Shown here piece after piece: positions 1 to 64,000 of a stretch of DNA of 64,000 nt. The stretch lies in the NCBI RefSeq assembly GCF_024700885.2, contig NZ_CP117016.1, one strand, 5' to 3'. The notes under the pieces were generated by a model. It searched no databases. It was not told where the DNA came from and saw only the letters and a program-made list of their open reading frames with translations. The DNA comes from Escherichia coli. Lineage in GTDB: Bacteria > Pseudomonadota > Gammaproteobacteria > Enterobacterales > Enterobacteriaceae. The translations under genes were made by a program, and so were the position numbers. How positions within the stretch are numbered: the first letter of the stretch is position 1; the number at the start of each line of letters is the position of its first letter.

Positions 1-11075: not shown

Positions 11076-12122
11076 ACTCTCCTGCGGCGACAAATGTTGC
11101 ATCGCCTGCGCGATACTACGTTCAATCACCGCACGGCGAGTATCGTTGGCAGGTAAGAGTTTCAACATCATCTCCCACGCGGCAACGGCTTCGCCAAATC
11201 GCTGCTGCTCAAAGGCATTAAACGCATACATGCTTAACACACGGATATTACTATGATCCGTTCTCACCAGCTGACGTAGCAGTTCACCGCCGAGGCGGTT
11301 GTCGTTGGGATCAGATGAACGTGTCAACGCTTCAGCGTATCCCAGTGCAGCATCGCTGTTTTTCGGATCGAGGCGATACGCAGTAGCGTATGCATCGGTG
11401 GCGATACTGGCGTTACCCAGCGCCATGCCAACGCGGCCCAACATAATCCAGCCTTCTATATCTCCCGGATTTTTTTGCAGTTGAGTACGCATCCCCAGCG
11501 CAAGGCGCGACATCTCTTCTTCGTTGAGCGGATCGGCTTTCGGATCCAGCGCCCTGTCCAGTAACGCCGGAGCCTGTGCCGTGGCCTGCTGCCAGATTTT
11601 CACCTGCTGATAATTGCCCGTCTGGTAGTAGCTGACGCCAGCCACAATTAACGCCACCACAATACCCGGCAGATAAACAATATATCCGGCACGCTTACCT
11701 TCCGGCACGCTTTGTTCAGGAAACGCGTCCGGCACCACGCGTACCCGACGCCGCGAACGGGCGTAAATGACCCAACCTCCAATGCCAATAGCCACTACCG
11801 GAAGCACCCACAGCAGCACGGTCAGCGGCGTTAACGGCGGATCGTAAGTGACGAAGTTGCCGTAACGCGCCACCATATAATCGACAATCTCTTTCTTACT
11901 TTTACCTTCCTGCATCAGTTCATACACTTTCTGGCGCAGGTCGGTGGCAATCATCGAGTTGGAATCGGCAATGCTGTTGTTCTGGCATTTCGGGCAGCGT
12001 AGTTCTTCAGTGAGTTGCCGGAACTGCTGCTCCTGCGCTTCATCCTTAAACTGCAACACGTCGATGGTCGCCAGCGCTGAGCCGGAGATCATCAGCATCA
12101 GCACGCCCAATAAAAACCTCAT
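11070..12122 (-). CDS. ccmH: Cytochrome c maturation protein CcmH (350 aa)
   Basis: N-terminal LRCPKCQ thiol motif, C-terminal TPR-like domain; last gene of ccm operon. Confidence 0.92.
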   Translation of the reverse strand: MRFLLGVLMLMISGSALATIDVLQFKDEAQEQQFRQLTEELRCPKCQNNSIADSNSMIATDLRQKVYELMQEGKSKKEIVDYMVARYGNFVTYDPPLTPLTVLLWVLPVVAIGIGGWVIYARSRRRVRVVPDAFPEQSVPEGKRAGYIVYLPGIVVALIVAGVSYYQTGNYQQVKIWQQATAQAPALLDRALDPKADPLNEEEMSRLALGMRTQLQKNPGDIEGWIMLGRVGMALGNASIATDAYATAYRLDPKNSDAALGYAEALTRSSDPNDNRLGGELLRQLVRTDHSNIRVLSMYAFNAFEQQRFGEAVAAWEMMLKLLPANDTRRAVIERSIAQAMQHLSPQESK

Positions 12123-12676
12123 TGTGCGGCCTCCTTACTGTATTTCTCCCACAGCGGCTTGATCTCTTCTTCCCAGACGCGAGGATTGAGATCGCCCGCA
12201 TGGCGATAGCGAATGATGCCGTTGCCGTCGATGAGGAACGTTTCTGGCGCGCCATAGACACCGAGATCCAGTCCTAACATGCCGTCGCCATCAAACAGGC
12301 TTAGTACGTAAGGATTGCCCAGCTCTTTCAGCCAGCTGATTGCCTTCTGGCGATCGTCTTTATAGTTCATGCCGACCACGCGGATGCCCTGCGCAGAAAG
12401 CTGATTCAGATATTGATGTTCCGCACGGCAGGTCGGACACCAGGTCGCCCAGACGTTAAGCAGCACTGGTTTGCCCTGAGTCAGCACATCCGCCTGATAA
12501 AACTGCCCCGGATTGTCCAGTGATTCGAGGCGAAACTTCGGCACTGGCTTGCCAATGAGCGCCGATTCCAGATTGGTCGGATCATCCCCTTCGGCATTAC
12601 GCGCCAGCTGCCACAGCAGCGCCGCGGCAATCGCCAGGAAGATAATCAACGGAATTAACAATACTTTGCGCTTCAT
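12119..12676 (-). CDS. ccmG: Thiol:disulfide interchange protein CcmG/DsbE (185 aa)
   Basis: Thioredoxin motif WCPTC; 4-nt overlap with ccmH start. Confidence 0.93.
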   Translation of the reverse strand: MKRKVLLIPLIIFLAIAAALLWQLARNAEGDDPTNLESALIGKPVPKFRLESLDNPGQFYQADVLTQGKPVLLNVWATWCPTCRAEHQYLNQLSAQGIRVVGMNYKDDRQKAISWLKELGNPYVLSLFDGDGMLGLDLGVYGAPETFLIDGNGIIRYRHAGDLNPRVWEEEIKPLWEKYSKEAAQ

Positions 12677-14616
12677 ACAGCCTCCGGCGCAGTTTTCTGC
12701 GGGTTCACGCGCTTACGATAGCGAGGATCAAACAGACACAGCAGTCCGCCCAACGCCATCATCAGCCCGCCCGCCCAAATCCAGCGAACAAACGGTTTGT
12801 AGTAAAGACGCACAGCCCACGCGCCGTTTTCCAGCTCTTCACCGAGCGCGGCGTACAGGTCACGCATGATGCCACCGTCAATCGCCGCTTCGGTCATCAT
12901 CGACCCAGCAGTGTTGTAATAACGTTTTTCCGCATACAGCACCGTTTCCGGCTTGCCATCTCGCGTTACGCCGATAGTCGCCACACCGCCGCGCCAGTTC
13001 GGGCCAGTCACCTCTTTGACATCACGGAAGGTGAAGCGATATTCATGAATATCGACGCTATCGCCGGACTTCATGCGCACATCACGCTCAACGCTATAGT
13101 TCTGGCTAAAGGCAATGCCAACAATTGTCACTGCCAGCCCCAGGTGAGCCGCCACCATCCCCCAATAACTGAAGGTGGTTTTCGTGCCGCGTGAAATACG
13201 CAGCGCAGCTTCCGCAATTGCCAGCACCGCAATCCAGCAGGCCATTGCCAGGCCGAGCACCGTCATCGCAACAACTTTGCTTTCGAACAGCCACGGCAAC
13301 AGCAGAGACAGCACCAGCGTAGAGATGAAGGCGATAATCAATAAATTGCGGATTTTACGTGGGCGATCGCGCCCCCAGCGCACCAGAGGACCGACACCCA
13401 GCAGTAGCGCAAACGGCACCATCAGCCAGGTAAACATGGTGTTGAAGAACGGTTCGCCAATCGAAATACTGCCCAGTCCCAGTTGCTTGTGCACCAGCGG
13501 CAGCAGCGTCCCCAGCAACACCACCAGCATCGCGGCGACCAGCAAAACGTTGTTCGCTAACAGCAGAGATTCCCGCGACCACAGCGCATTGTTTACGCGT
13601 GAGCGAACTTTGTGTCCACGCGCGGCAAACAGCAGCAGCGAACCGCCAATCACCAGCACCATAAAGGCGAGGATAAACATACCGCGCGCCGGATCAGACG
13701 CAAACGCGTGTACCGATACCAGCACGCCGGAACGCACCAGGAAAGTCCCCAGCAGACACAACGAGAAGGCACTGATTGCCAGCAGTAATGTCCACGCTTT
13801 GAAGCTGGCGCGTTGTTCAGTGACCGCCAGTGAGTGCATCAGCGCAGTCCCCACCAGCCACGGCATAAACGAGGCGTTTTCTACCGGATCCCAGAACCAC
13901 CAGCCGCCCCAGCCGAGTTCGTAATAGGCCCATGCGGAACCGAGCACAATGCCGAGCGTCAGGAAGATCCACGCCGCCAGCGTCCACGGGCGGGTAAAAC
14001 GCGTATAGGTGCTGTCCAGACGCCCACTCAACAAAGAAGCAATGGCGAAAGCAAACGCCACCGAGAAACCGACGTACCCCATATAAAGCAGAGGCGGATG
14101 GAAGATCAGCCCCGGATCCTGTAACAGCGGGTTAAGATCGCGACCTTCAATCGGGAAGTTCGGCAACGTGCGTGAGAACGGGTTAGAGGTAAAGAGAATG
14201 AACAGCAAAAAGCCGACGCTGACCATCCCCATTATCGCCAGTACGCGGGCCACAATATCCAGCGGAATACGCTGACTAAAAATCGCCACCGCAAAGGTCC
14301 AGCCGCTCATCAGCAGCACCCACAGCAGAAGCGAACCTTCATGCGCGCCCCAGGTAGCCGCCACGCGATACCACACCGGAAGCTGGGTATTGGAGTTGCT
14401 GGCAACATAGGTGACGGTAAAGTCGTTGACCACGAAAGCATTGACCAGCACCAGAAATGCGCCAGCTACAGACATAAACAGCAGCCAGGCAAACAAGCGG
14501 GAAGACGCCATCATGCGCGCATCTCCGCGCGCCACGCCCCATAGCGGATACACGGACAGCAGCAGCGCAACTCCTAGCGCCAGACACAGCAGTCCGTTAC
14601 CAATTTCCGGCATCAT
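12673..14616 (-). CDS. ccmF: Cytochrome c-type biogenesis heme lyase subunit CcmF (647 aa)
   Basis: Polytopic membrane protein with Trp-rich (WGGWWFWD) motif; overlapping stop/start with neighbours. Confidence 0.93.
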
Positions 14617-15092
14617 GATGCTGGGTCCTTATAAACACTCGCCGGGCGACGGTGATTGGCTTCCATCGCTTTCTCAACTTCTGGCGGCGTGTAGTTTTCA
14701 TCATGTTTCGCCAGCACTTCTTTCGCGAGGATATGATTGCCTTTTTCCAGTTCGCCCTGCACCACAACGCCCTGCCCTTCACGGAACAGATCCGGCAAAA
14801 TGCCTTCGTAAGAGACATCTACTGAACCTTCAGCGTCGTAAATGGTGAAAGTTACTTTTAGCGAATTGGGATCGCGCTGCACACTACCCGGCATCACCAT
14901 CCCGCCAACGCGCAGACGCTGACCGACTTCCGGCATTTGCTGAGTTTCACGCTTGCCGTAGAGAATTTCCCCCGGCGTATAAAAGAGATCGATATTCGAG
15001 CGCAGCGCATATAGCACCAGACCGATAGTCAGCGCCAGCCCTGCCAACACGGCACAGGCAATCCACAAGCGGTTTTTACGGCGAATATTCAT
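14613..15092 (-). CDS. ccmE: Heme chaperone CcmE (159 aa)
   Basis: Recognised sequence; operon position. Confidence 0.92.
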
Positions 15093-15298
15093 GCAGCCTC
15101 CTGCTGTTGCGCAGCACGTAAACGCGCCTCACGCGCCCGCTGTTGCGCCACGCCACGCAGAATTGCGCGATGCTGCATCACCGAGTGCACGACCAAAACC
15201 ACCAGCGGAATAACGGTCATCACCACCGCCAGCCAGACAAAAAAGGCGTAACCGCCCATTGCGAAAAATTCATTCCAGGAAGCAAATGCAGGGGTCAT
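15089..15298 (-). CDS. ccmD: Heme exporter protein CcmD (69 aa)
   Basis: Small single-TM protein; overlapping reading frames with ccmC and ccmE. Confidence 0.88.
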
Positions 15299-16032
15299 TT
15301 ACGGCCTCTTTTCAGTATCAGTTCACTCACCCACGGACGGCGTTTTTCCATCAGCAAAATCAAATTACGCATCCGCATCAGCGTCAGCGTGGCAGACAGC
15401 AGCAGGAAGCCAAAAATCGACCAGCGCAGCGGCGAACGCATCGCCGGATCGATACTTTGCTGCATCCGCGTTGATCCCTGATGCAGGGTGTTCCACCACT
15501 CCACGGAGTAATGAATAATCGGCAGATTCACCACGCCAATCAGCACCAGAATACCTGCCGCACGGCCCGCCAGACGCCGGTCGTCGAAGGCGTGCCACAG
15601 GGCAATTACACCAACATACAGAAACAGCAGCACCAGTTCAGAAGTCAGGCGTGCGTCCCATACCCACCAGGTGCCCCACATCGGTTTTCCCCATGCAGAG
15701 CCGGTAACCAGGGCAATAAAGGTAAACACGGCACCAATGGGGGCCATCGCCGCCACCGCCAGGTTGGCCATTTTCATCTGCCAGACAAGGCCAATAAACG
15801 CCGCCACCGCCATTGATGCATAAATGCCCATCGACCAGATCGCCGCAGGCACATGCAGGTAGATAATGCGGTAGCTATTTCCCTGTTGATAATCAGCCGG
15901 AGCAAAGCCGAATCCCCAGATCCAGCCGACGGTAAGCACGACCACACTGGCAATTGCCAGCCACGGTATAAACCAGCCACAGATTTGATACAGCCGTGGT
16001 GGGATCGCCAGTTGATGCAGTGTTTTCCACAT
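15295..16032 (-). CDS. ccmC: Heme exporter protein CcmC (245 aa)
   Basis: Start at MWKTLHQLAIPP (complement ATG 16030-16032); WGxxWxWD Trp-rich motif. Confidence 0.9.
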   Translation of the reverse strand: MWKTLHQLAIPPRLYQICGWFIPWLAIASVVVLTVGWIWGFGFAPADYQQGNSYRIIYLHVPAAIWSMGIYASMAVAAFIGLVWQMKMANLAVAAMAPIGAVFTFIALVTGSAWGKPMWGTWWVWDARLTSELVLLFLYVGVIALWHAFDDRRLAGRAAGILVLIGVVNLPIIHYSVEWWNTLHQGSTRMQQSIDPAMRSPLRWSIFGFLLLSATLTLMRMRNLILLMEKRRPWVSELILKRGRK

Positions 16033-16073
16033 AGTTTCGATACCAGACTCGAACAAAAATCAGTAATCCAGCG

Positions 16074-16736
16074 TTATTGAATGCTGATTCGTAACGCTGC
16101 CGCCGTCGCAAAAGGACTTAATGTCGCGGTGCCTGCCAGCAACGCGCCTAAAATTGCCAGATACCCATCAACGGGCAAATGCATAGAAGCCGCGTCCATC
16201 GCGGCGGTGGCAAAGATGAGTAATGGGATAGTCAGCGGTAATACGAGAATGCTGAGCAGCACACCACCGCGCTTAAGTCCCACTGTCAGCGCCACGCCCG
16301 GTGCTCCGAGAAAGCCAAGCGTAGGGGTTCCCAGCAGTAGCGTCAGCGCCATCACTTGCCAGCCATAAACATCCATTCCCAGTAGCATTGCTACCAGGGG
16401 CGAAAGGATAAGTAACGGCAGACCGGTTACCATCCAGTGCGCCATCACCTTCGCCAGCACAACGGCGGGCAAGGGTAACGGCAACAACATCAATTGTTCA
16501 AGACTGCCGTCCTGCAAATCGTCACGGAACAGACGCTCCAGTGCCAGCAAGGATGAAAGCAGTGCGGCAACCCAGATAACGCCCGGTGCAATACGCGCCA
16601 GCAGTTGCGGCTCCGGACCGATACTGAGCGGAAAAAGGGTAATGACAATCAGGAAGAACCACAGCGGGTTGGCGATTTCGGCGCTGTGGCGAAACGCTAC
16701 GCGCAGCTCAAGACGGAAAATGCGCCAGAACATCAT
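16074..16736 (-). CDS. ccmB: Heme exporter permease CcmB (220 aa)
   Basis: Polytopic membrane protein; operon position. Confidence 0.92.
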
Positions 16737-17356
16737 GCGGCCCTCGTTTGCGTCAGTGAAATGCGGCGAATTTTACTTTCAGCAACGTTGAGCGGCTGGT
16801 GGGTAGTCAGAATCACAATCCCCCCCTGCTCCGTATGCTGCGCCATACGCTGGGTCAGACGATCGACGCCGTTAACGTCAATCGCGGTAAAAGGCTCGTC
16901 GAGGATCCATAACGTGGCACGGGTCAGCCACAGACGCGCTAAAGCGACGCGGCGTTGTTGCCCGGCAGAAAGTTGATTTACCGGAATATCTTCGAATCCG
17001 GCAAGCCCGGCCTGCGCCAGAGCTTCCAGACATTGTGCGGTATCGCCATCGCGATGATAAAAGTGCAGATTTTCTAACGCCGTCAGCCGGGTTTTGATCC
17101 CCGGCTGATGGCCTATCCATAACAGGTTTTGATGGTAGCTGTCGCGAACCTGATGCAAGGGCTGCCCTTGCCAGAGAACGTCACCCGCATCAGGGCGAGA
17201 CAACCCCGTCAGCAAACGGAGAAGCGTTGTCTTCCCCGCGCCGTTGCTACCGGTGATTTGTACCCACTCTCCTGCGTTCAGCGTAAATGACAAGCCACTA
17301 AATAAGGTTCGTTCATCCCGCTCGCAAAGTAACTCTCTGGCTTCAAGCATACCCAC
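16733..17356 (-). CDS. ccmA: Heme exporter ATP-binding protein CcmA (207 aa)
   Basis: Walker [13 protein letters not shown] signature LSAGQQRR, Walker B ILDEP. Confidence 0.93.
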
Positions 17357-17368
17357 GCAATAACCCTG

Positions 17369-17971
17369 TTAAAAACCTGGCTCGACTTCGCGCATATCGG
17401 GCAGCTTGTGCGCTATCCCTTTATGGCAATCAATACAGGTTTGCCCATCTTTCACCGCCTGGTCATGCATCTTCGCGGCAACCGATTTCTGGGCGGTTGT
17501 ATCCATATACTCGAAGTTGTGACAGTTACGGCACTCCTGCGAGTTATTGTCCTTCATGCGCCGCCACTCATTCTGTGCCATCGTCAGGCGATGAGCTTCA
17601 AATTTCTGCGGCGTGTCAATAACGCCAAAAATTTTACCATACAGCTCTTTACTTGCTTTGAGCTTGCGTATCATCTTCGGCACAAACTCGTGCGGAACGT
17701 GACAATCCGGACAGGTCGCACGAACGCCGCTACGGTTGTTGTAGTGCACGGAATCCATGTATTCCTGATACACCGTGTTACGCATTTCGTGGCAGCTAAT
17801 GCAGAACTCTTCGGTATTGGCTTTTTCCATCCCGGTGTTAAAGCCGCCCCAGAAGACGATGCCGCCAACAAAGCCGATCAACAGCAGCGTCCCCAGCGCC
17901 AGACGGCTGGGGGTACGCCACCATTTCCACAGGCGCTTAATCAGACCAGGCTTACGGTCAGAATTTCCCAT
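17369..17971 (-). CDS. napC: Tetraheme cytochrome c NapC (200 aa)
   Basis: Four CxxCH motifs (CISCH, CPDCH, CRNCH, CIDCH); N-terminal membrane anchor. Confidence 0.93.
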   Translation of the reverse strand: MGNSDRKPGLIKRLWKWWRTPSRLALGTLLLIGFVGGIVFWGGFNTGMEKANTEEFCISCHEMRNTVYQEYMDSVHYNNRSGVRATCPDCHVPHEFVPKMIRKLKASKELYGKIFGVIDTPQKFEAHRLTMAQNEWRRMKDNNSQECRNCHNFEYMDTTAQKSVAAKMHDQAVKDGQTCIDCHKGIAHKLPDMREVEPGF

Positions 17972-17980
17972 AATAACCTC

Positions 17981-18430
17981 TTATTTCCCGTAACCTTTTG
18001 ACGGGGTAAAGGTATTCCCCACGATTGGCGCGGTATCAGCCTGCGGTACGTGACATTGCAGACAGAAATAACGACGCGGAGCCACTTCCGCGCCCACTTT
18101 GCCGTCGCTGTCCATAAAGTGAGTAGGACTGATGCGCGGTGCGCCAGTGGTGCGATAGCTTTCGACACCGTGGCACTGCAAGCAGCGGTTGGTATTGGTC
18201 GTTACCTGATAACCTTCAACGCTATGCGGGATCATTGGCGGCTGATTCACATAGTTCAGCGGCATCCGTTCCTGCTCTTTTGGCATCCGAATGGCCCCTT
18301 CCTGCGTCCCGGATACTTCCGGCGACTGGCTAAAATCGACGCCATTAGCCGCCCAAACCGCGCCGCTCACCACCAGGGCCAGCATCGCCGTCCATTGACA
18401 CAGCGCTTTCTTCAGGTCATGGCTTTTCAT
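17981..18430 (-). CDS. napB: Diheme cytochrome c NapB (149 aa)
   Basis: Start at [12 protein letters not shown] (complement ATG 18428-18430); two CxxCH motifs; ATGA overlap with napH stop. Confidence 0.9.
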   Translation of the reverse strand: MKSHDLKKALCQWTAMLALVVSGAVWAANGVDFSQSPEVSGTQEGAIRMPKEQERMPLNYVNQPPMIPHSVEGYQVTTNTNRCLQCHGVESYRTTGAPRISPTHFMDSDGKVGAEVAPRRYFCLQCHVPQADTAPIVGNTFTPSKGYGK

Positions 18431-19290
18431 GATTTCGCTCCCGAACTCCATCGTGTAGTTATTGTAAATACATCCTCAGAACAGACATCCACGCAGCGAC
18501 CGCACGTCATGCAATCGCGGCTGGTGACCTGCACCGGGCTTTGTTCATCCAGCACCGGGGCACGTAGCACATGCGGTTCCGGGCAAACATGAAAACAATC
18601 CATACAGCGGTTACATTTCTGCCGATCGCTGGCCGCAACGGTAATGACACCTTTGCTACCCAGCACGCCATACAGCGCGCCAACCGGACAAATGTGCCCG
18701 CACCAGCCGTGTTCAACGACCAGTAGATCAAATAAAAACAGCGCGAGAATAAGCAGCGCGCCGCTGCCGAATCCCATTACCAGACTGCGCCCCATCAGGG
18801 AAACGGGGTTGATCCATTCCCAGATGAGTGTGCCGGTTAAGGCCGATCCCAGCAGAATGACCACCAACAGCACGTAGCGAATGTGGCGAGGGATCGTCGC
18901 AGACTGATTGAGGTCAAAGCGCCTGCGTAACCAGTTCGCTAAGTCGGTAATCGGGTTCAGCGGGCAGACCCAGCTGCAAAATAATCGCTTTCCTGCCAGC
19001 GCGTAGAGCACGGTGATAATTACCGCACCGGTCAACGCCACCGTGGCAGGCAGATGACCGCTGGCAAGACTTTGCAGCGTCATCAGCGGATCGGTCAGCG
19101 GAACGGTGTCGAATAACAGGCTACTGCTGTAGTTGCCGTGCAAGATCCACACACCAAACCACGGACCGCTCAAAAACATCCCCAGCACGAAGAACTGACA
19201 AAGGCGACGTAACACCAGCCAACGGTGGCTGCGCCACCAGCCTTTTTTCTCCAGCGCCTCGCGCCCGGCGTCACGTTTACGATTTGCCAT
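18427..19290 (-). CDS. napH: Ferredoxin-type membrane protein NapH (287 aa)
   Basis: TM segments plus C-terminal 4Fe-4S cysteine clusters. Confidence 0.92.
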
Positions 19291-19972
19291 TGTTCCCCTC
19301 CAGCCAGCCGAAGCGGTAATGGTGACCTAACTCCCCTTTCGCCAGTGACAGCGGTAACACCTTGATTGCCGGTTGTTCCAGCACGCACACTTTTTCGCAC
19401 TTACCGCAGCCGGTACAGGCGTCGCTGTGAACCGTCGGCAGAAAGCGGGCGTGCTTACCGGTACGCGTGTTGCGCTCCAGCTCCAGGGTGATGGCCTCAT
19501 CAATTTTCGGGCATTCGCGATAACAAACATCGCAGCGCAGCCCCTGAAAGTTGAGACAGTTTTCCTGGTCCACCAGCACCGCCAGCCCCATCCGCGCGTC
19601 GTCGATCGATTCGATCTCACGATCCAGCGCACCGCTCGGGCACACTTTGGCGCACGGAATGTCCTCACACATTTCGCAAGGAATATCCCGTGCGACAAAA
19701 TATGGCGTGCCCGCCGACAGGCCAGAAGCCAGCGTCGCCAGTTTTAAGGTGTCATAAGGGCAAGCCTGAACACACTGACCGCAACGCACACAGGCACTGG
19801 CAAAGGCGTTCTCGTTTATGGCTCCGGGCGGGCGCAACCGCACGCCAGATGCGCGTGCGGTTTGCTGTTGTAACCCCAGCGCCACACCCACGGCAGCCAG
19901 CCCGCCTGCTGTGCGAACAACATCGCGCAGAAAGCGGCGGCGACCATTTTGAGGTTTCGCTGACCGGGACAT
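19277..19972 (-). CDS. napG: Ferredoxin-type protein NapG (231 aa)
   Basis: Tat-like N-terminus (RRRFLRD) and multiple CxxCxxCxxxCP motifs. Confidence 0.92.
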
Positions 19973-19978
19973 AATGGC

Positions 19979-22465
19979 TTACACCTTCTCCAGTTTGACC
20001 GCGCACTTCTTGAAGTCCGTCTCTTTCGAGAGCGGATCGGTCGCGTCCAGCGTCAGTTTGTTAACCAGCTGTGCGGCGTCGAAGAACGGCATGTACACCA
20101 GGCCCTGTGGCGGACGGTTACGACCGCGCGTTTCAACAATCGAGATCACTTCGCCACGGCGAGAAACCACTTTCACTTTGTCGCCACGGCGCAGATCGCG
20201 CGCTTTCGCATCCAACGGGTGAATAAACAGGACCGCTTCCGGGAAGGCACGGTGCAGTTCCGGCACACGGCGAGTCATACTGCCGGTGTGCCAGTGCTCC
20301 AGAACGCGTCCGGTAGAGAGCCACAGGTCGTACTCTTCATCCGGTGCTTCCGCCGCCGGTTCGAAAGGCAGCGCGAAAATCACCGCTTTGCCATCCGGTT
20401 TACCGTAGAACTTGTAGCCTTCGCCCGCTTTCACGTACGGGTCGTTACCTTCGCTGTAACGCCACTGCGTTTCTTTACCGTTCACCACCGGCCAGCGCAG
20501 ACCGCGCGCTTTGTGGTAGTCATCGAACGGTGCCAGATCGTGACCGTGACCGCGACCAAACCATGCGTACTCTTCGAACAGCCCTTTTTGCAGATAGAAG
20601 CCCAGCTCGCGGGATTCATCGTTCAGCTGATCTTCCGCCAGTTCGGATAGCGGGAATTTGCTCACTTCCGGGGTGGCATACAGAACTTCGTACAGCGTTT
20701 TGCCACGCAGTTCCGGTTTCTTCGCCAGCAGCTCTTCCGGCCATACTTCTTCAGTTTTGAAGCGGCGGGAGAACTGGACTAACTGCCAGAGATCCGATTT
20801 CGCTTCGCCCGGTGCCTGTACCTGCTGACGCCAGAACTGAGTACGGCGTTCGGCGTTACCGTAAGCCCCCTCTTTCTCTACCCACATTGCGGTCGGCAGG
20901 ATCAAGTCGGCGGCCAGCGCACTGACTGTCGGATACGGATCGGAAACGATGATAAAGTTGCGCGGATCGCGCCAGCCCGGCATACGCTCTTCATTGATGT
21001 TCGGCCCGGCCTGCATGTTGTTGGTACACATGGTCCAGTAAACATTCAGCTTGCCGTCTTTCAGCGCACGGTCTTGTGCTACCGCGTGCAGACCGATTTT
21101 CGCCGGAATGGTGCCGCTCGGGATATTCCACTTCTTCTCGCAGATATCACGATGTTTCTCGTTAGTCACCACCATGTCCGCAGGCAGACGGTGAGCAAAG
21201 GTGCCCACTTCACGCGCAGTACCACACGCGGAAGGCTGCCCGGTCAGGGAGAACGGACCGCAACCCGGCTGGGAAATTTTGCCGGTCAGCAGGTGCAGGT
21301 TGTAGACCAGGTTGTTAGCCCACACACCGCGGGTATGCTGGTTGAAGCCCATCGTCCAGTAGGAGATGACTTTCTTGTTCGGATCGGCATACAGCTGCGC
21401 CAGTTGCTCTAACTGGTCTTTCGGCACACCGGTCATTTCAGCAGTTTTTTCCAGCGTATACTCGGCAACGAAGGCTTTGTAATCTTCAAAGCTCATCGGT
21501 TCGGAGGCGTCAGAACCTGGATTCTTCGCTGCTTTTTCCAGCGGATGGGTCGGACGTAAACCGTAGCCGATGTCCGTCGCGCCTTTGCGCAGGTTAACGT
21601 GTTTGCTGAAGAAGTCCTGATTTATCGCATTGTTTTGAATGATATAGTTGGCGATGTAGTTCAGGATCACCAGGTCAGATTGCGGCGTAAAGATGATGCC
21701 GTTATCCGCCAGCTCGAAGCTACGATGCTGGTAGGTAGAAAGCACCGCCACGGTGACGTTCTGGTTGGAGAGACGACGGTTAGTGATGCGCGACCAGAGG
21801 ATCGGGTGCATCTCCGCCATGTTTGCGCCCCACAGCACAAACGCGTCAGCCTGCTCGATGTCGTCATAGCAGCCCATCGGCTCATCCATACCAAAGGTAC
21901 GCATAAAGCCAACTACCGCCGACGCCATACAGTGACGCGCGTTCGGGTCGATGTTGTTCGAACGGAATCCCGCTTTGAACAGCTTGGACGCGGCATAACC
22001 TTCCCAGATAGTCCACTGACCAGAACCGAACATACCGATCGATTCCGGCCCTTTTTCTTTCAGGGCGGTTTTGAATTTCTCTTCCATCACATCGAAGGCC
22101 TGATCCCAGGTGATTGGGGTAAATTCGCCTTCTTTGTCATATTTACCGTTTTTCATACGCAGAAGCGGCTGCGTCAAACGGTCTTTACCGTACATGATTT
22201 TGGGCAGGAAATAGCCCTTAATGCAGTTCAGGCCACGGTTAACCGGTGCGTCCGGGTCGCCCTGACAGGCCACCACACGCCCCTGCTGCGTTCCGACCAG
22301 AACGCCGCAACCAGTACCGCAGAAACGGCACGGCGCTTTATCCCATTTAATGGCTTCCTGCTGACCAACAACGGCGCGGGCAACGCCCGGCACGCTGAGA
22401 CCGGCAGCCGCCGCAGCGGCCGCAACGGCGTTAGCTTTCATAAAGCTACGACGACTGAGTTTCAT
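19979..22465 (-). CDS. napA: Periplasmic nitrate reductase catalytic subunit NapA (828 aa)
   Basis: Tat signal (SRRSFMK), N-terminal 4Fe-4S CxxCxxxC motif, molybdopterin oxidoreductase core. Confidence 0.95.
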
Positions 22466-22725
22466 GGTGTTTCCTCACCTTGCTCTTCCTGCTGGTGATA
22501 AACCAGCGACACCGCCAGCACGCCCTCTACGTTGCGTACTGACTCAATGGTTTGGATCAGCGTTTCGCTGTCTTCTGCTTCCACCACCACAATCAACTGA
22601 CCGCTCGGCGCGTCGCTGACAGCAACTTCACAGCCGGGAAAGGCGTTCAGTTGGGTGCTGATGTCTGAAATTCGTTCGCTTTTGGCCTGCACGACCAGGC
22701 TGCAAACTTGCCAGTTAGTGTGCAT
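22462..22725 (-). CDS. napD: NapA chaperone NapD (87 aa)
   Basis: Recognised sequence; overlapping napA start. Confidence 0.9.
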
Positions 22726-23209
22726 GGAGATACTCCGCAGTTATGGCTGATACCGGACAGCTGGCTGCACATGCTCCACATCCGTTGCAAAGTTGGCTAT
22801 TAAGTTGCGGCTGGTAGATCCCGGAGAGCGTCGGGCGAAAGATAATTGCCATTGGCTCACAGCTATCCTGACAGCGGCGGCATTCAACTGACTGATACGC
22901 CAGGCACGCGTCCCCAATGGTGAACTGCAAATCCCAGGCCCTGGTGTGGCGCGGAGAAAATAGCGATTCGGGGCAAGCCTGCGCGCAGGCGTAACAGAAG
23001 CTGCACTCGTTATTTTTGAAGTTAACGCTCGGATAGCCGCCCGCGCCGCGTTGCAGAATGTTGTTTTCACAAGCATTAATACAGGCGTCGCAGCGGGTGC
23101 AATGGGTCAGAAAATGAGATTCATCACCGGACCAGGGCGGACGGATACCGTTACTGGCTTTGCGCCAGCGACCAGTGAGTATGCCCCGACGGGATGCATC
23201 AATCTTCAC
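22715..23209 (-). CDS. napF: Ferredoxin-type protein NapF (164 aa)
   Basis: Multiple 4Fe-4S cysteine motifs; first gene of the nap operon. Confidence 0.9.
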   Translation of the reverse strand: MKIDASRRGILTGRWRKASNGIRPPWSGDESHFLTHCTRCDACINACENNILQRGAGGYPSVNFKNNECSFCYACAQACPESLFSPRHTRAWDLQFTIGDACLAYQSVECRRCQDSCEPMAIIFRPTLSGIYQPQLNSQLCNGCGACAASCPVSAITAEYLHAH

Positions 23210-23322
23210 ATTGACCTTCCATCATTAACGCGCTCTGAAAATTGAGAGCGACCAAATAAACCGCATAATTAATAAGCCATTTTTATAGCCGCTAAGATAT
23301 TAAAGGATGTGTCAAAGATGCA

Positions 23323-23338
23323 TACCCCGATCGGGGTA
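23323..23338. promoter_or_regulatory. NarP/NarL 7-2-7 heptamer pair in the napF promoter region
   Basis: Perfect palindrome TACCCCG-AT-CGGGGTA about 115 bp upstream of the napF start codon. Confidence 0.7.
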
Positions 23339-23342
23339 AAAC

Positions 23343-23358
23343 CTGTAGCAGGATCAAA
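23343..23358. promoter_or_regulatory. Candidate FNR half-site upstream of the NarP site
   Basis: cTGtAgcagGATCAA; good right half-site ATCAA, weak left half-site. Confidence 0.35.
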
Positions 23359-23614
23359 AGAGTGGCGGGAAGCGTGGCAAAAACGGGCTTTTGCTCACAT
23401 TTCAAATGGTTATAAACATATTTATATAGCGATTAATTCACCAGAAATATTTCTGTTGGTTTGCTCTCTCATCAGAATTTAACACTAAAAGAGCAGGTAA
23501 AATTATCTGAATGTTCTTTAAGTTATTCATAAAGCAAATTAATAAATCTGATGAATATGTTAACCTTCAGCGACATCATCGGTGAAAACCTATAAATGAA
23601 GAAGGAAAGCAAAA

Positions 23615-24103
23615 ATGAAGACCATTCTACCTGCAGTATTGTTTGCCGCTTTCGCCACCACCTCCGCCTGGGCGGCAGAGAGCGTCCAGCCACTGGAAAA
23701 AATCGCGCCTTATCCACAAGCTGAAAAAGGCATGAAGCGTCAGGTGATTCAGTTAACCCCGCAAGAAGATGAATCTACCCTGAAAGTAGAACTGTTAATC
23801 GGTCAGACGCTGGAAGTCGACTGCAATTTACATCGTCTCGGCGGGAAGCTGGAAAGCAAAACGCTGGAAGGCTGGGGCTATGATTATTATGTCTTTGATA
23901 AAGTCAGTTCCCCGGTTTCGACGATGATGGCCTGCCCGGATGGCAAAAAAGAGAAGAAATTTGTCACCGCGTATCTGGGCGATGCTGGAATGCTGCGTTA
24001 CAACAGCAAGCTGCCGATCGTGGTGTATACGCCAGACAATGTAGATGTGAAGTACCGCGTCTGGAAGGCGGAAGAGAAAATTGACAACGCGGTAGTTCGC
24101 TAA
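23615..24103 (+). CDS. eco: Ecotin, periplasmic serine protease inhibitor (162 aa)
   Basis: Signal peptide [20 protein letters not shown], recognised ecotin sequence; SD GAAGGAAAG upstream. Confidence 0.93.
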
Positions 24104-24119
24104 ACTGCCGTGAAGTGCG

Positions 24120-24250
24120 GCACCCGCCAGGTCGGATAAGGCGGTCACGCCGCATCCGACATCTAACGCCCGAGCCGGTTGCCTGATGCGACGCTGACGC
24201 GTCTTATCTGCATACGCCACATCCGGCATACCATGCCGGATGTGGCACAT
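24120..24250. repeat. REP/BIME cluster between convergent eco and mqo
   Basis: At least two inverted REP-like units (gccgcatccgac..., gcctgatgcgacgctgacgcgtcttatc..., ccggatgtggc). Confidence 0.7.
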
Positions 24251-24252
24251 CA

Positions 24253-25911
<1,659 letters not shown>

Positions 25912-26116
25912 TTACTTTTAGTCGCTTTATTGCAGGTGAGATTTGCGCGGCATCAACGGTAACACTTAAGTAACAACATTTAAATAATGTTTATAAATTA
26001 TATTCTAATTTTAGAAACATTATAATTTCGTTGATTAATTATAGGGTTATTAGAAATGAAGGGATTTTTAGAATATTGACCTGGCGGCAGCAGTCCGCCA
26101 GGTCAGCGTCGAAATA

Positions 26117-27760
26117 TTATGCCGTCCGGGCAACGGCATCACGCGAAGCAGCATCGCGCTCTTCGCCTGTCAGCTCGCTAAGTAGCCCGTTGCGCATTTC
26201 CAGCAGGCGGTCAGCGTGGATAAAGTAATGATCATCATGACTGATGGCGAAAATCGTTTTACCCATCTCCTGCATCAGCGGCAGCAGCACCTGATAAAAC
26301 TCACGACGGAAGTGTGGGTCCTGATCCGCCGCCCATTCATCCAGCAGGATAATATCGCGTTCTTCTGCCAGCGCCAGCAACAGCGCGACGCGTTTTTTCT
26401 GCCCTTTCGATAACTTCAGGTTAATAATACGCCCGTTATTTAACTCAAGCTTATGAGCCATTTTCAGTTGCGCCAGCCACTTCTCAATCAGTTGCGGGTT
26501 AGCGGGTTGACCCTCCGGCCCTAGCAGTTGATCGAACAGCCAGACATCGGTAAACACTGCCGAAAACAGTTTGCGATAATCTTCCGGTTGTTCGCCGCTG
26601 ACAGGTTTGCCATCCAGCAAGATTTCGCCGCTTTGTGGCTGATACAAGCCCGTCAGCAACATCGCCAGCGTCGATTTTCCGCTACCGTTGCCGCCAATCA
26701 GAAACAGCAGCTCGCCACGTTTGATGGTGAGATTAATCGGACCAACGGAAAACGCGTTATCCTGATAAGCAAACGTCACGTTACGCAGCTCCAGCGTTTG
26801 CCAGTTGGGAAACGCCTGCGGGCGCGGAAACTCTGCTTTGAAAGGCGCGAGCGCGAATTTGTTCAGCTTGTTAAACGCCACCTGCGCCGTCAGCAGCGTC
26901 GGTAATGCGCCAACCGCCGAAAGCAGCGGCGTACGCAGGAATAACAGCGTCAACGAATAGGTCGCGGCAACGTTGGTATCAGCCCAACCGAGACTGTTCG
27001 CCATCCAGAACACCAGGCCGATAGCGCCCAGCATCATGATGTTTGACCAGTTCACGGCACTAAGATGGAAGGTGTCTGCGCGGATAATATGATGGCGATA
27101 CTCTTGCGCATCAGGAATGTAGAGGTTGTTAAACACATACTCGGCGCGTTCACGGTTCAGAGTCAGCTCTTTGCGCCCTTCGAGTACGGTTTGAAAATCC
27201 GTGTACAGCTTGTCTTCGGTTTCACGCAGGGTCGCCATATGTTTGTAAACCCGCGCCACCAGCACAAAACCGCCCCAGATGGTGACTGCCATCCAGATAG
27301 CCGTTACCAGCAACATTTTGCCGGACAACATCCACAGATACGCCGCGGAACCGATAGTGAGAATGATCCCCTGCACCAGTTCCGGCAGACGAACAAACGC
27401 AATAGTGATATTGCGCACATCGCTGGTTAACCCCGCCAGCAACGAGGCGCTACCGAGTTGTTCGATACGCTCGACGTGAGTATCCAGAATCCGCTTAATA
27501 AATTCGCTACGCAGTCGGTAAACAAAGTGATGCCCCAGCGTAGTAAGTGCAAGTTGCGATCCCAGTGTGACCGCCATTAACAGCAGCAATAAACCCAGAA
27601 ACTCCGGCAACACCAGCAGACTGGTATCCGCCGTTTCAATAAGGCGCTGATTGATAAAAGCAATTAAGCCAATGCCTAAAGCCGCACTGGCGAGGCTTAG
27701 CGCCATCACACTGATAAATGGCCAGCGATACTGCCGCCAGACAAGTACAAGAAGTTCCAT
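26117..27760 (-). CDS. yojI: ABC transporter (fused permease/ATPase) YojI, microcin J25 exporter (547 aa)
   Basis: N-terminal TM domain, Walker [10 protein letters not shown], signature LSKGQKKR, Walker B ILLDE. Confidence 0.92.
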
Positions 27761-27835
27761 GCAGAAAACCCGGACAATGAATTACAGCCCGCAGTTTAAA
27801 CATCTTCGCGCGCACAGCAATAATAATTCTTATTT

Positions 27836-28486
27836 TTATTCTTTTTTACCTGCCTGACGGAATGTCAGGTTGTAGCGGCAGTCGGTGGTGAGTGGATGAA
27901 ACCCCGCTTTCAACGGTTGAATGCCGTGATAAAACAGCCGCGACTCACCGCCCCATACCACCACATCGCCATGTTCCAACAACAATCTTTTTAGCGGATC
28001 ATTTCGTTTCAGGCCACCAAATTGAAAAATCGCGGGTAAGCCCAGAGAAACAGAAACAATTGGCGCGCGCAGATCCGGTTCGTCTTTATCCTGATGCAGC
28101 GACAGTTTCGCGCCAGGAGCGTAGCGGTTGATAAGACAAGCATCTGGCTGGAAATCTGGAAAGCCCGCCGCCGTAGCCGCACGTTGACATAAATTATGAA
28201 AACTCTGCGGCATGGCGGGCCACGGTTTATTTGTTTGCGGATCAATGGGCGAATAGAGATAACCTTGCCGATGGGTCGTCCAGCCCAGATGCCCACAGTT
28301 GGTCATCGCCACCGACATGGTATATCCGCCTGGAGTGACCATCTGGCGAAACGGCGACTGGCTGGCAACATCATTAATATCGCGGATCAGTTGCTCCGCA
28401 GCGTTAAAAGCAAAACGCCGTAAAATCACCGCACCAGCCGCCAGTGGCTCTTGCCACGGTTCAGCATCGGCAAACAGGTCCAACAT
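27836..28486 (-). CDS. alkB: Alpha-ketoglutarate-dependent dioxygenase AlkB, DNA/RNA demethylase (216 aa)
   Basis: HxD...H iron-binding residues (LHQDKDE ... H in GFHPL); 1-nt overlap with ada stop. Confidence 0.93.
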   Translation of the reverse strand: MLDLFADAEPWQEPLAAGAVILRRFAFNAAEQLIRDINDVASQSPFRQMVTPGGYTMSVAMTNCGHLGWTTHRQGYLYSPIDPQTNKPWPAMPQSFHNLCQRAATAAGFPDFQPDACLINRYAPGAKLSLHQDKDEPDLRAPIVSVSLGLPAIFQFGGLKRNDPLKRLLLEHGDVVVWGGESRLFYHGIQPLKAGFHPLTTDCRYNLTFRQAGKKE

Positions 28487-29550
28487 TACCTCTCCTCATT
28501 TTCAACTTCGCGGCGCAGCAGTTGCGCTTTGCGCGACACGCCCCAGCGGTAACCGGAAAGTGAGCCATCACCACGGACCACCCGATGACAAGGTATAACG
28601 ATAGCGAGCTTGTTGGCGGCACAGGCGCTGGCAACGGCACGTACCGCTTTCGGTTTGCCGATGGCGTTCGCCAGTTGCTGATAACTGACGGTTTCACCAC
28701 AAGGTATCGTGCGCAGTGCCTGCCAGACTTGTTGCTGAAAAGCAGTGCCGCGAATATCCAGCGGTAACGTCAGCGGCGTATCGCGTTGATTGAGGCTGGC
28801 GATCACTTCACGCAGATGTTGTTGAAACGTCAGATCGGCAGGCGCGTTGTCGGCAGCGGGAAACATCTGCTGCAACTCGCTGATTAGTGTCGCGTCATCA
28901 TCGCCCAGCAATATCGCGCAAATCCCCCGCTCGCTTTCTGCCACCAGGCAACGGCCCAGCTCACAATCAGCCAGCGCGTAACGCACCGCCAGATTTTCGC
29001 CACCGTGACGGAATTGTTTAGCCGTCATGCCCAGCGTTTCGTCGGCTTTGCGGTAGTAACTGCTGCTGTCGGGAAATCCGGCGTTAAGAATAGATGTAGT
29101 CACGCTCTCCCCTTTCGCCAGCGATTCGCGCAAACGGCGAGCGCGCCAGGCCTGTTGCCAGGCTTTAGGCGTCATTCCGGTAGTCGCTTTAAACAACCGA
29201 TGCAGATGGAACGGACTCATCGCCACCTGGTCGGCTAAGGCTTCCAGCGTTACAGGCGTTTCCTGTTCCAGAAGTCGGCAGGCGTGGGTAATTTTATCAA
29301 GCCGATGTTGCTGGGCATTGGCTTTGTCTGGCTGACAACGTTTGCAGGGGCGAAATCCGGCGGCGAGTGCCTCGCTGGCATTTGCGTAGAAGGAGACATT
29401 TTCCCGCAAGGCATGTCTGGCGCGGCAAGACGGACGGCAAAAGATACCCGTGGTGCGCACGGCGAAAACGAATTCGCCGTCGGCATTCGGGTCGCGGGCT
29501 AAGACAGATTGCCAGCGTTGATCGTCAGTTAAGCAAGTGGCGTTTTTCAT
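28486..29550 (-). CDS. ada: Bifunctional regulator / O6-methylguanine-DNA methyltransferase Ada (354 aa)
   Basis: N-terminal Zn cysteine cluster with Cys38 (FCRPSCR), AraC HTH, C-terminal PCHRV active site. Confidence 0.93.
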   Translation of the reverse strand: MKNATCLTDDQRWQSVLARDPNADGEFVFAVRTTGIFCRPSCRARHALRENVSFYANASEALAAGFRPCKRCQPDKANAQQHRLDKITHACRLLEQETPVTLEALADQVAMSPFHLHRLFKATTGMTPKAWQQAWRARRLRESLAKGESVTTSILNAGFPDSSSYYRKADETLGMTAKQFRHGGENLAVRYALADCELGRCLVAESERGICAILLGDDDATLISELQQMFPAADNAPADLTFQQHLREVIASLNQRDTPLTLPLDIRGTAFQQQVWQALRTIPCGETVSYQQLANAIGKPKAVRAVASACAANKLAIVIPCHRVVRGDGSLSGYRWGVSRKAQLLRREVENEER

Positions 29551-29610
29551 AATCAGCTCCCTGGTTAAGGATAGCCTTTAGTCTGCCCGGTCACCATCAC
29601 GCAAAAACCA

Positions 29611-29630
29611 ACAATCTTGCGCTTTAATTT
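29611..29630 (-). promoter_or_regulatory. Ada box (AAAGCGCA) of the ada-alkB promoter
   Basis: Minus-strand reading aaaaattaaagcgcaagatt about 60-80 bp upstream of the ada start. Confidence 0.6.
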
Positions 29631-30679
29631 TTTTCGCTGACAAGGAAGCTTTTAAACTGTGGTGACATCCAGGTTTTAAAGCTATCGTCTTCTTTGGTGA
29701 TCATATAAACCGCCAGCCCTTCCCGGCGAACAACCTCTTTGGCTTTCTCCGGCCCGAGCACCATCAAACCTGTATCCCAGGCGTCGGCTTCCAGCGCCGT
29801 CGGTGCAATCACCGTCACGGACACCAGATTATGCTCGATAGGTCGTCCGGTTTGCGGATCGATAACATGAGAAAGGCGTTTGCCGTCCAGTTCGTAATAG
29901 TTGCGGTAGCTGCCGGAGGTGCTGATACCGTGGCCGTTGATATCCACCACCGCCTGAACTGCGTTTTCTTTATCGGTTGGTTTTTGAATCGCCACTCGCC
30001 ACGGCTGGCCTTCACCGTTCATACCACGGCTGTTCAGCGCCCCGCCCACCGACACCAGGTAGCGAGAAATACCTTCCTGCTCCATCAAGCGTGCCAGATG
30101 ATCGGCGGCATAGCCTTCGCCGACGGTGGAGAGATCGACATATAAATCCGGAAGATCTTTTTGCAGGTACTGCTGATGATACTGATTGATGACAGTCAGG
30201 TGCTGTAAGCCGGTTTTGGCTTTCATTGCATCAATTTGTTCCTGGCTCGGAATTTGTACTGGTTGTTGTTCCGGGCCAAAGCCCCACAGATTCACCAGCG
30301 GCCCAACAGTAATATCCATCGCGCCATCGGTCTTTGCGCCAATACGTAGCGAGGTGGTGACGATATCGGCCATCGCTTCACTTACCGGCCACGGTGTCAG
30401 ACTTTGCGAGTCGTTAAAGCGCATCAGCGCAGAGTCTTTTTTATAGGTCGAAAGCAGCTGATCGTCAGCGTCCAGCTGGGTCTGAATCTTCTCTTTAAGT
30501 TCAGCACTGCGTTTGGCGTCAATGCCAGGGATGCTGGCACGCCAGAAGGTTCCCATGGTTTTGCCTTCAAGAACGGTAACTTCGGTAGCGTGGGTTTTGG
30601 CGGGTTGTGGTTTTTGATCGCAACCAACAAAGAAGAGCGCGGCAGCCAGCAGTGCCACGCGGGTAAAGCTTATTTCCAT
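29624..30679 (-). CDS. apbE: FAD:protein FMN transferase ApbE (351 aa)
   Basis: Lipoprotein signal (LFFVGC), ApbE family core. Confidence 0.92.
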   Translation of the reverse strand: MEISFTRVALLAAALFFVGCDQKPQPAKTHATEVTVLEGKTMGTFWRASIPGIDAKRSAELKEKIQTQLDADDQLLSTYKKDSALMRFNDSQSLTPWPVSEAMADIVTTSLRIGAKTDGAMDITVGPLVNLWGFGPEQQPVQIPSQEQIDAMKAKTGLQHLTVINQYHQQYLQKDLPDLYVDLSTVGEGYAADHLARLMEQEGISRYLVSVGGALNSRGMNGEGQPWRVAIQKPTDKENAVQAVVDINGHGISTSGSYRNYYELDGKRLSHVIDPQTGRPIEHNLVSVTVIAPTALEADAWDTGLMVLGPEKAKEVVRREGLAVYMITKEDDSFKTWMSPQFKSFLVSEKN

Positions 30680-30744
30680 ACGTGATTATCCTCATGCGAA
30701 CGGTCGCAAGAGTACACCAAAAAAACGCGTTTGTACGCTGAAAA

Positions 30745-30772
30745 CAATGAAAAAAGGGCCCGCAGGCCCTTT
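30745..30772 (-). terminator. Rho-independent terminator of ompC
   Basis: Stem GGGCC/GGCCC with a poly-T run on the minus strand immediately downstream of the ompC stop. Confidence 0.8.
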
Positions 30773-30790
30773 GTTCGATATAAATCGAAA

Positions 30791-32231
<1,441 letters not shown>

Positions 32232-32324
32232 GCTATCATCATTAACTTTATTTATTACCGTCATTCATTTCTGAATGTCTGTTTACCCCTATTTCAACCG
32301 GATGCCTCGCATCCGGTTTTTTTT
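32232..32324 (+). ncRNA. micF: MicF antisense sRNA
   Basis: Recognised sequence gctatcatcattaactttatttattaccgtcattcatttctgaatgtctgtttacccctatttcaaccggatgcctcgcatccggtttttttt including the terminator hairpin and U-run. Confidence 0.9.
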
Positions 32325-32635
32325 ACCCTTCTTTACACACTTTTCATTATTCTGTGCTACCACAGAAAAACTATAACGCTTGTTAACTATTTCACAAATA
32401 ATTAACATCGGCATAATTTCCAGCAATCTTCGTTTATTTGCAATTAATTTCGTTGGGCTTTTTGTAGGTTATTTGTACAGCAAAATGGCGCTTGTACATC
32501 TATTTCACCCAATGCAGGATGATAAATATCACGGGAGAATAGAGAATCATCAATCAGGTAAGAGTCTGGAATTTCACACTGTACCCTTTATACTGCCCTA
32601 TCACTTCGCGAAGTTTTAACAGGTCATAAACACGA

Positions 32636-35308
32636 ATGCGTCAGAAAGAGACAACGGCCACGACCCGCTTTTCACTCCTACCGGGGAGCATTACCCGCTT
32701 CTTTTTACTGTTGATCATTGTGTTACTGGTGACGATGGGGGTAATGGTACAAAGCGCCGTTAACGCCTGGCTGAAAGATAAAAGTTACCAGATTGTCGAC
32801 ATTACCCACGCAATCCAAAAGCGCGTCGATACCTGGCGTTACGTGACCTGGCAGATCTACGACAACATTGCCGCGACGACCTCCCCCTCCTCCGGCGAAG
32901 GTTTACAAGAGACGCGCCTGAAACAGGATGTCTACTATCTGGAAAAACCGCGCCGCAAAACGGAAGCGTTAATCTTTGGCTCTCACGACAACTCAACGCT
33001 TGAGATGACTCAGCGGATGTCCACTTATCTGGATACATTGTGGGGCGCAGAAAATGTACCGTGGTCGATGTATTACCTGAATGGTCAGGATAACAGTCTG
33101 GTGCTGATCTCAACCCTGCCCCTCAAAGATCTCACCTCCGGATTTAAAGAATCGACCGTCAGCGACATTGTTGATTCACGTCGTGCAGAGATGTTGCAAC
33201 AGGCCAACGCCCTCGATGAACGCGAAAGCTTTTCTAACATGCGCCGCCTGGCCTGGCAGAACGGTCATTACTTTACCTTGCGTACCACCTTTAACCAGCC
33301 GGGACATCTGGCAACGGTTGTGGCTTTTGATCTGCCGATTAATGATTTGATCCCACCGGGTATGCCGCTGGACAGTTTCCGCCTTGAGCCAGACGCGACG
33401 GCAACGGGAAACAATGATAATGAGAAAGAAGGGACGGATAGCGTCAGTATCCACTTTAACAGTACGAAGATTGAAATCTCCTCGGCACTCAACTCTACCG
33501 ATATGCGCCTGGTCTGGCAGGTTCCTTATGCCACCTTATTGCTGGATACGTTGCAAAACATTCTGCTGCCACTGCTGCTGAACATCGGTTTGCTGGCGCT
33601 GGCGTTATTTGGCTATACCACATTCCGCCATTTCTCCAGTCGCAGTACAGAAAGTCTACCCAACACGGCGGTCAATAACGAATTGCGCATTTTACGGGCA
33701 ATCAATGAAGAGATAGTCTCACTGCTGCCGCTCGGCCTGCTGGTTCACGATCAGGAATCGAACCGCACTGTCATAAGTAACAAAATTGCCGATCATTTGC
33801 TGCCGCATTTGAATCTGCAAAACATCACCACCATGGCGGAACAGCATCAGGGGATTATTCAGGCGACGATTAATAACGAGCTGTATGAGATCCGCATGTT
33901 CCGCAGCCAGGTCGCGCCGCGCACACAAATTTTCATTATTCGCGATCAGGATCGCGAAGTGCTGGTAAACAAGAAACTCAAGCAGGCGCAGCGTCTGTAT
34001 GAGAAAAACCAGCAGGGGCGGATGACCTTTATGAAAAACATTGGCGATGCGCTGAAAGAACCCGCACAGTCCCTGGCGGAGAGCGCGGCTAAACTCAACG
34101 CCCCGGAAAGCAAACAACTGGCGAATCAGGCTGATGTGCTGGTGCGGCTGGTCGATGAAATACAGTTAGCGAACATGCTTGCGGACGATAGCTGGAAAAG
34201 TGAGACGGTGCTGTTCTACGTGCAGGATTTGATTGATGAAGTTGTGCCTTCAGTGTTGCCTGCCATCAAGCGTAAAGGTCTGCAACTGCTGATTAACAAT
34301 CATCTGAAAGCACACGATATGCGCCGCGGCGATCGCGATGCCTTACGACGTATTTTGCTGTTACTGATACAATATGCCGTGACCTCAACGCAATTGGGAA
34401 AAATCACCCTTGAGGTTGATCAGGATGAGTCCTCCGAAGACCGCCTGACGTTCCGCATTCTGGACACTGGAGAAGGCGTAAGCATTCATGAAATGGATAA
34501 TTTGCACTTCCCGTTTATCAACCAGACCCAAAACGATCGCTATGGCAAGGCGGACCCGCTGGCATTCTGGCTGAGCGATCAACTGGCGCGTAAACTGGGC
34601 GGTCATTTAAACATCAAAACGCGGGATGGGCTTGGTACACGCTACTCTGTGCATATCAAAATGCTCGCAGCTGACCCGGAAGTTGAAGAGGAAGAAGAGC
34701 GATTACTGGATGATGTCTGCGTAATGGTGGATGTTACTTCGGCAGAAATTCGGAATATTGTCACTCGCCAGTTAGAAAATTGGGGTGCAACCTGTATCAC
34801 ACCCGATGAAAGATTAATTAGTCAAGATTATGATATCTTTTTAACGGATAATCCGTCTAATCTTACTGCCTCTGGCTTGCTTTTAAGCGATGATGAGTCT
34901 GGCGTACGGGAAATTGGGCCTGGTCAATTGTGCGTCAACTTCAATATGAGCAACGCTATGCAGGAAGCGGTCTTACAATTAATTGAAGTGCAACTGGCGC
35001 AGGAAGAGGTGACAGAATCGCCTCTGGGCGGAGATGAAAATGCGCAACTCCATGCCAGCGGCTATTATGCGCTCTTTGTAGACACAGTACCGGATGATGT
35101 TAAGAGGCTGTATACTGAAGCAGCAACCAGTGACTTTGCTGCGTTAGCCCAAACGGCTCATCGTCTTAAAGGCGTATTTGCCATGCTAAATCTGGTACCC
35201 GGCAAGCAGTTATGTGAAACGCTGGAACATCTGATTCGTGAGAAGGATGTTCCAGGAATAGAAAAATACATCAGCGACATTGACAGTTATGTCAAGAGCT
35301 TGCTGTAG
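32636..35308 (+). CDS. rcsD: Phosphotransfer intermediate protein RcsD (890 aa)
   Basis: Two N-terminal TM segments, periplasmic domain, degenerate kinase domain, C-terminal HPt; upstream of rcsB. Confidence 0.92.
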   Translation: MRQKETTATTRFSLLPGSITRFFLLLIIVLLVTMGVMVQSAVNAWLKDKSYQIVDITHAIQKRVDTWRYVTWQIYDNIAATTSPSSGEGLQETRLKQDVYYLEKPRRKTEALIFGSHDNSTLEMTQRMSTYLDTLWGAENVPWSMYYLNGQDNSLVLISTLPLKDLTSGFKESTVSDIVDSRRAEMLQQANALDERESFSNMRRLAWQNGHYFTLRTTFNQPGHLATVVAFDLPINDLIPPGMPLDSFRLEPDATATGNNDNEKEGTDSVSIHFNSTKIEISSALNSTDMRLVWQVPYATLLLDTLQNILLPLLLNIGLLALALFGYTTFRHFSSRSTESLPNTAVNNELRILRAINEEIVSLLPLGLLVHDQESNRTVISNKIADHLLPHLNLQNITTMAEQHQGIIQATINNELYEIRMFRSQVAPRTQIFIIRDQDREVLVNKKLKQAQRLYEKNQQGRMTFMKNIGDALKEPAQSLAESAAKLNAPESKQLANQADVLVRLVDEIQLANMLADDSWKSETVLFYVQDLIDEVVPSVLPAIKRKGLQLLINNHLKAHDMRRGDRDALRRILLLLIQYAVTSTQLGKITLEVDQDESSEDRLTFRILDTGEGVSIHEMDNLHFPFINQTQNDRYGKADPLAFWLSDQLARKLGGHLNIKTRDGLGTRYSVHIKMLAADPEVEEEEERLLDDVCVMVDVTSAEIRNIVTRQLENWGATCITPDERLISQDYDIFLTDNPSNLTASGLLLSDDESGVREIGPGQLCVNFNMSNAMQEAVLQLIEVQLAQEEVTESPLGGDENAQLHASGYYALFVDTVPDDVKRLYTEAATSDFAALAQTAHRLKGVFAMLNLVPGKQLCETLEHLIREKDVPGIEKYISDIDSYVKSLL

Positions 35309-35324
35309 CAAGGTAGCCTATTAC

Positions 35325-35975
35325 ATGAACAATATGAACGTAATTATTGCCGATGACCATCCGATAGTCTTGTTCGGTATTCGCAAATCACTTGAGCAAA
35401 TTGAGTGGGTGAATGTTGTCGGCGAATTTGAAGACTCTACAGCACTGATCAACAACCTGCCGAAACTGGATGCGCATGTGTTGATTACCGATCTCTCCAT
35501 GCCTGGCGATAAGTACGGCGATGGCATTACCTTAATCAAGTACATCAAGCGCCATTTCCCAAGCCTGTCGATCATTGTTCTGACTATGAACAACAACCCG
35601 GCGATTCTTAGTGCGGTATTGGATCTGGATATCGAAGGGATCGTGCTGAAACAAGGTGCACCGACCGATCTGCCGAAAGCTCTCGCCGCGCTGCAGAAAG
35701 GGAAGAAATTTACCCCGGAAAGCGTTTCTCGCCTGTTGGAAAAAATCAGTGCTGGTGGTTACGGTGACAAGCGTCTCTCGCCAAAAGAGAGTGAAGTTCT
35801 GCGCCTGTTTGCTGAAGGCTTCCTGGTGACCGAGATCGCTAAAAAGCTGAACCGCAGTATCAAAACCATCAGTAGCCAGAAGAAATCTGCGATGATGAAG
35901 CTGGGTGTCGAGAACGATATTGCTCTGCTGAATTATCTCTCTTCTGTGACCTTAAGTCCGGCAGATAAAGACTAA
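35325..35975 (+). CDS. rcsB: Response regulator RcsB (216 aa)
   Basis: Start MNNMNVIIADDHPIVLFGIRKSL at ATG 35325; receiver plus LuxR-type HTH. Confidence 0.93.
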   Translation: MNNMNVIIADDHPIVLFGIRKSLEQIEWVNVVGEFEDSTALINNLPKLDAHVLITDLSMPGDKYGDGITLIKYIKRHFPSLSIIVLTMNNNPAILSAVLDLDIEGIVLKQGAPTDLPKALAALQKGKKFTPESVSRLLEKISAGGYGDKRLSPKESEVLRLFAEGFLVTEIAKKLNRSIKTISSQKKSAMMKLGVENDIALLNYLSSVTLSPADKD

Positions 35976-35979
35976 TCAT

Positions 35980-36060
35980 CTGTAGGCCAGATAAGACGCG
36001 TCAGCGTCGCATCTGGCATTTGCACTGAATGCCAGATGCGGCGTAAACGCCTTATCCGTC
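35980..36060. repeat. REP element pair between rcsB and rcsC
   Basis: tgtaggccagataagacgcgtcagcgtcgcatctggcat ... gccagatgcggcgtaaacgccttatccgtcctac inverted REPs. Confidence 0.7.
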
Positions 36061-38910
36061 CTACGAATCCCGCGATTTCCTGACCCTCTCGGCATATACC
36101 GTTAGCGTCTGTTTTATCACATCCAGCGTTACCGGCTTCGACAGGCAGCTGTCCATACCAGACTCCAGACACCGCTGCTTCTCTTCAGCCAACGCATTAG
36201 CAGTTACTCCGATTACCGGCAACGTCAGTCCCAACTGACGAATGCGTTGCGTCAAGCGGTAACCATCCATATTTGGCATGTTGACGTCGCTAAGCACGAT
36301 ATCAATATGATTCTTGCTAAGTACATTAAGCGCATCGACGCCATCATTCGCGGTTTTACATTGATAGCCCAACGATCCCAACTGATCTGCCAGAAGACGC
36401 CGGTTAATCGGATGATCATCCACAACCAGAATCATCATATCGTCGTTATCGCTGACCGCTTTGTCCGTCGACGGCAGAGCGTTAGCAGGATCATCGCTCT
36501 CCATCTCGATCAAATAAATACGCGCCAACAATGCCGGTAGCTCATGCGGGGCAGCCACACTGTGTACCCACTCCCCTGGCGCTTTCTCCAGCGGAATACC
36601 AATATGGCGACGACAGAAGGTCACTACCGCTCTACCCTGCCATTTTTTGCTCACTACCTCGTCAGTGATTAACACATCTTCGGGAGTCGGTTCCTGCCCT
36701 TCGTATGTTGTAACGACGATGCCGCTGCGCTGCAAACTGGTTTCCAGGAACTGACAGAGCGACGCATTGCGGACCGCCAGCCAGCAGCGTTTACCACTCA
36801 ACCCTTCCACGCCTTTTTTCTGCGGGTACTGAGCGCCGTACAACGGAATACGCACGGTAAACTGGCTGCCCATTCCCGGTTCTGAATCTACCGAGATGTC
36901 GCCGTCCATCATGCTGATCAGTTTTTCACAAATCGCCAGCCCCAGACCGGTCCCCTGGAAGTTACGCTGTACGCCCGTTCCGACCTGGAAGAAGGGATCA
37001 AACAAGCGCACCACTTCTTTCGCCGGAATCCCCACTCCGGTATCGCGAACGCGGATAGAGAGATAATCGCCATCAGCGCGAACATGCAAAACTATACAGC
37101 CGGTATCGGTGAATTTTATGGCGTTACTCAACAGGTTGGAGATGACCTGCTGTAAACGCATCGGGTCGCCATTTAAGGCCACTGGCACATCCGGTTCAAT
37201 AAAGCAGTACAAGCCTAGCTGCTTGCGTACCACCAGCGGTAAATAGTTGGCGGTGATGTGGTTCATCACTTCACGCGGTGAAAACTCACGCGGTTCGATC
37301 TTCAACTGTTCTGATTCAATTTTCGAGAAATCGAGAATATCGCTGATAATTTTCAACAACAGGCTGGAAGAGTTATTCATTGCCGTCACCAGCCGATCGA
37401 CGCCTTTCGGTAACTCTTTGGTTTGCAACAGATCCAGGTTACCGATAATGCCATACAGCGGCGTTCGCAGCTCATGACTGACGGTGGCAAGGAACATCGA
37501 TTTTGACTGGCTCGCCTGTTCCGCTGCTTGTGCCATCTCCTGCAACGACTCTTCCATCTTCACGCGCGAAGAAACATCCACCAGCACACAAATGGCCACG
37601 TTTTCATTACGATAGCGCGAATGGACGAAGCTGATTTGCAGATTGGTATTGTTGCTGGTCAGGACATCAACAAAATTGACCTGCTGCCCACAGATAATTT
37701 GTGTCAGCCGTTGGCGATCCTCATGCGTAAGCATATTGAGATAGGTATGCGCCAGTTCGTTACTTAAAATATTGACGCCATCAGCGGTACGCAAAATGCA
37801 GATACCCACTGGCGCGGAGGCGACAATCTTGCGATTAAACTGCTCATGTTCTTCCAGTCGCAGGGCGTCGCTTTCCGCCGGAATGAAAATACGTCGCTCG
37901 TACATCCGCGCGAGAGTAAACAATGCAGCTCCGGCAAGCACATTCAGCAAAATTGCGTTAAGGATCAACATGCGAATGCGTTCCAGCACCTTATCAACCG
38001 GCACCGAATACACGATGCTTAGCGATGAGGGTGGCAGATTTTTCTTCAGCACCAGCTCCCGGAACCCTTCCGTATAGCCAAACCAGGAGCGTTCCTGCAT
38101 CCAGCGAGGATCGCCCTTAATTTTGCTTTCTGGTCCGGTAAGCGAAATCAGGGTATGACCATTTTCATCAAGAATGGTAACCCCCATCGGCAACGTACCA
38201 GGTAAGAAAAAGTTCTCCATCCGGATGGTCTGCTCGACACCCAAAAGCGCCTGCAACCGGTTCGCCAGATAAACTGGCGTCAACGCGTAAAAATACCCGA
38301 CGCCAGGGCGCGGACCTTCGCTGATCCAGTAGAGGTTACTGCCGCTATCGTCTTGTGGTGCATTTCGATATTTATTGATGCGTTCATGCAAAGCTTTCAA
38401 CGCGGTATCGCGTTCCACTGGCATATCACGCAGACCGAAATTGGCCATGCAAAGGTTATCGCTGCCGATTAAAAATACCCGGTTGAGATCGTAAGCCGCA
38501 GAGAAATTATCGCGCCAGTAGCGCATAAACCACACCAATGACTCCAGAGAGCCTCGCCAGGTGTTACTCATTGCGGAACAATCGGAGTCGGCAAACAGCG
38601 GTTCAAACGCAGGCACATCCGCCTGCGTTTCTCGTCCACGCGGGGAAAGCACACCGTTTTCTGCCGATAAGCGATTTTCAGCTATGTACTTCAGCTCTTT
38701 CATCACATCAGAGGTACGTTGAATAAAGCGCTGAGCCTGATCGGAACTCAGATTAAATTCCTGACGAATTTCCGATTCTCGCTGATGTAACGCATTCACG
38801 ATGTAAAAAACGGATGAAAAAGCAATCAACAGCCAGAGCACTAACGCCAATGCTCGGAACATGTAGCGCGAGGCTTTCAGGGTTGTACGAAAAGAAGCAA
38901 GGTATTTCAA
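36061..38910 (-). CDS. rcsC: Hybrid sensor histidine kinase RcsC (949 aa)
   Basis: TM segments, HisKA H-box (SHELRTPL), HATPase, C-terminal receiver domain. Confidence 0.93.
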   Translation of the reverse strand: MKYLASFRTTLKASRYMFRALALVLWLLIAFSSVFYIVNALHQRESEIRQEFNLSSDQAQRFIQRTSDVMKELKYIAENRLSAENGVLSPRGRETQADVPAFEPLFADSDCSAMSNTWRGSLESLVWFMRYWRDNFSAAYDLNRVFLIGSDNLCMANFGLRDMPVERDTALKALHERINKYRNAPQDDSGSNLYWISEGPRPGVGYFYALTPVYLANRLQALLGVEQTIRMENFFLPGTLPMGVTILDENGHTLISLTGPESKIKGDPRWMQERSWFGYTEGFRELVLKKNLPPSSLSIVYSVPVDKVLERIRMLILNAILLNVLAGAALFTLARMYERRIFIPAESDALRLEEHEQFNRKIVASAPVGICILRTADGVNILSNELAHTYLNMLTHEDRQRLTQIICGQQVNFVDVLTSNNTNLQISFVHSRYRNENVAICVLVDVSSRVKMEESLQEMAQAAEQASQSKSMFLATVSHELRTPLYGIIGNLDLLQTKELPKGVDRLVTAMNNSSSLLLKIISDILDFSKIESEQLKIEPREFSPREVMNHITANYLPLVVRKQLGLYCFIEPDVPVALNGDPMRLQQVISNLLSNAIKFTDTGCIVLHVRADGDYLSIRVRDTGVGIPAKEVVRLFDPFFQVGTGVQRNFQGTGLGLAICEKLISMMDGDISVDSEPGMGSQFTVRIPLYGAQYPQKKGVEGLSGKRCWLAVRNASLCQFLETSLQRSGIVVTTYEGQEPTPEDVLITDEVVSKKWQGRAVVTFCRRHIGIPLEKAPGEWVHSVAAPHELPALLARIYLIEMESDDPANALPSTDKAVSDNDDMMILVVDDHPINRRLLADQLGSLGYQCKTANDGVDALNVLSKNHIDIVLSDVNMPNMDGYRLTQRIRQLGLTLPVIGVTANALAEEKQRCLESGMDSCLSKPVTLDVIKQTLTVYAERVRKSRDS

Positions 38911-39076
38911 AGGGGCGAAGCTCCGCCTCAGGTGACCGATGGAGTGTGGTTAAGGTAGCGGTAAAAGCGTGTTACCGCAATGTTCTCTCTTCTCTGGAAT
39001 ATGATACACCGCCGAGAAATCATCACCTTAACCTCTGATAATCGTCATATACCGGACAAGACTAGTGGATTTCAGC

Positions 39077-40903
39077 ATGCATTATATGAAGTGGATTTAT
39101 CCACGCCGCTTACGCAATCAAATGATCCTGATGGCAATCCTGATGGTCATTGTCCCAACGCTTACTATTGGTTATATCGTAGAAACGGAAGGACGTTCAG
39201 CAGTCTTATCTGAAAAAGAGAAAAAACTTTCTGCCGTGGTCAACCTGCTTAATCAGGCACTAGGCGATCGCTATGATCTCTACATCGACTTACCACGTGA
39301 GGAGCGTATCCGCGCATTAAATGCAGAACTTGCCCCCATTACCGAAAATATCACTCACGCCTTCCCTGGCATCGGCGCTGGTTATTACAACAAAACGCTG
39401 GATGCGATAATCACCTACGCGCCTTCAGCGCTATATCAGAATAATGTCGGCGTTACCATTGCCGCAGATCACCCTGGTCGCGAAGTCATGCGTACAAATA
39501 CCCCTTTGGTTTATTCAGGCAGGCAGGTGCGCGGCGATATTTTGAATTCAATGATCCCCATTGAGCGTAATGGTGAAATCCTCGGCTATATCTGGGCCAA
39601 TGAATTAACCGAAGATATTCGCCGCCAGGCCTGGAAAATGGATGTGAGGATTATCATTGTGCTCACCGCCGGTTTGCTGATAAGCCTGCTGTTGATTGTC
39701 CTTTTCTCCCGTCGCCTGAGCGCCAATATTGATATCATCACCGATGGCCTCTCGACTCTGGCGCAAAATATTCCCACTCGATTACCACAATTGCCCGGTG
39801 AAATGGGGCAAATCAGTCAGAGTGTTAACAACCTCGCCCAGGCACTGCGTGAAACGCGGACACTTAACGATCTGATTATTGAAAACGCTGCCGATGGCGT
39901 CATTGCCATTGACCGCCAGGGTGATGTAACCACCATGAACCCGGCAGCAGAAGTCATCACTGGCTATCAACGTCATGAACTGGTAGGGCAGCCTTACTCC
40001 ATGTTGTTCGACAATACTCAGTTCTACAGTCCAGTACTGGATACGCTGGAACATGGCACCGAACATGTAGCGCTGGAGATCAGTTTTCCAGGCCGTGACC
40101 GCACCATTGAACTCAGTGTCACTACCAGTCGTATTCATAACACGCATGGTGAAATGATAGGTGCTTTGGTGATTTTCTCTGATTTAACTGCCCGCAAAGA
40201 AACCCAGCGCCGCATGGCGCAAGCAGAACGCCTCGCCACACTGGGTGAGCTGATGGCTGGCGTCGCGCATGAAGTACGTAATCCGCTAACGGCTATTCGT
40301 GGTTATGTACAGATCTTGCGCCAACAAACCGGTGACCCAATACATCAGGAATATCTGTCCGTAGTACTCAAAGAAATCGATTCAATTAACAAAGTTATTC
40401 AGCAATTGCTCGAATTTTCACGTCCACGCCACAGTCAATGGCAACAAGTCAGCCTCAATGCATTGGTTGAAGAAACTCTGGTACTGGTACAAACCGCTGG
40501 CGTACAAGCGCGGATCGACTTCATAAGCGAACTGGATAATGAATTAAGCCCGATTAACGCCGATCGTGAACTGCTCAAACAGGTACTACTGAATATCCTG
40601 ATCAATGCCGTCCAGGCTATCAGTGCACGAGGGAAAATTCGCATTCGAACCTGGCAGTACAGCGACTCACAACAGGCCATTTCGATAGAGGACAACGGCT
40701 GTGGCATTGATCTCTCGCTGCAAAAAAAGATCTTCGATCCCTTTTTCACTACCAAAGCCTCAGGAACCGGGCTTGGTCTGGCGTTAAGTCAACGCATCAT
40801 TAATGCCCATCAGGGTGATATTCGCGTCGCCAGTTTGCCGGGCTACGGCGCAACCTTCACGCTTATTTTACCGATCAACCCGCAGGGAAATCAGACTGTA
40901 TGA
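39077..40903 (+). CDS. atoS: Sensor histidine kinase AtoS (608 aa)
   Basis: Start at MHYMKWIYPRRLRNQ (ATG 39077); PAS domain, H-box (AHEVRNPL), HATPase. Confidence 0.9.
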   Translation: MHYMKWIYPRRLRNQMILMAILMVIVPTLTIGYIVETEGRSAVLSEKEKKLSAVVNLLNQALGDRYDLYIDLPREERIRALNAELAPITENITHAFPGIGAGYYNKTLDAIITYAPSALYQNNVGVTIAADHPGREVMRTNTPLVYSGRQVRGDILNSMIPIERNGEILGYIWANELTEDIRRQAWKMDVRIIIVLTAGLLISLLLIVLFSRRLSANIDIITDGLSTLAQNIPTRLPQLPGEMGQISQSVNNLAQALRETRTLNDLIIENAADGVIAIDRQGDVTTMNPAAEVITGYQRHELVGQPYSMLFDNTQFYSPVLDTLEHGTEHVALEISFPGRDRTIELSVTTSRIHNTHGEMIGALVIFSDLTARKETQRRMAQAERLATLGELMAGVAHEVRNPLTAIRGYVQILRQQTGDPIHQEYLSVVLKEIDSINKVIQQLLEFSRPRHSQWQQVSLNALVEETLVLVQTAGVQARIDFISELDNELSPINADRELLKQVLLNILINAVQAISARGKIRIRTWQYSDSQQAISIEDNGCGIDLSLQKKIFDPFFTTKASGTGLGLALSQRIINAHQGDIRVASLPGYGATFTLILPINPQGNQTV

Positions 40904-42285
40904 CTGCTATTAATCGCATCCTTATTGTGGATGATGAAGATAATGTTCGCCGTATGCTGAGCACCGCTTTTGCACTACAAGGATTCGAAACACATTGTGC
41001 GAACAACGGGCGCACAGCATTACACCTGTTTGCCGATATTCACCCTGACGTGGTGTTGATGGATATCCGCATGCCAGAGATGGACGGCATCAAGACACTA
41101 AAGGAGATGCGCAGCCATGAGACACGGACACCCGTTATTCTGATGACGGCCTATGCTGAAGTGGAAACCGCCGTCGAAGCACTACGCTGCGGAGCCTTCG
41201 ACTATGTTATCAAACCGTTTGATCTCGATGAGTTGAATTTAATCGTTCAGCGCGCTTTACAACTCCAGTCAATGAAAAAAGAGATCCGTCATCTGCACCA
41301 GGCACTGAGCACCAGCTGGCAATGGGGGCACATTCTCACCAACAGCCCGGCGATGATGGACATCTGCAAAGACACCGCCAAAATTGCCCTTTCTCAGGCC
41401 AGCGTCTTGATTAGCGGTGAAAGCGGCACCGGGAAAGAGTTGATTGCCAGAGCGATTCACTACAATTCGCGGCGGGCAAAGGGGCCGTTCATTAAAGTCA
41501 ACTGCGCGGCGCTGCCGGAATCGTTGCTCGAAAGTGAACTGTTTGGTCATGAAAAAGGGGCATTTACTGGTGCACAAACCTTGCGTCAGGGATTATTTGA
41601 ACGTGCCAACGAAGGTACTCTGCTCCTCGACGAAATTGGCGAAATGCCGCTGGTACTGCAAGCCAAATTACTACGCATTCTGCAGGAACGGGAATTTGAA
41701 CGGATTGGCGGCCATCAGACCATAAAAGTTGATATCCGCATCATTGCTGCCACCAACCGCGACTTGCAGGCAATGGTGAAAGAAGGCACCTTCCGTGAAG
41801 ATCTCTTTTATCGCCTTAACGTTATTCATTTAATACTGCCGCCTCTGCGCGATCGCCGGGAAGATATTTCCCTGTTAGCTAATCACTTTTTGCAAAAATT
41901 CAGTAGTGAGAATCAGCGCGATATTATCGACATCGATCCGATGGCAATGTCACTGCTTACCGCCTGGTCATGGCCGGGAAATATTCGAGAGCTTTCCAAC
42001 GTTATTGAACGCGCCGTCGTGATGAATTCAGGCCCGATCATTTTTTCTGAGGATCTTCCGCCGCAGATTCGTCAGCCAGTCTGTAATGCTGGCGAGGTAA
42101 AAACATCCCCTGTCGGAGAGCGTAATTTAAAAGAGGAAATTAAACGCGTCGAAAAACGCATCATTATGGAAGTGCTGGAACAACAAGAAGGAAACCGAAC
42201 CCGCACTGCTTTAATGCTGGGCATCAGTCGCCGTGCATTGATGTATAAACTCCAGGAATACGGTATCGATCCGGCGGATGTATAA
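40900..42285 (+). CDS. atoC: Sigma54-dependent response regulator AtoC (461 aa)
   Basis: Receiver domain, AAA+ domain with GESGTGKE and GAFTGA motif, C-terminal HTH. Confidence 0.93.
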   Translation: MTAINRILIVDDEDNVRRMLSTAFALQGFETHCANNGRTALHLFADIHPDVVLMDIRMPEMDGIKTLKEMRSHETRTPVILMTAYAEVETAVEALRCGAFDYVIKPFDLDELNLIVQRALQLQSMKKEIRHLHQALSTSWQWGHILTNSPAMMDICKDTAKIALSQASVLISGESGTGKELIARAIHYNSRRAKGPFIKVNCAALPESLLESELFGHEKGAFTGAQTLRQGLFERANEGTLLLDEIGEMPLVLQAKLLRILQEREFERIGGHQTIKVDIRIIAATNRDLQAMVKEGTFREDLFYRLNVIHLILPPLRDRREDISLLANHFLQKFSSENQRDIIDIDPMAMSLLTAWSWPGNIRELSNVIERAVVMNSGPIIFSEDLPPQIRQPVCNAGEVKTSPVGERNLKEEIKRVEKRIIMEVLEQQEGNRTRTALMLGISRRALMYKLQEYGIDPADV

Positions 42286-42296
42286 CGCCAAAACTT

Positions 42297-42337
42297 GCTA
42301 TGCAGAAATTTGCACAGTGCGCAATTTTCTGCATAGC
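42297..42337. promoter_or_regulatory. AtoC-binding inverted repeat upstream of atoDAEB
   Basis: Near-perfect 41-bp palindrome gctatgcagaaatttgcacagtgcgcaattttctgcatagc. Confidence 0.8.
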
Positions 42338-42419
42338 CGCTCATTCTCCTTATAAATCCCCATCCAATTTATCCCTTCATATTCAATTAGTTAAATAACA
42401 ACATTCAATAATCTCATTC

Positions 42420-42434
42420 TGGCACTCCCCTTGC
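42420..42434 (+). promoter_or_regulatory. Sigma54 (-24/-12) promoter of atoDAEB
   Basis: TGGCAC-N5-TTGC matching the RpoN consensus, ~50 bp upstream of the atoD ATG. Confidence 0.8.
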
Positions 42435-42480
42435 TATTCCCTGACTGTACCCACAACGGTGTATGCAAGAGGGATAAAAA

Positions 42481-43143
42481 ATGAAAACAAAATTGATGAC
42501 ATTACAAGACGCCACCGGCTTCTTTCGTGACGGCATGACCATCATGGTGGGCGGATTTATGGGGATTGGCACTCCATCCCGCCTGGTTGAAGCATTACTG
42601 GAATCTGGTGTTCGCGACCTGACATTGATAGCCAATGATACCGCGTTTGTTGATACTGGCATCGGTCCGCTCATCGTCAATGGTCGAGTCCGCAAAGTGA
42701 TTGCTTCACATATCGGCACCAACCCGGAAACAGGTCGGCGCATGATATCTGGTGAGATGGACGTCGTTCTGGTGCCGCAAGGTACGCTAATCGAGCAAAT
42801 TCGCTGTGGTGGAGCTGGACTTGGTGGTTTTCTCACCCCAACGGGTGTCGGCACCGTCGTAGAGGAAGGCAAACAGACACTGACACTCGACGGTAAAACC
42901 TGGCTGCTCGAACGCCCACTGCGCGCCGACCTGGCGCTAATTCGCGCTCATCGTTGCGACACACTTGGCAACCTGACCTATCACCTTAGCGCCCGCAACT
43001 TTAACCCCCTGATAGCCCTTGCGGCTGATATCACGCTGGTAGAGCCAGATGAACTGGTCGAAACCGGCGAGCTGCAACCTGACCATATTGTCACCCCTGG
43101 TGCCGTTATCGACCACATCATCGTTTCACAGGAGAGCAAATAA
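42481..43143 (+). CDS. atoD: Acetate CoA-transferase alpha subunit AtoD (220 aa)
   Basis: Recognised CoA-transferase subunit A sequence; operon position. Confidence 0.92.
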
Positions 43144-43793
43144 TGGATGCGAAACAACGTATTGCGCGCCGTGTGGCGCAAGAGCTTCGTGATGGTGACA
43201 TCGTTAACTTAGGGATCGGTTTACCCACAATGGTCGCCAATTATTTACCGGAGGGTATTCATATCACTCTGCAATCGGAAAACGGCTTCCTCGGTTTAGG
43301 CCCGGTCACGACAGCGCATCCAGATCTGGTGAACGCTGGCGGGCAACCGTGCGGTGTTTTACCCGGTGCAGCCATGTTTGATAGCGCCATGTCATTTGCG
43401 CTAATCCGCGGCGGTCATATTGATGCCTGCGTGCTCGGCGGTTTGCAAGTAGACGAAGAAGCAAACCTCGCGAACTGGGTAGTGCCTGGGAAAATGGTGC
43501 CCGGTATGGGTGGCGCGATGGATCTGGTGACCGGGTCGCGCAAAGTGATCATCGCCATGGAACATTGTGCCAAAGATGGTTCAGCAAAAATTTTGCGCCG
43601 CTGCACCATGCCACTCACTGCGCAACATGCGGTGCATATGCTGGTTACTGAACTGGCTGTCTTTCGTTTTATTGACGGCAAAATGTGGCTCACCGAAATT
43701 GCCGACGGGTGTGATTTAGCCACCGTGCGTGCCAAAACCGAAGCTCGGTTTGAAGTCGCCGCCGATCTGAATACGCAACGGGGTGATTTATGA
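43143..43793 (+). CDS. atoA: Acetate CoA-transferase beta subunit AtoA (216 aa)
   Basis: CoA-transferase subunit B; overlapping start with atoD stop. Confidence 0.92.
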   Translation: MDAKQRIARRVAQELRDGDIVNLGIGLPTMVANYLPEGIHITLQSENGFLGLGPVTTAHPDLVNAGGQPCGVLPGAAMFDSAMSFALIRGGHIDACVLGGLQVDEEANLANWVVPGKMVPGMGGAMDLVTGSRKVIIAMEHCAKDGSAKILRRCTMPLTAQHAVHMLVTELAVFRFIDGKMWLTEIADGCDLATVRAKTEARFEVAADLNTQRGDL

Positions 43794-45112
43794 TTGGTCG
43801 CATATCGCGTTTTATGACGCGTTTTGTCAGCCGGTGGCTTCCCGATCCACTGATCTTTGCCATGTTGCTGACATTGCTAACTTTCGTGATCGCGCTTTGG
43901 TTAACACCACAAACGCCGATCAGCATGGTGAAAATGTGGGGTGACGGTTTCTGGAACTTGCTGGCGTTTGGTATGCAGATGGCGCTTATCATCGTTACCG
44001 GTCATGCCCTTGCCAGCTCTGCTCCGGTAAAAAGTTTGCTGCGTACTGCCGCCTCCGCCGCAAAGACGCCCGTACAGGGCGTCATGCTGGTTACTTTCTT
44101 CGGTTCAGTCGCTTGTGTCATCAACTGGGGATTTGGTTTGGTTGTCGGCGCAATGTTTGCCCGTGAAGTCGCCCGCCGAGTACCCGGTTCTGATTATCCG
44201 TTGCTCATTGCCTGCGCCTACATTGGTTTTCTCACCTGGGGTGGCGGTTTCTCTGGCTCAATGCCTCTGTTGGCTGCAACACCGGGCAACCCGGTTGAGC
44301 ATATCGCCGGGCTGATCCCGGTGGGCGATACTCTGTTCAGTGGTTTTAACATTTTCATCACTGTGGCGTTGATTGTGGTGATGCCATTTATCACCCGCAT
44401 GATGATGCCAAAACCGTCTGACGTGGTGAGTATCGATCCGAAACTACTCATGGAAGAGGCTGATTTCCAAAAGCAGCTACCGAAAGATGCCCCACCATCC
44501 GAGCGACTGGAAGAAAGCCGCATTCTGACGTTGATCATCGGCGCACTCGGTATCGCTTACCTTGCGATGTACTTCAGCGAACATGGCTTCAACATCACCA
44601 TCAATACCGTCAACCTGATGTTTATGATTGCGGGTCTGCTGCTACATAAAACGCCAATGGCTTATATGCGTGCTATCAGCGCGGCAGCACGCAGTACTGC
44701 CGGTATTCTAGTGCAATTCCCCTTCTACGCTGGGATCCAACTGATGATGGAGCATTCCGGTCTGGGCGGACTCATTACCGAATTCTTCATCAATGTTGCG
44801 AACAAAGACACCTTCCCGGTAATGACCTTTTTTAGTTCTGCACTGATTAACTTCGCCGTTCCGTCTGGCGGCGGTCACTGGGTTATTCAGGGACCTTTCG
44901 TGATACCCGCAGCCCAGGCGCTGGGCGCTGATCTTGGTAAATCGGTAATGGCGATCGCCTACGGCGAGCAATGGATGAACATGGCACAACCATTCTGGGC
45001 GCTGCCAGCACTGGCAATCGCCGGACTCGGTGTCCGCGACATCATGGGCTATTGCATCACTGCCCTGCTCTTCTCCGGCGTCATTTTCGTCATTGGTTTA
45101 ACGCTGTTCTGA
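43790..45112 (+). CDS. atoE: Short-chain fatty acid transporter AtoE (440 aa)
   Basis: Polytopic membrane protein; operon position. Confidence 0.9.
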   Translation: MIGRISRFMTRFVSRWLPDPLIFAMLLTLLTFVIALWLTPQTPISMVKMWGDGFWNLLAFGMQMALIIVTGHALASSAPVKSLLRTAASAAKTPVQGVMLVTFFGSVACVINWGFGLVVGAMFAREVARRVPGSDYPLLIACAYIGFLTWGGGFSGSMPLLAATPGNPVEHIAGLIPVGDTLFSGFNIFITVALIVVMPFITRMMMPKPSDVVSIDPKLLMEEADFQKQLPKDAPPSERLEESRILTLIIGALGIAYLAMYFSEHGFNITINTVNLMFMIAGLLLHKTPMAYMRAISAAARSTAGILVQFPFYAGIQLMMEHSGLGGLITEFFINVANKDTFPVMTFFSSALINFAVPSGGGHWVIQGPFVIPAAQALGADLGKSVMAIAYGEQWMNMAQPFWALPALAIAGLGVRDIMGYCITALLFSGVIFVIGLTLF

Positions 45113-45142
45113 CGGCAACCCTACAGACAGAAGGAATAAAAA

Positions 45143-46327
45143 ATGAAAAATTGTGTCATCGTCAGTGCGGTACGTACTGCTATCGGTAGTTTTAACGGTT
45201 CACTCGCTTCCACCAGCGCCATCGACCTGGGGGCGACAGTAATTAAAGCCGCCATTGAACGTGCAAAAATCGATTCACTACACATTGATGAAGTGATTAT
45301 GGGTAACGTGTTGCAAGCCGGGTTGGGGCAAAATCCGGCACGTCAGGCACTGTTAAAAAGCGGGCTGGCAGAAACGGTGTGCGGATTCACGGTCAATAAA
45401 GTGTGTGGTTCGGGTCTTAAAAGTGTGGCGCTTGCCGCCCAGGCAATTCAGGCAGGTCAGGCGCAAAGCATTGTGGCGGGGGGTATGGAAAATATGAGTT
45501 TAGCGCCCTACTTACTCGATGCAAAAGCACGCTCTGGTTATCGTCTTGGAGACGGACAGGTTTATGACGTAATCCTGCGCGATGGTCTGATGTGCGCCAC
45601 CCATGGTTATCATATGGGGATTACCGCCGAGAACGTGGCCAAAGAGTACGGAATTACCCGAGAAATGCAGGATGAACTGGCGCTACATTCACAGCGTAAA
45701 GCGGCAGCCGCAATTGAGTCCGGTGCTTTTACAGCCGAAATCGTCCCGGTAAATGTTGTCACTCGGAAGAAAACCTTCGTCTTCAGTCAAGACGAATTCC
45801 CGAAAGCGGATTCTACGACTGAAGCGTTAGGCGCATTGCGCCCGGCCTTCGATAAAGCAGGAACAGTCACCGCCGGGAACGCGTCTGGTATTAACGACGG
45901 TGCTGCCGCTCTGGTGATTATGGAAGAATCTGCGGCGCTGGCAGCAGGCCTTACCCCCCTGGCTCGCATTAAAAGTTATGCCAGCGGTGGCGTGCCCCCC
46001 GCATTGATGGGTATGGGGCCAGTACCTGCCACGCAAAAAGCGTTACAACTGGCGGGGCTGCAACTGGCGGATATTGATCTCATTGAGGCTAATGAAGCAT
46101 TTGCTGCACAGTTCCTTGCCGTTGGGAAAACCCTGGGCTTTGATTCTGAGAAAGTGAATGTCAACGGCGGGGCCATCGCGCTCGGGCATCCTATCGGTGC
46201 CAGTGGTGCTCGTATTCTGGTCACACTATTACATGCCATGCAGGCACGCGATAAAACGCTGGGGCTGGCAACACTGTGCATTGGTGGCGGCCAGGGAATT
46301 GCGATGGTGATTGAACGGTTGAATTAA
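45143..46327 (+). CDS. atoB: Acetyl-CoA acetyltransferase (thiolase II) AtoB (394 aa)
   Basis: Thiolase motifs (VNKVCGSG active Cys, C-terminal [12 protein letters not shown]). Confidence 0.93.
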
Positions 46328-46407
46328 CAAATCAGAACCACTCGCATGGCGGGTGGTTATCTGTTTCAGCCACGATGCGCCAGAAACAGACTAAAGTCAG
46401 AAAAGTA

Positions 46408-46431
46408 AAGGGCCGAATTTTCGGCCCTTTT
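46408..46431. terminator. Bidirectional rho-independent terminator between convergent atoB and gyrA
   Basis: AAAGGGCCGA-attt-TCGGCCCTTT hairpin flanked by A/T runs on both sides. Confidence 0.85.
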
Positions 46432-46438
46432 AACTTGA

Positions 46439-49075
46439 TTACTCGTCAGCGTCGTCTGCGACATCATCGTCGCTTTCCACTTCCGGAGCGATTTCATCGT
46501 CCCCTTCCGCGGCACTGCCATCGATGGTATCCAGATCTTCCTCGTCAACCGGTTCAGCAACACGTTGCAGACCCACTACGTTTTCATCTTCCGCAGTACG
46601 GATGAGGATCACGCCCTGGGTGTTACGACCTACGATGCTGATTTCCGAAACGCGAGTACGTACCAGCGTACCGGCATCAGTGATCATCATGATCTGGTCG
46701 CAGTCATCTACCTGCACCGCGCCAACCACTAAACCGTTACGTTCGGTAACCTTGATGGAGATAACCCCTTTCGTCGCACGCGACTTAGTCGGGTATTCCG
46801 CCACTGCGGTACGTTTACCATAACCGTTCTGCGTTGCGGTGAGGATTGCGCCATCGCCACGAGGCACGATCAGAGAGACGACTTTATCGCCTTCACCTAA
46901 GCGAATACCGCGAACACCGGTGGTGTTGCAGCCCATCGCACGGACAGAAGACTCTTTAAAGCGCACCACTTTACCTTCGGCGGAGAACAGCATTACTTCA
47001 TCTTCGCCGCTGGTCAGGTCAACGCCGATCAGCTCATCGCCTTCAACCAGTTTGATCGCCACTTTACCGGCGGTACGCAGACGGTTGAATTCGGTGAGGA
47101 CGGTTTTCTTAACAGTACCGTTAGCGGTCGCCATGAAGACTTTCACGCCTTCTTCAAACTCGGTCACCGGCAGGATCGCGGTGATACGTTCGTCCTGCTC
47201 CAGCGGCAGCAGGTTGACAATCGGACGACCGCGCGCGCCACGAGTGGCTTCCGGCAACTGATAGACTTTCATCGAATAGACGCGACCACGGCTGGAGAAG
47301 CACAGAATATGGTCGTGGGTGTTCGCCACCAGCAGTCGGTCAATAAAGTCTTCTTCTTTAATACGTGCGGCAGATTTGCCTTTCCCGCCACGACGCTGCG
47401 CTTCGTATTCAGAAAGCGGCTGATACTTCACGTAGCCCTGGTGAGAGAGCGTCACAACCACATCTTCCTGAGTGATCAGATCTTCCAGGTTGATGTCTGC
47501 GCTGTTGGCGGTGATTTCAGTGCGACGTTTGTCACCGAACTGTTCACGAACCAGTTCCAGCTCTTCGCGGATCACTTCCATCAGACGATCGGCACTGCCA
47601 AGAATACGCAGCAGTTCTGCGATCTGATCCAGCAGCTCTTTATATTCGTCGAGCAGTTTTTCGTGCTCAAGGCCGGTCAGTTTCTGCAAACGCAGATCCA
47701 GAATCGCCTGGGCTTGCTGTTCGGTCAGGTAGTACAGACCGTCACGCACGCCGAACTCTGGCTCCAGCCATTCCGGACGCGCAGCATCATCGCCCGCACG
47801 TTCGAGCATGGCGGCAACGTTGCCCAACTGCCACGGATTAGCAACCAGCGCAGTTTTCGCTTCTGCAGGCGTCGGCGCATGACGGATCAGTTCGATGATC
47901 GGGTCGATGTTCGCCAGCGCCACGGCTAATGCTTCAAGGATATGAGCACGATCGCGAGCTTTACGCAGTTCGAAAATAGTACGACGGGTCACCACTTCAC
48001 GGCGGTGACGAACAAACGCCGCGATGATGTCTTTCAGGTTCATGATCTTCGGCTGACCATGGTGCAATGCCACCATGTTGATACCGAAAGAAACCTGCAA
48101 CTGGGTCTGGGAGTAGAGGTTGTTAAGCACAACTTCACCGACCGCATCGCGTTTCACTTCAATCACGATGCGCATACCGTCTTTGTCAGACTCGTCACGC
48201 AGCGCGCTGATGCCTTCCACGCGTTTTTCTTTTACCAGTTCCGCAATCTTCTCGATCAGGCGCGCTTTGTTCACCTGATACGGAATTTCGTGGACGATAA
48301 TGGTTTCACGTCCGGTTTTGGCGTCAACTTCCACTTCAGCACGGGCGCGGATATATACCTTGCCGCGACCGGTACGGTAAGCTTCTTCAATACCGCGACG
48401 ACCATTAATGATTGCCGCCGTCGGGAAGTCCGGCCCAGGAATGTGTTCCATCAGCCCTTCAATGCTGATGTCTTCATCATCGATATACGCCAGACAACCG
48501 TTGATGACTTCCGTCAGGTTGTGCGGCGGGATGTTGGTTGCCATACCTACGGCGATACCGGAAGAACCGTTCACCAGCAGGTTAGGAATTTTGGTTGGCA
48601 TGACGTCGGGAATTTTTTCCGTGCCGTCATAGTTATCAACGAAATCGACCGTCTCTTTTTCGAGATCGGCCATCAGTTCATGGGCAATTTTCGCCAGACG
48701 GATTTCCGTATAACGCATTGCCGCCGCAGAGTCGCCGTCGATGGAACCGAAGTTACCCTGACCGTCTACCAGCATGTAACGCAGCGAGAATGGCTGCGCC
48801 ATACGGACGATCGTGTCATAAACCGCCAAGTCACCATGGGGATGGTATTTACCGATTACGTCACCAACGACACGGGCAGATTTTTTATAGGCTTTGTTCC
48901 AGTCATTGCCTAGTACGTTCATGGCGTAAAGTACGCGACGGTGTACCGGCTTCAGGCCATCTCGGACATCTGGCAGCGCACGGCCAACAATGACCGACAT
49001 CGCATAATCCAGATAGGAGCTCTTCAGCTCTTCCTCAATGTTGACCGGTGTAATTTCTCTCGCAAGGTCGCTCAT
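46439..49075 (-). CDS. gyrA: DNA gyrase subunit A (878 aa as encoded), carrying S83L
   Basis: [19 protein letters not shown]-terminus, active-site region, acidic C-terminal tail; codon 83 reads TTG (Leu), codon 87 GAC (Asp). Confidence 0.95.
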
Positions 49076-49221
49076 CTAACCGCTATCCCTCTACTGTATC
49101 CCGGATTCAAAGGTCGCAAATTATAACACAGCCGCGCAGTTTGAGGTAAACCTATACGCTTTATTCACATCCAATGCCTGATATACTCGTTTGTCTTGCC
49201 AATTACGGAGTAGAAGTGCCA

Positions 49222-49944
49222 ATGAATGCCGAAAAATCGCCGGTAAACCATAACGTAGACCACGAAGAGATCGCTAAATTTGAAGCTGTCGCCTCCCGCT
49301 GGTGGGATCTTGAAGGTGAGTTCAAACCGCTGCACCGCATTAACCCGCTGCGTCTGGGCTATATTGCCGAGCGTGCTGGCGGTTTATTTGGCAAAAAGGT
49401 GCTCGATGTCGGTTGTGGCGGCGGCATTCTGGCCGAGAGTATGGCGCGCGAAGGCGCGACGGTGACCGGTCTGGATATGGGCTTTGAGCCATTGCAGGTG
49501 GCAAAGCTGCACGCGCTGGAAAGCGGCATTCAGGTGGATTACGTGCAGGAAACCGTGGAAGAGCACGCGGCAAAACATGCCGGGCAGTATGATGTGGTGA
49601 CCTGCATGGAGATGCTGGAGCACGTGCCCGATCCGCAGTCAGTGGTAAGAGCCTGTGCGCAACTGGTGAAACCGGGCGGCGATGTCTTTTTCTCGACGCT
49701 TAACCGTAACGGCAAGTCGTGGCTGATGGCGGTGGTTGGCGCGGAATATATTTTGCGCATGGTGCCCAAAGGTACGCATGATGTGAAGAAGTTTATTAAA
49801 CCGGCAGAACTGCTTGGCTGGGTAGATCAGACAAGCCTTAAAGAGCGACATATAACCGGGTTACATTACAACCCGATCACTAATACTTTTAAACTCGGCC
49901 CCGGCGTCGATGTGAACTATATGCTGCACACGCAGAATAAGTGA
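49222..49944 (+). CDS. ubiG: Ubiquinone biosynthesis O-methyltransferase UbiG (240 aa)
   Basis: Start [20 protein letters not shown] at ATG 49222 with GGAG SD; SAM-binding motif VLDVGCGGG. Confidence 0.93.
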
Positions 49945-49959
49945 GGTTGTTGTTTGGAT

Positions 49960-50080
49960 TCATCCGGCAACCGCGCCAATGCCTGATGCGACGCTTGCCG
50001 CGCCTTATCAGGCCTACAAATGCTCCCGTAGGCCAGATAAGGCGTTTACGCCGCATCCGGCAATAGTGCCGGTCAGACAG
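49960..50080. repeat. REP/BIME cluster between convergent ubiG and yfaL
   Basis: gcctgatgcgacgcttgccgcgccttatcaggcctac... and ccagataaggcgtttacgccgcatccggca inverted REPs. Confidence 0.7.
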
Positions 50081-50083
50081 CGA

Positions 50084-53000
50084 TTACCATTTCACCGTCA
50101 TCGACAAAAACCCTGCCGTCTGGGCAAAATCATCACTCCCTTTCTGCCACGCCACGCTACCACGCAGGGACACTCGCTGACTGATATTGCCCGTGACTCC
50201 CACTTTTAATTCACCCCGTTGCTTCACCGCATCGTCACTGATAGTGCTGCCATCTTCTTCAATTTCCGTCGCATGCGGATCGTGATAATAATTCAGATCT
50301 AATGTTGGTATGACATGAACAGCGGTACGCCATTCGCTGTGTAAACCCAGCCGCGTTTGAATATCATCACCCTGCGATTGTGACACGCGCGCATGGTTAG
50401 CGGCGGTAAAATCATCCTGCTGCACGCCCTGATAAATCACCTGCGCCTGCGGTTCAATCACCACACCACGCCCCGGTAACCACTGATACCCGGCTTCCAG
50501 CGAGGCGATAATCCCCGATGAGTGGTAATGATCCACGCCATCTTCATGTTCGGAAACATCATTGTTAAACCACGCGTATTGCAGCCAGCTATCCAGCCAG
50601 GCCCCCTGCTTCTGATTACCGTGCTGAAACCAGCTTGAGGTCAGACCAACGGCATAACCGTGGTTCTGGTTATCGGCGCGAGTTCCGGTCATATTCGAGC
50701 GGCTGTCGCCCTGGTTATCACTGTAGCCACCAACCGCCCCAAGCATCCACTCGCCATCCGTGCCCCAGCACCCGCTAAACAAGTCGCCGCTAAGCTGCAC
50801 CGTAGAAGTGTCTTCATGCTGAGCCAGTTGCCCCGCTGCTGTGTAATGATAATCTCCGCCGATAACACGTAAATTCAGCGTCTGACCATCGCCACCAGCG
50901 TGATCGTGTCGCTCCATCACAAACGCCTGATTTGCCGCCCGCAGGTTATTAAAATATCCACCAACTTTGGCATTCAACACCGGCTGGTAGGCAGGCGTAG
51001 GGTCCGGGGCCGGGTCGGGTGTTGGATCAGGATCCGGCGTGGGATCAGGATCGGGAGTCGGGTCTGGATCAGGTGGCGATGGTGGCGTTACTTCTTGCGA
51101 TCGCAGATACCAGTCGTTGTTATCTTCCACCAGCGTGTAGTCATATGCTCCCATATTGACGTAGCCGCTGCCTGCCAGACTGAATTGCGCATTGTTTTGA
51201 AACTGCGTTGGATCGGCTGCGAAATCAACCACTTTAATGCCTGTCGATGTCGGCTCACCAATCCCTGTAATGGAGTTAACCATCACAGTTGTGTTGCCAG
51301 CAGTATTACCGTTCATCACCAATTGATCGCTTACCGAGTCATCGCCGTTTAATTCGCTATCGAGCAGTAGCGTACCACCGCCGGTATAATCACCGTTTAC
51401 CGTCAGCGTGTCGCCAGCGACGCCATTTTGCAGGCTGACCGCACCGGACGTATTGGTCAGATTGCCATTAACTGTTACGTCGGAAAGATAAGTCAGGCTG
51501 TCAGTTTCAAGGTTGGTATTAAGCTCGCCTGTCAACGTCACGCCATCGGTGGCATTCACCAGCGTCCCATCGCCGTTAAACAGTGAGGCATTAAGGGCGA
51601 TGGAAGTATCCTGCCCGGTCAGGCGCAAAACCGTACCATCGCTGATGTCGATAGTGCCGCTGGAAGTAACATCAATTGACTGAATATCCTGATCCGCGCC
51701 AGTCTTGAACGTTGCCCCGTCACCGACCCACAGCGACGAAGCATAAGGGAAGATATCCGCTACATCGCCTTGCAGCGTGCCTTCTTCGACACGTACCGCC
51801 GACTGCGTCGTACCACTGGCGGTCATTTCCAGCGTACCCGCTCCCGTTTTAGTCAATGTGCTACCCTCATCCAGATGCTGCCCGCTGCTGTCAGCCATCA
51901 GTGCGCCCCACTGCGTGTCTACCCCCGCATCAACCGCCACTTCACCGTCGGCGCGCATTTCAATATCACGCCCGTGACCTGCTGCCTCTGAACGAGTATC
52001 AACGTCAGCGGTAATTTCCATCTCACTTTGTTGTTGGCTATCAGTAAAGATGAGCTGACGGTTTTCGTCGGTATTGCCAAGCTGCGAGTTGTCGCTCACC
52101 ACCAGCGTACCGGAAGCGATTTGCGTGGTGCCCAGGTAACTATTATTGTTTGCCAGGCTAACCAGCCCGTCGCCCGCATCGATCACCACGTAGACGCCAT
52201 CTTTCTCGTCGCCGCCGATATGCAAATTGTCGCCACCTGCGAGATCCACCACATCCTGACTGCCGATAACCGTACCGCCGCTGCCGCTGACTGCAAGGCC
52301 ATCGTTGTATGATGTGCCGCTCTGCCAGGTGGCGAAATCAGAGAGATCAAGCACGCCGCCGTTTAACACGATCGACTGCGGATCGTCCTGGAGAGCGGCA
52401 AGATCTGCCGCGTCGCCTTCCAGCGTAAGCACCGCGCCATCATCAACGACTATATCGCCAGTTAGCGCCATCGACTGAGCCCCTGCCAGCACGTAGCTGC
52501 CGTTTTGCGCAATGGTGAGCTGACCAGCACCTTCGATGGTGCCAGCAAAACTGCCCTGATTAACAGTAACGTTGCCACCAGCATCGATATTTAAAGTGCC
52601 ATTCTGAAAGCCCGTCAATGCGTGCACAAAAGTTTGTTGGGTCGAGCCAACGTTTAGCTCAGCCTGATTCTGATACTGATCAAGACTCCCTATCGTCAGA
52701 CCGTAGCAGTCTTGCGGATCGTCCTGGCAATGAGTATCTCCGACATTCATCAGGGAGTTGCTGCGACCCAGGGTAACCTCACCGTTTTCTATCTGCATCT
52801 CGCCAGTAAAGTCATTGTTATCTGCATTAAGTACCAGATCGCCGGAACCTGTTTTGGTGATTACCCCGGTACCAGCAATAGAGTCAACAACTCCGTCATT
52901 CTCTGTATTGCCGATAACCAGCGTTTTTCCGTCGGCAATATCAAAGGTAACTTCACTTAAGCCGAGATACATAAAGCCGCCCGCCTCAGTGGAAGGACCA

Positions 53001-53842
53001 TCCCCATAACCTGCTGCGCTGTTGTTCTCATCCACTAACACGCCGTTGTTCTGGCTGTAGCTGTCATCAACTGAAATATCAATAAGATAGGGAGCCGTCA
53101 CGCTATTGGTATAAATCGCCCCACCATATCCCTCAGCAGAGTTATTTGTAAATGCGGTGTTATTTATTATTGTGAAACCTGACGGATGCGTGATATTGCT
53201 ATTATTATCGGTGACATCGATTGCCCCTCCATCGCCATCACTGTAACTTGTTGATGTATATGCCTGGTTGTTATCAAAAATAACTTCACTTAAATAGACG
53301 TCATTGTTGATGGTATAAATTGCACCACCTTTGCCGTCATTAGCGATGTTATTGCGAAACACGGCGTTAGTGACACTTAAATCGACGACACCGGTATCGT
53401 TAGTACCAGAAGAATAGATTGCGCCACCATAGCCACCTGCAACGTTACCGGAAAAAATAACATTAGTAAGATTCAGCGTTGAGTTTTCTTTAGCAAATAT
53501 TGCCCCGCCGTTATTATATTCTCCTGAGACAGTATTATTGGCAAACAGAGTCATTCCAGTTTCATTTTCTGGCGATAGAGAAAACTCCGCTCCTTGTTGC
53601 AAAAATACGGCCCCACCGCTGGCGTTATTGGTCATATCCGAAAAAACCAGCCATTGCCCATCGGCGATGCTCCAGTCCTGCGTAATGCCTGAAAGGCTTT
53701 GCCTGCTGGCGTGACAACTCGCTTTGATATCATATCCCTGACATGAATCAATGGCCGCCGCGACACCGTTAGCAGAGAAAAGAGATGCAATCATTGACGG
53801 GAGTAAAGATAAATACTCCTTGCGTAGAAAAATAATCCGCAT
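50084..53842 (-). CDS. yfaL: Autotransporter adhesin YfaL (1252 aa)
   Basis: Signal peptide, repetitive passenger domain, Pro/Asp/Thr linker, C-terminal beta-barrel ending ...GFLSMTVKW. Confidence 0.9.
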   Translation of the reverse strand: MRIIFLRKEYLSLLPSMIASLFSANGVAAAIDSCQGYDIKASCHASRQSLSGITQDWSIADGQWLVFSDMTNNASGGAVFLQQGAEFSLSPENETGMTLFANNTVSGEYNNGGAIFAKENSTLNLTNVIFSGNVAGGYGGAIYSSGTNDTGVVDLSVTNAVFRNNIANDGKGGAIYTINNDVYLSEVIFDNNQAYTSTSYSDGDGGAIDVTDNNSNITHPSGFTIINNTAFTNNSAEGYGGAIYTNSVTAPYLIDISVDDSYSQNNGVLVDENNSAAGYGDGPSTEAGGFMYLGLSEVTFDIADGKTLVIGNTENDGVVDSIAGTGVITKTGSGDLVLNADNNDFTGEMQIENGEVTLGRSNSLMNVGDTHCQDDPQDCYGLTIGSLDQYQNQAELNVGSTQQTFVHALTGFQNGTLNIDAGGNVTVNQGSFAGTIEGAGQLTIAQNGSYVLAGAQSMALTGDIVVDDGAVLTLEGDAADLAALQDDPQSIVLNGGVLDLSDFATWQSGTSYNDGLAVSGSGGTVIGSQDVVDLAGGDNLHIGGDEKDGVYVVIDAGDGLVSLANNNSYLGTTQIASGTLVVSDNSQLGNTDENRQLIFTDSQQQSEMEITADVDTRSEAAGHGRDIEMRADGEVAVDAGVDTQWGALMADSSGQHLDEGSTLTKTGAGTLEMTASGTTQSAVRVEEGTLQGDVADIFPYASSLWVGDGATFKTGADQDIQSIDVTSSGTIDISDGTVLRLTGQDTSIALNASLFNGDGTLVNATDGVTLTGELNTNLETDSLTYLSDVTVNGNLTNTSGAVSLQNGVAGDTLTVNGDYTGGGTLLLDSELNGDDSVSDQLVMNGNTAGNTTVMVNSITGIGEPTSTGIKVVDFAADPTQFQNNAQFSLAGSGYVNMGAYDYTLVEDNNDWYLRSQEVTPPSPPDPDPTPDPDPTPDPDPTPDPAPDPTPAYQPVLNAKVGGYFNNLRAANQAFVMERHDHAGGDGQTLNLRVIGGDYHYTAAGQLAQHEDTSTVQLSGDLFSGCWGTDGEWMLGAVGGYSDNQGDSRSNMTGTRADNQNHGYAVGLTSSWFQHGNQKQGAWLDSWLQYAWFNNDVSEHEDGVDHYHSSGIIASLEAGYQWLPGRGVVIEPQAQVIYQGVQQDDFTAANHARVSQSQGDDIQTRLGLHSEWRTAVHVIPTLDLNYYHDPHATEIEEDGSTISDDAVKQRGELKVGVTGNISQRVSLRGSVAWQKGSDDFAQTAGFLSMTVKW

Positions 53843-54375
53843 ATTAATCTGACCATCATTTTCTATAAGACGGCATATTTAATCGCATTATACGATATGG
53901 GTTATTTTTCTTTTGTAAATTGTTCAACCCGGTGCAATGGCTATTTTGTTATTATTTCATGAATAATATCAGTGCGTCATAATTCAAGTTAATCACCTTA
54001 AGGGATATCAGTTATGTTTAAACTGAATTAAAGTAATGAATAATTTTCTTATAATATAAGGTAAATTAACAAAATGGCTTCGCATTTAACAACAACCGAA
54101 GAGAAAACAACCATTTCGACATCAACAATCGCTTACATTCGCTTATATATTGACCATAACTGATACATCAGATTATGTGATGACTCGTGCTTAGATCAAT
54201 TTTTGCAATCATTAGCCAAAAGATTAATAAACCATCTATATCAATTTATCTAACCTATTCTTCCGTTCAAGAAATCGCCGAACAGTTATTTTTAACAAAT
54301 TTTTCTCTTCCCATTGACTTTCCCGGACACCTTGTCTGACCTAAGGTGCGCGAAAGCCACTTTTTCCTTCCTGAG

Positions 54376-54384
54376 TTATCCACA
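54376..54384 (+). promoter_or_regulatory. DnaA box upstream of the nrdA promoter
   Basis: Exact TTATCCACA consensus. Confidence 0.75.
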
Positions 54385-54413
54385 AAGTTATGCACTTGCA
54401 AGAGGGCCATTTT

Positions 54414-54460
54414 CACACTATCTTGCAGTGAATCCCAAACATACCCCCTATATATAGTGT
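54414..54460 (+). promoter_or_regulatory. Putative NrdR boxes around the nrdA promoter
   Basis: cacactatcttgcagtg and ccctatatatagtgt resemble the NrdR box consensus acaCwAtATaTwGtgt, spaced about 31 bp apart. Confidence 0.55.
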
Positions 54461-54537
54461 TCTAAGCAGCTTCCCTCACTACAGGTAGTCTGCATGAAAC
54501 TATTGCGGAAAGAATTCCAAAAACAGGTACGACATAC

Positions 54538-56823
54538 ATGAATCAGAATCTGCTGGTGACAAAGCGCGACGGTAGCACAGAGCGCATCAATCTCGACAAA
54601 ATCCATCGCGTTCTGGATTGGGCGGCAGAAGGACTGCATAACGTTTCGATTTCCCAGGTCGAACTGCGCTCCCACATTCAGTTTTATGACGGTATCAAGA
54701 CCTCTGACATCCACGAAACCATTATCAAGGCTGCCGCAGACCTGATCTCCCGTGATGCGCCGGATTATCAGTATCTCGCCGCGCGCCTGGCGATCTTCCA
54801 CCTGCGTAAAAAAGCCTACGGCCAGTTTGAGCCGCCTGCGCTGTACGACCACGTGGTGAAAATGATCGAGATGGGCAAATACGATAATCATCTGCTGGAA
54901 GACTACACGGAAGAAGAGTTCAAGCAGATGGACACGTTTATCGATCACGACCGTGATATGACCTTTTCTTATGCTGCGGTTAAGCAGCTGGAAGGCAAAT
55001 ATCTGGTGCAGAACCGTGTGACCGGCGAAATCTACGAAAGCGCCCAGTTCCTTTATATTCTGGTTGCCGCGTGCCTGTTCTCGAACTACCCGCGTGAAAC
55101 GCGCCTGCAATACGTGAAGCGTTTTTACGACGCGGTTTCCACATTTAAAATTTCGCTGCCGACGCCAATCATGTCCGGCGTGCGTACCCCGACTCGTCAG
55201 TTCAGCTCCTGCGTACTGATCGAGTGCGGTGACAGCCTGGATTCCATTAACGCCACCTCCAGCGCGATTGTTAAATACGTTTCCCAGCGTGCCGGGATCG
55301 GCATCAATGCCGGGCGTATTCGTGCGCTGGGTAGCCCGATTCGCGGTGGCGAAGCGTTCCATACCGGTTGTATTCCGTTCTATAAGCATTTCCAGACAGC
55401 GGTGAAATCCTGCTCTCAGGGCGGTGTGCGTGGCGGTGCGGCTACGCTGTTCTACCCGATGTGGCATCTGGAAGTTGAAAGCCTGCTGGTGTTGAAAAAC
55501 AACCGTGGGGTGGAAGGCAACCGCGTGCGTCATATGGACTACGGGGTACAAATCAACAAACTGATGTATACCCGTCTGCTGAAAGGTGAAGATATCACCC
55601 TGTTCAGCCCGTCCGACGTACCGGGGCTGTACGACGCGTTCTTCGCCGATCAGGAAGAGTTTGAACGCCTGTACACCAAATATGAGAAAGACGACAGCAT
55701 CCGCAAGCAGCGTGTGAAAGCCGTTGAGCTGTTCTCGCTGATGATGCAGGAACGTGCGTCTACCGGTCGTATCTATATTCAGAACGTTGACCACTGCAAT
55801 ACCCATAGCCCGTTTGATCCGGCCATCGCGCCAGTGCGCCAGTCTAACCTGTGCCTGGAAATCGCCCTGCCGACCAAACCGCTGAATGATGTCAACGACG
55901 AGAACGGTGAAATAGCGCTGTGTACGTTGTCTGCTTTCAACCTGGGCGCAATTAATAGCCTGGATGAACTGGAAGAGCTGGCGATTCTGGCGGTACGCGC
56001 ACTCGACGCGCTGCTGGACTATCAGGATTACCCGATCCCGGCCGCCAAACGTGGAGCGATGGGTCGTCGTACGCTGGGTATTGGTGTGATCAACTTCGCT
56101 TACTACCTGGCGAAGCACGGTAAACGCTACTCCGACGGCAGCGCCAACAACCTGACGCATAAAACCTTCGAAGCTATTCAGTATTACCTGCTGAAAGCCT
56201 CTAATGAGCTGGCGAAAGAGCAAGGCGCGTGCCCGTGGTTTAACGAAACCACTTACGCGAAAGGGATCCTGCCGATCGATACCTATAAGAAAGATCTGGA
56301 TGCCATCGCTAATGAGCCGCTGCATTACGACTGGGAAGCACTGCGTGAGTCAATCAAAACGCACGGCCTGCGTAACTCCACGCTTTCTGCTCTGATGCCG
56401 TCCGAGACCTCTTCGCAGATCTCTAACGCCACTAACGGTATTGAACCGCCGCGTGGTTACGTCAGCATCAAAGCGTCGAAAGACGGTATTCTGCGCCAGG
56501 TGGTGCCGGACTACGAGCATCTGCACGACGCCTATGAACTGCTGTGGGAAATGCCGGGTAACGATGGCTACCTGCAACTGGTGGGTATCATGCAGAAATT
56601 TATCGATCAGTCGATCTCTGCTAACACCAACTACGATCCGTCACGCTTCCCGTCAGGAAAAGTGCCGATGCAGCAACTGCTGAAAGACCTGCTCACCGCC
56701 TACAAATTCGGGGTCAAAACGCTGTATTATCAGAACACCCGTGACGGTGCTGAAGACGCACAAGACGATCTGGTACCGTCAATCCAGGACGATGGCTGCG
56801 AAAGCGGCGCATGTAAGATCTGA
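54538..56823 (+). CDS. nrdA: Ribonucleoside-diphosphate reductase 1 alpha subunit NrdA (761 aa)
   Basis: MNQNLLVTKRDGSTERINLDKIHRVL ATP-cone N-terminus, catalytic core, C-terminal cysteine pair. Confidence 0.96.
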   Translation: MNQNLLVTKRDGSTERINLDKIHRVLDWAAEGLHNVSISQVELRSHIQFYDGIKTSDIHETIIKAAADLISRDAPDYQYLAARLAIFHLRKKAYGQFEPPALYDHVVKMIEMGKYDNHLLEDYTEEEFKQMDTFIDHDRDMTFSYAAVKQLEGKYLVQNRVTGEIYESAQFLYILVAACLFSNYPRETRLQYVKRFYDAVSTFKISLPTPIMSGVRTPTRQFSSCVLIECGDSLDSINATSSAIVKYVSQRAGIGINAGRIRALGSPIRGGEAFHTGCIPFYKHFQTAVKSCSQGGVRGGAATLFYPMWHLEVESLLVLKNNRGVEGNRVRHMDYGVQINKLMYTRLLKGEDITLFSPSDVPGLYDAFFADQEEFERLYTKYEKDDSIRKQRVKAVELFSLMMQERASTGRIYIQNVDHCNTHSPFDPAIAPVRQSNLCLEIALPTKPLNDVNDENGEIALCTLSAFNLGAINSLDELEELAILAVRALDALLDYQDYPIPAAKRGAMGRRTLGIGVINFAYYLAKHGKRYSDGSANNLTHKTFEAIQYYLLKASNELAKEQGACPWFNETTYAKGILPIDTYKKDLDAIANEPLHYDWEALRESIKTHGLRNSTLSALMPSETSSQISNATNGIEPPRGYVSIKASKDGILRQVVPDYEHLHDAYELLWEMPGNDGYLQLVGIMQKFIDQSISANTNYDPSRFPSGKVPMQQLLKDLLTAYKFGVKTLYYQNTRDGAEDAQDDLVPSIQDDGCESGACKI

Positions 56824-56825
56824 TA

Positions 56826-56950
56826 TTGAGATGCCGGATGCGGCGTGAACGCCTTATCCGGCATACGGCTCGGTTTGTAGGCCTGATATGACGCGCCAGC
56901 GTCGCATCAGGCACAGGATGCGGCGTAAAATGCCTTATCCGGCATTAAAC
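56826..56950. repeat. REP/BIME cluster in the nrdA-nrdB intergenic region
   Basis: gatgccggatgcggcgtgaacgccttatccggcatac ... gcctgatatgacgcgccagcgtcgcatcaggc ... ggatgcggcgtaaaatgccttatccggca. Confidence 0.8.
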
Positions 56951-56968
56951 TCCCAACAGGACACATTC

Positions 56969-58099
56969 ATGGCATATACCACCTTTTCACAGACGAAAAA
57001 TGATCAGCTCAAAGAACCGATGTTCTTTGGTCAGCCGGTCAACGTGGCTCGCTACGATCAGCAAAAATATGACATCTTCGAAAAGCTGATCGAAAAGCAG
57101 CTCTCTTTCTTCTGGCGTCCGGAAGAAGTTGACGTTTCTCGTGACCGTATCGATTACCAGGCACTGCCTGAACACGAAAAACACATCTTTATCAGCAACC
57201 TGAAATATCAGACGTTGCTGGACTCCATTCAGGGTCGCAGCCCGAACGTGGCACTGCTGCCGCTGATCTCGATCCCTGAACTGGAAACCTGGGTCGAAAC
57301 CTGGGCGTTCTCAGAAACCATTCACTCTCGTTCTTATACCCATATCATTCGTAATATCGTTAACGATCCGTCCGTTGTGTTTGATGATATCGTCACCAAC
57401 GAGCAGATCCAGAAACGTGCGGAAGGGATCTCCAGCTATTACGATGAGCTGATCGAAATGACCAGCTACTGGCATCTGCTGGGCGAAGGTACCCACACCG
57501 TTAACGGTAAAACCGTAACCGTTAGCCTGCGCGAGCTGAAGAAAAAACTGTATCTCTGCCTGATGAGCGTTAACGCGCTGGAAGCGATCCGCTTCTACGT
57601 CAGCTTTGCTTGTTCCTTTGCCTTTGCAGAACGCGAACTGATGGAAGGTAACGCCAAAATTATTCGCCTGATTGCCCGCGATGAAGCCCTGCACCTGACC
57701 GGTACTCAGCATATGCTGAATCTGCTGCGCAGCGGCGCGGATGATCCGGAGATGGCGGAAATTGCCGAAGAATGTAAGCAGGAATGCTATGACCTGTTTG
57801 TCCAGGCGGCACAGCAAGAGAAAGACTGGGCGGATTATCTGTTCCGTGACGGTTCGATGATTGGTCTGAATAAAGACATTCTCTGCCAGTACGTTGAATA
57901 CATCACCAATATCCGCATGCAGGCAGTCGGTTTGGATCTGCCGTTCCAGACTCGCTCCAACCCGATCCCGTGGATCAATACCTGGCTGGTGTCTGATAAC
58001 GTGCAGGTTGCTCCGCAGGAAGTGGAAGTCAGTTCTTATCTGGTCGGGCAGATTGACTCGGAAGTGGACACCGACGATTTGAGTAACTTCCAGCTCTGA
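56969..58099 (+). CDS. nrdB: Ribonucleoside-diphosphate reductase 1 beta subunit NrdB (376 aa)
   Basis: Start [17 protein letters not shown] at ATG 56969; the ORF track start at 56888 is an extension into the REP region. Confidence 0.95.
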
Positions 58100-58353
58100 T
58101 GGCTCGCATTACCCTGCGCATCACTGGCACACAACTGCTGTGCCAGGATGAACACCCTTCCCTTCTGGCGGCGCTGGAATCCCACAATGTGGCGGTTGAG
58201 TACCAGTGCCGCGAAGGTTACTGCGGTTCCTGTCGCACGCGCCTTGTTGCAGGCCAGGTGGACTGGATTGCCGAACCGTTAGCCTTTATTCAGCCGGGGG
58301 AAATTTTGCCTTGTTGTTGCCGGGCAAAAGGCGATATTGAAATCGAGTTGTGA
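58099..58353 (+). CDS. yfaE: 2Fe-2S ferredoxin YfaE (84 aa)
   Basis: Cysteine ligands CREGYCGSCR ... CCC; start overlaps nrdB stop. Confidence 0.9.
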   Translation: MARITLRITGTQLLCQDEHPSLLAALESHNVAVEYQCREGYCGSCRTRLVAGQVDWIAEPLAFIQPGEILPCCCRAKGDIEIEL

Positions 58354-58355
58354 TC

Positions 58356-58406
58356 GGGTACTAGCGCCAGATACGACGCTTACGCGTATTATCTGGCCTA
58401 CAACGA
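58356..58406. repeat. REP-like palindrome between yfaE and inaA
   Basis: gccagatacgacgcttacgcgtattatctggcctaca imperfect palindrome. Confidence 0.55.
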
Positions 58407-59057
58407 TTACATGGCGTAGTAATACGCTTTCACCTGCTCCCAGTCCGCTTTGGGGATCGGCTCCAGATATTTTTCCAGCTGGCGGAAGTCATGATTAATC
58501 GCTTTATCGCGACGCAAGCGGCGACGACTTTTCTCCAGATCAAGAAATCCAGCTTCTGCCTTACCTTCTGTTTTCACATAGATATGGCGAACATAGCAAC
58601 AGCCATGCTGACGATTAACGCTATGCATTTTCTTAAACGCCAGCGCCACTGCTTTCAACATGGCTTGCCGTACTTCGTCAGAATAGGGCGTTACTGCATG
58701 CCGGGCATACCAGTCAGCAATGCTGATGAACCCCGCCATATCTTCAGTCACCAGCAACGCGCGCCATTCCCCCTCAATTTTCACCGCTTCACCAAAAACA
58801 ATCTTCGGCACGATGACACCAGCCCGTTCCAGTTCTTTAATTACCGCAACCTCACGGACAATCGTTGGTCGGCCGAACGGATAACGTACGGAATGAAACA
58901 GATGATGCGTCATGCGCTTTACATATAGCTTTTTGCCGTTGCGCTCGACGCATTGCACCCCGCTCATACCATTACGGCGATAGTTAGGCTCTTCAACCCA
59001 GTCGCCCTCTGTTGCCCACCAGTGATTAAATTCGTCGTGCTTTGCTGAAACTGCCAT
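58407..59057 (-). CDS. inaA: Acid-inducible lipopolysaccharide kinase-like protein InaA (216 aa)
   Basis: Recognised sequence; position downstream of yfaE. Confidence 0.88.
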   Translation of the reverse strand: MAVSAKHDEFNHWWATEGDWVEEPNYRRNGMSGVQCVERNGKKLYVKRMTHHLFHSVRYPFGRPTIVREVAVIKELERAGVIVPKIVFGEAVKIEGEWRALLVTEDMAGFISIADWYARHAVTPYSDEVRQAMLKAVALAFKKMHSVNRQHGCCYVRHIYVKTEGKAEAGFLDLEKSRRRLRRDKAINHDFRQLEKYLEPIPKADWEQVKAYYYAM

Positions 59058-59137
59058 ACCCTATCGCCTGTCATTTTTTATTTACAACAATGACTATAGG
59101 TGGTTACCTGCGAAAAATCTGAATGAAACGTGTCGTA

Positions 59138-60328
59138 TTAATGAATTTCTTTTGCCACTACTAGCGCGACACCGCTTTTACCCTTCATTTGCAGCGCATA
59201 GACTCCACCAGCCACTACCACTAATAGTGCACCCAGCAGATAAATCATTCGGTAGCCAGTATGTGCAACCATCATCCCCATCACACAGGCTCCCAGCGCC
59301 AGGCCTGCATCCATCGCATTGAAGAAGAGGGAGTTTGCGACACCGATTTTATGCGGTTCCACTGAACTGATAATCTGCGTCTGAAAAACTGGCGTCACGG
59401 AACCATACCCGATACCAATCAATGCGCCAGAAACAACCATCATTATGCTTCCCTGGGTGTAGCCGAGAACCACCAGTCCTACCGTAAAGAACACAAGGCA
59501 AGGGTAAACCACATATTTCGGTCCTTTTTTGTCGCAGACATTGCCGGTAAAGGTACGGCAAATCATCAGGAAGATAGCGTAGCAAAGCAGGAAATTACTG
59601 GCTGCCGACATCAGGTTAAGTTCGCGTGCATAAAGCGCCAGAAAAGCAGAAACCCCGGCATACGAAAAGGTCATAAAAAAGGTGACCATCGCAAATGGCA
59701 ACGCCGCGCGATCGAACATGGCGGCGAAGCCCATTTTCGGCGTTGAACCATCAGCATGGCTGATAACCGGCGGCACTGTCATAATCAGCGACAGAATAAT
59801 CCCCACCGCTGCCACGCCGGTGCATAGCCAGAAAGCCAGATTAAAGGCTTCCCAGCGCGCCATATTCAGACCAATCCACGGCCCGACCACCATTGCCATC
59901 CCCATTGCCAGAGAGAAAAAACTGATGCCCTCCCCACGTCGGGAGGCCGGGATCAGCCGCGCGGAAATCGTTCCTTTTACCGTAGTGATAACCCCGAAGG
60001 TAATACCATGAAGCACCCGAATAAAAAGCAGTGATTCAATTGAGTGGCAAAAAGGATACAGCGCAGTGACCACCAAAAAGGCCAGAGAAGAGAGCCCCAG
60101 AATAGTTTTATTCGAATATTTACCTACCCATTGCCCGGCAAAGGGGCGAATAACAATGGCGGCAATTAAAAATAAAGTCACCAACAAACCTGCTTTATCA
60201 GGAGAGGCATGCAAGCGGTCTGAGATATAAATTGGCAACAATGTTAGTAAAACATAAAAGACGAAGAAAATAATAAAGCTGATGATGGTTATTGCCCAAA
60301 AATCCTTCGTCCATAACTTCTCTTTCAT
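59138..60328 (-). CDS. MFS transporter, 12-TM (396 aa)
   Basis: Hydrophobic segments throughout; MFS-type loop 2-3 motif (GQWVGKYSNK); divergent from the LysR gene. Confidence 0.8.
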   Translation of the reverse strand: MKEKLWTKDFWAITIISFIIFFVFYVLLTLLPIYISDRLHASPDKAGLLVTLFLIAAIVIRPFAGQWVGKYSNKTILGLSSLAFLVVTALYPFCHSIESLLFIRVLHGITFGVITTVKGTISARLIPASRRGEGISFFSLAMGMAMVVGPWIGLNMARWEAFNLAFWLCTGVAAVGIILSLIMTVPPVISHADGSTPKMGFAAMFDRAALPFAMVTFFMTFSYAGVSAFLALYARELNLMSAASNFLLCYAIFLMICRTFTGNVCDKKGPKYVVYPCLVFFTVGLVVLGYTQGSIMMVVSGALIGIGYGSVTPVFQTQIISSVEPHKIGVANSLFFNAMDAGLALGACVMGMMVAHTGYRMIYLLGALLVVVAGGVYALQMKGKSGVALVVAKEIH

Positions 60329-60479
60329 ACCCTACCGCCTGTCAGGATGACGCACGCAGACAACACTCCCGTTACTGCGGTTGCGTCAAATTGTGATGTA
60401 CTTTGCAGAACAGAAGTATAAATGGCGGCATGCTATTAGAGAAATTAATCGTTTTAATATTATTGATTAGCAAACTCTA

Positions 60480-61358
60480 ATGACTCTTACCCAAATAAAT
60501 TCTTTACTCGCCGTGCTGGATTACGGTGGCTTTACTGAAGCCAGCAAGCGATTGTTCATGACGCAGTCGGCGGTAAGTCAGGCAATTGCTGCCCTCGAAC
60601 AAGAACTTGGCGTGAGTATACTGTTACGCGATCGCCGTAAAGCTATACAACTGACCGCAGCAGGTCATCGCATTGTGCATCATCTGCGCGCCATTAATCG
60701 GGAAGTGAACGCAGTAAAAGAGATAGCCGAGCAGGAAAAGCAGAACCCTCAAAGAACGCTGAGACTTGGTTGTTTCCCCAGCGTCTGCGCCTGTATCTTA
60801 CCGGCTGTGATTCGCTACTTTGAAATTCATCATCCGAATATAAAAATTATTCCTTTTGAGGAAAATAGCACAGCGATTATTGATTCCCTTCAGAATGAAT
60901 CCATTGATGCCGGTTTTGTTCATTTTCCGGTGAGCGGAATGTACTCCGTGCCCATTTATCAGGATAAATTCACCGTAGTGTTACCGCCCAACCATGCTCT
61001 GGCAAAAAACAGCACTATTACAGTGGAAGAGTTAATGGGTGAACCATTAATTATTAGTAAAGGACGCTATGAATTAAGCATTATGGCACTATTTAAAGAA
61101 AAGAATATTACCCCACAGATAAAATATGAATTTAATCACCCTGATACAGCGATCAGTTTTATTCGACAGGGATTAGGCATCGCCTTATTACCAGAGTTAA
61201 CGCTGAAAACCATTGCAGATGAATTGTGTTCCGTTCCTCTCGAACCAACCTTCTATCGACAGATTTCGTTGCTGGCTAAAGAAAAGCCGGTAGAAGGCAG
61301 TCCACTGTTTTTACTGCAAATGTGTACGGAACAACTCGTGGTGAGTGGAAAAATTTGA
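60480..61358 (+). CDS. LysR-family transcriptional regulator (292 aa)
   Basis: N-terminal HTH (GGFTEASKRLFMTQSAVSQAIAALEQELGVSILLR) and LysR substrate-binding domain; ~150-bp divergent intergenic region shared with the MFS gene. Confidence 0.85.
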   Translation: MTLTQINSLLAVLDYGGFTEASKRLFMTQSAVSQAIAALEQELGVSILLRDRRKAIQLTAAGHRIVHHLRAINREVNAVKEIAEQEKQNPQRTLRLGCFPSVCACILPAVIRYFEIHHPNIKIIPFEENSTAIIDSLQNESIDAGFVHFPVSGMYSVPIYQDKFTVVLPPNHALAKNSTITVEELMGEPLIISKGRYELSIMALFKEKNITPQIKYEFNHPDTAISFIRQGLGIALLPELTLKTIADELCSVPLEPTFYRQISLLAKEKPVEGSPLFLLQMCTEQLVVSGKI

Positions 61359-61513
61359 TGTAAGACATGAGATTGATGACAAATGCAAGACTGCCTGATT
61401 CGCCACACTTAGTTGTACTATAGCCTTTACCAGGCGTAATAATTCGTTTTCACCTGATTTTGGCCCACTTTGTGAATTGGCGATATATATTTATCCAGTT
61501 GGGAGAAGTGACA

Positions 61514-61645
61514 ATGACTCCAGGTAGAAATCGGTATGAAGCGCCCGACTCACTGTCAAAACCGATCGTTGAGAGTAATGACACTCCGGCGAACAGTACA
61601 CAGTTTACTCTGGAGCCATTCTCAATCTTCAAGTGGGATACCTAG
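61514..61645 (+). CDS. Candidate small protein (43 aa), unknown function
   Basis: ATG at 61514 preceded by GGGAGAAG 7 nt upstream; MTPGRNRYEAPDSLSKPIVESNDTPANSTQFTLEPFSIFKWDT; no homolog recognised. Confidence 0.4.
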   Translation: MTPGRNRYEAPDSLSKPIVESNDTPANSTQFTLEPFSIFKWDT

Positions 61646-61823
61646 TAACTTTTCAGGGAAGTTATCAATATCTGTTTGTTACTTATTACCGTATTTATTA
61701 ACAATAATGATACTTTCTACCATGCGTAAAGGTCTTCGTAATAAAATGAGCTAAATTTGATAGTGAATATATTTTGCAAAGATTAGATTGTATCTTGTTA
61801 ACTCACAATACAAGGAATCATTT

Positions 61824-62894
61824 ATGCCAAATACATCTATTCACTTATCTCGCTGTAATATTTTACAAAATAATAAATTGCAACCAGCAGAAATTTACAA
61901 AGAATCACAACAAACCGCGAAACTTGAGTTTTTTTGCGATGAGTTTCTAAAAATATCTCAAAGTAGATACGGGTTATCAACTTCAGCAGACAGCATAGCT
62001 AATTTATTGGCTTTTTTCACGAAAGCCTCAGATGCAATTGATAGTATCAAGACCCAAAAAATTGACGTTCACAGTTATGGTTTCGTACCAATAAGACATT
62101 TTGTCGAACATGTCATAACGTATAAAAATGAATTTGCAGCGGATTATGAACCCTATACCCTTACCTTTACCCGAGGTGAAAACAACGAAGGTATTTTGAG
62201 TGTCGAAAGCAAAGAAGGGTTTATTTCACAAAGAACAATAAACTTAAATGAATATGAAACTGCAATTAACATCATCAATGAACATGTTATAAAAGAAAAT
62301 ATCCACAACACGGTCCAGTCACCGACAGAAAAAGACATTTCAAAAATAAACAGCTCTGATAAACCTTATAAAACCAGCAGTGAGGAAAGTATTAAAAGTC
62401 AACTTTACAGCGATCAAAAAAAATATACAGACCTGCTACTACATTCTGAGAAAAATACAGAATGGTACAAATACGCATCCTCCGTGGAACGCTATGATAA
62501 ATTCAAGAATTCTTCTAAGGAAATTAAAAATACCTACAAGCAAATTGTACAAGCGCAGAAAAAATTGAACCAAATGAAATACATCAATAAATTAAGTGGT
62601 GAGCTTATCGATATCGCCGACAAAAAGTTAGCACCATTAATAAATGATAGTTTCAGCTATACACGAGATTTCTTTGCTTACTCAAAACAGGAAAATAACA
62701 TCTTCACGTTTGATAATTCTAAGTTTGAAGATCCAAAGGAAAAAAAAGGTTTAATGGTACAACACAGCAATGGACAACTGGTTATTACTGGTGAATATTA
62801 TCCTGAAGGTGTGCAAATAGCATTCACTCAAGAACAATATAATAAATTAATAAGATACATTAATATTTTCTTTACTTTCCCGAAATGCGAATAA
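61824..62894 (+). CDS. Hypothetical protein (356 aa) in an AT-rich islet; no recognisable domain, no signal peptide or TM segment
   Basis: Long ORF (track 61788-62894); preferred start ATG 61824 with AAGGA SD 8 nt upstream; ~30% GC and Lys/Asn/Ser/Glu-rich composition unlike the flanking core genes. Confidence 0.65.
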   Translation: MPNTSIHLSRCNILQNNKLQPAEIYKESQQTAKLEFFCDEFLKISQSRYGLSTSADSIANLLAFFTKASDAIDSIKTQKIDVHSYGFVPIRHFVEHVITYKNEFAADYEPYTLTFTRGENNEGILSVESKEGFISQRTINLNEYETAINIINEHVIKENIHNTVQSPTEKDISKINSSDKPYKTSSEESIKSQLYSDQKKYTDLLLHSEKNTEWYKYASSVERYDKFKNSSKEIKNTYKQIVQAQKKLNQMKYINKLSGELIDIADKKLAPLINDSFSYTRDFFAYSKQENNIFTFDNSKFEDPKEKKGLMVQHSNGQLVITGEYYPEGVQIAFTQEQYNKLIRYINIFFTFPKCE

Positions 62895-63079
62895 TACTTT
62901 ACAGTATAAACTGCAATACAATTTATTATTGAACCCAATTCATACTGTTTAAGGAATAACAATGCCCAGTGTTAGCTTTCTTAACGAATGAGTTTTACGC
63001 AAATATGTTGGCATCTTTTTTAACAGGATGCACCGGTTAATGAATAGAACAACCGGAAGTAGCATTATTTCGCTTTAGC

Positions 63080-63108
63080 AGAGGATGGCGCATGAACGCC
63101 ATCCTGCA
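63080..63108. terminator. Hairpin terminator downstream of glpQ, possibly bidirectional
   Basis: AGGATGGCG-catgaa-CGCCATCCT stem-loop between the hypothetical CDS and the glpQ stop. Confidence 0.7.
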
Positions 63109-63114
63109 ATAGCA

Positions 63115-64000
63115 TTACTCTTTATTAAGGAATTTTACTGCCTTATCAGGGAAATCAGTAAACAGCCCATTTACACCCGCTTTGTTATACAGAGCATCAT
63201 ATAACTGATTCACATCAGTAGTGTATTCAGGCAGTTTATCTGACCGCACGGTATAAGGATGCACTGCCAGCTTGTTCTGCTGAGCATCTTGCACCATGCC
63301 AGTGAGTTTGATATTACCCGGCTGCGATGTCTCCTCAATCAACATATGGTAATCCGGACCAATACCATCTGCATATTCCGCCACCTGTTTCATGGCTCCC
63401 GGCTTAAACATCCAGTCGTAGTTGTAATTAATCCAGCTTCCGTCCGGCTGTTTCTGCTGCGTTTCATTCCAGTCGGTATAGGCAATCAGCTGTACCAGAT
63501 TGAGATCCATGCCCATTTTAGGTTCCAGCTCTTTCTTAATACGCTTCAGCTCATCAGCATCAAAACATTGCAAATAAACTTTATCGTCCTTACCGGTGTA
63601 ACCATATTTCTTCAGCACTTCCAGCGTTTTTGCCGCAATATCCTTCCCTTCCTGATGATGGAACCACGGCGCTTTAATTTCTGGATAGATACCGATATTT
63701 TTCCCGGTAGAGTGATTTAACCCCTGAACAAATTCAATCTCTTCTTCGAAAGTGTGTACCCGGAAGTCAGATTTACCCATCGGGAAACGGCCCGGATAAG
63801 TCTGTACTTTCTTACCGTTTTCAATATCGAAACCTTCGGTAAATTTCAGTGACTTAATTTCATCGAGCGTGAAATCTATCGCGTAGTAACGACCGTCTTT
63901 GCGCGCCCGATCCGGGAAACGATCGGCAACATCAGTAACACGATCGAGATAATGGTCATGCAGAACAACCAGATGGTCGTCTTTGGTCATCACCAAATCC
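63115..64000 (-). CDS. glpQ: Periplasmic glycerophosphodiester phosphodiesterase GlpQ, C-terminal ~294 codons; N-terminus beyond the window end
   Basis: MVMTKDDHLVVLHDHYLDRVTDV... GDPD-family sequence; reading frame open to the window edge. Confidence 0.88.
   Translation of the reverse strand, partial: DLVMTKDDHLVVLHDHYLDRVTDVADRFPDRARKDGRYYAIDFTLDEIKSLKFTEGFDIENGKKVQTYPGRFPMGKSDFRVHTFEEEIEFVQGLNHSTGKNIGIYPEIKAPWFHHQEGKDIAAKTLEVLKKYGYTGKDDKVYLQCFDADELKRIKKELEPKMGMDLNLVQLIAYTDWNETQQKQPDGSWINYNYDWMFKPGAMKQVAEYADGIGPDYHMLIEETSQPGNIKLTGMVQDAQQNKLAVHPYTVRSDKLPEYTTDVNQLYDALYNKAGVNGLFTDFPDKAVKFLNKE

Follow-up and report, generated by a model that had tools for sequence, protein, structure and literature searches.

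In the 64-kb stretch of Escherichia coli DNA analysed here (the window), positions 23210 to 23614 separate the divergent genes napF and eco. Both genes were assigned using the list of open reading frames, NCBIfam, Pfam and the RefSeq annotation. The minus-strand CDS at 22715-23209, which starts with GTG, encodes the ferredoxin-type protein NapF (TIGR00402, 2.7e-74) and is the same 495-nt CDS as K-12 b2208; napF is the first gene of the napFDAGHBC operon. On the plus strand, the eco CDS (23615-24103; NF002987, 1.3e-78; PF03974, 1.3e-50) encodes ecotin, of 162 aa, and is the same as K-12 b2209. The RefSeq annotation lists napF, yojO and eco at this locus, with yojO being a plus-strand ORF of 54 aa that starts with ATG at 23318 and ends at 23482 (b4604 in K-12). 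This ORF is also annotated in strain M217, which is 100% identical to the window over 23150-23680.

A 531-bp query covering these same positions (23150-23680) matched 5421 of 5426 complete E. coli genomes. The matched region was always chromosomal and, except in three genomes, its identity was at least 95%; among the matches listed, two genomes were at 100% to the query. Comparison with K-12 MG1655 revealed identity from the napF start codon to position 23416, and this includes the -10 boxes, the 7-2-7 palindrome, the FNR site and the Crp-like block of the K-12 napF (aeg-46.5) region. Beyond 23416, six SNPs separate the two strains: 23417, in the spacer of the ModE-like site; 23435, 23446, 23456 and 23473, in the 3' part of yojO; and 23505. 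In addition, the window has two A residues fewer than K-12 in the run that precedes the eco start. The flanking genes are the same and the differences are at the strain level only. The K-12 napF control region is reportedly the subject of work by Darwin and Stewart (1995), Darwin et al. (1998), Stewart et al. (2003, 2009) and McNicholas and Gunsalus (2002).

Since the identity with K-12 extends from the napF start to 23416, the region corresponds to the published napF control region. A previous sequence-only reading had described the interval as a napF-eco intergenic control region, and the protein family matches, the RefSeq annotation and the K-12 identity confirmed this. The alignment with the K-12 napF promoter and yojO annotation, which that reading had proposed as a check, gave identity to 23416 and placed yojO, whose frame it could not locate with confidence, at 23318-23482. 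We are highly confident that 23210-23614 lies between the divergent E. coli genes napF and eco, that the 220 bp nearest napF are the published napFDAGHBC control region, and that the palindrome within them is a NarP/NarL operator. Note that nothing here is new in kind: what the window carries is the already known control region of K-12 napF, in a different strain.

The 7-2-7 palindrome upstream of napF

TACCCCGATCGGGGTA was found exactly at 23323-23338. This is the perfect inverted pair of heptamers, TACCCCG-AT-CGGGGTA, that had been noticed from the letters alone, and its position was correct to the nucleotide. Each heptamer fits TACYYMT, the NarL heptamer consensus, at six of seven positions; position 7 is G at napF and T in the consensus, which gives two mismatches over the 16-mer. 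Moreover, 12 of the 14 heptamer positions are shared with the engineered high-affinity NarL site TACCCCTAAAGGGGTA, and the differences are confined to heptamer position 7 and the spacer (PMC4549865). In having two heptamers in inverted orientation, 2 bp apart, as a target of NarL or NarP dimers, napF resembles nirB, nrfA, fdnG and the engineered site (PMC2718512, PMC4549865), and a list of genes for which NarL/NarP 7-2-7 sites are reported includes napF (PMC2718512). In K-12, binding of the napF site by phospho-NarP and by phospho-NarL is reported, and its mutation is reported to abolish nitrate/nitrite control (summarised in PMC9262595).

Alternatively, the inverted repeat could have arisen by chance, be merely structural, or serve a different dimeric regulator, and play no part in nitrate control. 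When sequence is disregarded, a perfect 7-2-7 inverted repeat is in fact unremarkable, because the window contains eight of them and Markov shuffles contain 4.5 +/- 2.0. The degenerate NarL pattern TACYYMTNNAKRRGTA, searched with two mismatches, was too loose (four matches in the window, 2.7 expected), and for this reason it was replaced by a test for perfect dyads. In this test, 23323-23338 was the only perfect 7-2-7 in the 64 kb with TACYYM heptamers, and none was obtained in 200 shuffles. The palindrome is also identical to the K-12 napF site of the literature, which again argues against a chance repeat.

The behaviour of the palindrome in related bacteria points in the same direction. When one genome per species was scanned on the basis of NapF, seven enterobacterial loci proved usable (L004, which is a divergent Escherichia; E. 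albertii; four Citrobacter; and a Leclercia MAG), and the remaining 14 turned out to be unrelated ferredoxins. The seven loci were aligned with the window and with K-12. In the intergenic alignment, conserved blocks are parted by free-running sequence. They comprise the Shine-Dalgarno of napF, the -10 block with TAAGATATT and AGGATGTGT, GGATCAA (the FNR half-site), GCTCACATTTCAA and the ModE-like palindrome, together with the 7-2-7 block, which reads GCATACCCC..AT..GGGGTAAA. The 7-2-7 is located 113-115 nt upstream of napF in all seven orthologues, and the spacing between the -10 block, the 7-2-7 and TTGAT is fixed in L004, E. albertii, the four Citrobacter and Leclercia. The NarP, FNR, ModE-like and Crp-like blocks are all kept in E. 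albertii and Citrobacter, and the NarP and FNR blocks are kept in Leclercia as well. Two of the Citrobacter carry TACCCCA-AT-TGGGGTA, a symmetric change on both arms, as predicted for a dimer operator; the right arms are imperfect in E. albertii and Leclercia. Conservation with dyad-symmetric changes in three genera, the distances to both napF and the TTGAT half-site being constant, is hard to reconcile with a repeat that has no role in nitrate control, and we regard that alternative as extremely improbable.

The napF regions of other gamma-proteobacteria (Yersinia, Pasteurellaceae and Vibrionaceae, and napF of Haemophilus influenzae) are comparable. In all ten genomes of a comparative genomic survey, napFDAGHBC was predicted to be preceded by FNR and NarP sites (PMC1805755). 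To these our analysis adds the napF regions of Citrobacter and Leclercia, in which we saw the FNR and NarP sites. Note that the neighbour of napF is not eco in Leclercia: the MAG (L010, about 2120-2200) carries by eye a tRNA-like sequence in its place, about 300 nt upstream of napF and on the opposite strand. Among the regions compared, a yojO-like ORF is confined to Escherichia.

Within E. coli, the perfection of the palindrome is strain-dependent. O157:H7-type strains (L030 and L032: O157:H7 strain 8368 and strain 48) carry a G to A change at 23334, which gives TACCCCG-AT-CGAGGTA, and the palindrome of E. albertii (L005) is in this same state. The imperfect palindrome of the O157:H7 type might alter the affinity for NarP/NarL, and with it the regulation of nap in this lineage.

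The napF promoter and its predicted regulatory sites

The start of the napF promoter P1 was set at 23286 by giving the centre of the 7-2-7 (23330.5) the position of -44.5, which is the centre published for this site, placed at -40 to -49 (PMC4549865). The 5' leader of napF would then comprise 77 nt of the minus strand (23210-23286), with the Shine-Dalgarno GGAAGG at 23220-23215. The leader contains 0 SNPs among the 13 E. coli sampled, and CCTTCCAT within it is invariant in nine orthologous sequences. Two overlapping -10 boxes, 3 nt apart, were read from the sequence at 23294-23302 on the same strand (P1, TATCTT, 23299-23294; P2, TAATAT, 23302-23297), and TAAGATATT, at 23293-23301, is invariant in all nine aligned sequences. 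Stewart et al. (2003) are said to have proposed a model of dual overlapping napF promoters. With the single start at 23286, the 7-2-7 falls at -44.5, the TTGAT half-site at -64.5 and the ModE-like palindrome at -133.5, and the two -10 boxes are in place. The positions of the FNR (-64.5), ModE (-133.5) and Crp sites are reportedly those of the papers from the Stewart and Gunsalus laboratories.

Some further observations concern this promoter segment. None of the nine aligned sequences, Leclercia among them, departs from AGGATGTGT at 23304-23312, which reads ACACATCCT on the napF strand and covers about -18 to -26 of P1; this stretch contains the putative Shine-Dalgarno of yojO, yet it is kept where that ORF is absent. 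A weak hairpin is present in the napF leader at 23264-23248. The promoter and terminator scan gave two promoter-like hits (1.6 expected) and one terminator-like hit (0.8 expected), and is uninformative by itself. The palindrome was also considered as an RNA hairpin, and this reading was rejected: it is located upstream of the inferred napF start, and its folding is no better than that of shuffles (z = -1.6).

Upstream of the palindrome, with respect to napF, we predict an FNR site on the minus strand at 23344-23357 (TTGATCCTGCTACA on the napF strand; centre 23350.5, -64.5). It agrees with TTGAT-N4-ATCAA at 7 of 10 positions, with one perfect half, TTGAT, being the only one that fits the consensus, and a poor second half; the earlier description of an FNR-like site that is only partial was therefore apt. 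The pattern itself is not distinctive, since an FNR dyad with up to three mismatches occurs 367 times in the window, against about 253 expected. The centre-to-centre distance between the 7-2-7 and the TTGAT half is 20 bp, both in the window and in each of the seven orthologues. After conversion between K-12 genome versions, an FNR ChIP-seq peak at 2301675 would be about 15 bp from the predicted site. The K-12 centre of this peak, which is assigned to napF, is given in an older coordinate system (PMC3688515).

Further upstream, the candidate Crp block GCTTTTGCTCACATTTCAA occupies 23387-23405, with a TCACA half at 23395-23399 and a 16-mer centre at about -105.5. The part of it that appears as a conserved block with the Crp-like TCACA half is GCTCACATTTCAA (23393-23405), and this block is conserved in Escherichia and Citrobacter. 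A search with the Crp consensus gave a match at the candidate block that was not above chance. The block is a candidate for the Crp site that Stewart et al. (2009) reportedly described upstream of the napF FNR site. Since neither the FNR nor the Crp pattern is above chance, it is position and conservation that support these two sites.

The ModE-like palindrome, made up of GGTTATAAACAT and ATTTATATAGCG, covers 23408-23431 (centre 23419.5, -133.5) and matches with two mismatches the ModE consensus, CGnTATATA-N6-TATATAnCG. When CGNTATATA-N6-TATATANCG was searched with up to three mismatches, this was the sole match in the 64 kb, with 0.06 expected. McNicholas and Gunsalus (2002) are said to have placed ModE at this same -133.5 position at napF. 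ModE activates nap, and ModE and IscR are described as further inputs (PMC8139620). In RIL-seq, ArcZ was paired with the napF mRNA (jointly PMC8139620, PMC9262595 and PMC2718512).

According to the literature, napF is activated by FNR and phosphorylated NarP, and phosphorylated NarL blocks NarP at the same site (PMC9262595). Taking protein binding and regulation from such published work, we assume that the region works as described there, and that in anaerobiosis FNR would bind its half-consensus site at -64.5, 20 bp upstream of the palindrome, and that at low nitrate or nitrite a phospho-NarP dimer would bind the 7-2-7 at -44.5. Both would jointly activate the sigma-70 promoter P1, whose minus-strand start would on the above reasoning be close to 23286. 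When nitrate is high, phospho-NarL would compete for the palindrome and antagonise activation by NarP. From further upstream, ModE (-133.5) would bring in a molybdate input and Crp (about -105) would probably bring in one from the carbon source.

The napF control region is a textbook case, in which two response regulators compete for one operator beside an unusually placed FNR site. The response-regulator site of napF is promoter-proximal (-44.5) and that of FNR is distal (-64.5), whereas at nirB and nrfA FNR sits at about -41.5 and the 7-2-7 upstream of it. This difference between napF and nirB/nrfA is already the published point of interest.

The yojO reading frame

The yojO ORF runs across most of these sites. 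Its codons 3-7 (HTPIGV) are the NarP/NarL palindrome, and it then crosses the FNR, Crp-like and ModE-like sites before entering AT-rich DNA. The ORF is intact in all 13 E. coli sampled and in Shigella, and its first 33 codons are near-invariant in E. coli. The 3' end (23433-23482), with 11 of 50 sites variable among the 13 strains, is the most polymorphic part of the spacer. The 14 SNPs found in yojO among these strains are distributed 4/5/5 over the codon positions and eight are non-synonymous; among the transitions, 6 of 13 are synonymous and 31% would be expected, a difference that in this small sample gives p = 0.20.

In the relatives, a stop ends the frame after 20 codons (E. albertii, L004), 16 codons (Citrobacter) or 15 codons (Leclercia), and C. 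werkmanii has GAG instead of the start codon. We also searched for yojO homologues in a collection of 5.8 billion proteins. All the homologues carrying a source name came from Escherichia or Shigella, with lengths from 29 to 87 aa; the E. marmotae form has 33 aa, and a full-length form was found in one cryptic Escherichia, Escherichia sp. E1130 (P0048). Frameshifted C-termini are common in the Shigella and E. coli clusters (for instance, P0015 on 316 contigs and P0045 on 95). YojO had no match in the local Pfam and NCBIfam, and the homologues carry the precomputed Pfam tag PF28594. In the literature searched we found no functional study of yojO, and its mentions were in gene lists only.

These results suggest that yojO is probably not a conserved protein-coding gene. 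The sequence-only reading had seen no convincing coding signal in the small ORFs of the interval, and this extends to yojO, which lacks codon periodicity and is truncated in relatives. We infer an Escherichia-restricted ORF that is weakly constrained or not constrained at all, and whose 5' half appears conserved because of the napF operators.

A different explanation for the same conservation is that the palindrome and its surroundings are kept as the N-terminus of YojO, or as a regulatory hairpin in the yojO mRNA, the operator role being secondary. The overlap with codons 3-7, the near-invariance of the first 33 codons and the PF28594 tag would fit this, as would a predicted sigma-70-like promoter that faces yojO. 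This promoter, TTGAGA-16-CATAAT, was found by the promoter scan on the plus strand at 23242-23269, inside the napF leader, and RpoD genomic SELEX, which has a peak here, lists its hexamers for the napF<>yojO spacer as a constitutive promoter (PMC3946193). E. albertii and L004, however, do not keep its -35. As for the RNA, a 6-bp hairpin would form from the palindrome just after the yojO AUG. Located at +5 to +20, however, a stable hairpin would hinder rather than help the initiation of yojO translation, and the folding of this segment is no better than that of shuffles, as stated above. Moreover, the same DNA is kept in species in which the ORF retains 15-20 codons or lacks a start codon, and the conserved stretches track the operator blocks and not the reading frame. 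The lack of third-position bias among the SNPs, and the absence of a match in the local family databases and of a functional study in the literature searched, go against a role for the protein too. We consider it very unlikely that YojO or its mRNA accounts for the conservation, and continue to read the palindrome as the napF operator.

It could also be that yojO is a young, Escherichia-restricted gene, whose longer frame opened over NarP, FNR, Crp and ModE sites that were already there, and whose promoter is inside the napF leader and faces P1. This seems to us quite unlikely. If it were the case, the expression of yojO and that of napF would interfere mutually, and the NarP palindrome would have a second role, as a hairpin in the mRNA that gates the translation of yojO. 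Of practical use are the precise location now given to yojO and the evidence that this annotated gene is explained most simply by an ORF over regulatory DNA. This evidence bears on the quality of annotation and on any work in which yojO is deleted or tagged, since the napF operators would be affected too.

The AT-rich spacer before eco and the region downstream

The GC content is 27-30% from about 23400 to 23600, and 49% at 23361-23407. It had been proposed that the approximately 250 bp before eco are AT-rich; the composition is as described, but the length is closer to 215 bp, since 23361-23407 does not belong to the AT-rich part. The spacer between yojO and eco (23483-23614, plus strand, 30% GC) includes a predicted promoter, GCGACA-15-TATAAA, at 23570-23596. 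It contains three SNPs in 132 bp among the 13 E. coli and is conserved in L004 and E. albertii. An RpoD SELEX peak and an H-NS mark are reported in this spacer (PMC3946193). The eco-proximal 130 bp or so presumably hold the eco promoter, and the constraint at about 23520-23600 probably corresponds to this promoter or to regulator sites. Note that SNP density changes sharply at the end of yojO, from 11 in 50 sites (23433-23482) to 3 in 132 (23483-23614).

In strain S1-CAM-01-A (L034 2881-3861), the IS5-like element ISKpn26 is inserted between yojO and eco, and parts eco from the conserved AT-rich upstream region.

Within 23596-23617, the run of A residues just before the eco ATG (23615) also varies: it is A5 in the window, A7 in K-12 and most of the sampled strains, and A6 in O157. 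An A7 run brings the ATG at 23596, further upstream, into frame, and ecotin is then sometimes annotated by PGAP with 169 aa instead of 162 aa. In the window the ATG at 23596 is not in frame with eco, in support of 23615 as the true eco start. The length of the run also shifts the spacing between the Shine-Dalgarno and the ATG of eco.

Finally, an Rfam scan of 22600-24400 (E <= 1) gave no match in the napF-eco intergenic region, and no tandem repeats were found in 23000-24400. Downstream of eco, the spacer that separates it from mqo (24104-24252) has 149 bp in the window versus 714 bp in K-12. The K-12 spacer (L001 4401-5066) carries 5.9 tandem copies of a 113-bp unit containing REP; the window spacer has no such array. 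It does contain, at 24130-24212, a sub-threshold Rfam match to the REP-derived naRNA4 (55.1 bits, with a gathering score of 59.5). The eco-mqo spacer looks like a variable-number repeat locus.

Follow-up and report, generated by a model that had tools for sequence, protein, structure and literature searches.

An intact atoSC-atoDAEB module with a K-12-like AtoC operator and sigma-54 promoter in an Escherichia coli genome

The AtoC palindrome of the atoDAEB promoter is reportedly the work of Matta et al. in 2007, and the sigma-54 ChIP-seq listing in which the same promoter figures as site OS21 is that of Bonocora et al. in 2015. Two AtoC sites have been verified, GCTATGCAGAAATTTGCACA on the plus strand at -184 to -165 and GCTATGCAGAAAATTGCGCA on the minus strand at -163 to -144, both counted from the atoD start (PMC3118216, Table 5). 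The passages of that article that summarise earlier work describe a 40-bp palindrome that controls acetoacetate inducibility as well as the binding of AtoC in vitro and in vivo, and report AtoC binding in K-12 by EMSA and ChIP (PMC3118216). At the promoter itself, the 17-mer CTGGCACTCCCCTTGCT is sigma-54 ChIP-seq site OS21 of K-12, on the plus strand and 35 nt from atoD, marked as previously confirmed (PMC4591121); moreover, a gSELEX peak of the RpoN holoenzyme, obtained in vitro, falls in the atoC>atoD spacer (Shimada et al., 2021; PMC8743547), and a study from 2024 has employed a reporter driven by the atoDAEB promoter, dependent on acetoacetate and on AtoSC, in cells grown with 10 mM acetoacetate (PMC10963238). 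The architecture is that of NtrC at glnAp2, ZraR at zraP and PspF at pspA, in which dyad activator sites precede a -24/-12 promoter by more than 100 bp. An A+T-rich spacer is likewise shared with the promoters of the NtrC family, and a candidate IHF site within it would be another point in common. AtoC has the receiver, AAA+ (GAFTGA) and HTH domains of this family. Unlike its relatives, however, the ato system has an operator sequence of its own, its own signal (acetoacetate, via AtoS) and its own regulated pathway.

We have examined the ato locus in a 64-kb stretch of E. coli DNA, hereafter the window. The local gene order is rcsD-rcsB, rcsC (opposite strand), atoS-atoC, atoD-atoA-atoE-atoB and gyrA (opposite strand), and the module comprises the following genes, with the scores of their products on curated NCBIfam models:

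39077-40903, plus strand: atoS, sensor histidine kinase, 608 aa (NF008468, AtoS equivalog, 996.9 bits against a cut-off of 646)
40900-42285, plus strand: atoC, NtrC-family sigma-54 enhancer-binding response regulator, 461 aa (NF008469, 1001.6 bits against 714)
42481-43143, plus strand: atoD, acetate CoA-transferase alpha subunit, 220 aa (NF007394, equivalog, 444.6 bits against 315)
43143-43793, plus strand: atoA, CoA-transferase beta subunit, 216 aa (TIGR02428, 306.5 bits against 243.55)
43790-45112, plus strand: atoE, putative short-chain fatty acid transporter, 440 aa (TIGR00366, 749.2 bits against 575.75)
45143-46327, plus strand: atoB, acetyl-CoA acetyltransferase (thiolase II), 394 aa (TIGR01930, 493.5 bits against 240.55)

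The identity of the proteins was judged by the curated cut-offs, which all six exceed, and the six genes have the lengths of their K-12 counterparts with no internal stops; the original prediction that they are intact is thus borne out. AtoC passes the cut-off of the AtoC equivalog and not those of NtrC or ZraR, its score on the NtrC model TIGR01818 being 476.9 bits, below the cut-off of 558.6. Relative to K-12, there are 5 substitutions in AtoS, 2 in AtoC, 1 in AtoD and 5 in AtoB, and none in AtoA or AtoE. Those in AtoC, A66T and A403S, both lie outside the motifs checked; AtoC retains D55, H73, the Walker A motif GESGTGKE (residues 173-180), GAFTGA (220-225) and DEIGE (244), and AtoS retains H398. 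We take H398 of AtoS and D55 of AtoC, numbered as in the AtoSC literature, to be the residues of the phospho-relay. The end of atoS and the beginning of atoC share 4 nt, and the atoC stop (42283-42285) is followed by a spacer of 195 bp (42286-42480) that leads to the atoD ATG at 42481. Farther down, atoD and atoA overlap at 43143, atoA and atoE overlap at 43790-43793, and a gap of 30 nt precedes atoB, a spacing consistent with a single atoD-atoA-atoE-atoB transcript.

With the K-12 locus the window shares the gene order, the gene lengths, a 41-bp operator, the sigma-54 17-mer and the distances of these elements to the atoD ATG; downstream of atoB, however, gyrA is found in the window and yfaP in K-12. 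Within the 195-bp spacer the two sequences differ at five single bases, 42287, 42400, 42402, 42405 and 42439, none of which falls in the operator, in the -24/-12 core or at a specified position of the IHF-like site described below. The spacer alleles of the window are the common ones in E. coli, and at 42439 (position -7) it carries the majority allele, K-12 being the outlier.

The upstream part of the spacer is occupied by a single conspicuous element, which begins 12 nt past the atoC stop:

42297-42337, strand not assigned: AtoC operator (upstream activating sequence), two 20-bp sites that form a 41-bp inverted repeat

The arms, as delimited by a repeat finder, are 42297-42316 (GCTATGCAGAAATTTGCACA) and 42318-42337 (TGCGCAATTTTCTGCATAGC), each of 20 nt; they are complementary at 18 of 20 positions (90%) and are separated by a centre of 1 nt. 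No other inverted repeat in the 64 kb combines 20-nt arms with two mismatches at most and a loop of 0-5 nt, and 200 versions of the window simulated with a first-order Markov model yielded no comparable one. Both arms match the half-site GCTATGCAGAAAWTTGCRCA without a mismatch, and a search of the window that allowed up to 3 mismatches returned just these two, where 0.03 would be expected by chance. The arms are letter-identical to the verified AtoC sites and lie at the same offsets from the atoD ATG, so that the element spans exactly -184 to -144 (PMC3118216, Table 5). Judged by its sequence and position, 42297-42337 is the AtoC operator of atoDAEB. A further dyad inside each 20-bp arm (TGCA-N6-TGCA) was considered and dropped, and we make no claim of an internal dyad, because just the self-complementary TGCA tetramers match.

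The rest of the spacer holds three further features, the last two of them predictions:

42420-42434, plus strand: sigma-54 promoter core, an exact match to TGGCAC-N5-TTGC, with the -24 GG at 42421-42422 and the -12 GC at 42433-42434
42446-42480, plus strand: predicted transcription start (about 42446) and 35-nt leader with the ribosome-binding site AAGAGGG, placed by -24/-12 geometry
42381-42393, plus strand: candidate IHF-like site, ATTCAATTAGTTA, with 1 mismatch to WATCAANNNNTTR, centred at about -59

The GG and GC dinucleotides of the core are exactly 10 bp apart, and the match is the only one in the window. In 64 kb, a mean of 0.23 exact matches is expected by chance, and 22 of 100 shuffles contained at least one; a single match is therefore within chance, and it is the placement that makes this one significant. 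Within the 195-bp atoC-atoD spacer the core is on the coding strand, 110 bp downstream of the palindrome centre and with the C of its -12 GC 47 nt before the atoD ATG, and by our own arithmetic such a placement has a probability of about 4e-4 (roughly 0.23 x 195/128000). Moreover, atoC, directly upstream, encodes a GAFTGA-bearing AAA+ enhancer-binding protein for the promoter, and positions 42419-42435 are identical to the OS21 17-mer. Five other stretches of the window match the core with one mismatch, 6.7 being expected; they are at chance level and were set aside. Taking the C of the -12 GC (42434) as position -12 would put the start of transcription at about 42446, and the resulting 35-nt leader agrees with the distance between OS21 and atoD (PMC4591121). 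A promoter scan detected no sigma-70-like promoter on the plus strand of the spacer (42286-42480), which argues, at the level of consensus, against a second, sigma-70-type atoD promoter.

The operator lies upstream of the promoter, with 110 bp between the two centres, and would span -149 to -109 relative to the predicted start. The original prediction spoke of a near-perfect 41-bp inverted repeat, an AtoC palindrome, followed by a sigma-54 promoter; the comparison with the published AtoC sites finds sequence and offsets identical, and repeat, palindrome and promoter all stand, with the caveat that repeat and core do not directly adjoin but are 82 nt apart. A gap of this size is as expected, because the AtoC site is of the enhancer type. 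The gap is A+T-rich and contains the IHF-like site, for which about 0.09 matches per spacer are expected by chance, and which may be a DNA-bending site.

Conservation of the spacer was assessed in an alignment of nine alleles, those of the window, K-12, CFT073, ST131, four other E. coli and the diverged GTDB representative E69. Only 1 of the 41 columns of the palindrome is variable, and none of the 15 of the -24/-12 core, as against 25 of 82 in the stretch between them; for palindrome and core together (1 of 56) the difference gives a Fisher p of about 1e-5, which we regard as supportive rather than strict, because the nine alleles are close relatives and their columns not fully independent. 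The one variant in the palindrome, T>A at 42325 in E69, increases the symmetry of the arms. The specified positions of the IHF-like site are invariant in all nine alleles, and the two variable columns within it are N positions. The segment 42435-42480, with the promoter-proximal bases and the atoD leader, is likewise near-invariant (2 of 46 columns variable), that is, conserved to the degree of the promoter and far above the spacer upstream. A scan of 100,044 species representatives with the pattern TATGCAGAAA-N16-18-TTTCTGCATA gave one match in Escherichia, that of E69. The other 28 stretches retrieved, from Firmicutes, Bacteroidales and similar contigs, were treated, uninspected, as unrelated palindromes, and the exact sequence of the outer arms thus appears, on this pattern, to be specific to Escherichia.

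The palindrome could act mainly, or additionally, at the level of RNA, as a hairpin in read-through atoSC mRNA that terminates or pauses transcription or stabilises the 3' end, and so insulates atoDAEB, a reading that we consider unlikely. The palindrome does lie directly downstream of atoC, and the segment 42280-42360 folds at -23.3 kcal/mol (z-score of -5.15; none of 200 shuffles folded as well). Any perfect DNA palindrome folds in this manner automatically, however, and the hairpin is therefore not independent evidence; moreover, the stem is followed by CCGCTCATTCTCC and not by a U-tract, a terminator scan gave no call, and there is no Rfam match in the interval searched (38900-46500). The published data, as far as the summary in PMC3118216 goes, are about DNA that is bound by AtoC and required for induction. 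A role of the palindrome in RNA would be secondary at best. In a combined function, which we think unlikely, the DNA enhancer would double, in read-through atoSC mRNA, as an RNA insulator or stabiliser between the regulator and the structural operons, through a hairpin of -23 kcal/mol that defines or stabilises the 3' end; if true, a single palindrome would do both jobs.

It is very improbable, in our estimate, that the elements are intact and the module is nevertheless non-functional in this strain, owing to a disabling substitution in AtoS, AtoC or AtoB or to the lack of rpoN or ihfAB. These three proteins do carry 5, 2 and 5 substitutions relative to K-12, and rpoN and the ihf genes lie outside the window, but the substitutions are outside the catalytic motifs checked and mostly conservative, the annotation of the complete E. 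coli strain 1190 genome contains identical protein sequences, and the spacer and -7 alleles of the window are those common in E. coli, with K-12 as the outlier at 42439. As for the palindrome and the -24/-12 match being chance intergenic features, the frequency with which shuffles yield an exact core (22 of 100) is the one figure in favour, and the probability that we assign to it is close to nil: neither the inverted repeat (0 of 200 simulated windows) nor the pair of half-sites (2 observed, 0.03 expected) is of a kind that chance supplies, and placement, strand, conservation and identity to experimentally defined sites rule it out. A chance origin of palindrome and promoter match is refuted by the simulations, the conservation and the identity to published sites taken together.

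The segment 42297-42434 is thus almost certainly the control region of atoDAEB, working as described for K-12, and no sequence feature that contradicts such control was seen at the locus. On the model drawn from the K-12 literature, to which we owe AtoC binding, sigma-54 occupancy and acetoacetate induction, AtoS would sense acetoacetate, autophosphorylate on H398 and pass the phosphate to D55 of AtoC, and phosphorylated AtoC would occupy both 20-bp sites of the palindrome (42297-42337; about -149 to -109) while a closed complex of sigma-54 RNA polymerase is poised at 42420-42434. The 82 bp of A+T-rich DNA in between would then loop, probably bent by IHF at 42381-42393, allowing the AAA+ ring of AtoC, with its Walker A motif and GAFTGA loop, to touch sigma-54; ATP hydrolysis would open the promoter, and transcription would proceed from about 42446. 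Both the part given to IHF and the exact start site are our suggestions from the layout of the spacer. The products would be the acetoacetyl-CoA transferase AtoD-AtoA, the transporter AtoE and the thiolase AtoB, and together they would turn acetoacetate and short-chain fatty acids into acetyl-CoA. What the window itself contributes is the identity of the elements to the K-12 sites, the intact genes and motifs and the selective conservation, and we infer that the ato module would be active in this strain.

The statement that the ato locus is variably present in E. coli proved accurate. The 7.25-kb module matches 3931 of 5426 complete E. coli genomes (72%), 3898 of them over at least 80% of its length, and the atoC-atoD spacer alone has a match in 3923; the locus is absent from about 28%. 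In ato-less genomes, such as that of O157:H7 ATCC 43890, rcsC is joined directly to yfaP. In the rcsC-atoS spacer (38911-39076) the breakpoint is shared, at about 38987-38989, some 79 bp upstream of rcsC. A common breakpoint suggests that the entire 7.4-kb atoSC-atoDAEB block was inserted or deleted once, long ago, and did not decay repeatedly. E. coli PCP06171 (L040, 7001-8167) has lost ato independently: an IS1A cuts atoS short after about 414 nt, and the deletion extends into a yfaQ-like DUF2300 gene. In the K-12 isolate MC1000 (L002, 1438-2894), an IS2 lies inside rcsC, annotated as a pseudogene, an event unrelated to the window.

The downstream border of the module also deserves description. 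At the atoB-gyrA junction (46328-46476), gyrA follows atoB directly, an arrangement present in 26 of the 5426 complete genomes, and the cluster yfaP-yfaQ-alpha-2-macroglobulin-yfaT-yfaA, which separates the two genes in K-12, is missing. Similarity to ordinary E. coli ends at about 46338 and restarts at about 46476; because it restarts just inside gyrA, the acidic C-terminal tail of GyrA is altered (46439-46476, minus strand), the protein having 878 aa in place of the usual form of 875 aa that ends in APEVDVDDEPEEE. The 878-aa form presumably resembles the GyrA of Salmonella, and this likeness would suggest that the tail segment is ancestral or imported. Codon 83 of gyrA (48827-48829, minus strand) encodes the S83L change, a classic quinolone-resistance substitution, and D87 is wild type. 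Over 18,195 bases the window has 2 mismatches to strain 1190 (NZ_CP023386.1), both in gyrA: 48828 (A in place of G, in codon 83) and 46679. The junction with its altered GyrA tail, and S83L, are more unusual than the ato control region.

The control region, for its part, is already known and is present here in its ordinary, intact form. Its elements match experimentally defined K-12 sites, which justifies the view of the original prediction that it is a clean positive control for regulatory-site calling, and it offers a valid calibration point for the window: operator and sigma-54 promoter were called, from the sequence alone, at their exact coordinates, and similar calls elsewhere in the window therefore earn some credit. 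As to the organism, this strain, nearly identical to the canine E. coli 1190, has, by its gene content, the full genetic capacity for the catabolism of acetoacetate and short-chain fatty acids, which is missing from about 28% of sequenced E. coli.

Follow-up and report, generated by a model that had tools for sequence, protein, structure and literature searches.

Organization of the atoB-gyrA junction

In the window, as we call the whole stretch of 64,000 nucleotides of Escherichia coli DNA that was analysed, the open reading frame list places the end of a 394-aa reading frame at position 46327 on the + strand and the end of an 878-aa reading frame at position 46439 on the - strand, leaving a spacer of 111 bp (46328-46438) between them. 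The first of these is atoB, encoding acetyl-CoA acetyltransferase (45143-46327, + strand), which was assigned through thiolase family models and RefSeq annotation. The second is gyrA (46439-49075, - strand), assigned through RefSeq annotation and TIGR01063, for which the GyrA reading frame gave a full-length match of 1307.9 bits against a curated cutoff of 877. Both are intact, full-length and convergent. The remaining genes of the ato module, atoS, atoC, atoD, atoA and atoE, lie on the + strand at 39077-45112 in the interval from rcsC to gyrA; they were placed using the open reading frames and the converted RefSeq annotation of strain MLI114, and AtoE matches TIGR00366. Gene names throughout are taken from the annotation of MLI114, which matched the window at 100% identity in all segments compared.

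The initial annotation had noted that atoB directly abuts gyrA here and that K-12 carries the yfa cluster between the two genes, and both observations were borne out, as MG1655 has yfaP, yfaQ, yfaS (a pseudogene), yfaT and yfaA at this position. A literature search that included the yfa gene names found no paper on this locus polymorphism or on the allele. Within the coding sequence, GyrA of the window carries S83L relative to K-12 (codon 83, window 48827-48829), a classic quinolone-resistance (QRDR) substitution, together with a wild type D87; D678E is a second difference from K-12.

Breakpoints and the two gyrA ends

Alignment with K-12 showed that homology ends exactly after the TAA of atoB, making the stop codon of this gene the left breakpoint of the polymorphism, and restarts at ~46476, 37 nt inside gyrA. 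The intervening allele-specific core of 148 nt (46328-46475, no strand assigned) consists of the 111-bp spacer and the last 37 nt of gyrA, and in these alignments nothing in the K-12 locus matched it, nor was a K-12-type counterpart present. The allele-specific gyrA 3' end (46439-46475, - strand), delimited by the same alignments, encodes an acidic-tail end of the ancestral Enterobacteriaceae type. Because this boundary falls inside an essential gene, the two allele states encode different GyrA C-termini: the protein has 878 aa in the window and 875 aa in K-12, where it ends in DVDDEPEEE (PEVDVDDEPEEE, then stop). A clean boundary at the spacer, as implied earlier, is thus not what the alignments show, given that the polymorphism reaches 37 nt into gyrA, to 46475, and alters the C-terminus of the protein.

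K-12 has two spacers at this locus, one of 73 bp between atoB and yfaP and one of 148 bp between yfaA and gyrA, and the window spacer resembles neither. The best local alignment of the window spacer to the K-12 flanks was no better than chance, as 937 of 2,000 shuffles scored at least as high, and alignments to the K-type flanks revealed no yfa or K-type remnant in the window junction. A likeness noticed by eye between the hairpin of the K-12 atoB-yfaP spacer and the first hairpin of the window spacer was rejected, as it scored 14 where shuffles averaged 13.6. The difference between the two states is one of replacement, with 148 nt in the window standing against ~9.5 kb in K-12, each with its own gyrA end.

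Distribution among complete E. coli genomes

The population sample comprised 5,426 complete E. coli genomes, 5,425 of which had a gyrA match. The window-type 148-nt core was present in 26 of the 5,426 (~0.5%) and was 100% identical in all of them. The K-12-type core, defined as the gyrA end with its downstream spacer, was present in 5,399 genomes and never more than once per genome. The sum of 26 and 5,399 is 5,425 and accounts for all genomes that have a gyrA match, so the two alleles are mutually exclusive and form a clean, exhaustive dimorphism. DNA of the yfa cluster was detected in 5,398 genomes and was missing from 28; by count, with 28 genomes lacking a match and 26 carriers of the window-type core, the carriers are without the yfa cluster anywhere in the genome.

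Among the carriers, 24 of 26 belong to a single clone, which counts O166:H15 strains among its members and shows 100% identity across 14 kb; its next relatives are at 98.4%. The remaining two, 19KM1831 and N3, are not among the next relatives of this clone, so the allele is found in at least three non-sister lineages. Strain 19KM1831 has an A to P change in the GyrA tail (DDEIPPEV vs DDEIAPEV), which constitutes another natural acidic-tail variant.

Predicted terminators in the spacer

The spacer had been described as containing one bidirectional terminator hairpin, and folding instead identified three, with whole-spacer folding z-scores of about -5.5 and -5.3 on the two strands. Hairpin 1 (46336-46358, + strand) has a 10-bp stem followed by ATCTGTTTCA and is terminator-like for atoB. 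Hairpin 2 (46360-46390, + strand), identified by folding, has a perfect 8-bp stem, TCTGTTTC/GAAACAGA, with a 15-nt interior. Hairpin 3 (46407-46430, no strand assigned), identified by folding and by a terminator scan, is the perfect palindrome AAAGGGCCGAA/TTCGGCCCTTT. The scan flagged hairpin 3 as a terminator on the - strand, and TTTT follows the stem on the + strand; its GC-rich stem-loop, with an A-run on one side and a T-run on the other, has the sequence makeup of a bidirectional intrinsic terminator. Hairpin 3 is plausibly the gyrA terminator, with predicted activity in both directions, and the spacer as a whole would serve as a predicted terminator block for two convergent genes, hairpin 1 acting for atoB and hairpin 3 for gyrA. 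Rfam searches of the spacer yielded only sub-threshold matches, which lay over the gyrA 3' end (PrrB_RsmZ at 19 bits vs a threshold of 44 and STnc70 at 18 vs 40).

Cross-genus comparison identified hairpin 3 as the ortholog of a single hairpin shared by Citrobacter and Atlantibacter. The AAAGGGCCG..CGGCCCTT hairpin is common to the window, to a divergent Escherichia genome (L008, introduced below), to Citrobacter and to Atlantibacter, the hairpin sequences being AAAGGGCCGAATTTTCGGCCCTTT in the window, AAAGGGCCGGATTTCTCCGGCCCTT in Citrobacter and AAAGGGCCGGATTATCCGGCCCTT in Atlantibacter. Its structure is kept across species even where its sequence varies: the Citrobacter hairpin (AAAGGGCCGGA..TCCGGCCCTT) has one extra G:C pair compared to the window and the loop is altered in L008, and the stem is a perfect palindrome in every case.

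A dispersed 75-nt module next to atoB

The left part of the spacer, holding hairpins 1 and 2, is a two-hairpin dispersed module of 75 nt (46329-46403, + strand) bounded by the imperfect 9-mers AAATCAGAA and AAGTCAGAA. Copies with 79-87% identity were found in 23 other E. coli genomes, in phage Chlobot (85% identity) and in 13 IMG/VR contigs, with at most one copy per genome among the complete E. coli genomes. Searches of plasmids and phages with the spacer yielded matches to the module alone, including a weaker one (77% across 62 nt) on a plasmid of E. albertii. The module had no Rfam family match. Its existence overturns the earlier statement that the junction holds no scar or repeat, at least for these 75 nt. 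The accompanying statement that there is no IS remnant was upheld: neither terminal inverted repeats nor a locus-specific target duplication were found at the module, which is therefore not the scar of an IS or MITE. Since related 9-mers occur in the copies at other loci, AAATCAGAA and AAGTCAGAA belong to the module itself and are not a target duplication.

Wherever an upstream open reading frame was called, the copies begin within ~12 nt of the stop of this + strand reading frame. These upstream cargo reading frames are unrelated to one another, encoding either a 239-aa glycosyltransferase-like protein or a 76-aa membrane protein, and the copies that follow them face a convergent phage gene. 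The exception is one copy residing inside a degraded 'HTH' pseudogene of an O-antigen cluster. In our collection of extracted loci, the module recurs at L098-L110, L090:2501-2586, L007:4001-4071 and L005:4001-4086. Judged from its sequence and placement, the simplest reading of the module is that of a portable terminator cassette for 3' ends. It is missing from the Citrobacter spacers and present in L008, where it is 92% identical, and this distribution makes it a lineage-specific addition to an ancestral junction, so that the site in the window is not pristine.

Gene order and GyrA ends in outgroups

Outgroups were scanned with the GyrA C-terminus as query, using one genome per species, and at least 80 loci were returned; the loci listed are without Salmonella, E. 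fergusonii, E. marmotae and E. ruysiae, and the Salmonella tails used for comparison were taken from protein fragments. Among the matches listed, nine of nine ato-bearing outgroup genomes (five Citrobacter, Atlantibacter, Entomohabitans, strain LSJC7 and a MAG) have atoB abutting gyrA convergently across a spacer of 42-85 bp. For genera without ato, again among the matches listed, the histidine-kinase gene downstream of gyrA is probably rcsC. The junctions of Citrobacter and Atlantibacter are like that of the window in gene order, in orientation, in the orthologous GC-rich palindromic terminator near gyrA and in the type of GyrA ending. They differ in the spacer, which is 42-48 bp with one hairpin in Atlantibacter and in four of the five Citrobacter and 84 bp in Citrobacter sp. 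R56. The window spacer reaches 111 bp, vs 42-48 bp in these outgroups, because the 75-nt two-hairpin module lies between atoB and hairpin 3.

The GyrA ending of the window, or a near variant of it, is the commonest among the ~80 Enterobacterales genomes listed, and in the matches listed the window type was found in Kluyvera, Pseudocitrobacter, Trabulsiella, Enterobacter and Cedecea. The last 12 GyrA residues of the window are those of Salmonella enterica and S. bongori, and at the DNA level the gyrA tail can be aligned with Citrobacter and Atlantibacter. Among the loci listed or examined, DVDDEPEEE followed by a stop occurs only in Escherichia with yfaA directly downstream of gyrA, namely K-12, O157:H7, Escherichia sp. 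MOD1-EC7003 and E. albertii.

Together, the outgroup gene order, the orthologous hairpin and the Enterobacteriaceae-type GyrA tail identify the architecture of the window as ancestral. An ancestral empty site was one of the two origins offered in the initial annotation, and it gains support here from at least nine outgroups with the same junction, from the orthologous gyrA-proximal hairpin and from a GyrA tail that is Enterobacteriaceae-wide. Taking this together with what is directly observed, namely where the breakpoints lie, that the two alleles exclude each other and how the locus is arranged in outgroups, we consider it very probable that the window carries a never-occupied allele of ancestral type in the rcsC-gyrA interval, and that the K-12-type allele stems from an old insertion of yfaA-T-S-Q-P downstream of gyrA. 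The ancestral allele would then have comprised the ato operon, a short terminator spacer and gyrA with its original 3' end. This reading would fix both the polarity and the breakpoints of the yfa (type II alpha-2-macroglobulin) cluster, as an insertion into an ancestral atoB-terminator-gyrA junction. Presence/absence polymorphism of a known accessory cluster is in itself routine in E. coli genomics and an ordinary feature.

The yfa cassette and the history of the rcsC-gyrA interval

Under this reading, the yfa insertion would have replaced 148 bp, consisting of the spacer and the last 12 gyrA codons, by ~9.5 kb that supplied a new 9-codon gyrA end. The Pfam content of the cassette is DUF2138, MagC, A2M and DUF2300. 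In the nearest non-Escherichia relatives, the same five-gene cassette follows uvrC-pgsA in one genome and cysJIH in another. Such placement at unrelated sites in other genera is what a cassette that moves horizontally would be expected to show. A donor for the K-type tail, in which yfaA would already have been next to gyrA, was sought by searching the 176 nt specific to the K type, and the atoB-yfaP spacer of 73 nt, against the ~80 listed outgroup loci and the yfa loci of other genera, which yielded no convincing match, the one hit being 14 nt long (E ≈ 0.3). With regard to the mechanism of the yfa insertion, neither target duplications nor an integrase were found at the locus.

Three main configurations of the rcsC-gyrA interval occur in E. 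coli: ato+yfa, as in K-12 (roughly 3,900 genomes, an estimate); yfa-only, as in O157:H7 and E300010 (roughly 1,500 complete genomes, also an estimate); and ato-only, represented by the 26 carriers. In yfa-only genomes the sequence between rcsC and atoS is still in place, together with ~70 nt left over from the 5' end of atoS (78% identity, E = 2e-10); the retained stretch lies at L089:4274-4547 in O157:H7 and at L096:10472-10745 in E300010. Because of this remnant, the yfa-only configuration is traced to an ato-containing ancestor that lost ato by deletion. The order of events would accordingly run from ato-only to ato+yfa by insertion and then to yfa-only by a later deletion of ato. The interval between rcsC and gyrA is in this sense made up of two independent modules, ato and yfa.

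Age of the allele and alternative explanations

The K-type gyrA end of E. albertii differs by one base, and both alleles are old. The empty allele was also detected in a genome labelled 'E. coli' SCPM-O-B-8794 (L008, NZ_JAATUR010000019.1), with an identical E-type gyrA end and a spacer that is ~90% identical. This genome is ~10% diverged in the ato genes and ~5% in gyrA, and is probably a cryptic Escherichia lineage; despite its label, it is its own species representative in the collection. As a lineage ~10% diverged in ato carries the empty allele, that allele must itself be old. E. albertii already has the insertion, and continuous retention of the empty allele within E. coli would therefore require either a very long-lived polymorphism or a re-introduction from other Escherichia. 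The rarity of the empty allele (~0.5%) likewise counts against our reading, as does the 75-nt module, which the Citrobacter spacers lack. The allele is ancestral in type whether it was retained or re-introduced.

Exchange at the locus is illustrated by E300010, a clone-mate of the window strain. From position 1 to 18 kb of the window it shows at most 2 differences per kb, and beyond 18 kb, continuing past 64 kb, it diverges in a mosaic fashion by 0 to 5.5% per kb; its rcsC-gyrA interval is of the yfa-only kind. This combination of a mosaic tract and a yfa-only state indicates that the module can be swapped on long homologous tracts. With regard to the direction of the recombination, the E300010 version has one close match, the sister lineage AST215 is 98.4% from E300010, and the region is mosaic generally. 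The mosaic part of E300010 (L096/L097) corresponds to window ~18000-64000 and covers nap, eco, mqo, ompC, rcs, gyrA, yfaL and nrd; separately, E300010 has IS1397 between yfaL and ubiG and is without window 61368-63081. According to our proposal, the ancestral allele would survive in ~0.5% of E. coli, having moved between lineages on long homologous-recombination tracts.

The strongest alternative, which refines the never-occupied ancestral allele without contradicting it, is that the empty allele was re-introduced fairly recently from a never-inserted divergent Escherichia by homologous recombination and then spread among E. coli; we give this scenario slightly less than an even chance. The 148-nt core is invariant in 26 of 26 carriers, while divergence in the sequence adjoining it reaches 5% per 200 nt; an invariant core with divergent flanks suggests a single recent source within E. 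coli. The presence of the allele in at least three non-sister lineages favours the scenario as well, as do the insertion already present in E. albertii and in a cryptic-clade genome, the empty allele in L008, and a mosaic tract across the locus, at least 46 kb long, that sets clone-mates apart. The spacer of L008, however, is only ~90% identical, so that L008 is not the donor, and no foreign tract is visible beside the junction. In addition, the body of gyrA groups by lineage and not by allele, that of the window falling with ordinary E. coli (18-30 differences per 861 nt to K-type E. coli, compared to 48 to L008).

Import of the ato operon and the gyrA-proximal junction from another genus, with a Citrobacter- or Salmonella-like donor, would explain why the last 12 GyrA residues are as in Salmonella and why the terminator resembles that of Citrobacter, but we regard it as highly unlikely. 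The gyrA sequence just inside the breakpoint, and atoB, are ~98-99.6% identical to ordinary E. coli. The tail DNA is only 87-88% identical to Citrobacter, which is an ordinary between-genus distance, and Citrobacter AtoB is 82-87% identical at the protein level. The allele in L008, moreover, diverges in step with its Escherichia lineage. A non-Escherichia atoB-spacer-gyrA 3' sequence more than 97% identical to the window was looked for among the 80 loci listed, and none came close.

A deletion of yfa, precise or imprecise, from a K-12-type ancestor is more improbable still, even though nearly all E. coli have the K-12-type allele and loss of the cluster by deletion does happen. The precise deletion raised in the initial annotation is rejected, as the spacer is unlike both K-12 flanks and the gyrA 3' end is different; no deletion can recreate a gyrA tail and terminator matching those of Salmonella and Citrobacter. 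Two real deletions of the locus were found, and neither resembles the window. That of strain 06-00048 (L002) runs from within yfaP to within yfaA, leaves partial genes and keeps both K-type spacers; that of KFu022 (L111) runs from inside atoE to inside yfaA and leaves a truncated atoE and a 114-nt yfaA stub. Both retain the 875-aa K-type gyrA. These two deletions are independent of one another, and the interval is prone to rearrangement. Finally, a collapsed or misjoined contig, named at the outset as an outcome that would undo the observation, can be put aside with near certainty, as the same junction recurs in 26 complete genomes obtained independently, by different laboratories and from different hosts and countries, and both gyrA and atoB are intact full-length reading frames.

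The GyrA acidic tail

Species-specific chromosomal supercoil levels have been reported to be largely set by the C-terminal residues of GyrA, 35 in E. coli and 38 in Salmonella, of which 19 and 20, respectively, are acidic; transfer of the 35 E. coli residues to Salmonella GyrA is reported to cure sickness in E. coli (Rovinskiy et al. 2019, PMC6463007). Our count for K-12 likewise gives 35 aa with 19 acidic residues. The tail of the window has 38 aa with 20 acidic residues and is identical to that of Salmonella at 31 of 38 positions, including the last 12. It is therefore like the Salmonella 'rheostat' tail (PMC6463007) in length, in acidic count and in its last 12 residues, and differs from it in that the first 26 residues are the E. 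coli version. The carriers thus combine, in nature, an E. coli background with a GyrA tail whose sequence is part E. coli and part Salmonella-like.

These features raise the tentative, and on balance doubtful, proposition that the yfa insertion created the difference in GyrA end between E. coli (875 aa) and Salmonella (878 aa), and that strains with the ancestral tail may have a more Salmonella-like supercoiling set point. If true, there would be a natural within-species polymorphism in the gyrase 'rheostat'. The canonical E. coli ending DVDDEPEEE is tied to the yfa insertion, and the Salmonella-type ending is carried by 0.5% of E. coli. Because the chimera data assign the supercoil difference largely to the last 35-38 residues (PMC6463007), the carriers are ready-made natural variants for dissection of the tail. 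This link to the GyrA tail gives the polymorphism modest extra interest. On the practical side, carriers will be mis-handled by tools built around an E. coli GyrA of 875 aa and by those that take the 3' end of gyrA, or the region downstream, as a marker.

Comparison with known systems

The cluster that distinguishes the two alleles is the yfaS/mag operon of the type II bacterial alpha-2-macroglobulin, MagA-F (Zouhir et al. 2018, PMC5764988). This operon occupies the site in 99.5% of E. coli and is absent from the window.

The placement of the 75-nt module can be compared with phage genomes, where terminators flanking 'moron' cargo genes are an established concept. The likeness lies in the position of the module directly after the stops of unrelated cargo reading frames that face convergent phage genes, just as atoB faces gyrA. 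The window module differs in that it resides in a chromosomal metabolic operon, not in a prophage, and it is a predicted terminator.

With regard to empty-site alleles of E. coli, the present case differs in that the boundary lies inside an essential gene, that 148 bp are replaced and no target is duplicated, and that no integrase, tRNA or IS is involved here. It is like them in having two states at one conserved position, with the minority state collinear with outgroups, and in the exchange of the state between lineages via flanking homologous recombination.

Follow-up and report, generated by a model that had tools for sequence, protein, structure and literature searches.

The gyrA gene in the analysed window (a 64,000-nucleotide stretch of Escherichia coli contig NZ_CP117016.1) encodes leucine instead of serine at position 83 of DNA gyrase subunit A, and this S83L substitution is almost certainly real. 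The genotype is associated with a low-level, first-step quinolone phenotype, in which the ciprofloxacin MIC is raised and stays below the clinical breakpoint, and the moxifloxacin MIC lies at or just over its own breakpoint. The initial annotation had placed TTG at codon 83 and given the peptide of the quinolone-resistance-determining region (QRDR); the coordinates, codons and peptide all proved correct when the minus strand was read again, as did the retained GAC (Asp) at codon 87. The positions of these and other features of the locus are collected in Table 1.

Table 1. Features of the gyrA locus in the window, with the basis of each assignment.
Feature	Position in window	Strand	State and basis
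gyrA CDS, DNA gyrase subunit A	46439..49075	-	878 aa + stop; ORF list, translation, TIGR01063
Catalytic Tyr122 (AAMRYTE)	48710..48712	-	intact; sequence read
GyrA box QRRGGKG, aa 560-566	47378..47398	-	intact
QRDR, codons 67-106	48758..48877	-	same as K-12 save S83L
Codon 83, TTG (Leu)	48827..48829	-	S83L, C248T vs wild-type TCG; sequence read; K-12 and sister alleles TCG
Codon 87, GAC (Asp)	48815..48817	-	wild type; sequence read
Codon 678, GAA	47042..47044	-	D678E vs K-12, background polymorphism outside QRDR; alignment
Codon 799, ACT	46679..46681	-	synonymous C2397T; window and MLI114 only, vs six lineage alleles sampled
Variant gyrA 3' end, acidic tail	46439..46475	-	K-12 has ...EVDVDDEPEEE, then stop; alignment with K-12

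Judged from its sequence, the gene is an intact, functional E. coli gyrA. The six-frame ORF list contained a single long ORF of 878 aa at this position on the minus strand, which begins with ATG (49075-49073), as read on the minus strand of 48700-49150, and has no internal stops in its translation. The protein scored 1307.9 bits against the NCBIfam equivalog model TIGR01063 (gyrA; cutoff 877), and 578.9 bits with the parC_Gneg model, which is below the cutoff of 628.9. Matches to the solved structures of E. coli GyrA, 3nuh and 6rks, cover residues 1-525, and the record of strain MLI114, 100% identical across gyrA, annotates the gene as gyrA. Both the catalytic tyrosine and the GyrA box are preserved; the latter, QRRGGKG, is the motif that separates GyrA from ParC. 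The chromosomal context is also typical of E. coli gyrA, with ubiG and yfaL adjoining the gene on one side. The neighbour on the other side is atoB, where K-12 has yfaA.

Codon 83 is TCG in gyrA of K-12 MG1655, and the difference in the window is thus C248T. The two genes differ by 78 nucleotides. Of these, 57 synonymous and two non-synonymous changes (S83L and D678E) fall within codons 1-866, a ratio that argues for strong purifying selection on gyrA; one of these two amino-acid changes falls on the canonical resistance site. The other differences cluster in the last ~37 nt, which encode the acidic tail. No second QRDR change (D87N/Y/G) is present, and codons 67-106 are otherwise those of K-12.

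A megablast search of gyrA against 5,426 complete E. coli genomes returned NZ_CP117013.1, strain MLI114, as the best match (100%), with the same TTG at codon 83. The entire window corresponds to MLI114 positions 1758512-1822511 (reverse complement), with 63,999 of 64,000 bases identical. The sole mismatch is at window 25162 in mqo (G vs A, window + strand); read by hand, the codons are GTC and GTT, both encoding Val, and the difference is synonymous. MLI114 is an ST349, CTX-M-15 human stool isolate from a soldier in Koulikoro, Mali; it is multidrug-resistant, and its CTX-M-15 is chromosomal (PMC10198576). MLI121 (NZ_CP117016), to which CP117014 also belongs, is the sister isolate of MLI114, from which it is separated by 14 cgMLST alleles (PMC10198576).

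The T at nt 248 could in principle be a sequencing or assembly error concealing a true TCG codon, as it is a single-base call and the window and RefSeq MLI114 do differ at one other base, a sign that versions can vary slightly. The public MLI114 assembly, however, has the identical TTG. The sequencing was performed with Illumina plus Nanopore, S83L was reported independently for MLI114 and MLI121, and the raised MICs fit the substitution (PMC10198576). Moreover, three other genomes with the same allele have the TTG, strains JNE070796 and MS1685 among them, and TTG83 is found in 2,294 of the 5,426 genomes. An error at this base is extremely improbable, and we rejected it on the strength of the TTG in the public MLI114 record and the published calls for two sister isolates.

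Only ~26 of 5,425 genomes align over the full 2,637 nt of this gyrA allele in the megablast search. We sampled six genomes with the same allele: JNE070796, MS1685, 1190, SW4848, VTB96933v and NA3664. TTG83 occurs on it in JNE070796 (O166:H15, Japan) and MS1685 (chicken, USA), in addition to MLI114. The nearest wild-type alleles sampled, those of 1190, SW4848, VTB96933v and NA3664, have TCG83 in four of four cases; apart from nt 248, the only site at which they depart from the window is nt 2397, a synonymous position in codon 799. Because all four carry TCG and otherwise differ at one synonymous site, Leu83 is derived, a C-to-T point mutation that sits on the haplotype of the lineage itself. 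We also note that the ACC-to-ACT change at codon 799 (window 46679) is a handy marker of the sub-lineage.

The same relatives bear on the proposal that Leu83 is a neutral polymorphism specific to the lineage and its unusual 878-aa allele of gyrA, and leaves quinolone action untouched. The allele is indeed rare and also carries D678E and a variant tail, and MLI114 is formally ciprofloxacin-susceptible (PMC10198576). Nevertheless, Ser83 is present in all four sampled wild-type members of the allele, and also in the other 878-aa alleles, those of 19KM1831 and N3. In addition, the MICs of MLI114 exceed those of determinant-free isolates (PMC10198576), and S83L has documented effects in biochemical and in isogenic comparisons (PMC9917921, PMC2714960). 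A neutral polymorphism was rejected since same-allele relatives have TCG, and we assign it a negligible probability.

Another matter is whether the derived Leu83 arose de novo in this strain. It may instead have been imported from another resistant E. coli by homologous recombination, or passed down by clonal descent within ST349 from a sub-clade with S83L, and we consider such a history possible, albeit rather unlikely. Recombination at gyrA is known in E. coli. The same allele with S83L is found in the O166:H15 strains from Japan and the chicken isolate from the USA, and since these share the allele, a common descent of S83L within ST349 is conceivable. On the other hand, the 25 kb around gyrA show no visible imported tract when 1190 is compared with the window: strain 1190 had a bit score of 46156 vs 46167 for an exact match, which corresponds to ~two mismatches, and its gyrA differs at nt 248 and nt 2397 and nowhere else. 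Identity across the lineage as a whole is at least 99.97% over these 25 kb (2-5 SNPs, megablast), and owing to this uniformity a single and a repeated origin of S83L in ST349 are indistinguishable from the region. Import or inheritance would concern history only and leave the effect of S83L unchanged. Quinolone exposure would have selected S83L somewhere in the ST349 ancestry.

The frequency of the substitution was estimated across the same 5,426 complete genomes using 30-mers, chosen so that each 28-base megablast seed word spans the diagnostic bases; as exact 28-mers are required, the resulting counts are lower bounds. TTG83 was found in at least 2,294 genomes (1890 + 404; 42%) and TCG83 in at least 2,767 (711 + 2056), with some other variant within the codon-83 30-mer in ~365 genomes. 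The combination of TTG83 with GAC87, as in the window, was found in at least 484 genomes (412 + 72; 8.9%). The difference, 2,294 - 484, corresponds to 1,810 TTG83 genomes in which the TTG83...GAC87 30-mer is not matched exactly, a mismatch most simply attributed to a codon 87 change. S83L is among the commonest resistance mutations known, and it has already been published for MLI114. A copy of gyrA with the TTG83 30-mer also occurs in one record that bears a plasmid label; this may be a chromosomal contig binned wrongly or a genuine duplication.

That most TTG83 genomes (1,810 of 2,294) have no exact TTG83...GAC87 match, and that the strain is a multidrug-resistant CTX-M-15 producer, would be in line with S83L being one component of a multi-step, high-level genotype, together with D87N, parC S80I/E84, parE changes or qnr/aac(6')-Ib-cr. 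Codon 87 is GAC, however, and the other targets argue against such a genotype as well. The parC and parE genes lie outside the window and were read in the near-identical MLI114 chromosome, where they were located from exbD. ParC of MLI114 has no change at S80 or E84, and D475E is its sole difference from K-12. ParE of MLI114 has no change at positions 416, 445, 458, 460 and 529 (L416, L445, S458, E460, I529), and its C-terminal 499 residues are identical to those of K-12.

The plasmids of MLI114 agree with this picture. By annotation, no plasmid-mediated quinolone-resistance gene, such as qnr or aac(6')-Ib-cr, is present on the 8-kb p8_MLI114, which carries only mph(A)/mrx/mphR, and none is present on p80_MLI114 (80.8 kb) over its first 50 kb, which are an IncI1 backbone. 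The published table likewise shows no qnr/aac(6')-Ib-cr on either plasmid, and no resistance gene on p80 (PMC10198576). The authors described MLI114 (ST-349) as 'positive for gyrA S83L only', with gyrA:p.S83L as the sole quinolone determinant and a ciprofloxacin MIC of 0.125 mg/L (PMC10198576). The initial annotation had recommended inspecting parC S80/E84, parE and plasmid-borne qnr/aac(6')-Ib-cr; the two chromosomal targets turned out to be wild type in MLI114, and no such plasmid gene was found on p8, in the first 50 kb of p80 or in the published table. A hidden multi-step genotype was rejected for MLI114, given wild-type parC and parE and the plasmid sequences read (p8 and the first 50 kb of p80), and we consider the chance that it exists to be vanishingly small. 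In the sequences covered (gyrA QRDR, parC and parE), S83L is the only quinolone target change found.

The published MICs fit a low-level phenotype. For MLI114 they are 0.125 mg/L for ciprofloxacin (S) and 0.5 mg/L for moxifloxacin (R), and for MLI121, also with gyrA S83L, 0.25 mg/L for both ciprofloxacin (S) and moxifloxacin (S), whereas the determinant-free isolates MLI102 and MLI104_2 have ciprofloxacin MICs of <=0.0625 mg/L and moxifloxacin MICs of <=0.0625-0.125 mg/L (PMC10198576 Table 1). As MLI114 and MLI121 are one doubling dilution apart across the breakpoint, the moxifloxacin category is not robustly 'resistant'. The reading of S83L as a first-step, low-level determinant, put forward in the initial annotation, is backed by the wild-type state of the other targets and by these MICs. 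Its second claim, reduced fluoroquinolone susceptibility, is supported by the ciprofloxacin MIC of MLI114 in relation to that of the determinant-free isolates (0.125 vs <=0.0625 mg/L). Nalidixic acid resistance of the strain would be expected from S83L.

In terms of mechanism, the single C-to-T transition replaces Ser83 by Leu in helix α-4, within the DNA-gate region and at the quinolone contact site. Ser83 and Asp87 of E. coli GyrA anchor a water-metal-ion bridge to the quinolone (PMC9917921). This water-Mg2+ bridge positions the keto-acid of the quinolone in the cleavage complex, and the bulky Leu83 is expected to break it, with the result that the drug would stabilise gyrase-DNA cleavage complexes much less. 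As reported for the purified enzymes, GyrA S83L gyrase was strongly desensitised to ciprofloxacin, with cleavage at only ~half that of the wild type even at 500 µM, whereas S83A gyrase was not ciprofloxacin-resistant, and this suggests that the bulk of Leu disturbs the bridge sterically (PMC9917921). In isogenic MG1655, S83L raised the ciprofloxacin MIC from 0.016 to 0.38 mg/L (24-fold) at a relative fitness of 1.01, and the combination of S83L, D87N and ParC S80I was needed for high-level resistance, 32 mg/L (PMC2714960). With wild-type D87, ParC and ParE, and with no quinolone gene found on a plasmid, S83L acts alone and would give a low-level first-step phenotype. The essentially absent fitness cost may explain why S83L is so widespread.

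The substitution in the window is the same as the E. coli GyrA S83L listed in AMR databases (gyrA_S83L or gyrA:p.S83L) with respect to the gene, the codon, the TCG-to-TTG change and the low-level phenotype. The two are functionally equal and differ only in the background allele, which here encodes 878 aa and carries D678E and the variant tail. The window also shares the first mutation of the pathway leading to gyrA S83L+D87N with parC S80I, as in ST131-H30, ST1193 and strain LM693. Unlike in that genotype, D87, ParC S80/E84 and ParE are wild type here, and the ciprofloxacin MIC of the triple mutant is 32 mg/L (PMC2714960), compared to 0.125 mg/L for MLI114 (PMC10198576).

GyrA S83A, present in MLI105 (PMC10198576) and in an engineered enzyme (PMC9917921), affects the same residue. 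In contrast to S83L, its small side chain keeps the Asp87-anchored bridge, and the purified enzyme is not resistant to ciprofloxacin (PMC9917921). ParC S80I of topoisomerase IV changes the homologous serine and follows the same water-metal-bridge logic as GyrA S83L (PMC9917921). Unlike S83L, it has no MIC effect on its own in E. coli (PMC2714960), and it is absent in MLI114.

For surveillance, the strain counts as non-wild-type with respect to quinolones. Another one or two mutations would make it clinically resistant to ciprofloxacin, and its chromosome already carries CTX-M-15. The S83L mutation, its mechanism and its effect size had all been established beforehand, and nothing in them is scientifically new.

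The 3' end of the gene deserves a separate comment. GyrA in the window has 878 aa, compared to 875 aa in K-12, where the protein ends in ...APEVDVDDEPEEE. Nearly all E. coli have a tail other than the 878-aa one, which only ~26 of 5,425 complete genomes possess. Homology between the window and K-12 breaks off between window positions 46339 and 46475, that is, over the gyrA 3' end and the gyrA-atoB spacer, and the right-hand breakpoint is located within gyrA itself, at a distance of 37 nt from where the stop codon ends. In this gap K-12 has ~10 kb with yfaP-yfaQ-yfaS-yfaT-yfaA and its own last gyrA codons, whereas in the window atoB abuts gyrA. Tail and neighbour agree in all five E. coli genomes inspected: the 878-aa tail is accompanied by an adjacent atoB in the window/MLI114, 19KM1831 and N3, and the 875-aa tail by an adjacent yfaA in K-12 and strain 746.

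We searched 100,044 species, each represented by one genome, with a degenerate DNA pattern for the 10-residue end of the 878-aa tail. The pattern matched 33 loci, 31 of which are an exact GyrA C-terminus, in genera and taxa that include Salmonella enterica subsp. arizonae, Citrobacter, Kluyvera, Enterobacter, Trabulsiella, Cedecea, Shimwellia and Pluralibacter. Since this GyrA end recurs at 31 loci in many Enterobacteriaceae genera, the rare 878-aa allele probably keeps the ancestral GyrA terminus. On the simplest reading of the five E. coli genomes inspected, the common E. coli tail would then have been created where gyrA meets the yfaPQSTA (alpha-2-macroglobulin) cluster. In E. coli gyrase, the acidic tail reportedly tunes the wrapping of DNA and the set-point of supercoiling. 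Hypothetically, the rare tail could alter gyrase activity and hence what S83L does to fitness or MIC in lineages such as ST349, although we regard this as quite improbable.

Between glpQ and inaA (window 59138-62894), which are presumably adjacent in K-12, the MLI114 annotation places three genes, for a hypothetical protein (frameshifted), a regulator of the LysR family and an MFS transporter; together they may be a small lineage-specific islet. The yejO gene (window 7477-10068, minus strand) encodes an intact 863-aa autotransporter according to the annotation of the identical MLI114 stretch, and its K-12 counterpart is, we assume, an interrupted pseudogene. Outside the window, at 840-890 kb of the MLI114 chromosome, lies a large island that contains IS66, an adhesin of the Ag43 family and a complete T6SS. 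The latter includes Tle1/Tli1-EAEC, and its tssK is annotated as frameshifted.

Follow-up and report, generated by a model that had tools for sequence, protein, structure and literature searches.

Does the GyrA protein of this Escherichia coli strain owe its three additional residues to a small indel in the acidic C-terminal tail, or to an event reaching beyond gyrA? The question was raised by a 64,000-nt stretch of E. coli DNA, the whole of which is called the window herein, whose first-pass annotation had described an 878-aa GyrA, longer than a reference of 875 aa, and had regarded the ending as an allelic variant of the small-indel kind. Both lengths, as well as the C-terminal end that it gave, were borne out: the ORF listing contained one ORF of 878 aa at 46439..49075 on the minus strand, TTA at 46439-46441 being the reverse complement of the TAA stop, and E. 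coli GyrA has 875 residues in PDB 6rks as well as in NEB Turbo, a K-12 derivative whose gyrA (2,628 nt) ends in ...IAPEVDVDDEPEEE.

The gyrA gene of the window and its product

The gyrA CDS (46439..49075, minus strand) was a single ORF, 100% identical to the annotated gyrA (WP_143118939.1) of strain MLI114, the genome of which differs from the window by 1 base in 64,000; with the length read directly from such a CDS, there is no room for a chance finding. In a phmmer search against PDB, residues 1-872 of the product aligned to E. coli GyrA (6rks) with E=0, the protein matching E. coli GyrA structures over its full length at E=0, and the Pfam families PF00521 and PF03989 were recorded for its 878-aa sister allele (P0122). 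The catalytic Tyr122 (AAMRYTE) and the GyrA box (QRRGGKG), the mark separating gyrase from topoisomerase IV that was used herein to assign GyrA membership, were both present in the translation, and the Tyr122/GyrA-box region was identical to that of K-12. Full-length similarity, Tyr122, and the GyrA box together identify the product, at the level of sequence, as DNA gyrase subunit A. Negative supercoiling activity with GyrB would be expected of it from its 99% identity to K-12 GyrA and from its gene being the only gyrA in the complete genomes of viable isolates.

Compared with K-12 GyrA (875 aa; P0AES4, PDB 6rks), residues 1-866 were the same except for S83L and D678E, and the entire C-terminal block past residue 866 was different. 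The allele is already catalogued in RefSeq: WP_143118939.1 (878 aa) is the window's own protein without any difference, and WP_001281243.1 (strain N3; 'MULTISPECIES ... [Escherichia]', 878 aa) departs from the window only by L83S and E678D, the exact sequences occurring on 85 and 104 contigs, respectively, of a large collection. The tail is a natural allelic variant, as had been supposed, and the window GyrA as an object is an ordinary, catalogued allele with a standard enterobacterial tail; for annotation and resistance typing, its length of 878 aa is not an error.

The substitution at codon 83 (48827..48829, minus strand), TTG (Leu) for TCG (Ser), lies in the quinolone-resistance-determining region and is unlinked to the tail, at a distance of 2.3 kb. 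Asp87 was unchanged, and it is through S83L that the protein belongs to the mutants with a substituted Ser83 and/or Asp87; this was read from the sequence alone, parC lying outside the window. Leu83 was confirmed for the window/MLI114 and for one O166:H15 genome, and the remaining 878-aa alleles of E. coli (N3 and 19KM1831) have Ser83.

Breakpoints and the gyrA-atoB spacer

Alignment of the C-terminus with that of K-12 GyrA, the check that the first-pass annotation had proposed, revealed that neither the tails nor the lengths were identical. As judged by BLAST against the K-12 locus, homology ended inside codon 867 (window 46476) and restarted 3 nt past the atoB stop codon (46330), with window 46476-46700 matching K-12 locus positions 15496-15720 and window 46200-46330 matching 5841-5972. 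Hence 145 bp in the window, namely 37 nt of gyrA end and 108 nt of intergenic DNA including two terminator hairpins, stand for 9,523 bp in K-12, which consist of yfaA-yfaT-yfaS-yfaQ-yfaP together with the 28 nt that end gyrA in K-12; there, gyrA is followed by a spacer of 148 nt and then by yfaA, and yfaS is a pseudogene. The allele-specific gyrA end (46439..46475, minus strand), running from the third base of codon 867 to the stop codon, had no counterpart in K-12-type E. coli, and the 108 nt of intergenic DNA (46331..46438) were orthologous to the spacer of Citrobacter and of a divergent Escherichia locus (L004). In all non-variant E. coli genomes among the matches listed, the alignment of the gyrA query ended at base 2600 (window 46476), and both breakpoints, 46330 and 46476, recurred against MS14384, the closest yfa-positive strain among the matches listed. 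Even when a 9-nt gap was forced, sequence identity dropped from ~98% to roughly 67% (manual count on a mafft alignment), and among the nine terminal residues that overlap, seven differed between the window and K-12. The non-homology went on past the coding sequence, taking in stop codon, terminator, and all of the intergenic DNA, and coincided with the missing 9.5-kb yfaATSQP operon.

Within the spacer, a terminator scan located the intrinsic-terminator hairpin of gyrA, AAAGGGCCGAAAATTCGGCCCTTT followed by ACTTTTCT, at 46407..46430 on the minus strand (RNAfold, -18.4 kcal/mol), and a terminator-like hairpin for the convergent atoB at 46336..46358 on the plus strand (RNAfold, -17.3 kcal/mol), which was also present in L004. 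The ORF at 45143..46327 (plus strand), annotated in MLI114 as atoB (acetyl-CoA acetyltransferase, WP_000786525.1), is directly convergent on gyrA, and its product was 98.7% identical to K-12 AtoB. An arm matching that of the gyrA hairpin (CGGCCCTT or a close variant) was found no more than 90 nt past the gyrA stop codon in 53 of the 80 enterobacterial species representatives listed, and Salmonella arizonae was among the species with the conserved GGGCCG hairpin at this place. The spacer could be aligned between the window, Citrobacter species, and L004, although ~65 nt of it were absent in Citrobacter and present in L004; scanning it against Rfam gave no RNA family. The window thus has the ancestral-type arrangement, a GGGCCGG-stem terminator directly after gyrA and no yfa operon, and not the K-12-type arrangement, in which the end ...PEVDVDDEPEEE is followed by the AAAAGGGAG hairpin and then by yfaA.

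Polarity, distribution and origin of the ending

The 80 species representatives were the matches listed in a GTDB scan, among which S. enterica subsp. enterica and, within Escherichia, E. coli proper, E. albertii, E. fergusonii, and E. marmotae did not figure; the E. albertii loci were recovered indirectly, via YfaA. The last 12 residues of the window GyrA were identical to those of Salmonella arizonae, its last 10 residues occurred in 17 of the 80 representatives among the matches listed, and the C-terminal pattern E-S/T-DDD-V/A-ADDA-D/E-E in 41 of them, whereas the K-12 ending was found in none of the 80 and yfa genes beside gyrA at none of the 80 loci. The acidic tail of the window (residues 841-878; 46442..46555, minus strand) comprised 38 aa with 20 Asp/Glu and no Lys/Arg by counting, and has the features of the ancestral tail, that is, the end pattern, 38 residues past pinwheel 6, ~20 acidic residues, and no basic ones. 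Adjacency of gyrA and atoB with an alignable spacer was observed in Citrobacter species, Atlantibacter, and L004, and adjacency as such is common to the window, Citrobacter, and two other Escherichia lineages; a second Escherichia group (L095-L097, L101) may be E. fergusonii. The gyrA of E. albertii encodes 875 aa with a K-12-type tail, the locus agreeing with that of K-12 also in the DNA past the gene and in the presence of the yfa operon, and the K-12 tail was always found together with this operon. In other genera, the yfa cassette occupied unrelated sites, behind the tRNA genes clustered downstream of pgsA (L090/L091) or after cysH in Entomohabitans (L092/L093). These comparisons indicate that the gyrA 3' end of the window is the ancestral form and the K-12 tail the derived one. 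The description of the window protein as longer than the reference therefore holds for the numbers, 878 versus 875 aa, but its polarity has to be turned round.

Among 5,426 complete E. coli genomes, 26 had the ancestral tail variant in place of the K-12 ending, the window's being one of them and 24 of the 5,426 belonging to the clade of the window's gyrA allele, and yfaA was present in 5,397; atoB adjoined gyrA in all 12 inspected contexts of 878-aa alleles. In E. coli, the ancestral form is rare, and its backgrounds comprise several haplotypes. Strains N3 and 19KM1831 as well as L004 share the last 37 nt of the window's gyrA without a difference, and altogether the same ending was observed on E. 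coli haplotypes 0.6-2.7% apart and in two other Escherichia lineages. A literature search on yfaS/yfaA/yfaT/yfaQ with gyrA retrieved nothing relevant, and we found no paper commenting on the allele.

Breakpoints, polarity, and the distribution of the ancestral allele being matters of observation, they very probably reflect an ancestral enterobacterial gyrA 3' end beside which the yfa operon is not inserted and which would retain an enterobacterial-type tail function. The ancestral end consists of the 12-residue tail block, the GGGCCG-stem terminator, and the directly adjacent convergent atoB, without the five-gene yfaA-yfaT-yfaS-yfaQ-yfaP (alpha-2-macroglobulin) operon, which about 99.5% of E. 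coli, plus E. albertii, carry at the place where gyrA meets atoB (or rcsC). The yfa rearrangement would have swapped the last 37 nt of gyrA, the terminator, and the spacer (145 bp) for new DNA, the first 28 nt of which would encode the K-12 ending ...DVDDEPEEE*. Because the rearrangement replaced the gyrA end, the three-residue difference in length would be the edge of a 9.5-kb presence/absence polymorphism and not a slippage indel. The small indel that the first-pass annotation had in mind is accordingly not supported: nine K-12 residues are exchanged for 12 others, and the non-homology runs past the stop codon.

An in-frame slippage indel in the repetitive GAY/GAR codons of a K-12-type tail would suit an acidic, low-complexity sequence; genuine slippage variants exist, an E. 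coli GyrA of 883 aa carries a tandem duplication in a K-12-type tail, and mafft can force both endings into an alignment with a 9-nt gap. It deserves virtually no credence, however, given the mismatch at seven of the nine overlapping residues, an ending identical to that of other genera, and 9.5 kb missing at the very point where stop codon context, terminator, and 108-nt spacer all lack homology; this non-homology downstream of the stop codon refutes slippage in the gyrA tail. A recent deletion of the yfa operon that fused a truncated gyrA to fortuitous DNA, and thereby gave a new tail, would agree with the absence of the operon and with a breakpoint inside gyrA, and the loss would be cheap since yfaS is already a pseudogene in K-12. 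Yet no deletion can generate 145 bp that K-12-type genomes lack, and Citrobacter, L004, and Salmonella have orthologues of this segment in their own gyrA end, terminator, and spacer, which contradicts a deletion, as does the recurrence of the 37-nt ending on several E. coli haplotypes and in the two other Escherichia lineages, so that we give it next to no weight. Recent import of the gyrA 3' end from Salmonella or Citrobacter, perhaps with S83L, would account for the 12 last residues shared with Salmonella arizonae; the gene does carry S83L, and gyrA resistance alleles can spread by recombination. Nevertheless, gyrA was E. coli-like up to the breakpoint (its last 300 nt being 98% identical to K-12, 95% to L004, and 91% to E. 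albertii), atoB shared 99.7% identity with its counterpart in an E. coli that has the yfa operon, and the ~65 nt of spacer shared with L004 were not in Citrobacter; S83L lies 2.3 kb off, and the remaining 878-aa alleles of E. coli have wild-type Ser83. No species representative among the 80 matches listed had the 145-bp segment at >98% identity. Such an import appears highly improbable.

Two further points concern the history of the two endings under the ancestral reading of the window. K-12's last 28 nt are acidic-coding and force-align to the ancestral tail at roughly 67% with a 9-nt gap, and the K-12 terminator resembles a second hairpin family, that of Citrobacter youngae-type loci (local score of 39 versus a maximum of 33 in 200 shuffles); because of this force-alignment and resemblance, it may be that the K-12 end comes not from island DNA but from a gyrA that is foreign or has diverged strongly. 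The C. youngae-type terminator was the sole above-shuffle signal, and a suggestive one, for the K-12 segment (28 nt plus spacer) over the 80 species loci listed, and a BLAST search with a word size of 7 detected no origin of the 28 nt and 148-nt spacer upstream of yfaA at L090/L091 or L092/L093, the only match to the segment being E. albertii. Since E. albertii is derived and two Escherichia lineages are ancestral, one clean insertion with purely vertical descent does not fit unless old polymorphism or inter-lineage recombination is admitted. The ancestral allele may have been lost and then regained by homologous recombination from an E. coli/Escherichia strain, with replacement of the yfa operon, or else retained in unbroken vertical descent. 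For regain speak the close yfa-positive relatives of the 24-genome clade (99.1% in gyrA and 99.66% on the atoB side) and the other ancestral-allele haplotypes, whose flanks are 1.4-2.7% off and whose 37-nt ending is yet identical, the pattern expected if a short segment moves between backgrounds. On the other hand, no SNP excess marking a tract was seen beside either breakpoint relative to the closest yfa-positive strain listed, and the same pattern could arise if recombination homogenized yfa-positive flanks around an old polymorphism. We regard regain as quite plausible, at slightly less than an even chance.

The acidic tail and comparison with known systems

The region beyond pinwheel 6 has 35 aa with 19 acidic residues in E. 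coli and 38 aa with 20 acidic residues in Salmonella (PMC6463007), and Rovinskiy et al. (2019; PMC6463007) described the 38-residue tail of Salmonella enterica as a 'rheostat' of the supercoiling set point. That the acidic tail modulates DNA wrapping and supercoiling, as the first-pass annotation had remarked, is known (PMC7038939, PMC6463007, PMC11626157), all three papers citing Tretter and Berger (2012), who studied the K-12 tail. We infer that the window tail would act as any enterobacterial GyrA acidic tail, namely as a disordered segment competing with DNA for the C-terminal beta-pinwheel, by which wrapping by free GyrA would be repressed and processivity and the supercoiling set point would be set. 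Its first 26 residues are E. coli-type, and its last 12 residues, length, and charge are Salmonella-type. With an E. coli-type proximal tail, the sequence as such does not predict Salmonella-like behaviour (lower processivity/set point, putrescine-sensitive activation); should the distal block matter, the window gyrase would be expected to lean toward it.

The published data (PMC6463007, PMC7598504) are from whole-tail swaps, which changed growth and supercoiling (PMC6463007). The 35 E. coli residues, within which DVDDEPEEE falls, are reported to restore health to E. coli made sick by Salmonella GyrA and to set the higher supercoiling level of E. coli. Duprey and Groisman (PMC7598504) dispute the GyrA C-terminus as the cause of the E. 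coli/Salmonella difference in supercoiling. The combined reading that DVDDEPEEE is a by-product of the yfa rearrangement and that operon-less E. coli, the window's S83L clade included, have a gyrase Salmonella-like in distal tail, length, and charge with a measurably different set point, processivity, or polyamine response seems to us unlikely; if true, yfa-less strains would be natural chimeras splitting the 'rheostat' into proximal and distal halves. With its Salmonella length and charge (38 aa, 20 acidic), the window tail offers a natural test of the 'rheostat' model. E. coli strains in which the proximal part of the tail is E. coli-type and the distal part Salmonella-type occur naturally, the 24-genome clade among them, and would allow a cheap test of which tail part acts. 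The K-12 875-aa tail, used in nearly all gyrase biochemistry, is the derived form, having very probably arisen with the 9.5-kb operon rearrangement and being common only to E. coli and E. albertii among the lineages examined, and comparisons of the "E. coli tail" with the "Salmonella tail" are in fact comparisons of derived with ancestral.

In Enterobacteriaceae, the same spot, from the gyrA terminator to rcsC, holds cassettes that vary by lineage, including the ato operon and a sorbitol-type PTS cassette (Citrobacter youngae, C. amalonaticus, and Enterobacter sp.). The ato and PTS insertions keep the gyrA coding end intact, the tails still being DDDxADDAEE, and among post-gyrA insertions the yfa-linked rearrangement of Escherichia alone cuts into the gyrA coding sequence.

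The GyrA of Salmonella enterica (878 aa) matched the window in total length, tail length (38 aa), and acidic count (20). That of subsp. arizonae, which is the Salmonella sequence compared herein rather than S. Typhimurium LT2, shared the 12 last residues and a homologous GGGCCGG terminator hairpin past the stop codon, but differed in its proximal tail, in which seven of the 26 residues are substituted and the window equals K-12 throughout; moreover, rcsC lies downstream of gyrA in Salmonella and atoB in the window, and the rest of the window protein is E. coli GyrA. K-12 GyrA, in turn, has the same domain organization and an identical 26-residue proximal tail, but ends in the nine residues DVDDEPEEE with 19 acidic residues in its tail, where the window has 12 other residues and 20 acidic ones, and its gene is followed by a terminator unlike that of the window and by the yfaATSQP operon, which the window lacks.

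The GyrA ending and the gyrA-atoB junction

The gyrA ORF of the window (46439..49075, minus strand) encodes a protein of 878 aa, which aligned over its full length with E. coli GyrA structures (E = 0) and matched gyrA as annotated in E. coli MLI114 (WP_143118939.1) at 100% identity, the genome of that strain differing from the window by 1 base in 64,000. The K-12-type GyrA, represented by PDB 6rks and the gyrA of the K-12 derivative NEB Turbo, consists of 875 aa and ends in ...IAPEVDVDDEPEEE. The 878-aa length and the C-terminal ending described in the first-pass annotation were thus borne out, and the K-12 length of 875 aa that it gives proved correct. Comparison with the K-12 C-terminus further revealed that neither the reference tail nor its length was that of the window, the two proteins differing at S83L, D678E and all residues past 866.

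The same annotation had regarded the tail as a small-indel variant, a view that did not hold, as nine K-12 residues are swapped for twelve in the window. The two genes share their codons up to ...CCG GAA GTG GA, from which the window continues as A AGC GAC GAT GAT GTC GCA GAC GAC GCT GAC GAG TAA and K-12 as C GTT GAC GAC GAG CCA GAA GAA GAA TAA. When the two endings were forced into alignment with a 9-nt gap, their identity was about two-thirds by manual count, as compared with ~98% just upstream of the divergence point, and the window DNA past the stop codon was unrelated to that of K-12; an indel was therefore rejected. A true small-indel variant of the envisaged type was observed outside the window in P0127, an 883-aa E. 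coli GyrA on 12 contigs, which is K-12-type with an 8-residue in-frame tandem duplication in the acidic tail.

K-12 carries yfaP, yfaQ, yfaS, yfaT and yfaA, in that order, between atoB and gyrA. The window has the two genes side by side, with atoB (45143-46327, plus strand) directly convergent with gyrA. BLAST matched window 46200-46330 and 46476-46700 to 5841-5972 and 15496-15720 of the NEB Turbo locus L003, respectively, and these coordinates indicated that a 145-bp segment of the window (46331-46475) occupies the position of 9,523 bp of K-12 DNA. The former comprises a 108 nt spacer and the final 37 nt of gyrA, and the latter all five yfa genes with the spacers belonging to them, plus the final 28 nt of K-12 gyrA. 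Terminator-like hairpins for gyrA (46430-46407, -18.4 kcal/mol) and atoB (46336-46358, -17.3 kcal/mol) were located inside the 145 bp, and such a terminator exchange could influence gyrA 3'-end formation. The gyrA-side breakpoint was constant at query base 2600 among the non-variant E. coli genomes listed, and MS14384, the closest yfa-positive relative among the matches listed, gave both breakpoints as K-12 did. The yfaS gene, a member of the alpha-2-macroglobulin family, is intact in MS14384 (L102 17609-22123), and the NEB Turbo annotation (L003:8473-12987) lists it as a pseudogene containing an internal stop.

Polarity and distribution of the two arrangements

A scan of GTDB species representatives provided at least 80 Enterobacteriaceae/Erwiniaceae loci. 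The exact 10-residue ending of the window occurred in 17 of the 80 listed, including Salmonella enterica subsp. arizonae, where the match to the window covers the last 12 GyrA residues; the pattern DDD[VAIT][AS][DE]D[AST][DE]E fitted 41 of the 80, and the K-12 ending none. A GGGCCGG-type hairpin arm homologous to the window hairpin was present within 90 nt past the gyrA stop in 53 of these loci, and yfa genes adjoined gyrA in none. Moreover, gyrA was directly followed by atoB in several Citrobacter species, Atlantibacter and L004, a divergent Escherichia labelled E. coli but 10-12% divergent, and their tail, hairpin and spacer were alignable to those of the window. From the outgroup tails, the hairpin, the gyrA-atoB adjacency and the absence of adjoining yfa genes, the arrangement in the window is therefore ancestral and that in K-12 derived.

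The derived ending is shared by E. albertii, whose GyrA has 875 aa and terminates in DVDDEPEEE as in K-12, with 92% identity to K-12 over the final ~60 nt of gyrA and the downstream spacer. Its gene order is gyrA, yfaA-T-S-Q-P and then rcsC, the yfa operon and rcsC being separated by a single 96-aa ORF (GCA_008326665.1, L089:18511-21698). The ato operon, and with it the entire atoSC-atoDAEB region, is missing from E. albertii. Since atoSC-atoDAEB is missing beside yfa there, variation of the ato block at this position is independent of that of the yfa block.

The tail and spacer of the window were found in 26 of 5,426 complete E. coli genomes (24 at 100% over the 221-nt query, strain N3 at 99.1% and strain 19KM1831 at 98.6%), and yfaA was present in 5,397. 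The 24 exact matches grouped closely in one clade, with gyrA identity of at least 99.9%, which includes O166:H15 strains as well as isolates from humans, chickens, dogs and water; N3 and 19KM1831 diverged from the window by 2-2.7% across 12 kb. In a large protein collection, the exact window GyrA was on 85 contigs, the N3-type GyrA (WP_001281243.1, 'MULTISPECIES ... [Escherichia]') on 104, and the K-12 GyrA on at least 1,000. All 8 N3-type contexts retrieved showed gyrA-atoB adjacency, 4 being E. coli-like haplotypes 0.6-2.7% apart and 4 lying ~10.4% away from E. coli at this locus. The latter (L095, L096, L097 and L101; CP057104.1, JAPXDH010000001.1, CP042945.1 and CP077242.1), from genomes of 4.5-4.7 Mb, encode an 878-aa GyrA identical to that of N3 and probably represent another Escherichia species. 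Every examined case of the ancestral allele lacked the yfa operon, so that the linkage is complete. By these genome counts, haplotypes and contexts, the allele is thus old, rare in E. coli and carried on several genetic backgrounds.

Origin of the allele and the insertion spot past gyrA

The window flanks were ordinary E. coli DNA up to both breakpoints. Over the last 300 nt of the shared gyrA, identity was 98% with K-12, 95% with L004 and 91% with E. albertii. Relative to the closest yfa-positive strain among the matches listed, it reached 99.1% on the side of gyrA and 99.66% on that of atoB, and SNPs did not accumulate at the junctions. Because of these E. coli-type flanks and the smooth junctions, a recent import from another genus was ruled out; a simple yfa deletion was also ruled out, since a deletion is unable to recreate the 145 bp. 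Long-term retention of the ancestral allele and its re-acquisition by homologous recombination within Escherichia appeared about equally likely.

More distantly related YfaA proteins (71% and 63% identity) belong to the same five-gene cassette at unrelated chromosomal sites, indicating that the cassette is mobile over evolutionary time; the 28 terminal nt of K-12 gyrA had no match upstream of the cassette at these other sites. The K-12 gyrA terminator was similar to a second hairpin family, AAAAGGGAGGC...GCCTCCCTTTT, a distinct hairpin that forms the gyrA-side boundary of sorbitol-type PTS insertions past gyrA in Citrobacter youngae, C. amalonaticus and some Enterobacter. Judging from these sequences, the site just past gyrA has evidently taken up insertions repeatedly, and among the insertions there only the Escherichia event reached the gyrA coding sequence. 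The PTS cassette, 4.4-5.5 kb between gyrA and rcsC/atoB, was observed in C. youngae (L032:2112-6635) and in L012, L014, L023 and L058; its gene content, read from the L032 ORFs alone, comprised a sorbitol-type PTS (EII-GUT, IIA, EIIBC), a GFO/IDH/MocA oxidoreductase and an RpiR regulator.

Known features of the window and tail function

Two RefSeq accessions already cover the ancestral-tail GyrA, whose tail is of the standard enterobacterial type. The feature itself is therefore known, and the 878-aa form is a well-explained allele with a clear evolutionary history. A limited open-access text search found no paper linking the K-12 ending to the yfa rearrangement or describing E. coli that keeps the ancestral ending. 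Elsewhere in the window, Rfam matches above the gathering score were MicF adjoining ompC (32231-32324, plus), naRNA4 (35985-36061, minus), a tRNA annotated as tRNA-Pro in MLI114 (7299-7372, plus) and the L25 ribosomal-protein leader (3558-3583, plus), all expected for this E. coli region. In the matching MLI114 genome, the RefSeq annotation places a frameshifted 'hypothetical protein' pseudogene between glpQ and a LysR-family regulator (~61824-62894; L084 1107-2177 in MLI114 coordinates).

S83L, the classic first-step quinolone-resistance substitution, results from TCG to TTG at codon 83 (48827-48829, minus strand), with Asp87 unchanged. Leu83 was present in both GyrA checked of the 24-genome clade (window/MLI114 and one O166:H15 genome), and the 878-aa GyrA of N3 and 19KM1831 have Ser83; S83L is thus independent of the tail.

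The GyrA tail is disordered and invisible in cryo-EM maps (PMC11626157). Rovinskiy et al. reported that Salmonella GyrA in E. coli lengthened doubling from 39 to 60 min, and that the last 35 E. coli residues alone on Salmonella GyrA gave 37 min and brought supercoiling close to normal. In their proposed 'rheostat', DNA release is favoured by the Salmonella tail, which at 38 aa with 20 acidic residues is longer and more acidic than the E. coli tail of 35 aa with 19 (PMC6463007). Duprey and Groisman implicated the GyrA C-terminus in polyamine activation and doubted it as the cause of the species difference (PMC7598504). The window tail, also of 38 aa with 20 acidic residues, is a natural half-swap of the two: its first 26 residues, which hold all seven positions at which the E. 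coli and Salmonella tails differ in their alignable part, are identical to those of K-12 GyrA, whereas its last 12 are of the Salmonella type.

Follow-up and report, generated by a model that had tools for sequence, protein, structure and literature searches.

Segments in which proline alternates with another residue, such as the Glu-Pro/Lys-Pro region of TonB and the Ala-Pro hinge of OmpA, are extended and protease-tolerant spacers. Within the autotransporters, the self-associating protein TibA of ETEC carries an 'additional proline-rich domain' (residues 627-677), located between the junction (autochaperone) region and the C-terminal domain embedded in the membrane (PMC3835316). In Bordetella, the two repeat regions of pertactin, R1 (GGxxP) and R2 (PQP), differ in repeat number among alleles, changing slowly when compared to phase variation, and in the crystal structure of the protein both are either not resolved or loosely ordered (PMC8931430). 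The polyproline-II stalk of streptococcal P1 is a further extended, proline-rich spacer (PMC8931430).

The tract under study belongs to the yfaL/ehaC gene of Escherichia coli and was analysed within a window, meaning here the whole stretch of DNA considered, of 64,000 nucleotides. A sequence-only reading of this DNA had named the gene yfaL and described the tract as a linker, and both attributions are borne out by the NCBIfam equivalog NF007285, by the Pfam domains which flank the tract and by an AlphaFold2 (AF2) model. The features on which the comparison is based are listed below, with positions in the window and residues of YfaL.

50084..53842, minus strand: yfaL/ehaC coding sequence, intact, 1252 aa, a type Va autotransporter adhesin of the AIDA-I family (open reading frame list, translation, NF007285)
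51131..51463, minus strand: autochaperone domain type 1 (AC_1), residues 794-904, directly N-terminal to the linker (Pfam PF18883, E = 1.6e-18; AF2 beta strands up to ~914)
50990..51091, minus strand: whole variable linker V918-A951, 34 aa, VTPPSPPDPDPTPDPDPTPDPDPTPDPAPDPTPA, between the conserved DWYLRSQE and YQPVLNAK (translation, allele comparison, AF2 coil with pLDDT <50)
50993..51085, minus strand: proline-rich tract P920-P950, PPSPPDPDPTPDPDPTPDPDPTPDPAPDPTP, which reads PPSP + (PDPDPT)x3 + PDPAPDPT + P (translation)
51020..51073, minus strand: three tandem 18-nt codon units, each encoding PDPDPT (TRF; repeat search, in the shifted register 51012-51065; codon listing; simulation)
50996..51019, minus strand: degenerate last unit PDPAPDPT, with a 6-nt insertion in respect to PDPEPT of K-12 (alignments)
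50927..50971, minus strand: predicted alpha-helix, residues 958-972, running through the barrel lumen and following the linker immediately on its C-terminal side (AF2 model residues 169-183, pLDDT ~90; conserved motif; similarity to 4MEE)
50153..50872, minus strand: autotransporter beta-barrel domain, residues 991-1230 (PF03797, E = 1.9e-33; TIGR01414, E = 1.5e-111; AF2 barrel after the helix)

The identity of the gene is clear from the match to NF007285, the YfaL/EhaC equivalog, which aligns residues 1-1252 to profile positions 1-1250 with 2760.8 bits, against a curated cut-off of 1459 bits. Also, a 501-nt segment of the window gene is 100% identical to yfaL of E. coli strain 1190, and the adjoining open reading frames of 256 and 878 aa fit the ubiG/gyrA neighbourhood of E. 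coli, the gene order yfaL-ubiG-gyrA being taken from annotated orthologous loci. Using the 501-nt query around the tract, the locus is found once per genome, and is annotated yfaL each time, in 5,419 of the 5,426 complete E. coli genomes. Membership in the type Va autotransporters is evidenced at the C-terminal end by the PF03797/TIGR01414 barrel, by the AF2 helix at 958-972 and by the resemblance of this part of the protein to the AIDA-I transport unit 4MEE (E = 2.4e-34), and upstream of the barrel by a beta-helical passenger with PATR and Chlam_PMP (Pmp) repeats in Pfam and the AC_1 domain at 794-904. The N-terminus of the translation is hydrophobic and ends in ...SANGVAA. Across the loci read in different strains the length of the protein varies from 1,194 to 1,252 aa.

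The peptide proposed from the sequence at 50995-51085 corresponds to P920-P950 at 50993-51085, i.e. within 2 nt. Within its 31 residues are found 17 of the 32 prolines of YfaL (hypergeometric P = 1e-21), a clustering far beyond chance. The 34-residue linker is a long allele because the last unit carries the 6-nt insertion relative to PDPEPT of K-12. The AF2 model was calculated for residues 790-1252 from a 16-sequence alignment (mean pLDDT 84.5, pTM 0.81) and orders this region as beta strands up to ~914, the tract as coil with pLDDT below 50, the helix at 958-972 and finally the barrel. In this model the tract appears as a tether at the extracellular mouth of the barrel, connecting the autochaperone domain to the helix which occupies the lumen.

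The comparison to homologous proteins points to the same arrangement. A P-x-P-x linker of ~7-50 aa is present at this junction in 15 out of 15 aligned homologues, at identities down to 32%, the alignment including ten sequences at 32-40% identity from other bacteria. The junction is bordered by W-Y-L, invariant at the end of the autochaperone domain, and by the conserved helix motif, Y..N..AAN..F, which is kept across all the aligned homologues. The AIDA-I-type homologues (P0047, P0081, P0082, P0093, P0107, P0111 and others) share with YfaL the succession of AC domain, P-x-P-x linker, helix and barrel, with Asp, Glu or Thr between the prolines, and differ from it in that their linkers span from ~7 to 50 residues and are built of PEPT, PTPT, PGPG or PQPE units. 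The family of procyclin acidic repeats (PF05887) is a precomputed match for two of these homologues; the YfaL linker peptide, searched by itself, has no match in Pfam at E <= 1. In respect to the systems described above, the YfaL tract has the same position as the proline-rich domain of TibA, as it occupies residues 920-950 between AC_1, ending at 904, and the helix and barrel, starting at 958; the two are likened by position, and the TibA domain has ~50 residues versus 31-34 in the window allele of YfaL. The R1 and R2 regions of pertactin are, like the YfaL tract, proline-rich tandem peptide repeats of a type Va autotransporter whose copy number depends on the allele. However, they form loops of the beta-helix passenger, whereas the YfaL tract would be a tether from the autochaperone domain to the barrel helix, and their variation is discussed under vaccine or immune pressure, for which YfaL has no known counterpart. 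The spacers of TonB, OmpA and P1 belong to unrelated proteins and to other compartments, and the analogy is one of mechanism only. The YfaL tract is an element of a kind already known, in a protein which is known as well, and, as such, ordinary.

These data are very probably best explained by the tract being a proline-rich, disordered spacer of YfaL/EhaC which is also an indel hotspot arising by slippage, with slow and nearly neutral changes in length. The tract would tie the autochaperone base of the secreted passenger to the helix inside the outer-membrane beta-barrel. Having a proline at every second position, with Asp or Thr in between, it should be unable to form either helix or sheet, and its conformation is most likely extended and polyproline-II-like, making of it an acidic rod or tether at the barrel mouth. 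With ~3.1 Å per residue, the 31 residues of the tract would reach at most ~95 Å, and those of the shortest allele in E. coli ~50 Å. Position and composition together suggest that its role would be that of a spacer, holding the passenger off the membrane surface.

A distinct picture results from the analysis of the DNA which encodes this peptide. At the amino acid level the three PDPDPT copies are perfect, whereas their codons differ at synonymous third positions, with the result that the pairwise DNA identity of the 18-nt units is 72-83% and the longest exact direct repeat has 11 nt (GATCCTGATCC). TRF reports a period of 18 with 2.6 copies, 82% matches and a score of 59, and the repeat search returns three 18-nt copies with 100, 78 and 72% identity to the reference copy. 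We have recoded the same peptide 5,000 times, using random synonymous codons drawn either from E. coli genome usage or from the usage in the rest of the gene. The longest exact repeat amounts to 11.8 ± 3.0 nt in the simulation versus the 11 nt observed, and the identity at period 18 to 0.66 versus 0.63; indeed, periods 6, 12 and 18 all match the simulated values. The periodicity of the DNA thus follows from that of the peptide, and the synonymous-codon simulation gives no sign of a recent duplication or homogenisation in the window allele. The tract has the features of an in-frame coding VNTR of the pertactin R1/R2 type, as its tandem units of 18 nt keep the frame and encode a peptide repeat. 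The description of this DNA as near-perfect short tandem nucleotide repeats was overstated, considering that the copies are only 72-83% identical and that the longest exact repeat is the one expected from random codons.

A role for the DNA itself, as a Dam/SeqA target formed by five GATC sites or as the source of an encoded RNA or antisense protein, was also considered, and to this explanation we assign a next to negligible probability. Five GATC sites do lie in the tract, inside ~50 nt, and an open reading frame of 150 aa on the plus strand (50900-51352) overlaps it. However, the number of GATC sites is the one arising by chance from Asp-Pro codon pairs (5 observed in the tract versus 5.06 ± 1.36 expected). 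The candidate Dam/SeqA GATC cluster was rejected on the codon simulation, the GATC density not exceeding what the coding requires. The Rfam scan of both strands of 50300-51800 and the Pfam search with the antisense reading frame yielded no match, both at E <= 1. The single strand of the tract DNA folds no better than shuffled sequences (z = -0.23) and it comprises no inverted repeats, leaving an account of instability or of assembly breaks by hairpins unsupported.

The length of the linker was determined in 20 complete-genome loci, the first residue counted being the one which follows SQE and the last the Ala preceding YQPV. The lengths in the loci named are as follows.

34 aa: the window, EC96 and UR21/11-869
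32 aa: K-12, CFT073 and O157:H7 (the latter with Gln in place of one Pro)
30 aa: strain 48 (deer)
29 aa: GN25
26 aa: A15, M15 and O111:H8 7-32 9A
24 aa: RIVM_C037794 and Z0117EC0032
20 aa: OkiPb01679, O111:H8 TW05614 and O91:H21 FWSEC0008

In addition, one Escherichia sp. protein has a linker of 36 aa and other arrangements occur among database proteins. The length of this linker had been suspected to vary between strains, and the alleles of 20, 24, 26, 29, 30, 32 and 34 aa make this evident; the repeat number is not identical among the yfaL alleles compared, as it would have been if the idea of length variation were wrong. The strains differ by whole units in frame, with indels of 6, 9, 12, 18 and 24 nt, as in a coding VNTR. 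A search of the protein database with the last 463 residues yielded mainly fragments, full-length clusters of E. coli being absent, and the length frequencies were consequently drawn from BLAST spans in complete genomes, which vary in discrete steps. In 60 evenly spaced genomes the 32-aa linker accounts for ~65%, followed by 26 aa (~22%), 34 aa (~6-7%), 24 aa (~3%) and 20 aa (~2%); these population frequencies rest on a sample of 60-100 rows out of 5,419 genomes. The length class of the window corresponds to ~310 records at >=95% identity, the 20-aa class to ~22 records and the 29-aa class to at least 8. The length classes are few and each is common to tens to thousands of genomes. An exact 31-nt pattern, used to look for a complete linker of the Shigella sonnei type, had 0 hits in metagenome contigs. 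The searchable literature returned no paper in which yfaL appears together with tandem repeat, MLVA or VNTR, and the yfaL allele series may be undescribed, although it is unsurprising.

The differences in length are concentrated in the tract. In an alignment of seven full-length yfaL alleles (82-98% identical), five of the eight indel runs, of 9, 24, 12, 6 and 6 nt and all in frame, fall inside ~90 of the 3,759 nt (binomial P = 4e-7), the remaining three being a 6-nt indel in a divergent segment of the passenger and two frameshifting deletions. Several of the alleles bear the mark of short direct repeats. The 18-mer CCTGACCCAACACCCGAT stands twice in perfect tandem in the 26-aa allele and a single time in the 20-aa allele; the O111:H8 strains TW05614 and 7-32 9A, which show 0 mismatches in 2,050 flanking positions, have this 18-nt unit as their only difference. 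Linkers of 20 aa occur with PPLPP as well as with PPSPP, hence on at least two backgrounds, and the unit was probably lost more than once. The 30-aa allele is without one GATCCT of the imperfect 6-nt tandem GATCCT GATCCC, and in one genome an in-frame deletion of 168 nt joins two copies of the 12-mer CTGATCCCACGC, of which one lies in the autochaperone domain and the other in the linker. The closest relative of the window, RIVM_C037794, differs from it at 4 of 200 flanking positions and has 24 instead of 34 aa; the downstream flanks of the loci L006 and L020, whose comparison is distorted by offset indels, are left out of account. Recombination between alleles could explain, in place of repeated slippage, some of the length differences on similar flanks, as for the window and RIVM_C037794.

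We have argued above for a spacer whose length changes by slippage, and the mechanism would be as follows. Since the peptide is periodic, its codons make up direct repeats of 6, 12 and 18 nt which are short and imperfect, and slipped-strand mispairing, or deletion at short homologies, between these repeats would produce gains and losses in frame. The outcome would be the observed series of alleles, from 20 to 36 aa, with the tract as the main indel hotspot of the gene. Turnover would be slow and at the level of lineages, single clones being affected now and then if they happen to have a perfect repeat, and would not operate as an on/off switch. The proposal that such tracts change copy number by replication slippage is therefore upheld only in part: the in-frame changes at short direct repeats and the one-unit difference in O111:H8 speak in its favour, whereas the process is slow, the length classes are few and the window copy is imperfect. 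That such changes could vary the passenger-domain spacing, in a way which may matter, is geometrically plausible. The tract would be a slow, lineage-level indel hotspot rather than a hypermutable tract. Slipped mispairing would be faster where the repeat is perfect, and the degenerate units of the window allele are probably among the less prone to slippage.

The same data bear on the view that the tract is a contingency (phase-variation) locus, where frequent slippage would switch YfaL on and off or yield heterogeneity within a population. In the genome L030 a 7-nt tandem duplication (TGACCCA) in the linker frameshifts yfaL, the frameshifts of the database fragments P0035-P0037 and P0064 begin inside the tract, and many draft assemblies break there. 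However, yfaL is frameshifted outside the tract as well, and the frameshifts of the fragments may be sequencing errors. The length of the repeat units is divisible by three, the longest exact repeat of this short and imperfect tract is at the random-codon expectation, and the linker length is constant within the K-12 derivatives and within the O157:H7 strains. In one clonal pair, that of O111:H8, it differs. We regard phase variation as highly improbable. A contingency locus is expected to have a long, perfect tract of short units whose gain or loss shifts the frame or the spacing of the promoter, and the tract was rejected as such a candidate, having units that are multiples of 3 nt and copies 72-83% identical.

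A further explanation is that the linker is an adaptive or antigenic variable region under diversifying selection, as R1 and R2 of pertactin. Its length would then be matched to how deep the O-antigen or capsule layer is, or varied so as to evade antibodies, and the differences between strains would be functional. In its favour, alleles of different length are present and have recurred, 10 aa separate the window from its closest relative on nearly identical flanks, pertactin alleles do differ in the number of proline-rich repeats (PMC8931430), and yfaL has been reported as one of the genes of E. coli which show positive-selection signals (PMC9110714). Indel-rich regions can, in this respect, inflate positive-selection tests such as the one listing yfaL, and the yfaL alignments used in selection scans contain this indel-rich segment. 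Against it, the length classes are few and each common one spans many unrelated hosts and sources. Also, 6 of the 20 yfaL loci fetched, a sample biased toward odd alleles, are annotated as frameshifted pseudogenes, which suggests weak selection on yfaL in many lineages. Constitutive expression of yfaL promotes biofilm formation, but the published phenotypes relied on the gene being placed behind a constitutive promoter (PMC3764049). We thus consider diversifying selection on the linker unlikely. In its more specific version, recurrent slippage of 6-18 nt would tune the height of the passenger to the thickness of the O-antigen or capsule, or vary an epitope, the common length classes being selected optima, and this we regard as slightly more doubtful still. 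The length differences are most likely nearly neutral, with a spacer that tolerates a range of lengths, a reading which is supported by the spread of the length classes across unrelated hosts and sources and by the pseudogenes in the sample just mentioned.

Beyond bookkeeping the tract matters little. Short-read assemblies often break at it, and repeat counts are best taken from complete genomes. As a typing marker, the 18-nt unit could be of minor use in some STEC lineages. For the use of the C-terminal unit of YfaL as a surface-display anchor, the natural alleles show that a spacer of at least 20-36 residues is tolerated, and they constitute a ready-made series for tuning the display distance. 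In respect to YfaL itself, it is this tract which accounts for the differences in length of the protein between strains of E. coli.

The yfaL locus of strain VTB97022v (L007, NZ_CP178670.1) carries a 168-nt in-frame deletion, equivalent to window ~51050-51217, by which the autochaperone domain loses its end and the linker its first half; the annotated product is 1,194 aa long. At the junction, one copy of the 12-nt direct repeat CTGATCCCACGC is joined to another. Apart from this locus, the database fragment P0009 is missing LVEDNNDWYLRSQ as well as the entire linker. Substitutions are also observed: in the O157:H7 allele (strain NE92, L026) a single Pro to Gln change (PDPDPTQDPDPT, equivalent to window ~51035-51037) interrupts the strict alternate-proline pattern, and in the S. 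sonnei allele the first two acidic positions are changed from Asp to Asn (PNPNPT).

In short-read drafts of both S. sonnei and E. coli, contigs very frequently end at or just before the linker:

equivalent to window ~50990-51250: contig-break site, in fetched loci L009-L013 and database proteins P0012, P0013, P0015 and P0025-P0120

About 70 of the 120 database matches are YfaL fragments with ragged stops between residues ~863 and ~939, and clusters with 303, 519 and 304 members begin immediately past the linker. At the two contig ends inspected the gap amounts to only about 15 nt, and neither end carries IS sequence. A coverage hole, a collapse of read quality and true length heterogeneity are all candidate causes of the breaks.

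An open reading frame is found on the strand opposite to yfaL:

50900-51352, + strand: 150-aa ORF with a GTG start, antisense to yfaL and overlapping the linker

It gave no Pfam match at E ≤ 1, and most likely arises mechanically, from the GC-rich proline codons of the opposite strand.

The gene is annotated as a 'frameshifted' pseudogene in 6 of the 20 complete-genome loci fetched, a set skewed to unusual alleles:

L003: strain A15
L004: strain CFT073
L006: strain GN25
L021: strain MS20657
L022: strain Z0117EC0032
L030: strain GPEC60-12-649

The sites vary: one frameshift involves 1 nt (gene nt ~1359), another 11 nt (~2927), and a further one is a duplication of 7 nt within the linker. Some of these frameshifts may be long-read errors. 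As for the S. sonnei fragments (L013, P0080/P0083), they either share an internal start, ADGKTLVIG, at about residue 303, or are read into from unrelated upstream sequence (PMTSLKTSIKTI...), which suggests that the 5' part of yfaL is disrupted in S. sonnei.

Follow-up and report, generated by a model that had tools for sequence, protein, structure and literature searches.

The divergent gene pair between inaA and glpQ, encoding a LysR-type regulator and a transporter of the major facilitator superfamily (MFS), is absent from Escherichia coli K-12 because a single deletion removed the 5' parts of both genes together with their entire control region. We consider it probable that the pair is an ancestral enterobacterial module, in which a LysR regulator would control, through an operator, a divergent 12-helix MFS transporter of the DHA1/YfcJ-YhhS-like kind that exports the ligand, and which K-12 has lost. 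In E. coli O157:H7, the pair itself is already catalogued as O-island 97 (z3494/z3495) and has been described as laterally acquired; the evidence collected here points to ancestry instead, and this reading is new.

The gene pair and its loss from K-12

The preliminary description of the window, i.e. the whole 64-kb stretch of E. coli DNA analysed here, had placed an intact LysR gene (292 aa) and a divergent MFS gene (396 aa) between inaA and glpQ, and the open reading frames lie precisely where it put them (Table 1), flanked by nrdA-nrdB-yfaE-inaA and, at the opposite end, by glpQ. Its figures for composition were equally accurate, since the shared AT-rich control region, given as about 150 bp, measures 151 bp with 41.7% GC, and the roughly 43% GC estimated for 60481-60540 is 43.3%. 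The LysR gene has 43.5% GC and the MFS gene 48.4%, against 51.0% for the whole window. Both genes are under purifying selection (dN/dS range 0.036-0.127): the MFS gene gave a dN/dS of 0.058 against Salmonella, and the LysR gene gave 0.127 against O157 and a pN of 0.126 with saturated dS against Salmonella. The window strain also carries an extra 1.7-kb low-GC insertion between the LysR gene and glpQ, outside 59138-61358.

Table 1. Positions of the genes, deletion breakpoints and predicted regulatory elements in the window
Feature	Position	Strand	Description	Evidence
MFS transporter gene	59138-60328	-	396 aa, z3494 orthologue	ORF; PF07690 E=2.9e-58
Left CAGATAAA copy	59237-59244		8-bp direct repeat; left K-12 breakpoint, within MFS codons 362-364	junction alignment
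Shared control region	60329-60479		151 bp, 41.7% GC	AT-rich; 23-taxon phylogenetic footprint
TTGTGA	60391-60396		in predicted MFS 5' leader; TGTGA core invariant	invariant alignment columns
Predicted MFS -10 hexamer TATACT	60415-60420	-	inferred transcription start near 60408	footprint alignment
Conserved block ATTAGAGAAATTAATCGTTTTAAT	60435-60458		two overlapping T-N11-A dyads; predicted LysR activation-binding sites, ~-34 and ~-43	nearly invariant, 23 taxa
Dyad ATTAG-N6-CTAAT over LysR start codon	60466-60481		predicted recognition-binding and autoregulation site, ~-65.5 from inferred MFS start	half-sites kept, 23 taxa
LysR-type regulator gene	60480-61358	+	292 aa, z3495 orthologue	ORF; HTH_1 + LysR_substrate
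Right CAGATAAA copy	61116-61123		right K-12 breakpoint, LysR codon 213	junction alignment
yfaH-equivalent segment	61152-61358	+	LysR residues 225-292	NF007272 match; MG1655 yfaH 207 bp

The initial statement that K-12 carries only a LysR pseudogene fragment, yfaH, proved correct for MG1655. Its inaA-glpQ interval, when searched for an intact pair, contained none; it holds the C-terminal fragment yfaH (b2238, 207 bp) and a transporter remnant marked in RefSeq, where 105 bp are annotated for the transporter 3' end. As a deletion remnant equivalent to residues 225-292 of the window regulator, yfaH is without the DNA-binding domain and the greater part of the effector domain, whereas the window gene is whole. 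Indeed, the 68-aa NCBIfam model NF007272, presumably the YfaH model, matched LysR residues 226-292 (E=4e-43), and the codon of Ile225 is ATC in the window strain versus ATG in K-12. Alignment to K-12, which had been suggested for defining the deletion boundaries, put the two breakpoints at copies of CAGATAAA, with 1,879 bp deleted, and the remnants left in K-12 measure 107 bp for the transporter gene and 243 bp for the regulator gene, the latter including yfaH. In the papers found to mention yfaH, it serves solely as a neutral marker site.

We then scored 5,426 complete E. coli genomes, counting a genome as keeping the pair when at least 80% of it was present. As a result, 1,215 (22%) kept the pair, 3,132 (58%) carried the identical K-12-type junction, and 1,060 (20%) gave no match. 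Since the 3,132 genomes hold both remnants and share one identical junction, their ancestor had the pair. Genomes without the pair carry a 71-bp filler at the locus, which resembles neither the pair nor the low-GC insertion.

Ancestry of the locus and the shared control region

The pair was found to be syntenic well beyond E. coli, an answer to the question of its phylogenetic distribution raised in the preliminary description. MFS orthologues are 79-96% identical in 10 genera, and a divergent LysR orthologue (62-96%) stands beside the MFS orthologue at all 24 of the Enterobacterales loci. On the MFS side, yfaE is present at 21 of the 23 Enterobacteriaceae loci, accompanied by nrdB at 20, and the other two end short of the yfaE position; in Leminorella, the pair occupies another site. 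Since the pair thus lies beside yfaE-nrdB across nine Enterobacteriaceae genera, including Escherichia, Salmonella, Citrobacter, Kluyvera and Klebsiella, we take it to be ancestral and lost by K-12, and its moderately low GC is no sign of recent acquisition. Escherichia whittamii and two further Escherichia species also carry it at the same site.

The nearest non-enterobacterial relatives of the MFS protein are in Firmicutes, at 55% identity in Desulfosporosinus and Bacillus sp. EB600, with more distant relatives (30-37%) in Neobacillus and Paenibacillus. Neobacillus carries a pair, with 33-34% identity for MFS and 35-37% for LysR. Where the MFS protein is 55% identical, its LysR partner reaches just 24-25%, and no substrate clue therefore transfers from these loci. 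The gene neighbours in Paenibacillus, Desulfosporosinus, Bacillus sp. EB600, Neobacillus and Leminorella, compared for a conserved substrate clue, differ everywhere, and a search for conserved catabolic genes beside the pair found none in any lineage examined.

A phylogenetic footprint of the control region newly revealed a 47-bp operator-like block, 60435-60481, that is near-invariant in 23 taxa. The block has 19% GC, abuts the LysR start codon, and is separated from the MFS start codon by 107-153 bp. It contains the dyads ATTA-N7-TAAT, centred at 60442, and ATTAA-N5-TTAAT, centred at 60451, both within ATTAGAGAAATTAATCGTTTTAAT, which has a weight-matrix self score of 42.4, whereas no unrelated site in the window scores above 11.5. 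Furthermore, the ATTAG-N6-CTAAT dyad is unique in the window, with 0.06 occurrences expected by chance.

On the MFS strand, a -10 pattern TAnnnT is kept at a fixed spacing from the conserved block. In the alignment, read by eye, position 2 is A and position 6 is T in 22 of the 23 rows, the Pseudocitrobacter row being ambiguous, and the middle bases vary (TATACT, TATAAT, TATTAT, TATCAT, TATGAT, TAGAAT, GATACT, TACACT). Since a simple sigma-70 promoter scan of the intergenic region called no promoter, the proposed MFS one included, the proposal of this -10 is founded on the footprint. Beyond it, the MFS leader shows indels of up to about 56 bp among the footprint taxa. We also looked for the promoter and Shine-Dalgarno sequence of the regulator gene itself and identified neither. 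The TGTGA of the leader was considered as a CRP half-site and rejected, as the second half-site is not conserved, and a riboswitch or known RNA in the leader was likewise dismissed, with no Rfam match above threshold and a non-significant fold z of -1.31.

In the textbook LysR geometry, a recognition site lies near -65 and an activation site near -35. Relative to the predicted -10, the -65/-43/-34 arrangement matches this geometry. In the canonical divergent modules BenM-benA and CbnR-cbnA, the regulator has the same domain architecture and a divergent target as here, and their T-N11-A dyads near -65 and at about -35 to -45 have counterparts in the window with respect to the predicted target promoter.

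The regulator, the transporter and the proposed mechanism

The regulator matched PF00126 (HTH_1) at residues 3-63 (E=2.5e-18, 66.2 bits versus a cut-off of 26.6) and PF03466 (LysR_substrate) at residues 88-267 of the 292-aa protein (E=5.1e-37). Its best solved relatives include CysB (E=7e-22), BenM (E=6e-20) and OxyR. The best full-length match among NCBIfam models was the Gram-positive GltC, which at 128.6 bits fell short of the cut-off of 350.

The transporter matched the PF07690 MFS_1 profile at 197.9 bits. The 12 transmembrane helices initially ascribed to it are consistent with the hydropathy profile, in which 11 strong segments and a weaker amphipathic helix 11 (approximately residues 327-353, read by eye) fit a 6+6 topology with a central loop at residues 183-207. 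Among solved structures, the efflux pump NorA is the best relative (E=1.8e-13), with the N-terminal half aligning to it, followed by the sugar efflux transporter of PDB 6kki. The antiporter motif C in TM5 has the form G-x-x-x-G-P-x-x-G-G. In the window transporter, TM5 (AMVVGPWIGLNM) aligned to GFILGPGIGGFM of NorA, with GPWIG versus the antiporter-motif GPGIG, so that G-P-x-I-G is kept and Leu replaces the second Gly of the GG pair. Motif A, with the consensus G-x-x-x-D-(R/K)-x-G-(R/K)-(R/K) in loop 2-3 and/or loop 8-9, is degenerate in loop 2-3 (GQWVGKYSNK, Gly in place of Asp) and agrees with the consensus in loop 8-9 (GNVCDKKGPK).

The best NCBIfam matches of the transporter were PRK05122, which we take to be a YfcJ-like model, the PRK12382 'arabinose transporter' model, and the staphylopine exporter CntE. 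The scores missed the subfamily cut-offs, with 109.6 versus 374 bits for YfcJ-like NF003477 and 85.3 versus 364 for YhhS-like NF009048, and the search of NCBIfam with both proteins brought no named subfamily or equivalog to its cut-off. E. coli YhhS is 24% identical to the window transporter, and YfcJ aligns only in part. The 12-helix MFS_1 fold is common to the transporter, the DHA1/YfcJ-YhhS-like exporters, NorA and CntE. Judged by its sequence, the transporter is predicted to work like the DHA1/YfcJ-YhhS-like exporters, yet is a member of neither named subfamily; it is a probable exporter, the direction being suggested by the motif and the family resemblance.

In the mechanism that we propose, the regulator would bind the conserved 47-bp AT-rich predicted operator, with the recognition dyad near -65 and the two overlapping T-N11-A dyads near -43 and -34. 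The recognition dyad overlaps the regulator's own start codon, so that autorepression would be implied. With a small-molecule ligand bound, the regulator would activate the MFS promoter (-10 TATACT), and the transporter would most likely act as a proton antiporter that exports this ligand or a compound related to it. The pair had been called a classic LysR-regulated transporter module, and the conserved predicted operator, together with the strict co-occurrence of the genes in 24 of 24 Enterobacterales genomes, speaks for that designation.

O-island 97 and the competing interpretations

O-island 97 was described as a 2,006-bp region, missing from K-12, that encodes an MFS protein together with a LysR-type regulator (Wang et al. 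2024, Microorganisms 12:140, PMC10819331). In EDL933 it occupies the same inaA-glpQ position, and its MFS and LysR proteins are 98% and 99% identical to those of the window; the z3495 cloning primer of that study, ATGACTCTTACCCAAATAAATTCT, equals window positions 60480-60503, and its knockout primer equals 60442-60481. The window differs in coming from a non-O157 strain and is 100% identical to canine isolate 1190, and the synonymous divergence of its MFS allele from that of O157 is about four times that of the flanking genes. According to the same study, z3494 has a CDD 'MFS_YfcJ' match and its deletion gave no phenotype, whereas Z3495 promotes LEE expression and gut colonisation in O157:H7 and raises rcsF expression as well (PMC10819331). 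A literature search with the Salmonella locus tags STM2280 and STM2281 gave no match.

The published interpretation is that of a laterally acquired island, gained independently by pathogenic E. coli, whose regulator acts mainly in virulence through rcsF and LEE with the transporter as a passenger. It draws on the lower LEE transcription, weaker adherence to HeLa cells and poorer colonisation of mice reported for the z3495 deletion strain, along with complementation, on EMSA and ChIP-qPCR at the promoter of rcsF, the gene to which the effect of Z3495 is attributed, and on a patchy distribution in E. coli (PMC10819331), and the 43.5% GC of the LysR gene, below the genome average of 51%, would also suit it. 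We nevertheless hold it to be improbable. The yfaE-nrdB synteny is common to nine Enterobacteriaceae genera and other Escherichia species also have the pair; 3,132 E. coli genomes hold both remnants with one identical junction; and the window strain is a canine isolate. Furthermore, when the EMSA fragment of the rcsF promoter was searched for an operator-like site, in both the K-12 and O157 sequences, none was found, and the best weight-matrix scores in the O157 fragment (-3.7, 0.4 and 1.4, versus self scores of 42.4, 27.4 and 19.4) are about the chance level for 600 positions. The published ChIP-seq gave weak peaks, with a log2 enrichment of 1.17-1.8, for the most part on highly expressed genes, and their coordinates fit MG1655, not O157, since glpA and yafT agree and none exceeds 4.47 Mb; the regulator's own locus may therefore not have been scorable. 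We regard the activation of rcsF and LEE as a secondary or indirect output, not the conserved function of the module.

Within an ancestral module, the transporter could still take up a nutrient or signal by proton symport, with the LysR protein sensing the imported compound and inducing uptake. LysR regulators are frequent activators of uptake and catabolic genes, symporters are numerous in MFS_1, the transporter weakly matched models of symporters for aromatic acids, galactonate and lactate, and motif A is degenerate in loop 2-3. However, none of the lineages examined has a conserved catabolic enzyme next to the pair, the strongest relatives are exporters (NorA, 6kki, CntE and the PRK05122/PRK12382 models), and TM5 retains the GP-x-x-G part of the antiporter motif, so that import seems to us unlikely, albeit a real contender. 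The two genes might also be mere neighbours, the block serving only LysR autoregulation or another protein such as H-NS, with the transporter controlled independently. The position of the block, abutting the LysR start codon and 107-153 bp from that of the MFS gene, and its 19% GC, typical for H-NS-bound DNA, would be compatible with this. Such independence is hard to credit, as all 24 genomes have both genes in divergent orientation, the conservation is position-specific and dyad-symmetric with T-N11-A spacing, i.e. more than AT-richness, and the spacing between the block and the MFS-strand -10 is constant, in contrast to the variable leader that follows.

A bolder history would be that of an old module, possibly of Firmicute origin, whose housekeeping regulator locally controls the adjacent exporter via a 47-bp operator kept since the Enterobacteriaceae ancestor. 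Most E. coli lineages, including K-12, would have lost it by two different deletions, and the virulence effect in O157:H7 would be a side-effect of this presence/absence polymorphism, not of a new island. We advance this complete account tentatively, at slightly less than an even chance.

The value as a discovery is small, because both genes carry RefSeq annotation, the locus already figures as an O157-specific island, and a 2024 paper is devoted to the regulator. The conserved predicted operator and predicted promoter nonetheless offer a cheap and concrete test of the regulator's cognate target, which may have escaped the published ChIP-seq, and the three-state polymorphism in E. coli (22% intact, 58% K-12-type scar, 20% absent) is a natural knockout series for those seeking the substrate. 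An ancestral origin alters the reading of the published "laterally acquired virulence regulator", and the locus shows that an "O island" can be merely a K-12 deletion of ancestral DNA.

An intact divergent pair and its remnant in K-12

The preliminary description had placed an intact, divergently transcribed MFS transporter and LysR-type regulator where K-12 carries the remnant yfaH. The ORF list and Pfam searches recovered both genes at the claimed lengths and coordinates, and the spacer between them agrees with the AT-rich shared region of about 150 bp described there (see table). A hydropathy scan of the transporter found 11 strong transmembrane segments and a central loop, and a weaker, amphipathic twelfth segment was read by eye, in line with the 12 proposed. 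The 60 bases sampled for GC, put at about 43%, measured 43.3%; the transporter gene has 48.4% GC, the regulator gene 43.5% and the whole window 51.0%. The pair lies between nrdA-nrdB-yfaE-inaA and glpQ, and the canine isolate E. coli 1190 matches positions 58300-64000 at 100% identity. Purifying selection acts on both genes of the pair, with dN/dS values of 0.058 (versus Salmonella) and 0.036 (versus O157) for the transporter and 0.127 (versus O157) for the regulator. The synonymous divergence of the MFS gene from O157:H7 (59138-60328 versus 1339-2529 of locus L009; dS 0.185) is about fourfold that seen in the neighbouring LysR gene (0.047) and inaA (0.044), suggesting allelic mosaicism or recombination within the locus. 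Between yfaE and inaA, the Rfam model naRNA4 (REP-type element) matched 58323-58398 at 28.9 bits, below its gathering score of 59.5.

The pair corresponds to O-island 97 (OI-97) of O157:H7, a 2,006-bp region without a counterpart in K-12 that comprises z3494 (MFS gene) and z3495 (LysR-type regulator gene) (Wang et al. 2024, PMC10819331). The window genes are 98% (MFS) and 99% (LysR) identical to the O157:H7 genes at the same position. Furthermore, the z3495 cloning primer of that study equals window 60480-60503, its z3495 knockout homology arm equals 60442-60481, and its OI-97 knockout arm corresponds to the sequence left of the K-12 junction, with one mismatch to window 59205-59244.

In MG1655, the inaA-glpQ interval holds the pseudogene yfaH (b2238, 207 bp) alone and no identical intact pair, while the RefSeq annotation of a second K-12 record gives a 105-bp C-terminal "hypothetical protein" fragment beside a 243-bp LysR fragment. 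Alignment of K-12 to the window resolved a single deletion of 1,879 bp, with the left flank matched to 59244, the right flank from 61116, and both breakpoints in an 8-bp direct repeat. Lost with it were the first ~362 transporter codons, all of the control region and regulator codons 1-212. Since this one deletion leaves yfaH, both the description of yfaH as a remnant and its interpretation were correct. The yfaH ORF starts at a K-12-specific ATG, at the position of Ile225 in the window strain, and the 68-aa NCBIfam model NF007272 aligns with the intact regulator over residues 226-292 (E=4e-43).

Coordinates of the gene pair, the deletion repeats and the control-region elements
Feature	Position	Strand	Sequence or size	Basis or remark
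MFS transporter ORF	59138-60328	minus	396 aa	ORF list; Pfam MFS_1, E=2.9e-58
LysR-type regulator ORF	60480-61358	plus	292 aa	ORF list; Pfam HTH_1, E=2.5e-18, and LysR_substrate, E=5.1e-37
Spacer between the two ORFs			151 bp	41.7% GC
Direct repeat at both deletion breakpoints	59237-59244 and 61116-61123		CAGATAAA (8 bp)	K-12/window alignment
Predicted -10 element (E. coli)	60420 down to 60415	minus (transporter strand)	TATACT	23-taxon footprint
Conserved block, first part	60435-60458		ATTAG-nn-AAATTAATC-n-T-n-TTAAT	23-taxon footprint
Conserved block, ATTAG	60466-60470		ATTAG	23-taxon footprint
Conserved block, CTAATG	60477-60482		CTAATG	Ends in regulator start codon
Dyad	centre 60442		ATTA-N7-TAAT	
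Dyad	centre 60451		ATTAA-N5-TTAAT	T-N11-A box
Dyad	centre 60473.5		ATTAG-N6-CTAAT	Single occurrence in the 64-kb window; 0.06 expected by chance

Distribution and history of the locus

We surveyed 5,426 complete E. coli genomes, counting the pair as present at ≥80%, and found it in 1,215 (22%); the exact K-12 junction occurs in 3,132 (58%), and 1,060 (20%) lack any match to the pair. Strain EC28, a representative of this empty class, has 71 bp of unrelated filler between inaA and glpQ, and only ~19 bp of the transporter 3' end is recognisable. A scan outside E. coli, with one genome per species, detected transporter orthologues of 79-96% identity in three further Escherichia species and in Salmonella, Citrobacter, Kluyvera, Klebsiella, Pseudocitrobacter, Superficieibacter, Phytobacter, Pluralibacter and Leminorella. 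The divergent neighbour is a regulator orthologue (62-96% identity) in all 24 loci, and yfaE lies on the transporter side in 21 of the 23 Enterobacteriaceae loci, that is, wherever the fetched sequence extends that far, usually with nrdB next. Among the fetched loci, inaA separates yfaE from the transporter in Escherichia and Pseudocitrobacter only. The simplest history is an ancestral pair at this site followed by two or more independent losses within E. coli, so that the "O island" reflects a deletion in K-12 and not a gain by O157.

The next closest transporter relatives are Firmicute proteins: those of Desulfosporosinus and Bacillus sp. EB600 share 55% identity with the window transporter, and those of Neobacillus, Paenibacillus and others 30-37%. 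The Neobacillus gene has a divergent LysR neighbour 35-37% identical to the window regulator, which hints that the LysR/MFS module has an old inter-phylum origin; next to the 55% relatives, regulator identity is just 24-25%. The transporter N-terminus MKEKLWTKD(F/Y) (window 60302-60328) is kept in three Firmicute homologues (L038, L039 and L041) of 33-55% overall identity. A 3.5-kb contig of a Collinsella sp. MAG (L040) shares 98-99% identity with the LysR, MFS and orphan genes of E. coli and almost certainly entered that bin as E. coli contamination.

This orphan gene, a 356-aa ORF (61824-62894), lies in a 1,711-bp insertion of 33.9% GC at 61371-63081; the insertion follows the LysR stop codon, precedes the terminator hairpin of glpQ and is missing from K-12 and strain AR_0006. 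Searches of Pfam, NCBIfam and PHROG found no match for the ORF, and its homologues are named from E. coli only; its O157 counterpart shares 93% identity and has a local frame-shifted patch (residues 199-210). Since the insertion accompanies the intact pair in some genomes and the K-12-type deletion in others, it is an event independent of the pair's deletion. Its left end carries the 3'-end remnant of a diverged second inaA-like gene (61427-61509, minus strand; terminus ...FSQLDKYISPIHKVGQNQVKTNYYAW*), with 73% DNA identity to the InaA 191-215 segment and 56% protein identity across 25 residues, suggesting that the insertion brought along part of the surroundings of a foreign inaA.

Control region and direction of transport

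Footprinting of the control region across 23 taxa showed a variable MFS-side leader, with indels of up to ~56 bp, and an almost invariant 47-bp block adjoining the regulator gene. A weight matrix built from this block gave self scores of 42.4 and 19.4; unrelated sites in the window reached ~12 at best. On the transporter strand, 14 bases from the block, a TAnnnT hexamer is kept in all taxa but one with varying middle bases, which is the signature of a -10 element, here predicted; a simple consensus scan of the control region called no promoter. Transporter transcription would then start at ~60408, placing the three dyad centres at -34, -43 and -65.5. LysR-type regulators typically have activation and recognition sites as dyads near -34/-43 and -65, respectively. 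The -65 dyad is accordingly laid out as the predicted recognition site, and the -43/-34 dyads as predicted activation sites. Overlap between the -65 dyad and the start of the regulator gene would imply autorepression of that gene.

Within the predicted MFS 5' leader, TTGTGA (60391-60396) has a TGTGA core invariant in 23/23 taxa of an otherwise variable leader; it was rejected as a CRP-type site, as the footprint does not place it in a conserved dyad. Two Citrobacter genomes (L017 and L019) carry an extra ~56-bp insertion, possibly a small repeat element, between TGTGA and the predicted -10 (columns ~149-204 of the control-region alignment).

The best solved relative of the transporter is the NorA efflux pump (E=1.8e-13), whose GPGIG aligns with the TM5 motif GPWIG, and the second is a sugar efflux transporter (PDB 6kki). 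The top NCBIfam matches, all far below cut-offs, were PRK05122 (taken here as the YfcJ-like model), PRK12382 ("arabinose transporter") and CntE, an exporter; the protein shares 24% identity with K-12 YhhS. A conserved catabolic gene beside the pair was found in none of the enterobacterial or distant loci examined. Because of the exporter-like relatives, the TM5 alignment and this lack of a catabolic neighbour, we favour, with moderate confidence, a ligand-induced exporter over an importer, a reading we regard as rather unlikely.

The published regulon and the standing of the locus

Loss of z3495, but not of z3494, is reported to reduce LEE transcription, adherence to HeLa cells and colonisation of mice; Z3495 is further reported to bind the rcsF promoter, and the regulator was termed laterally acquired (PMC10819331). 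Our weight matrix found no operator-like site in the O157 rcsF EMSA fragment, where scores are at chance level for ~600 positions. Enrichment at the 97 Z3495 ChIP-seq peaks is weak, at log2 values of 1.17-1.8 (2.2- to 3.5-fold; PMC10819331, Supplementary Table S4), and in that table the peaks fall mostly on highly expressed genes (for example those for ribosomal proteins, ompA, ompC, groL and clpB). The reads were mapped to O157:H7 according to the text (PMC10819331); the peak coordinates fit MG1655 and not O157. The glpA peak (2,352,683-2,353,187) falls within MG1655 glpA (2,352,647-2,354,275), the yafT peak is at 237 kb versus 241 kb for Sakai yafT, and the highest coordinate is ≤4.47 Mb versus ~5.5-Mb O157 chromosomes. 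If the reference was K-12-like, the intergenic region beside the regulator gene itself would be undetectable in that experiment. These caveats on the rcsF fragment and the ChIP-seq do not disprove the phenotypes reported for z3495.

The window locus is thus a further copy of a catalogued locus, real, ordinary and already known, to which the present analysis adds the precise mechanism of the deletion, frequencies in the population, evidence that the pair is ancestral and not acquired, and an operator and promoter model open to test.
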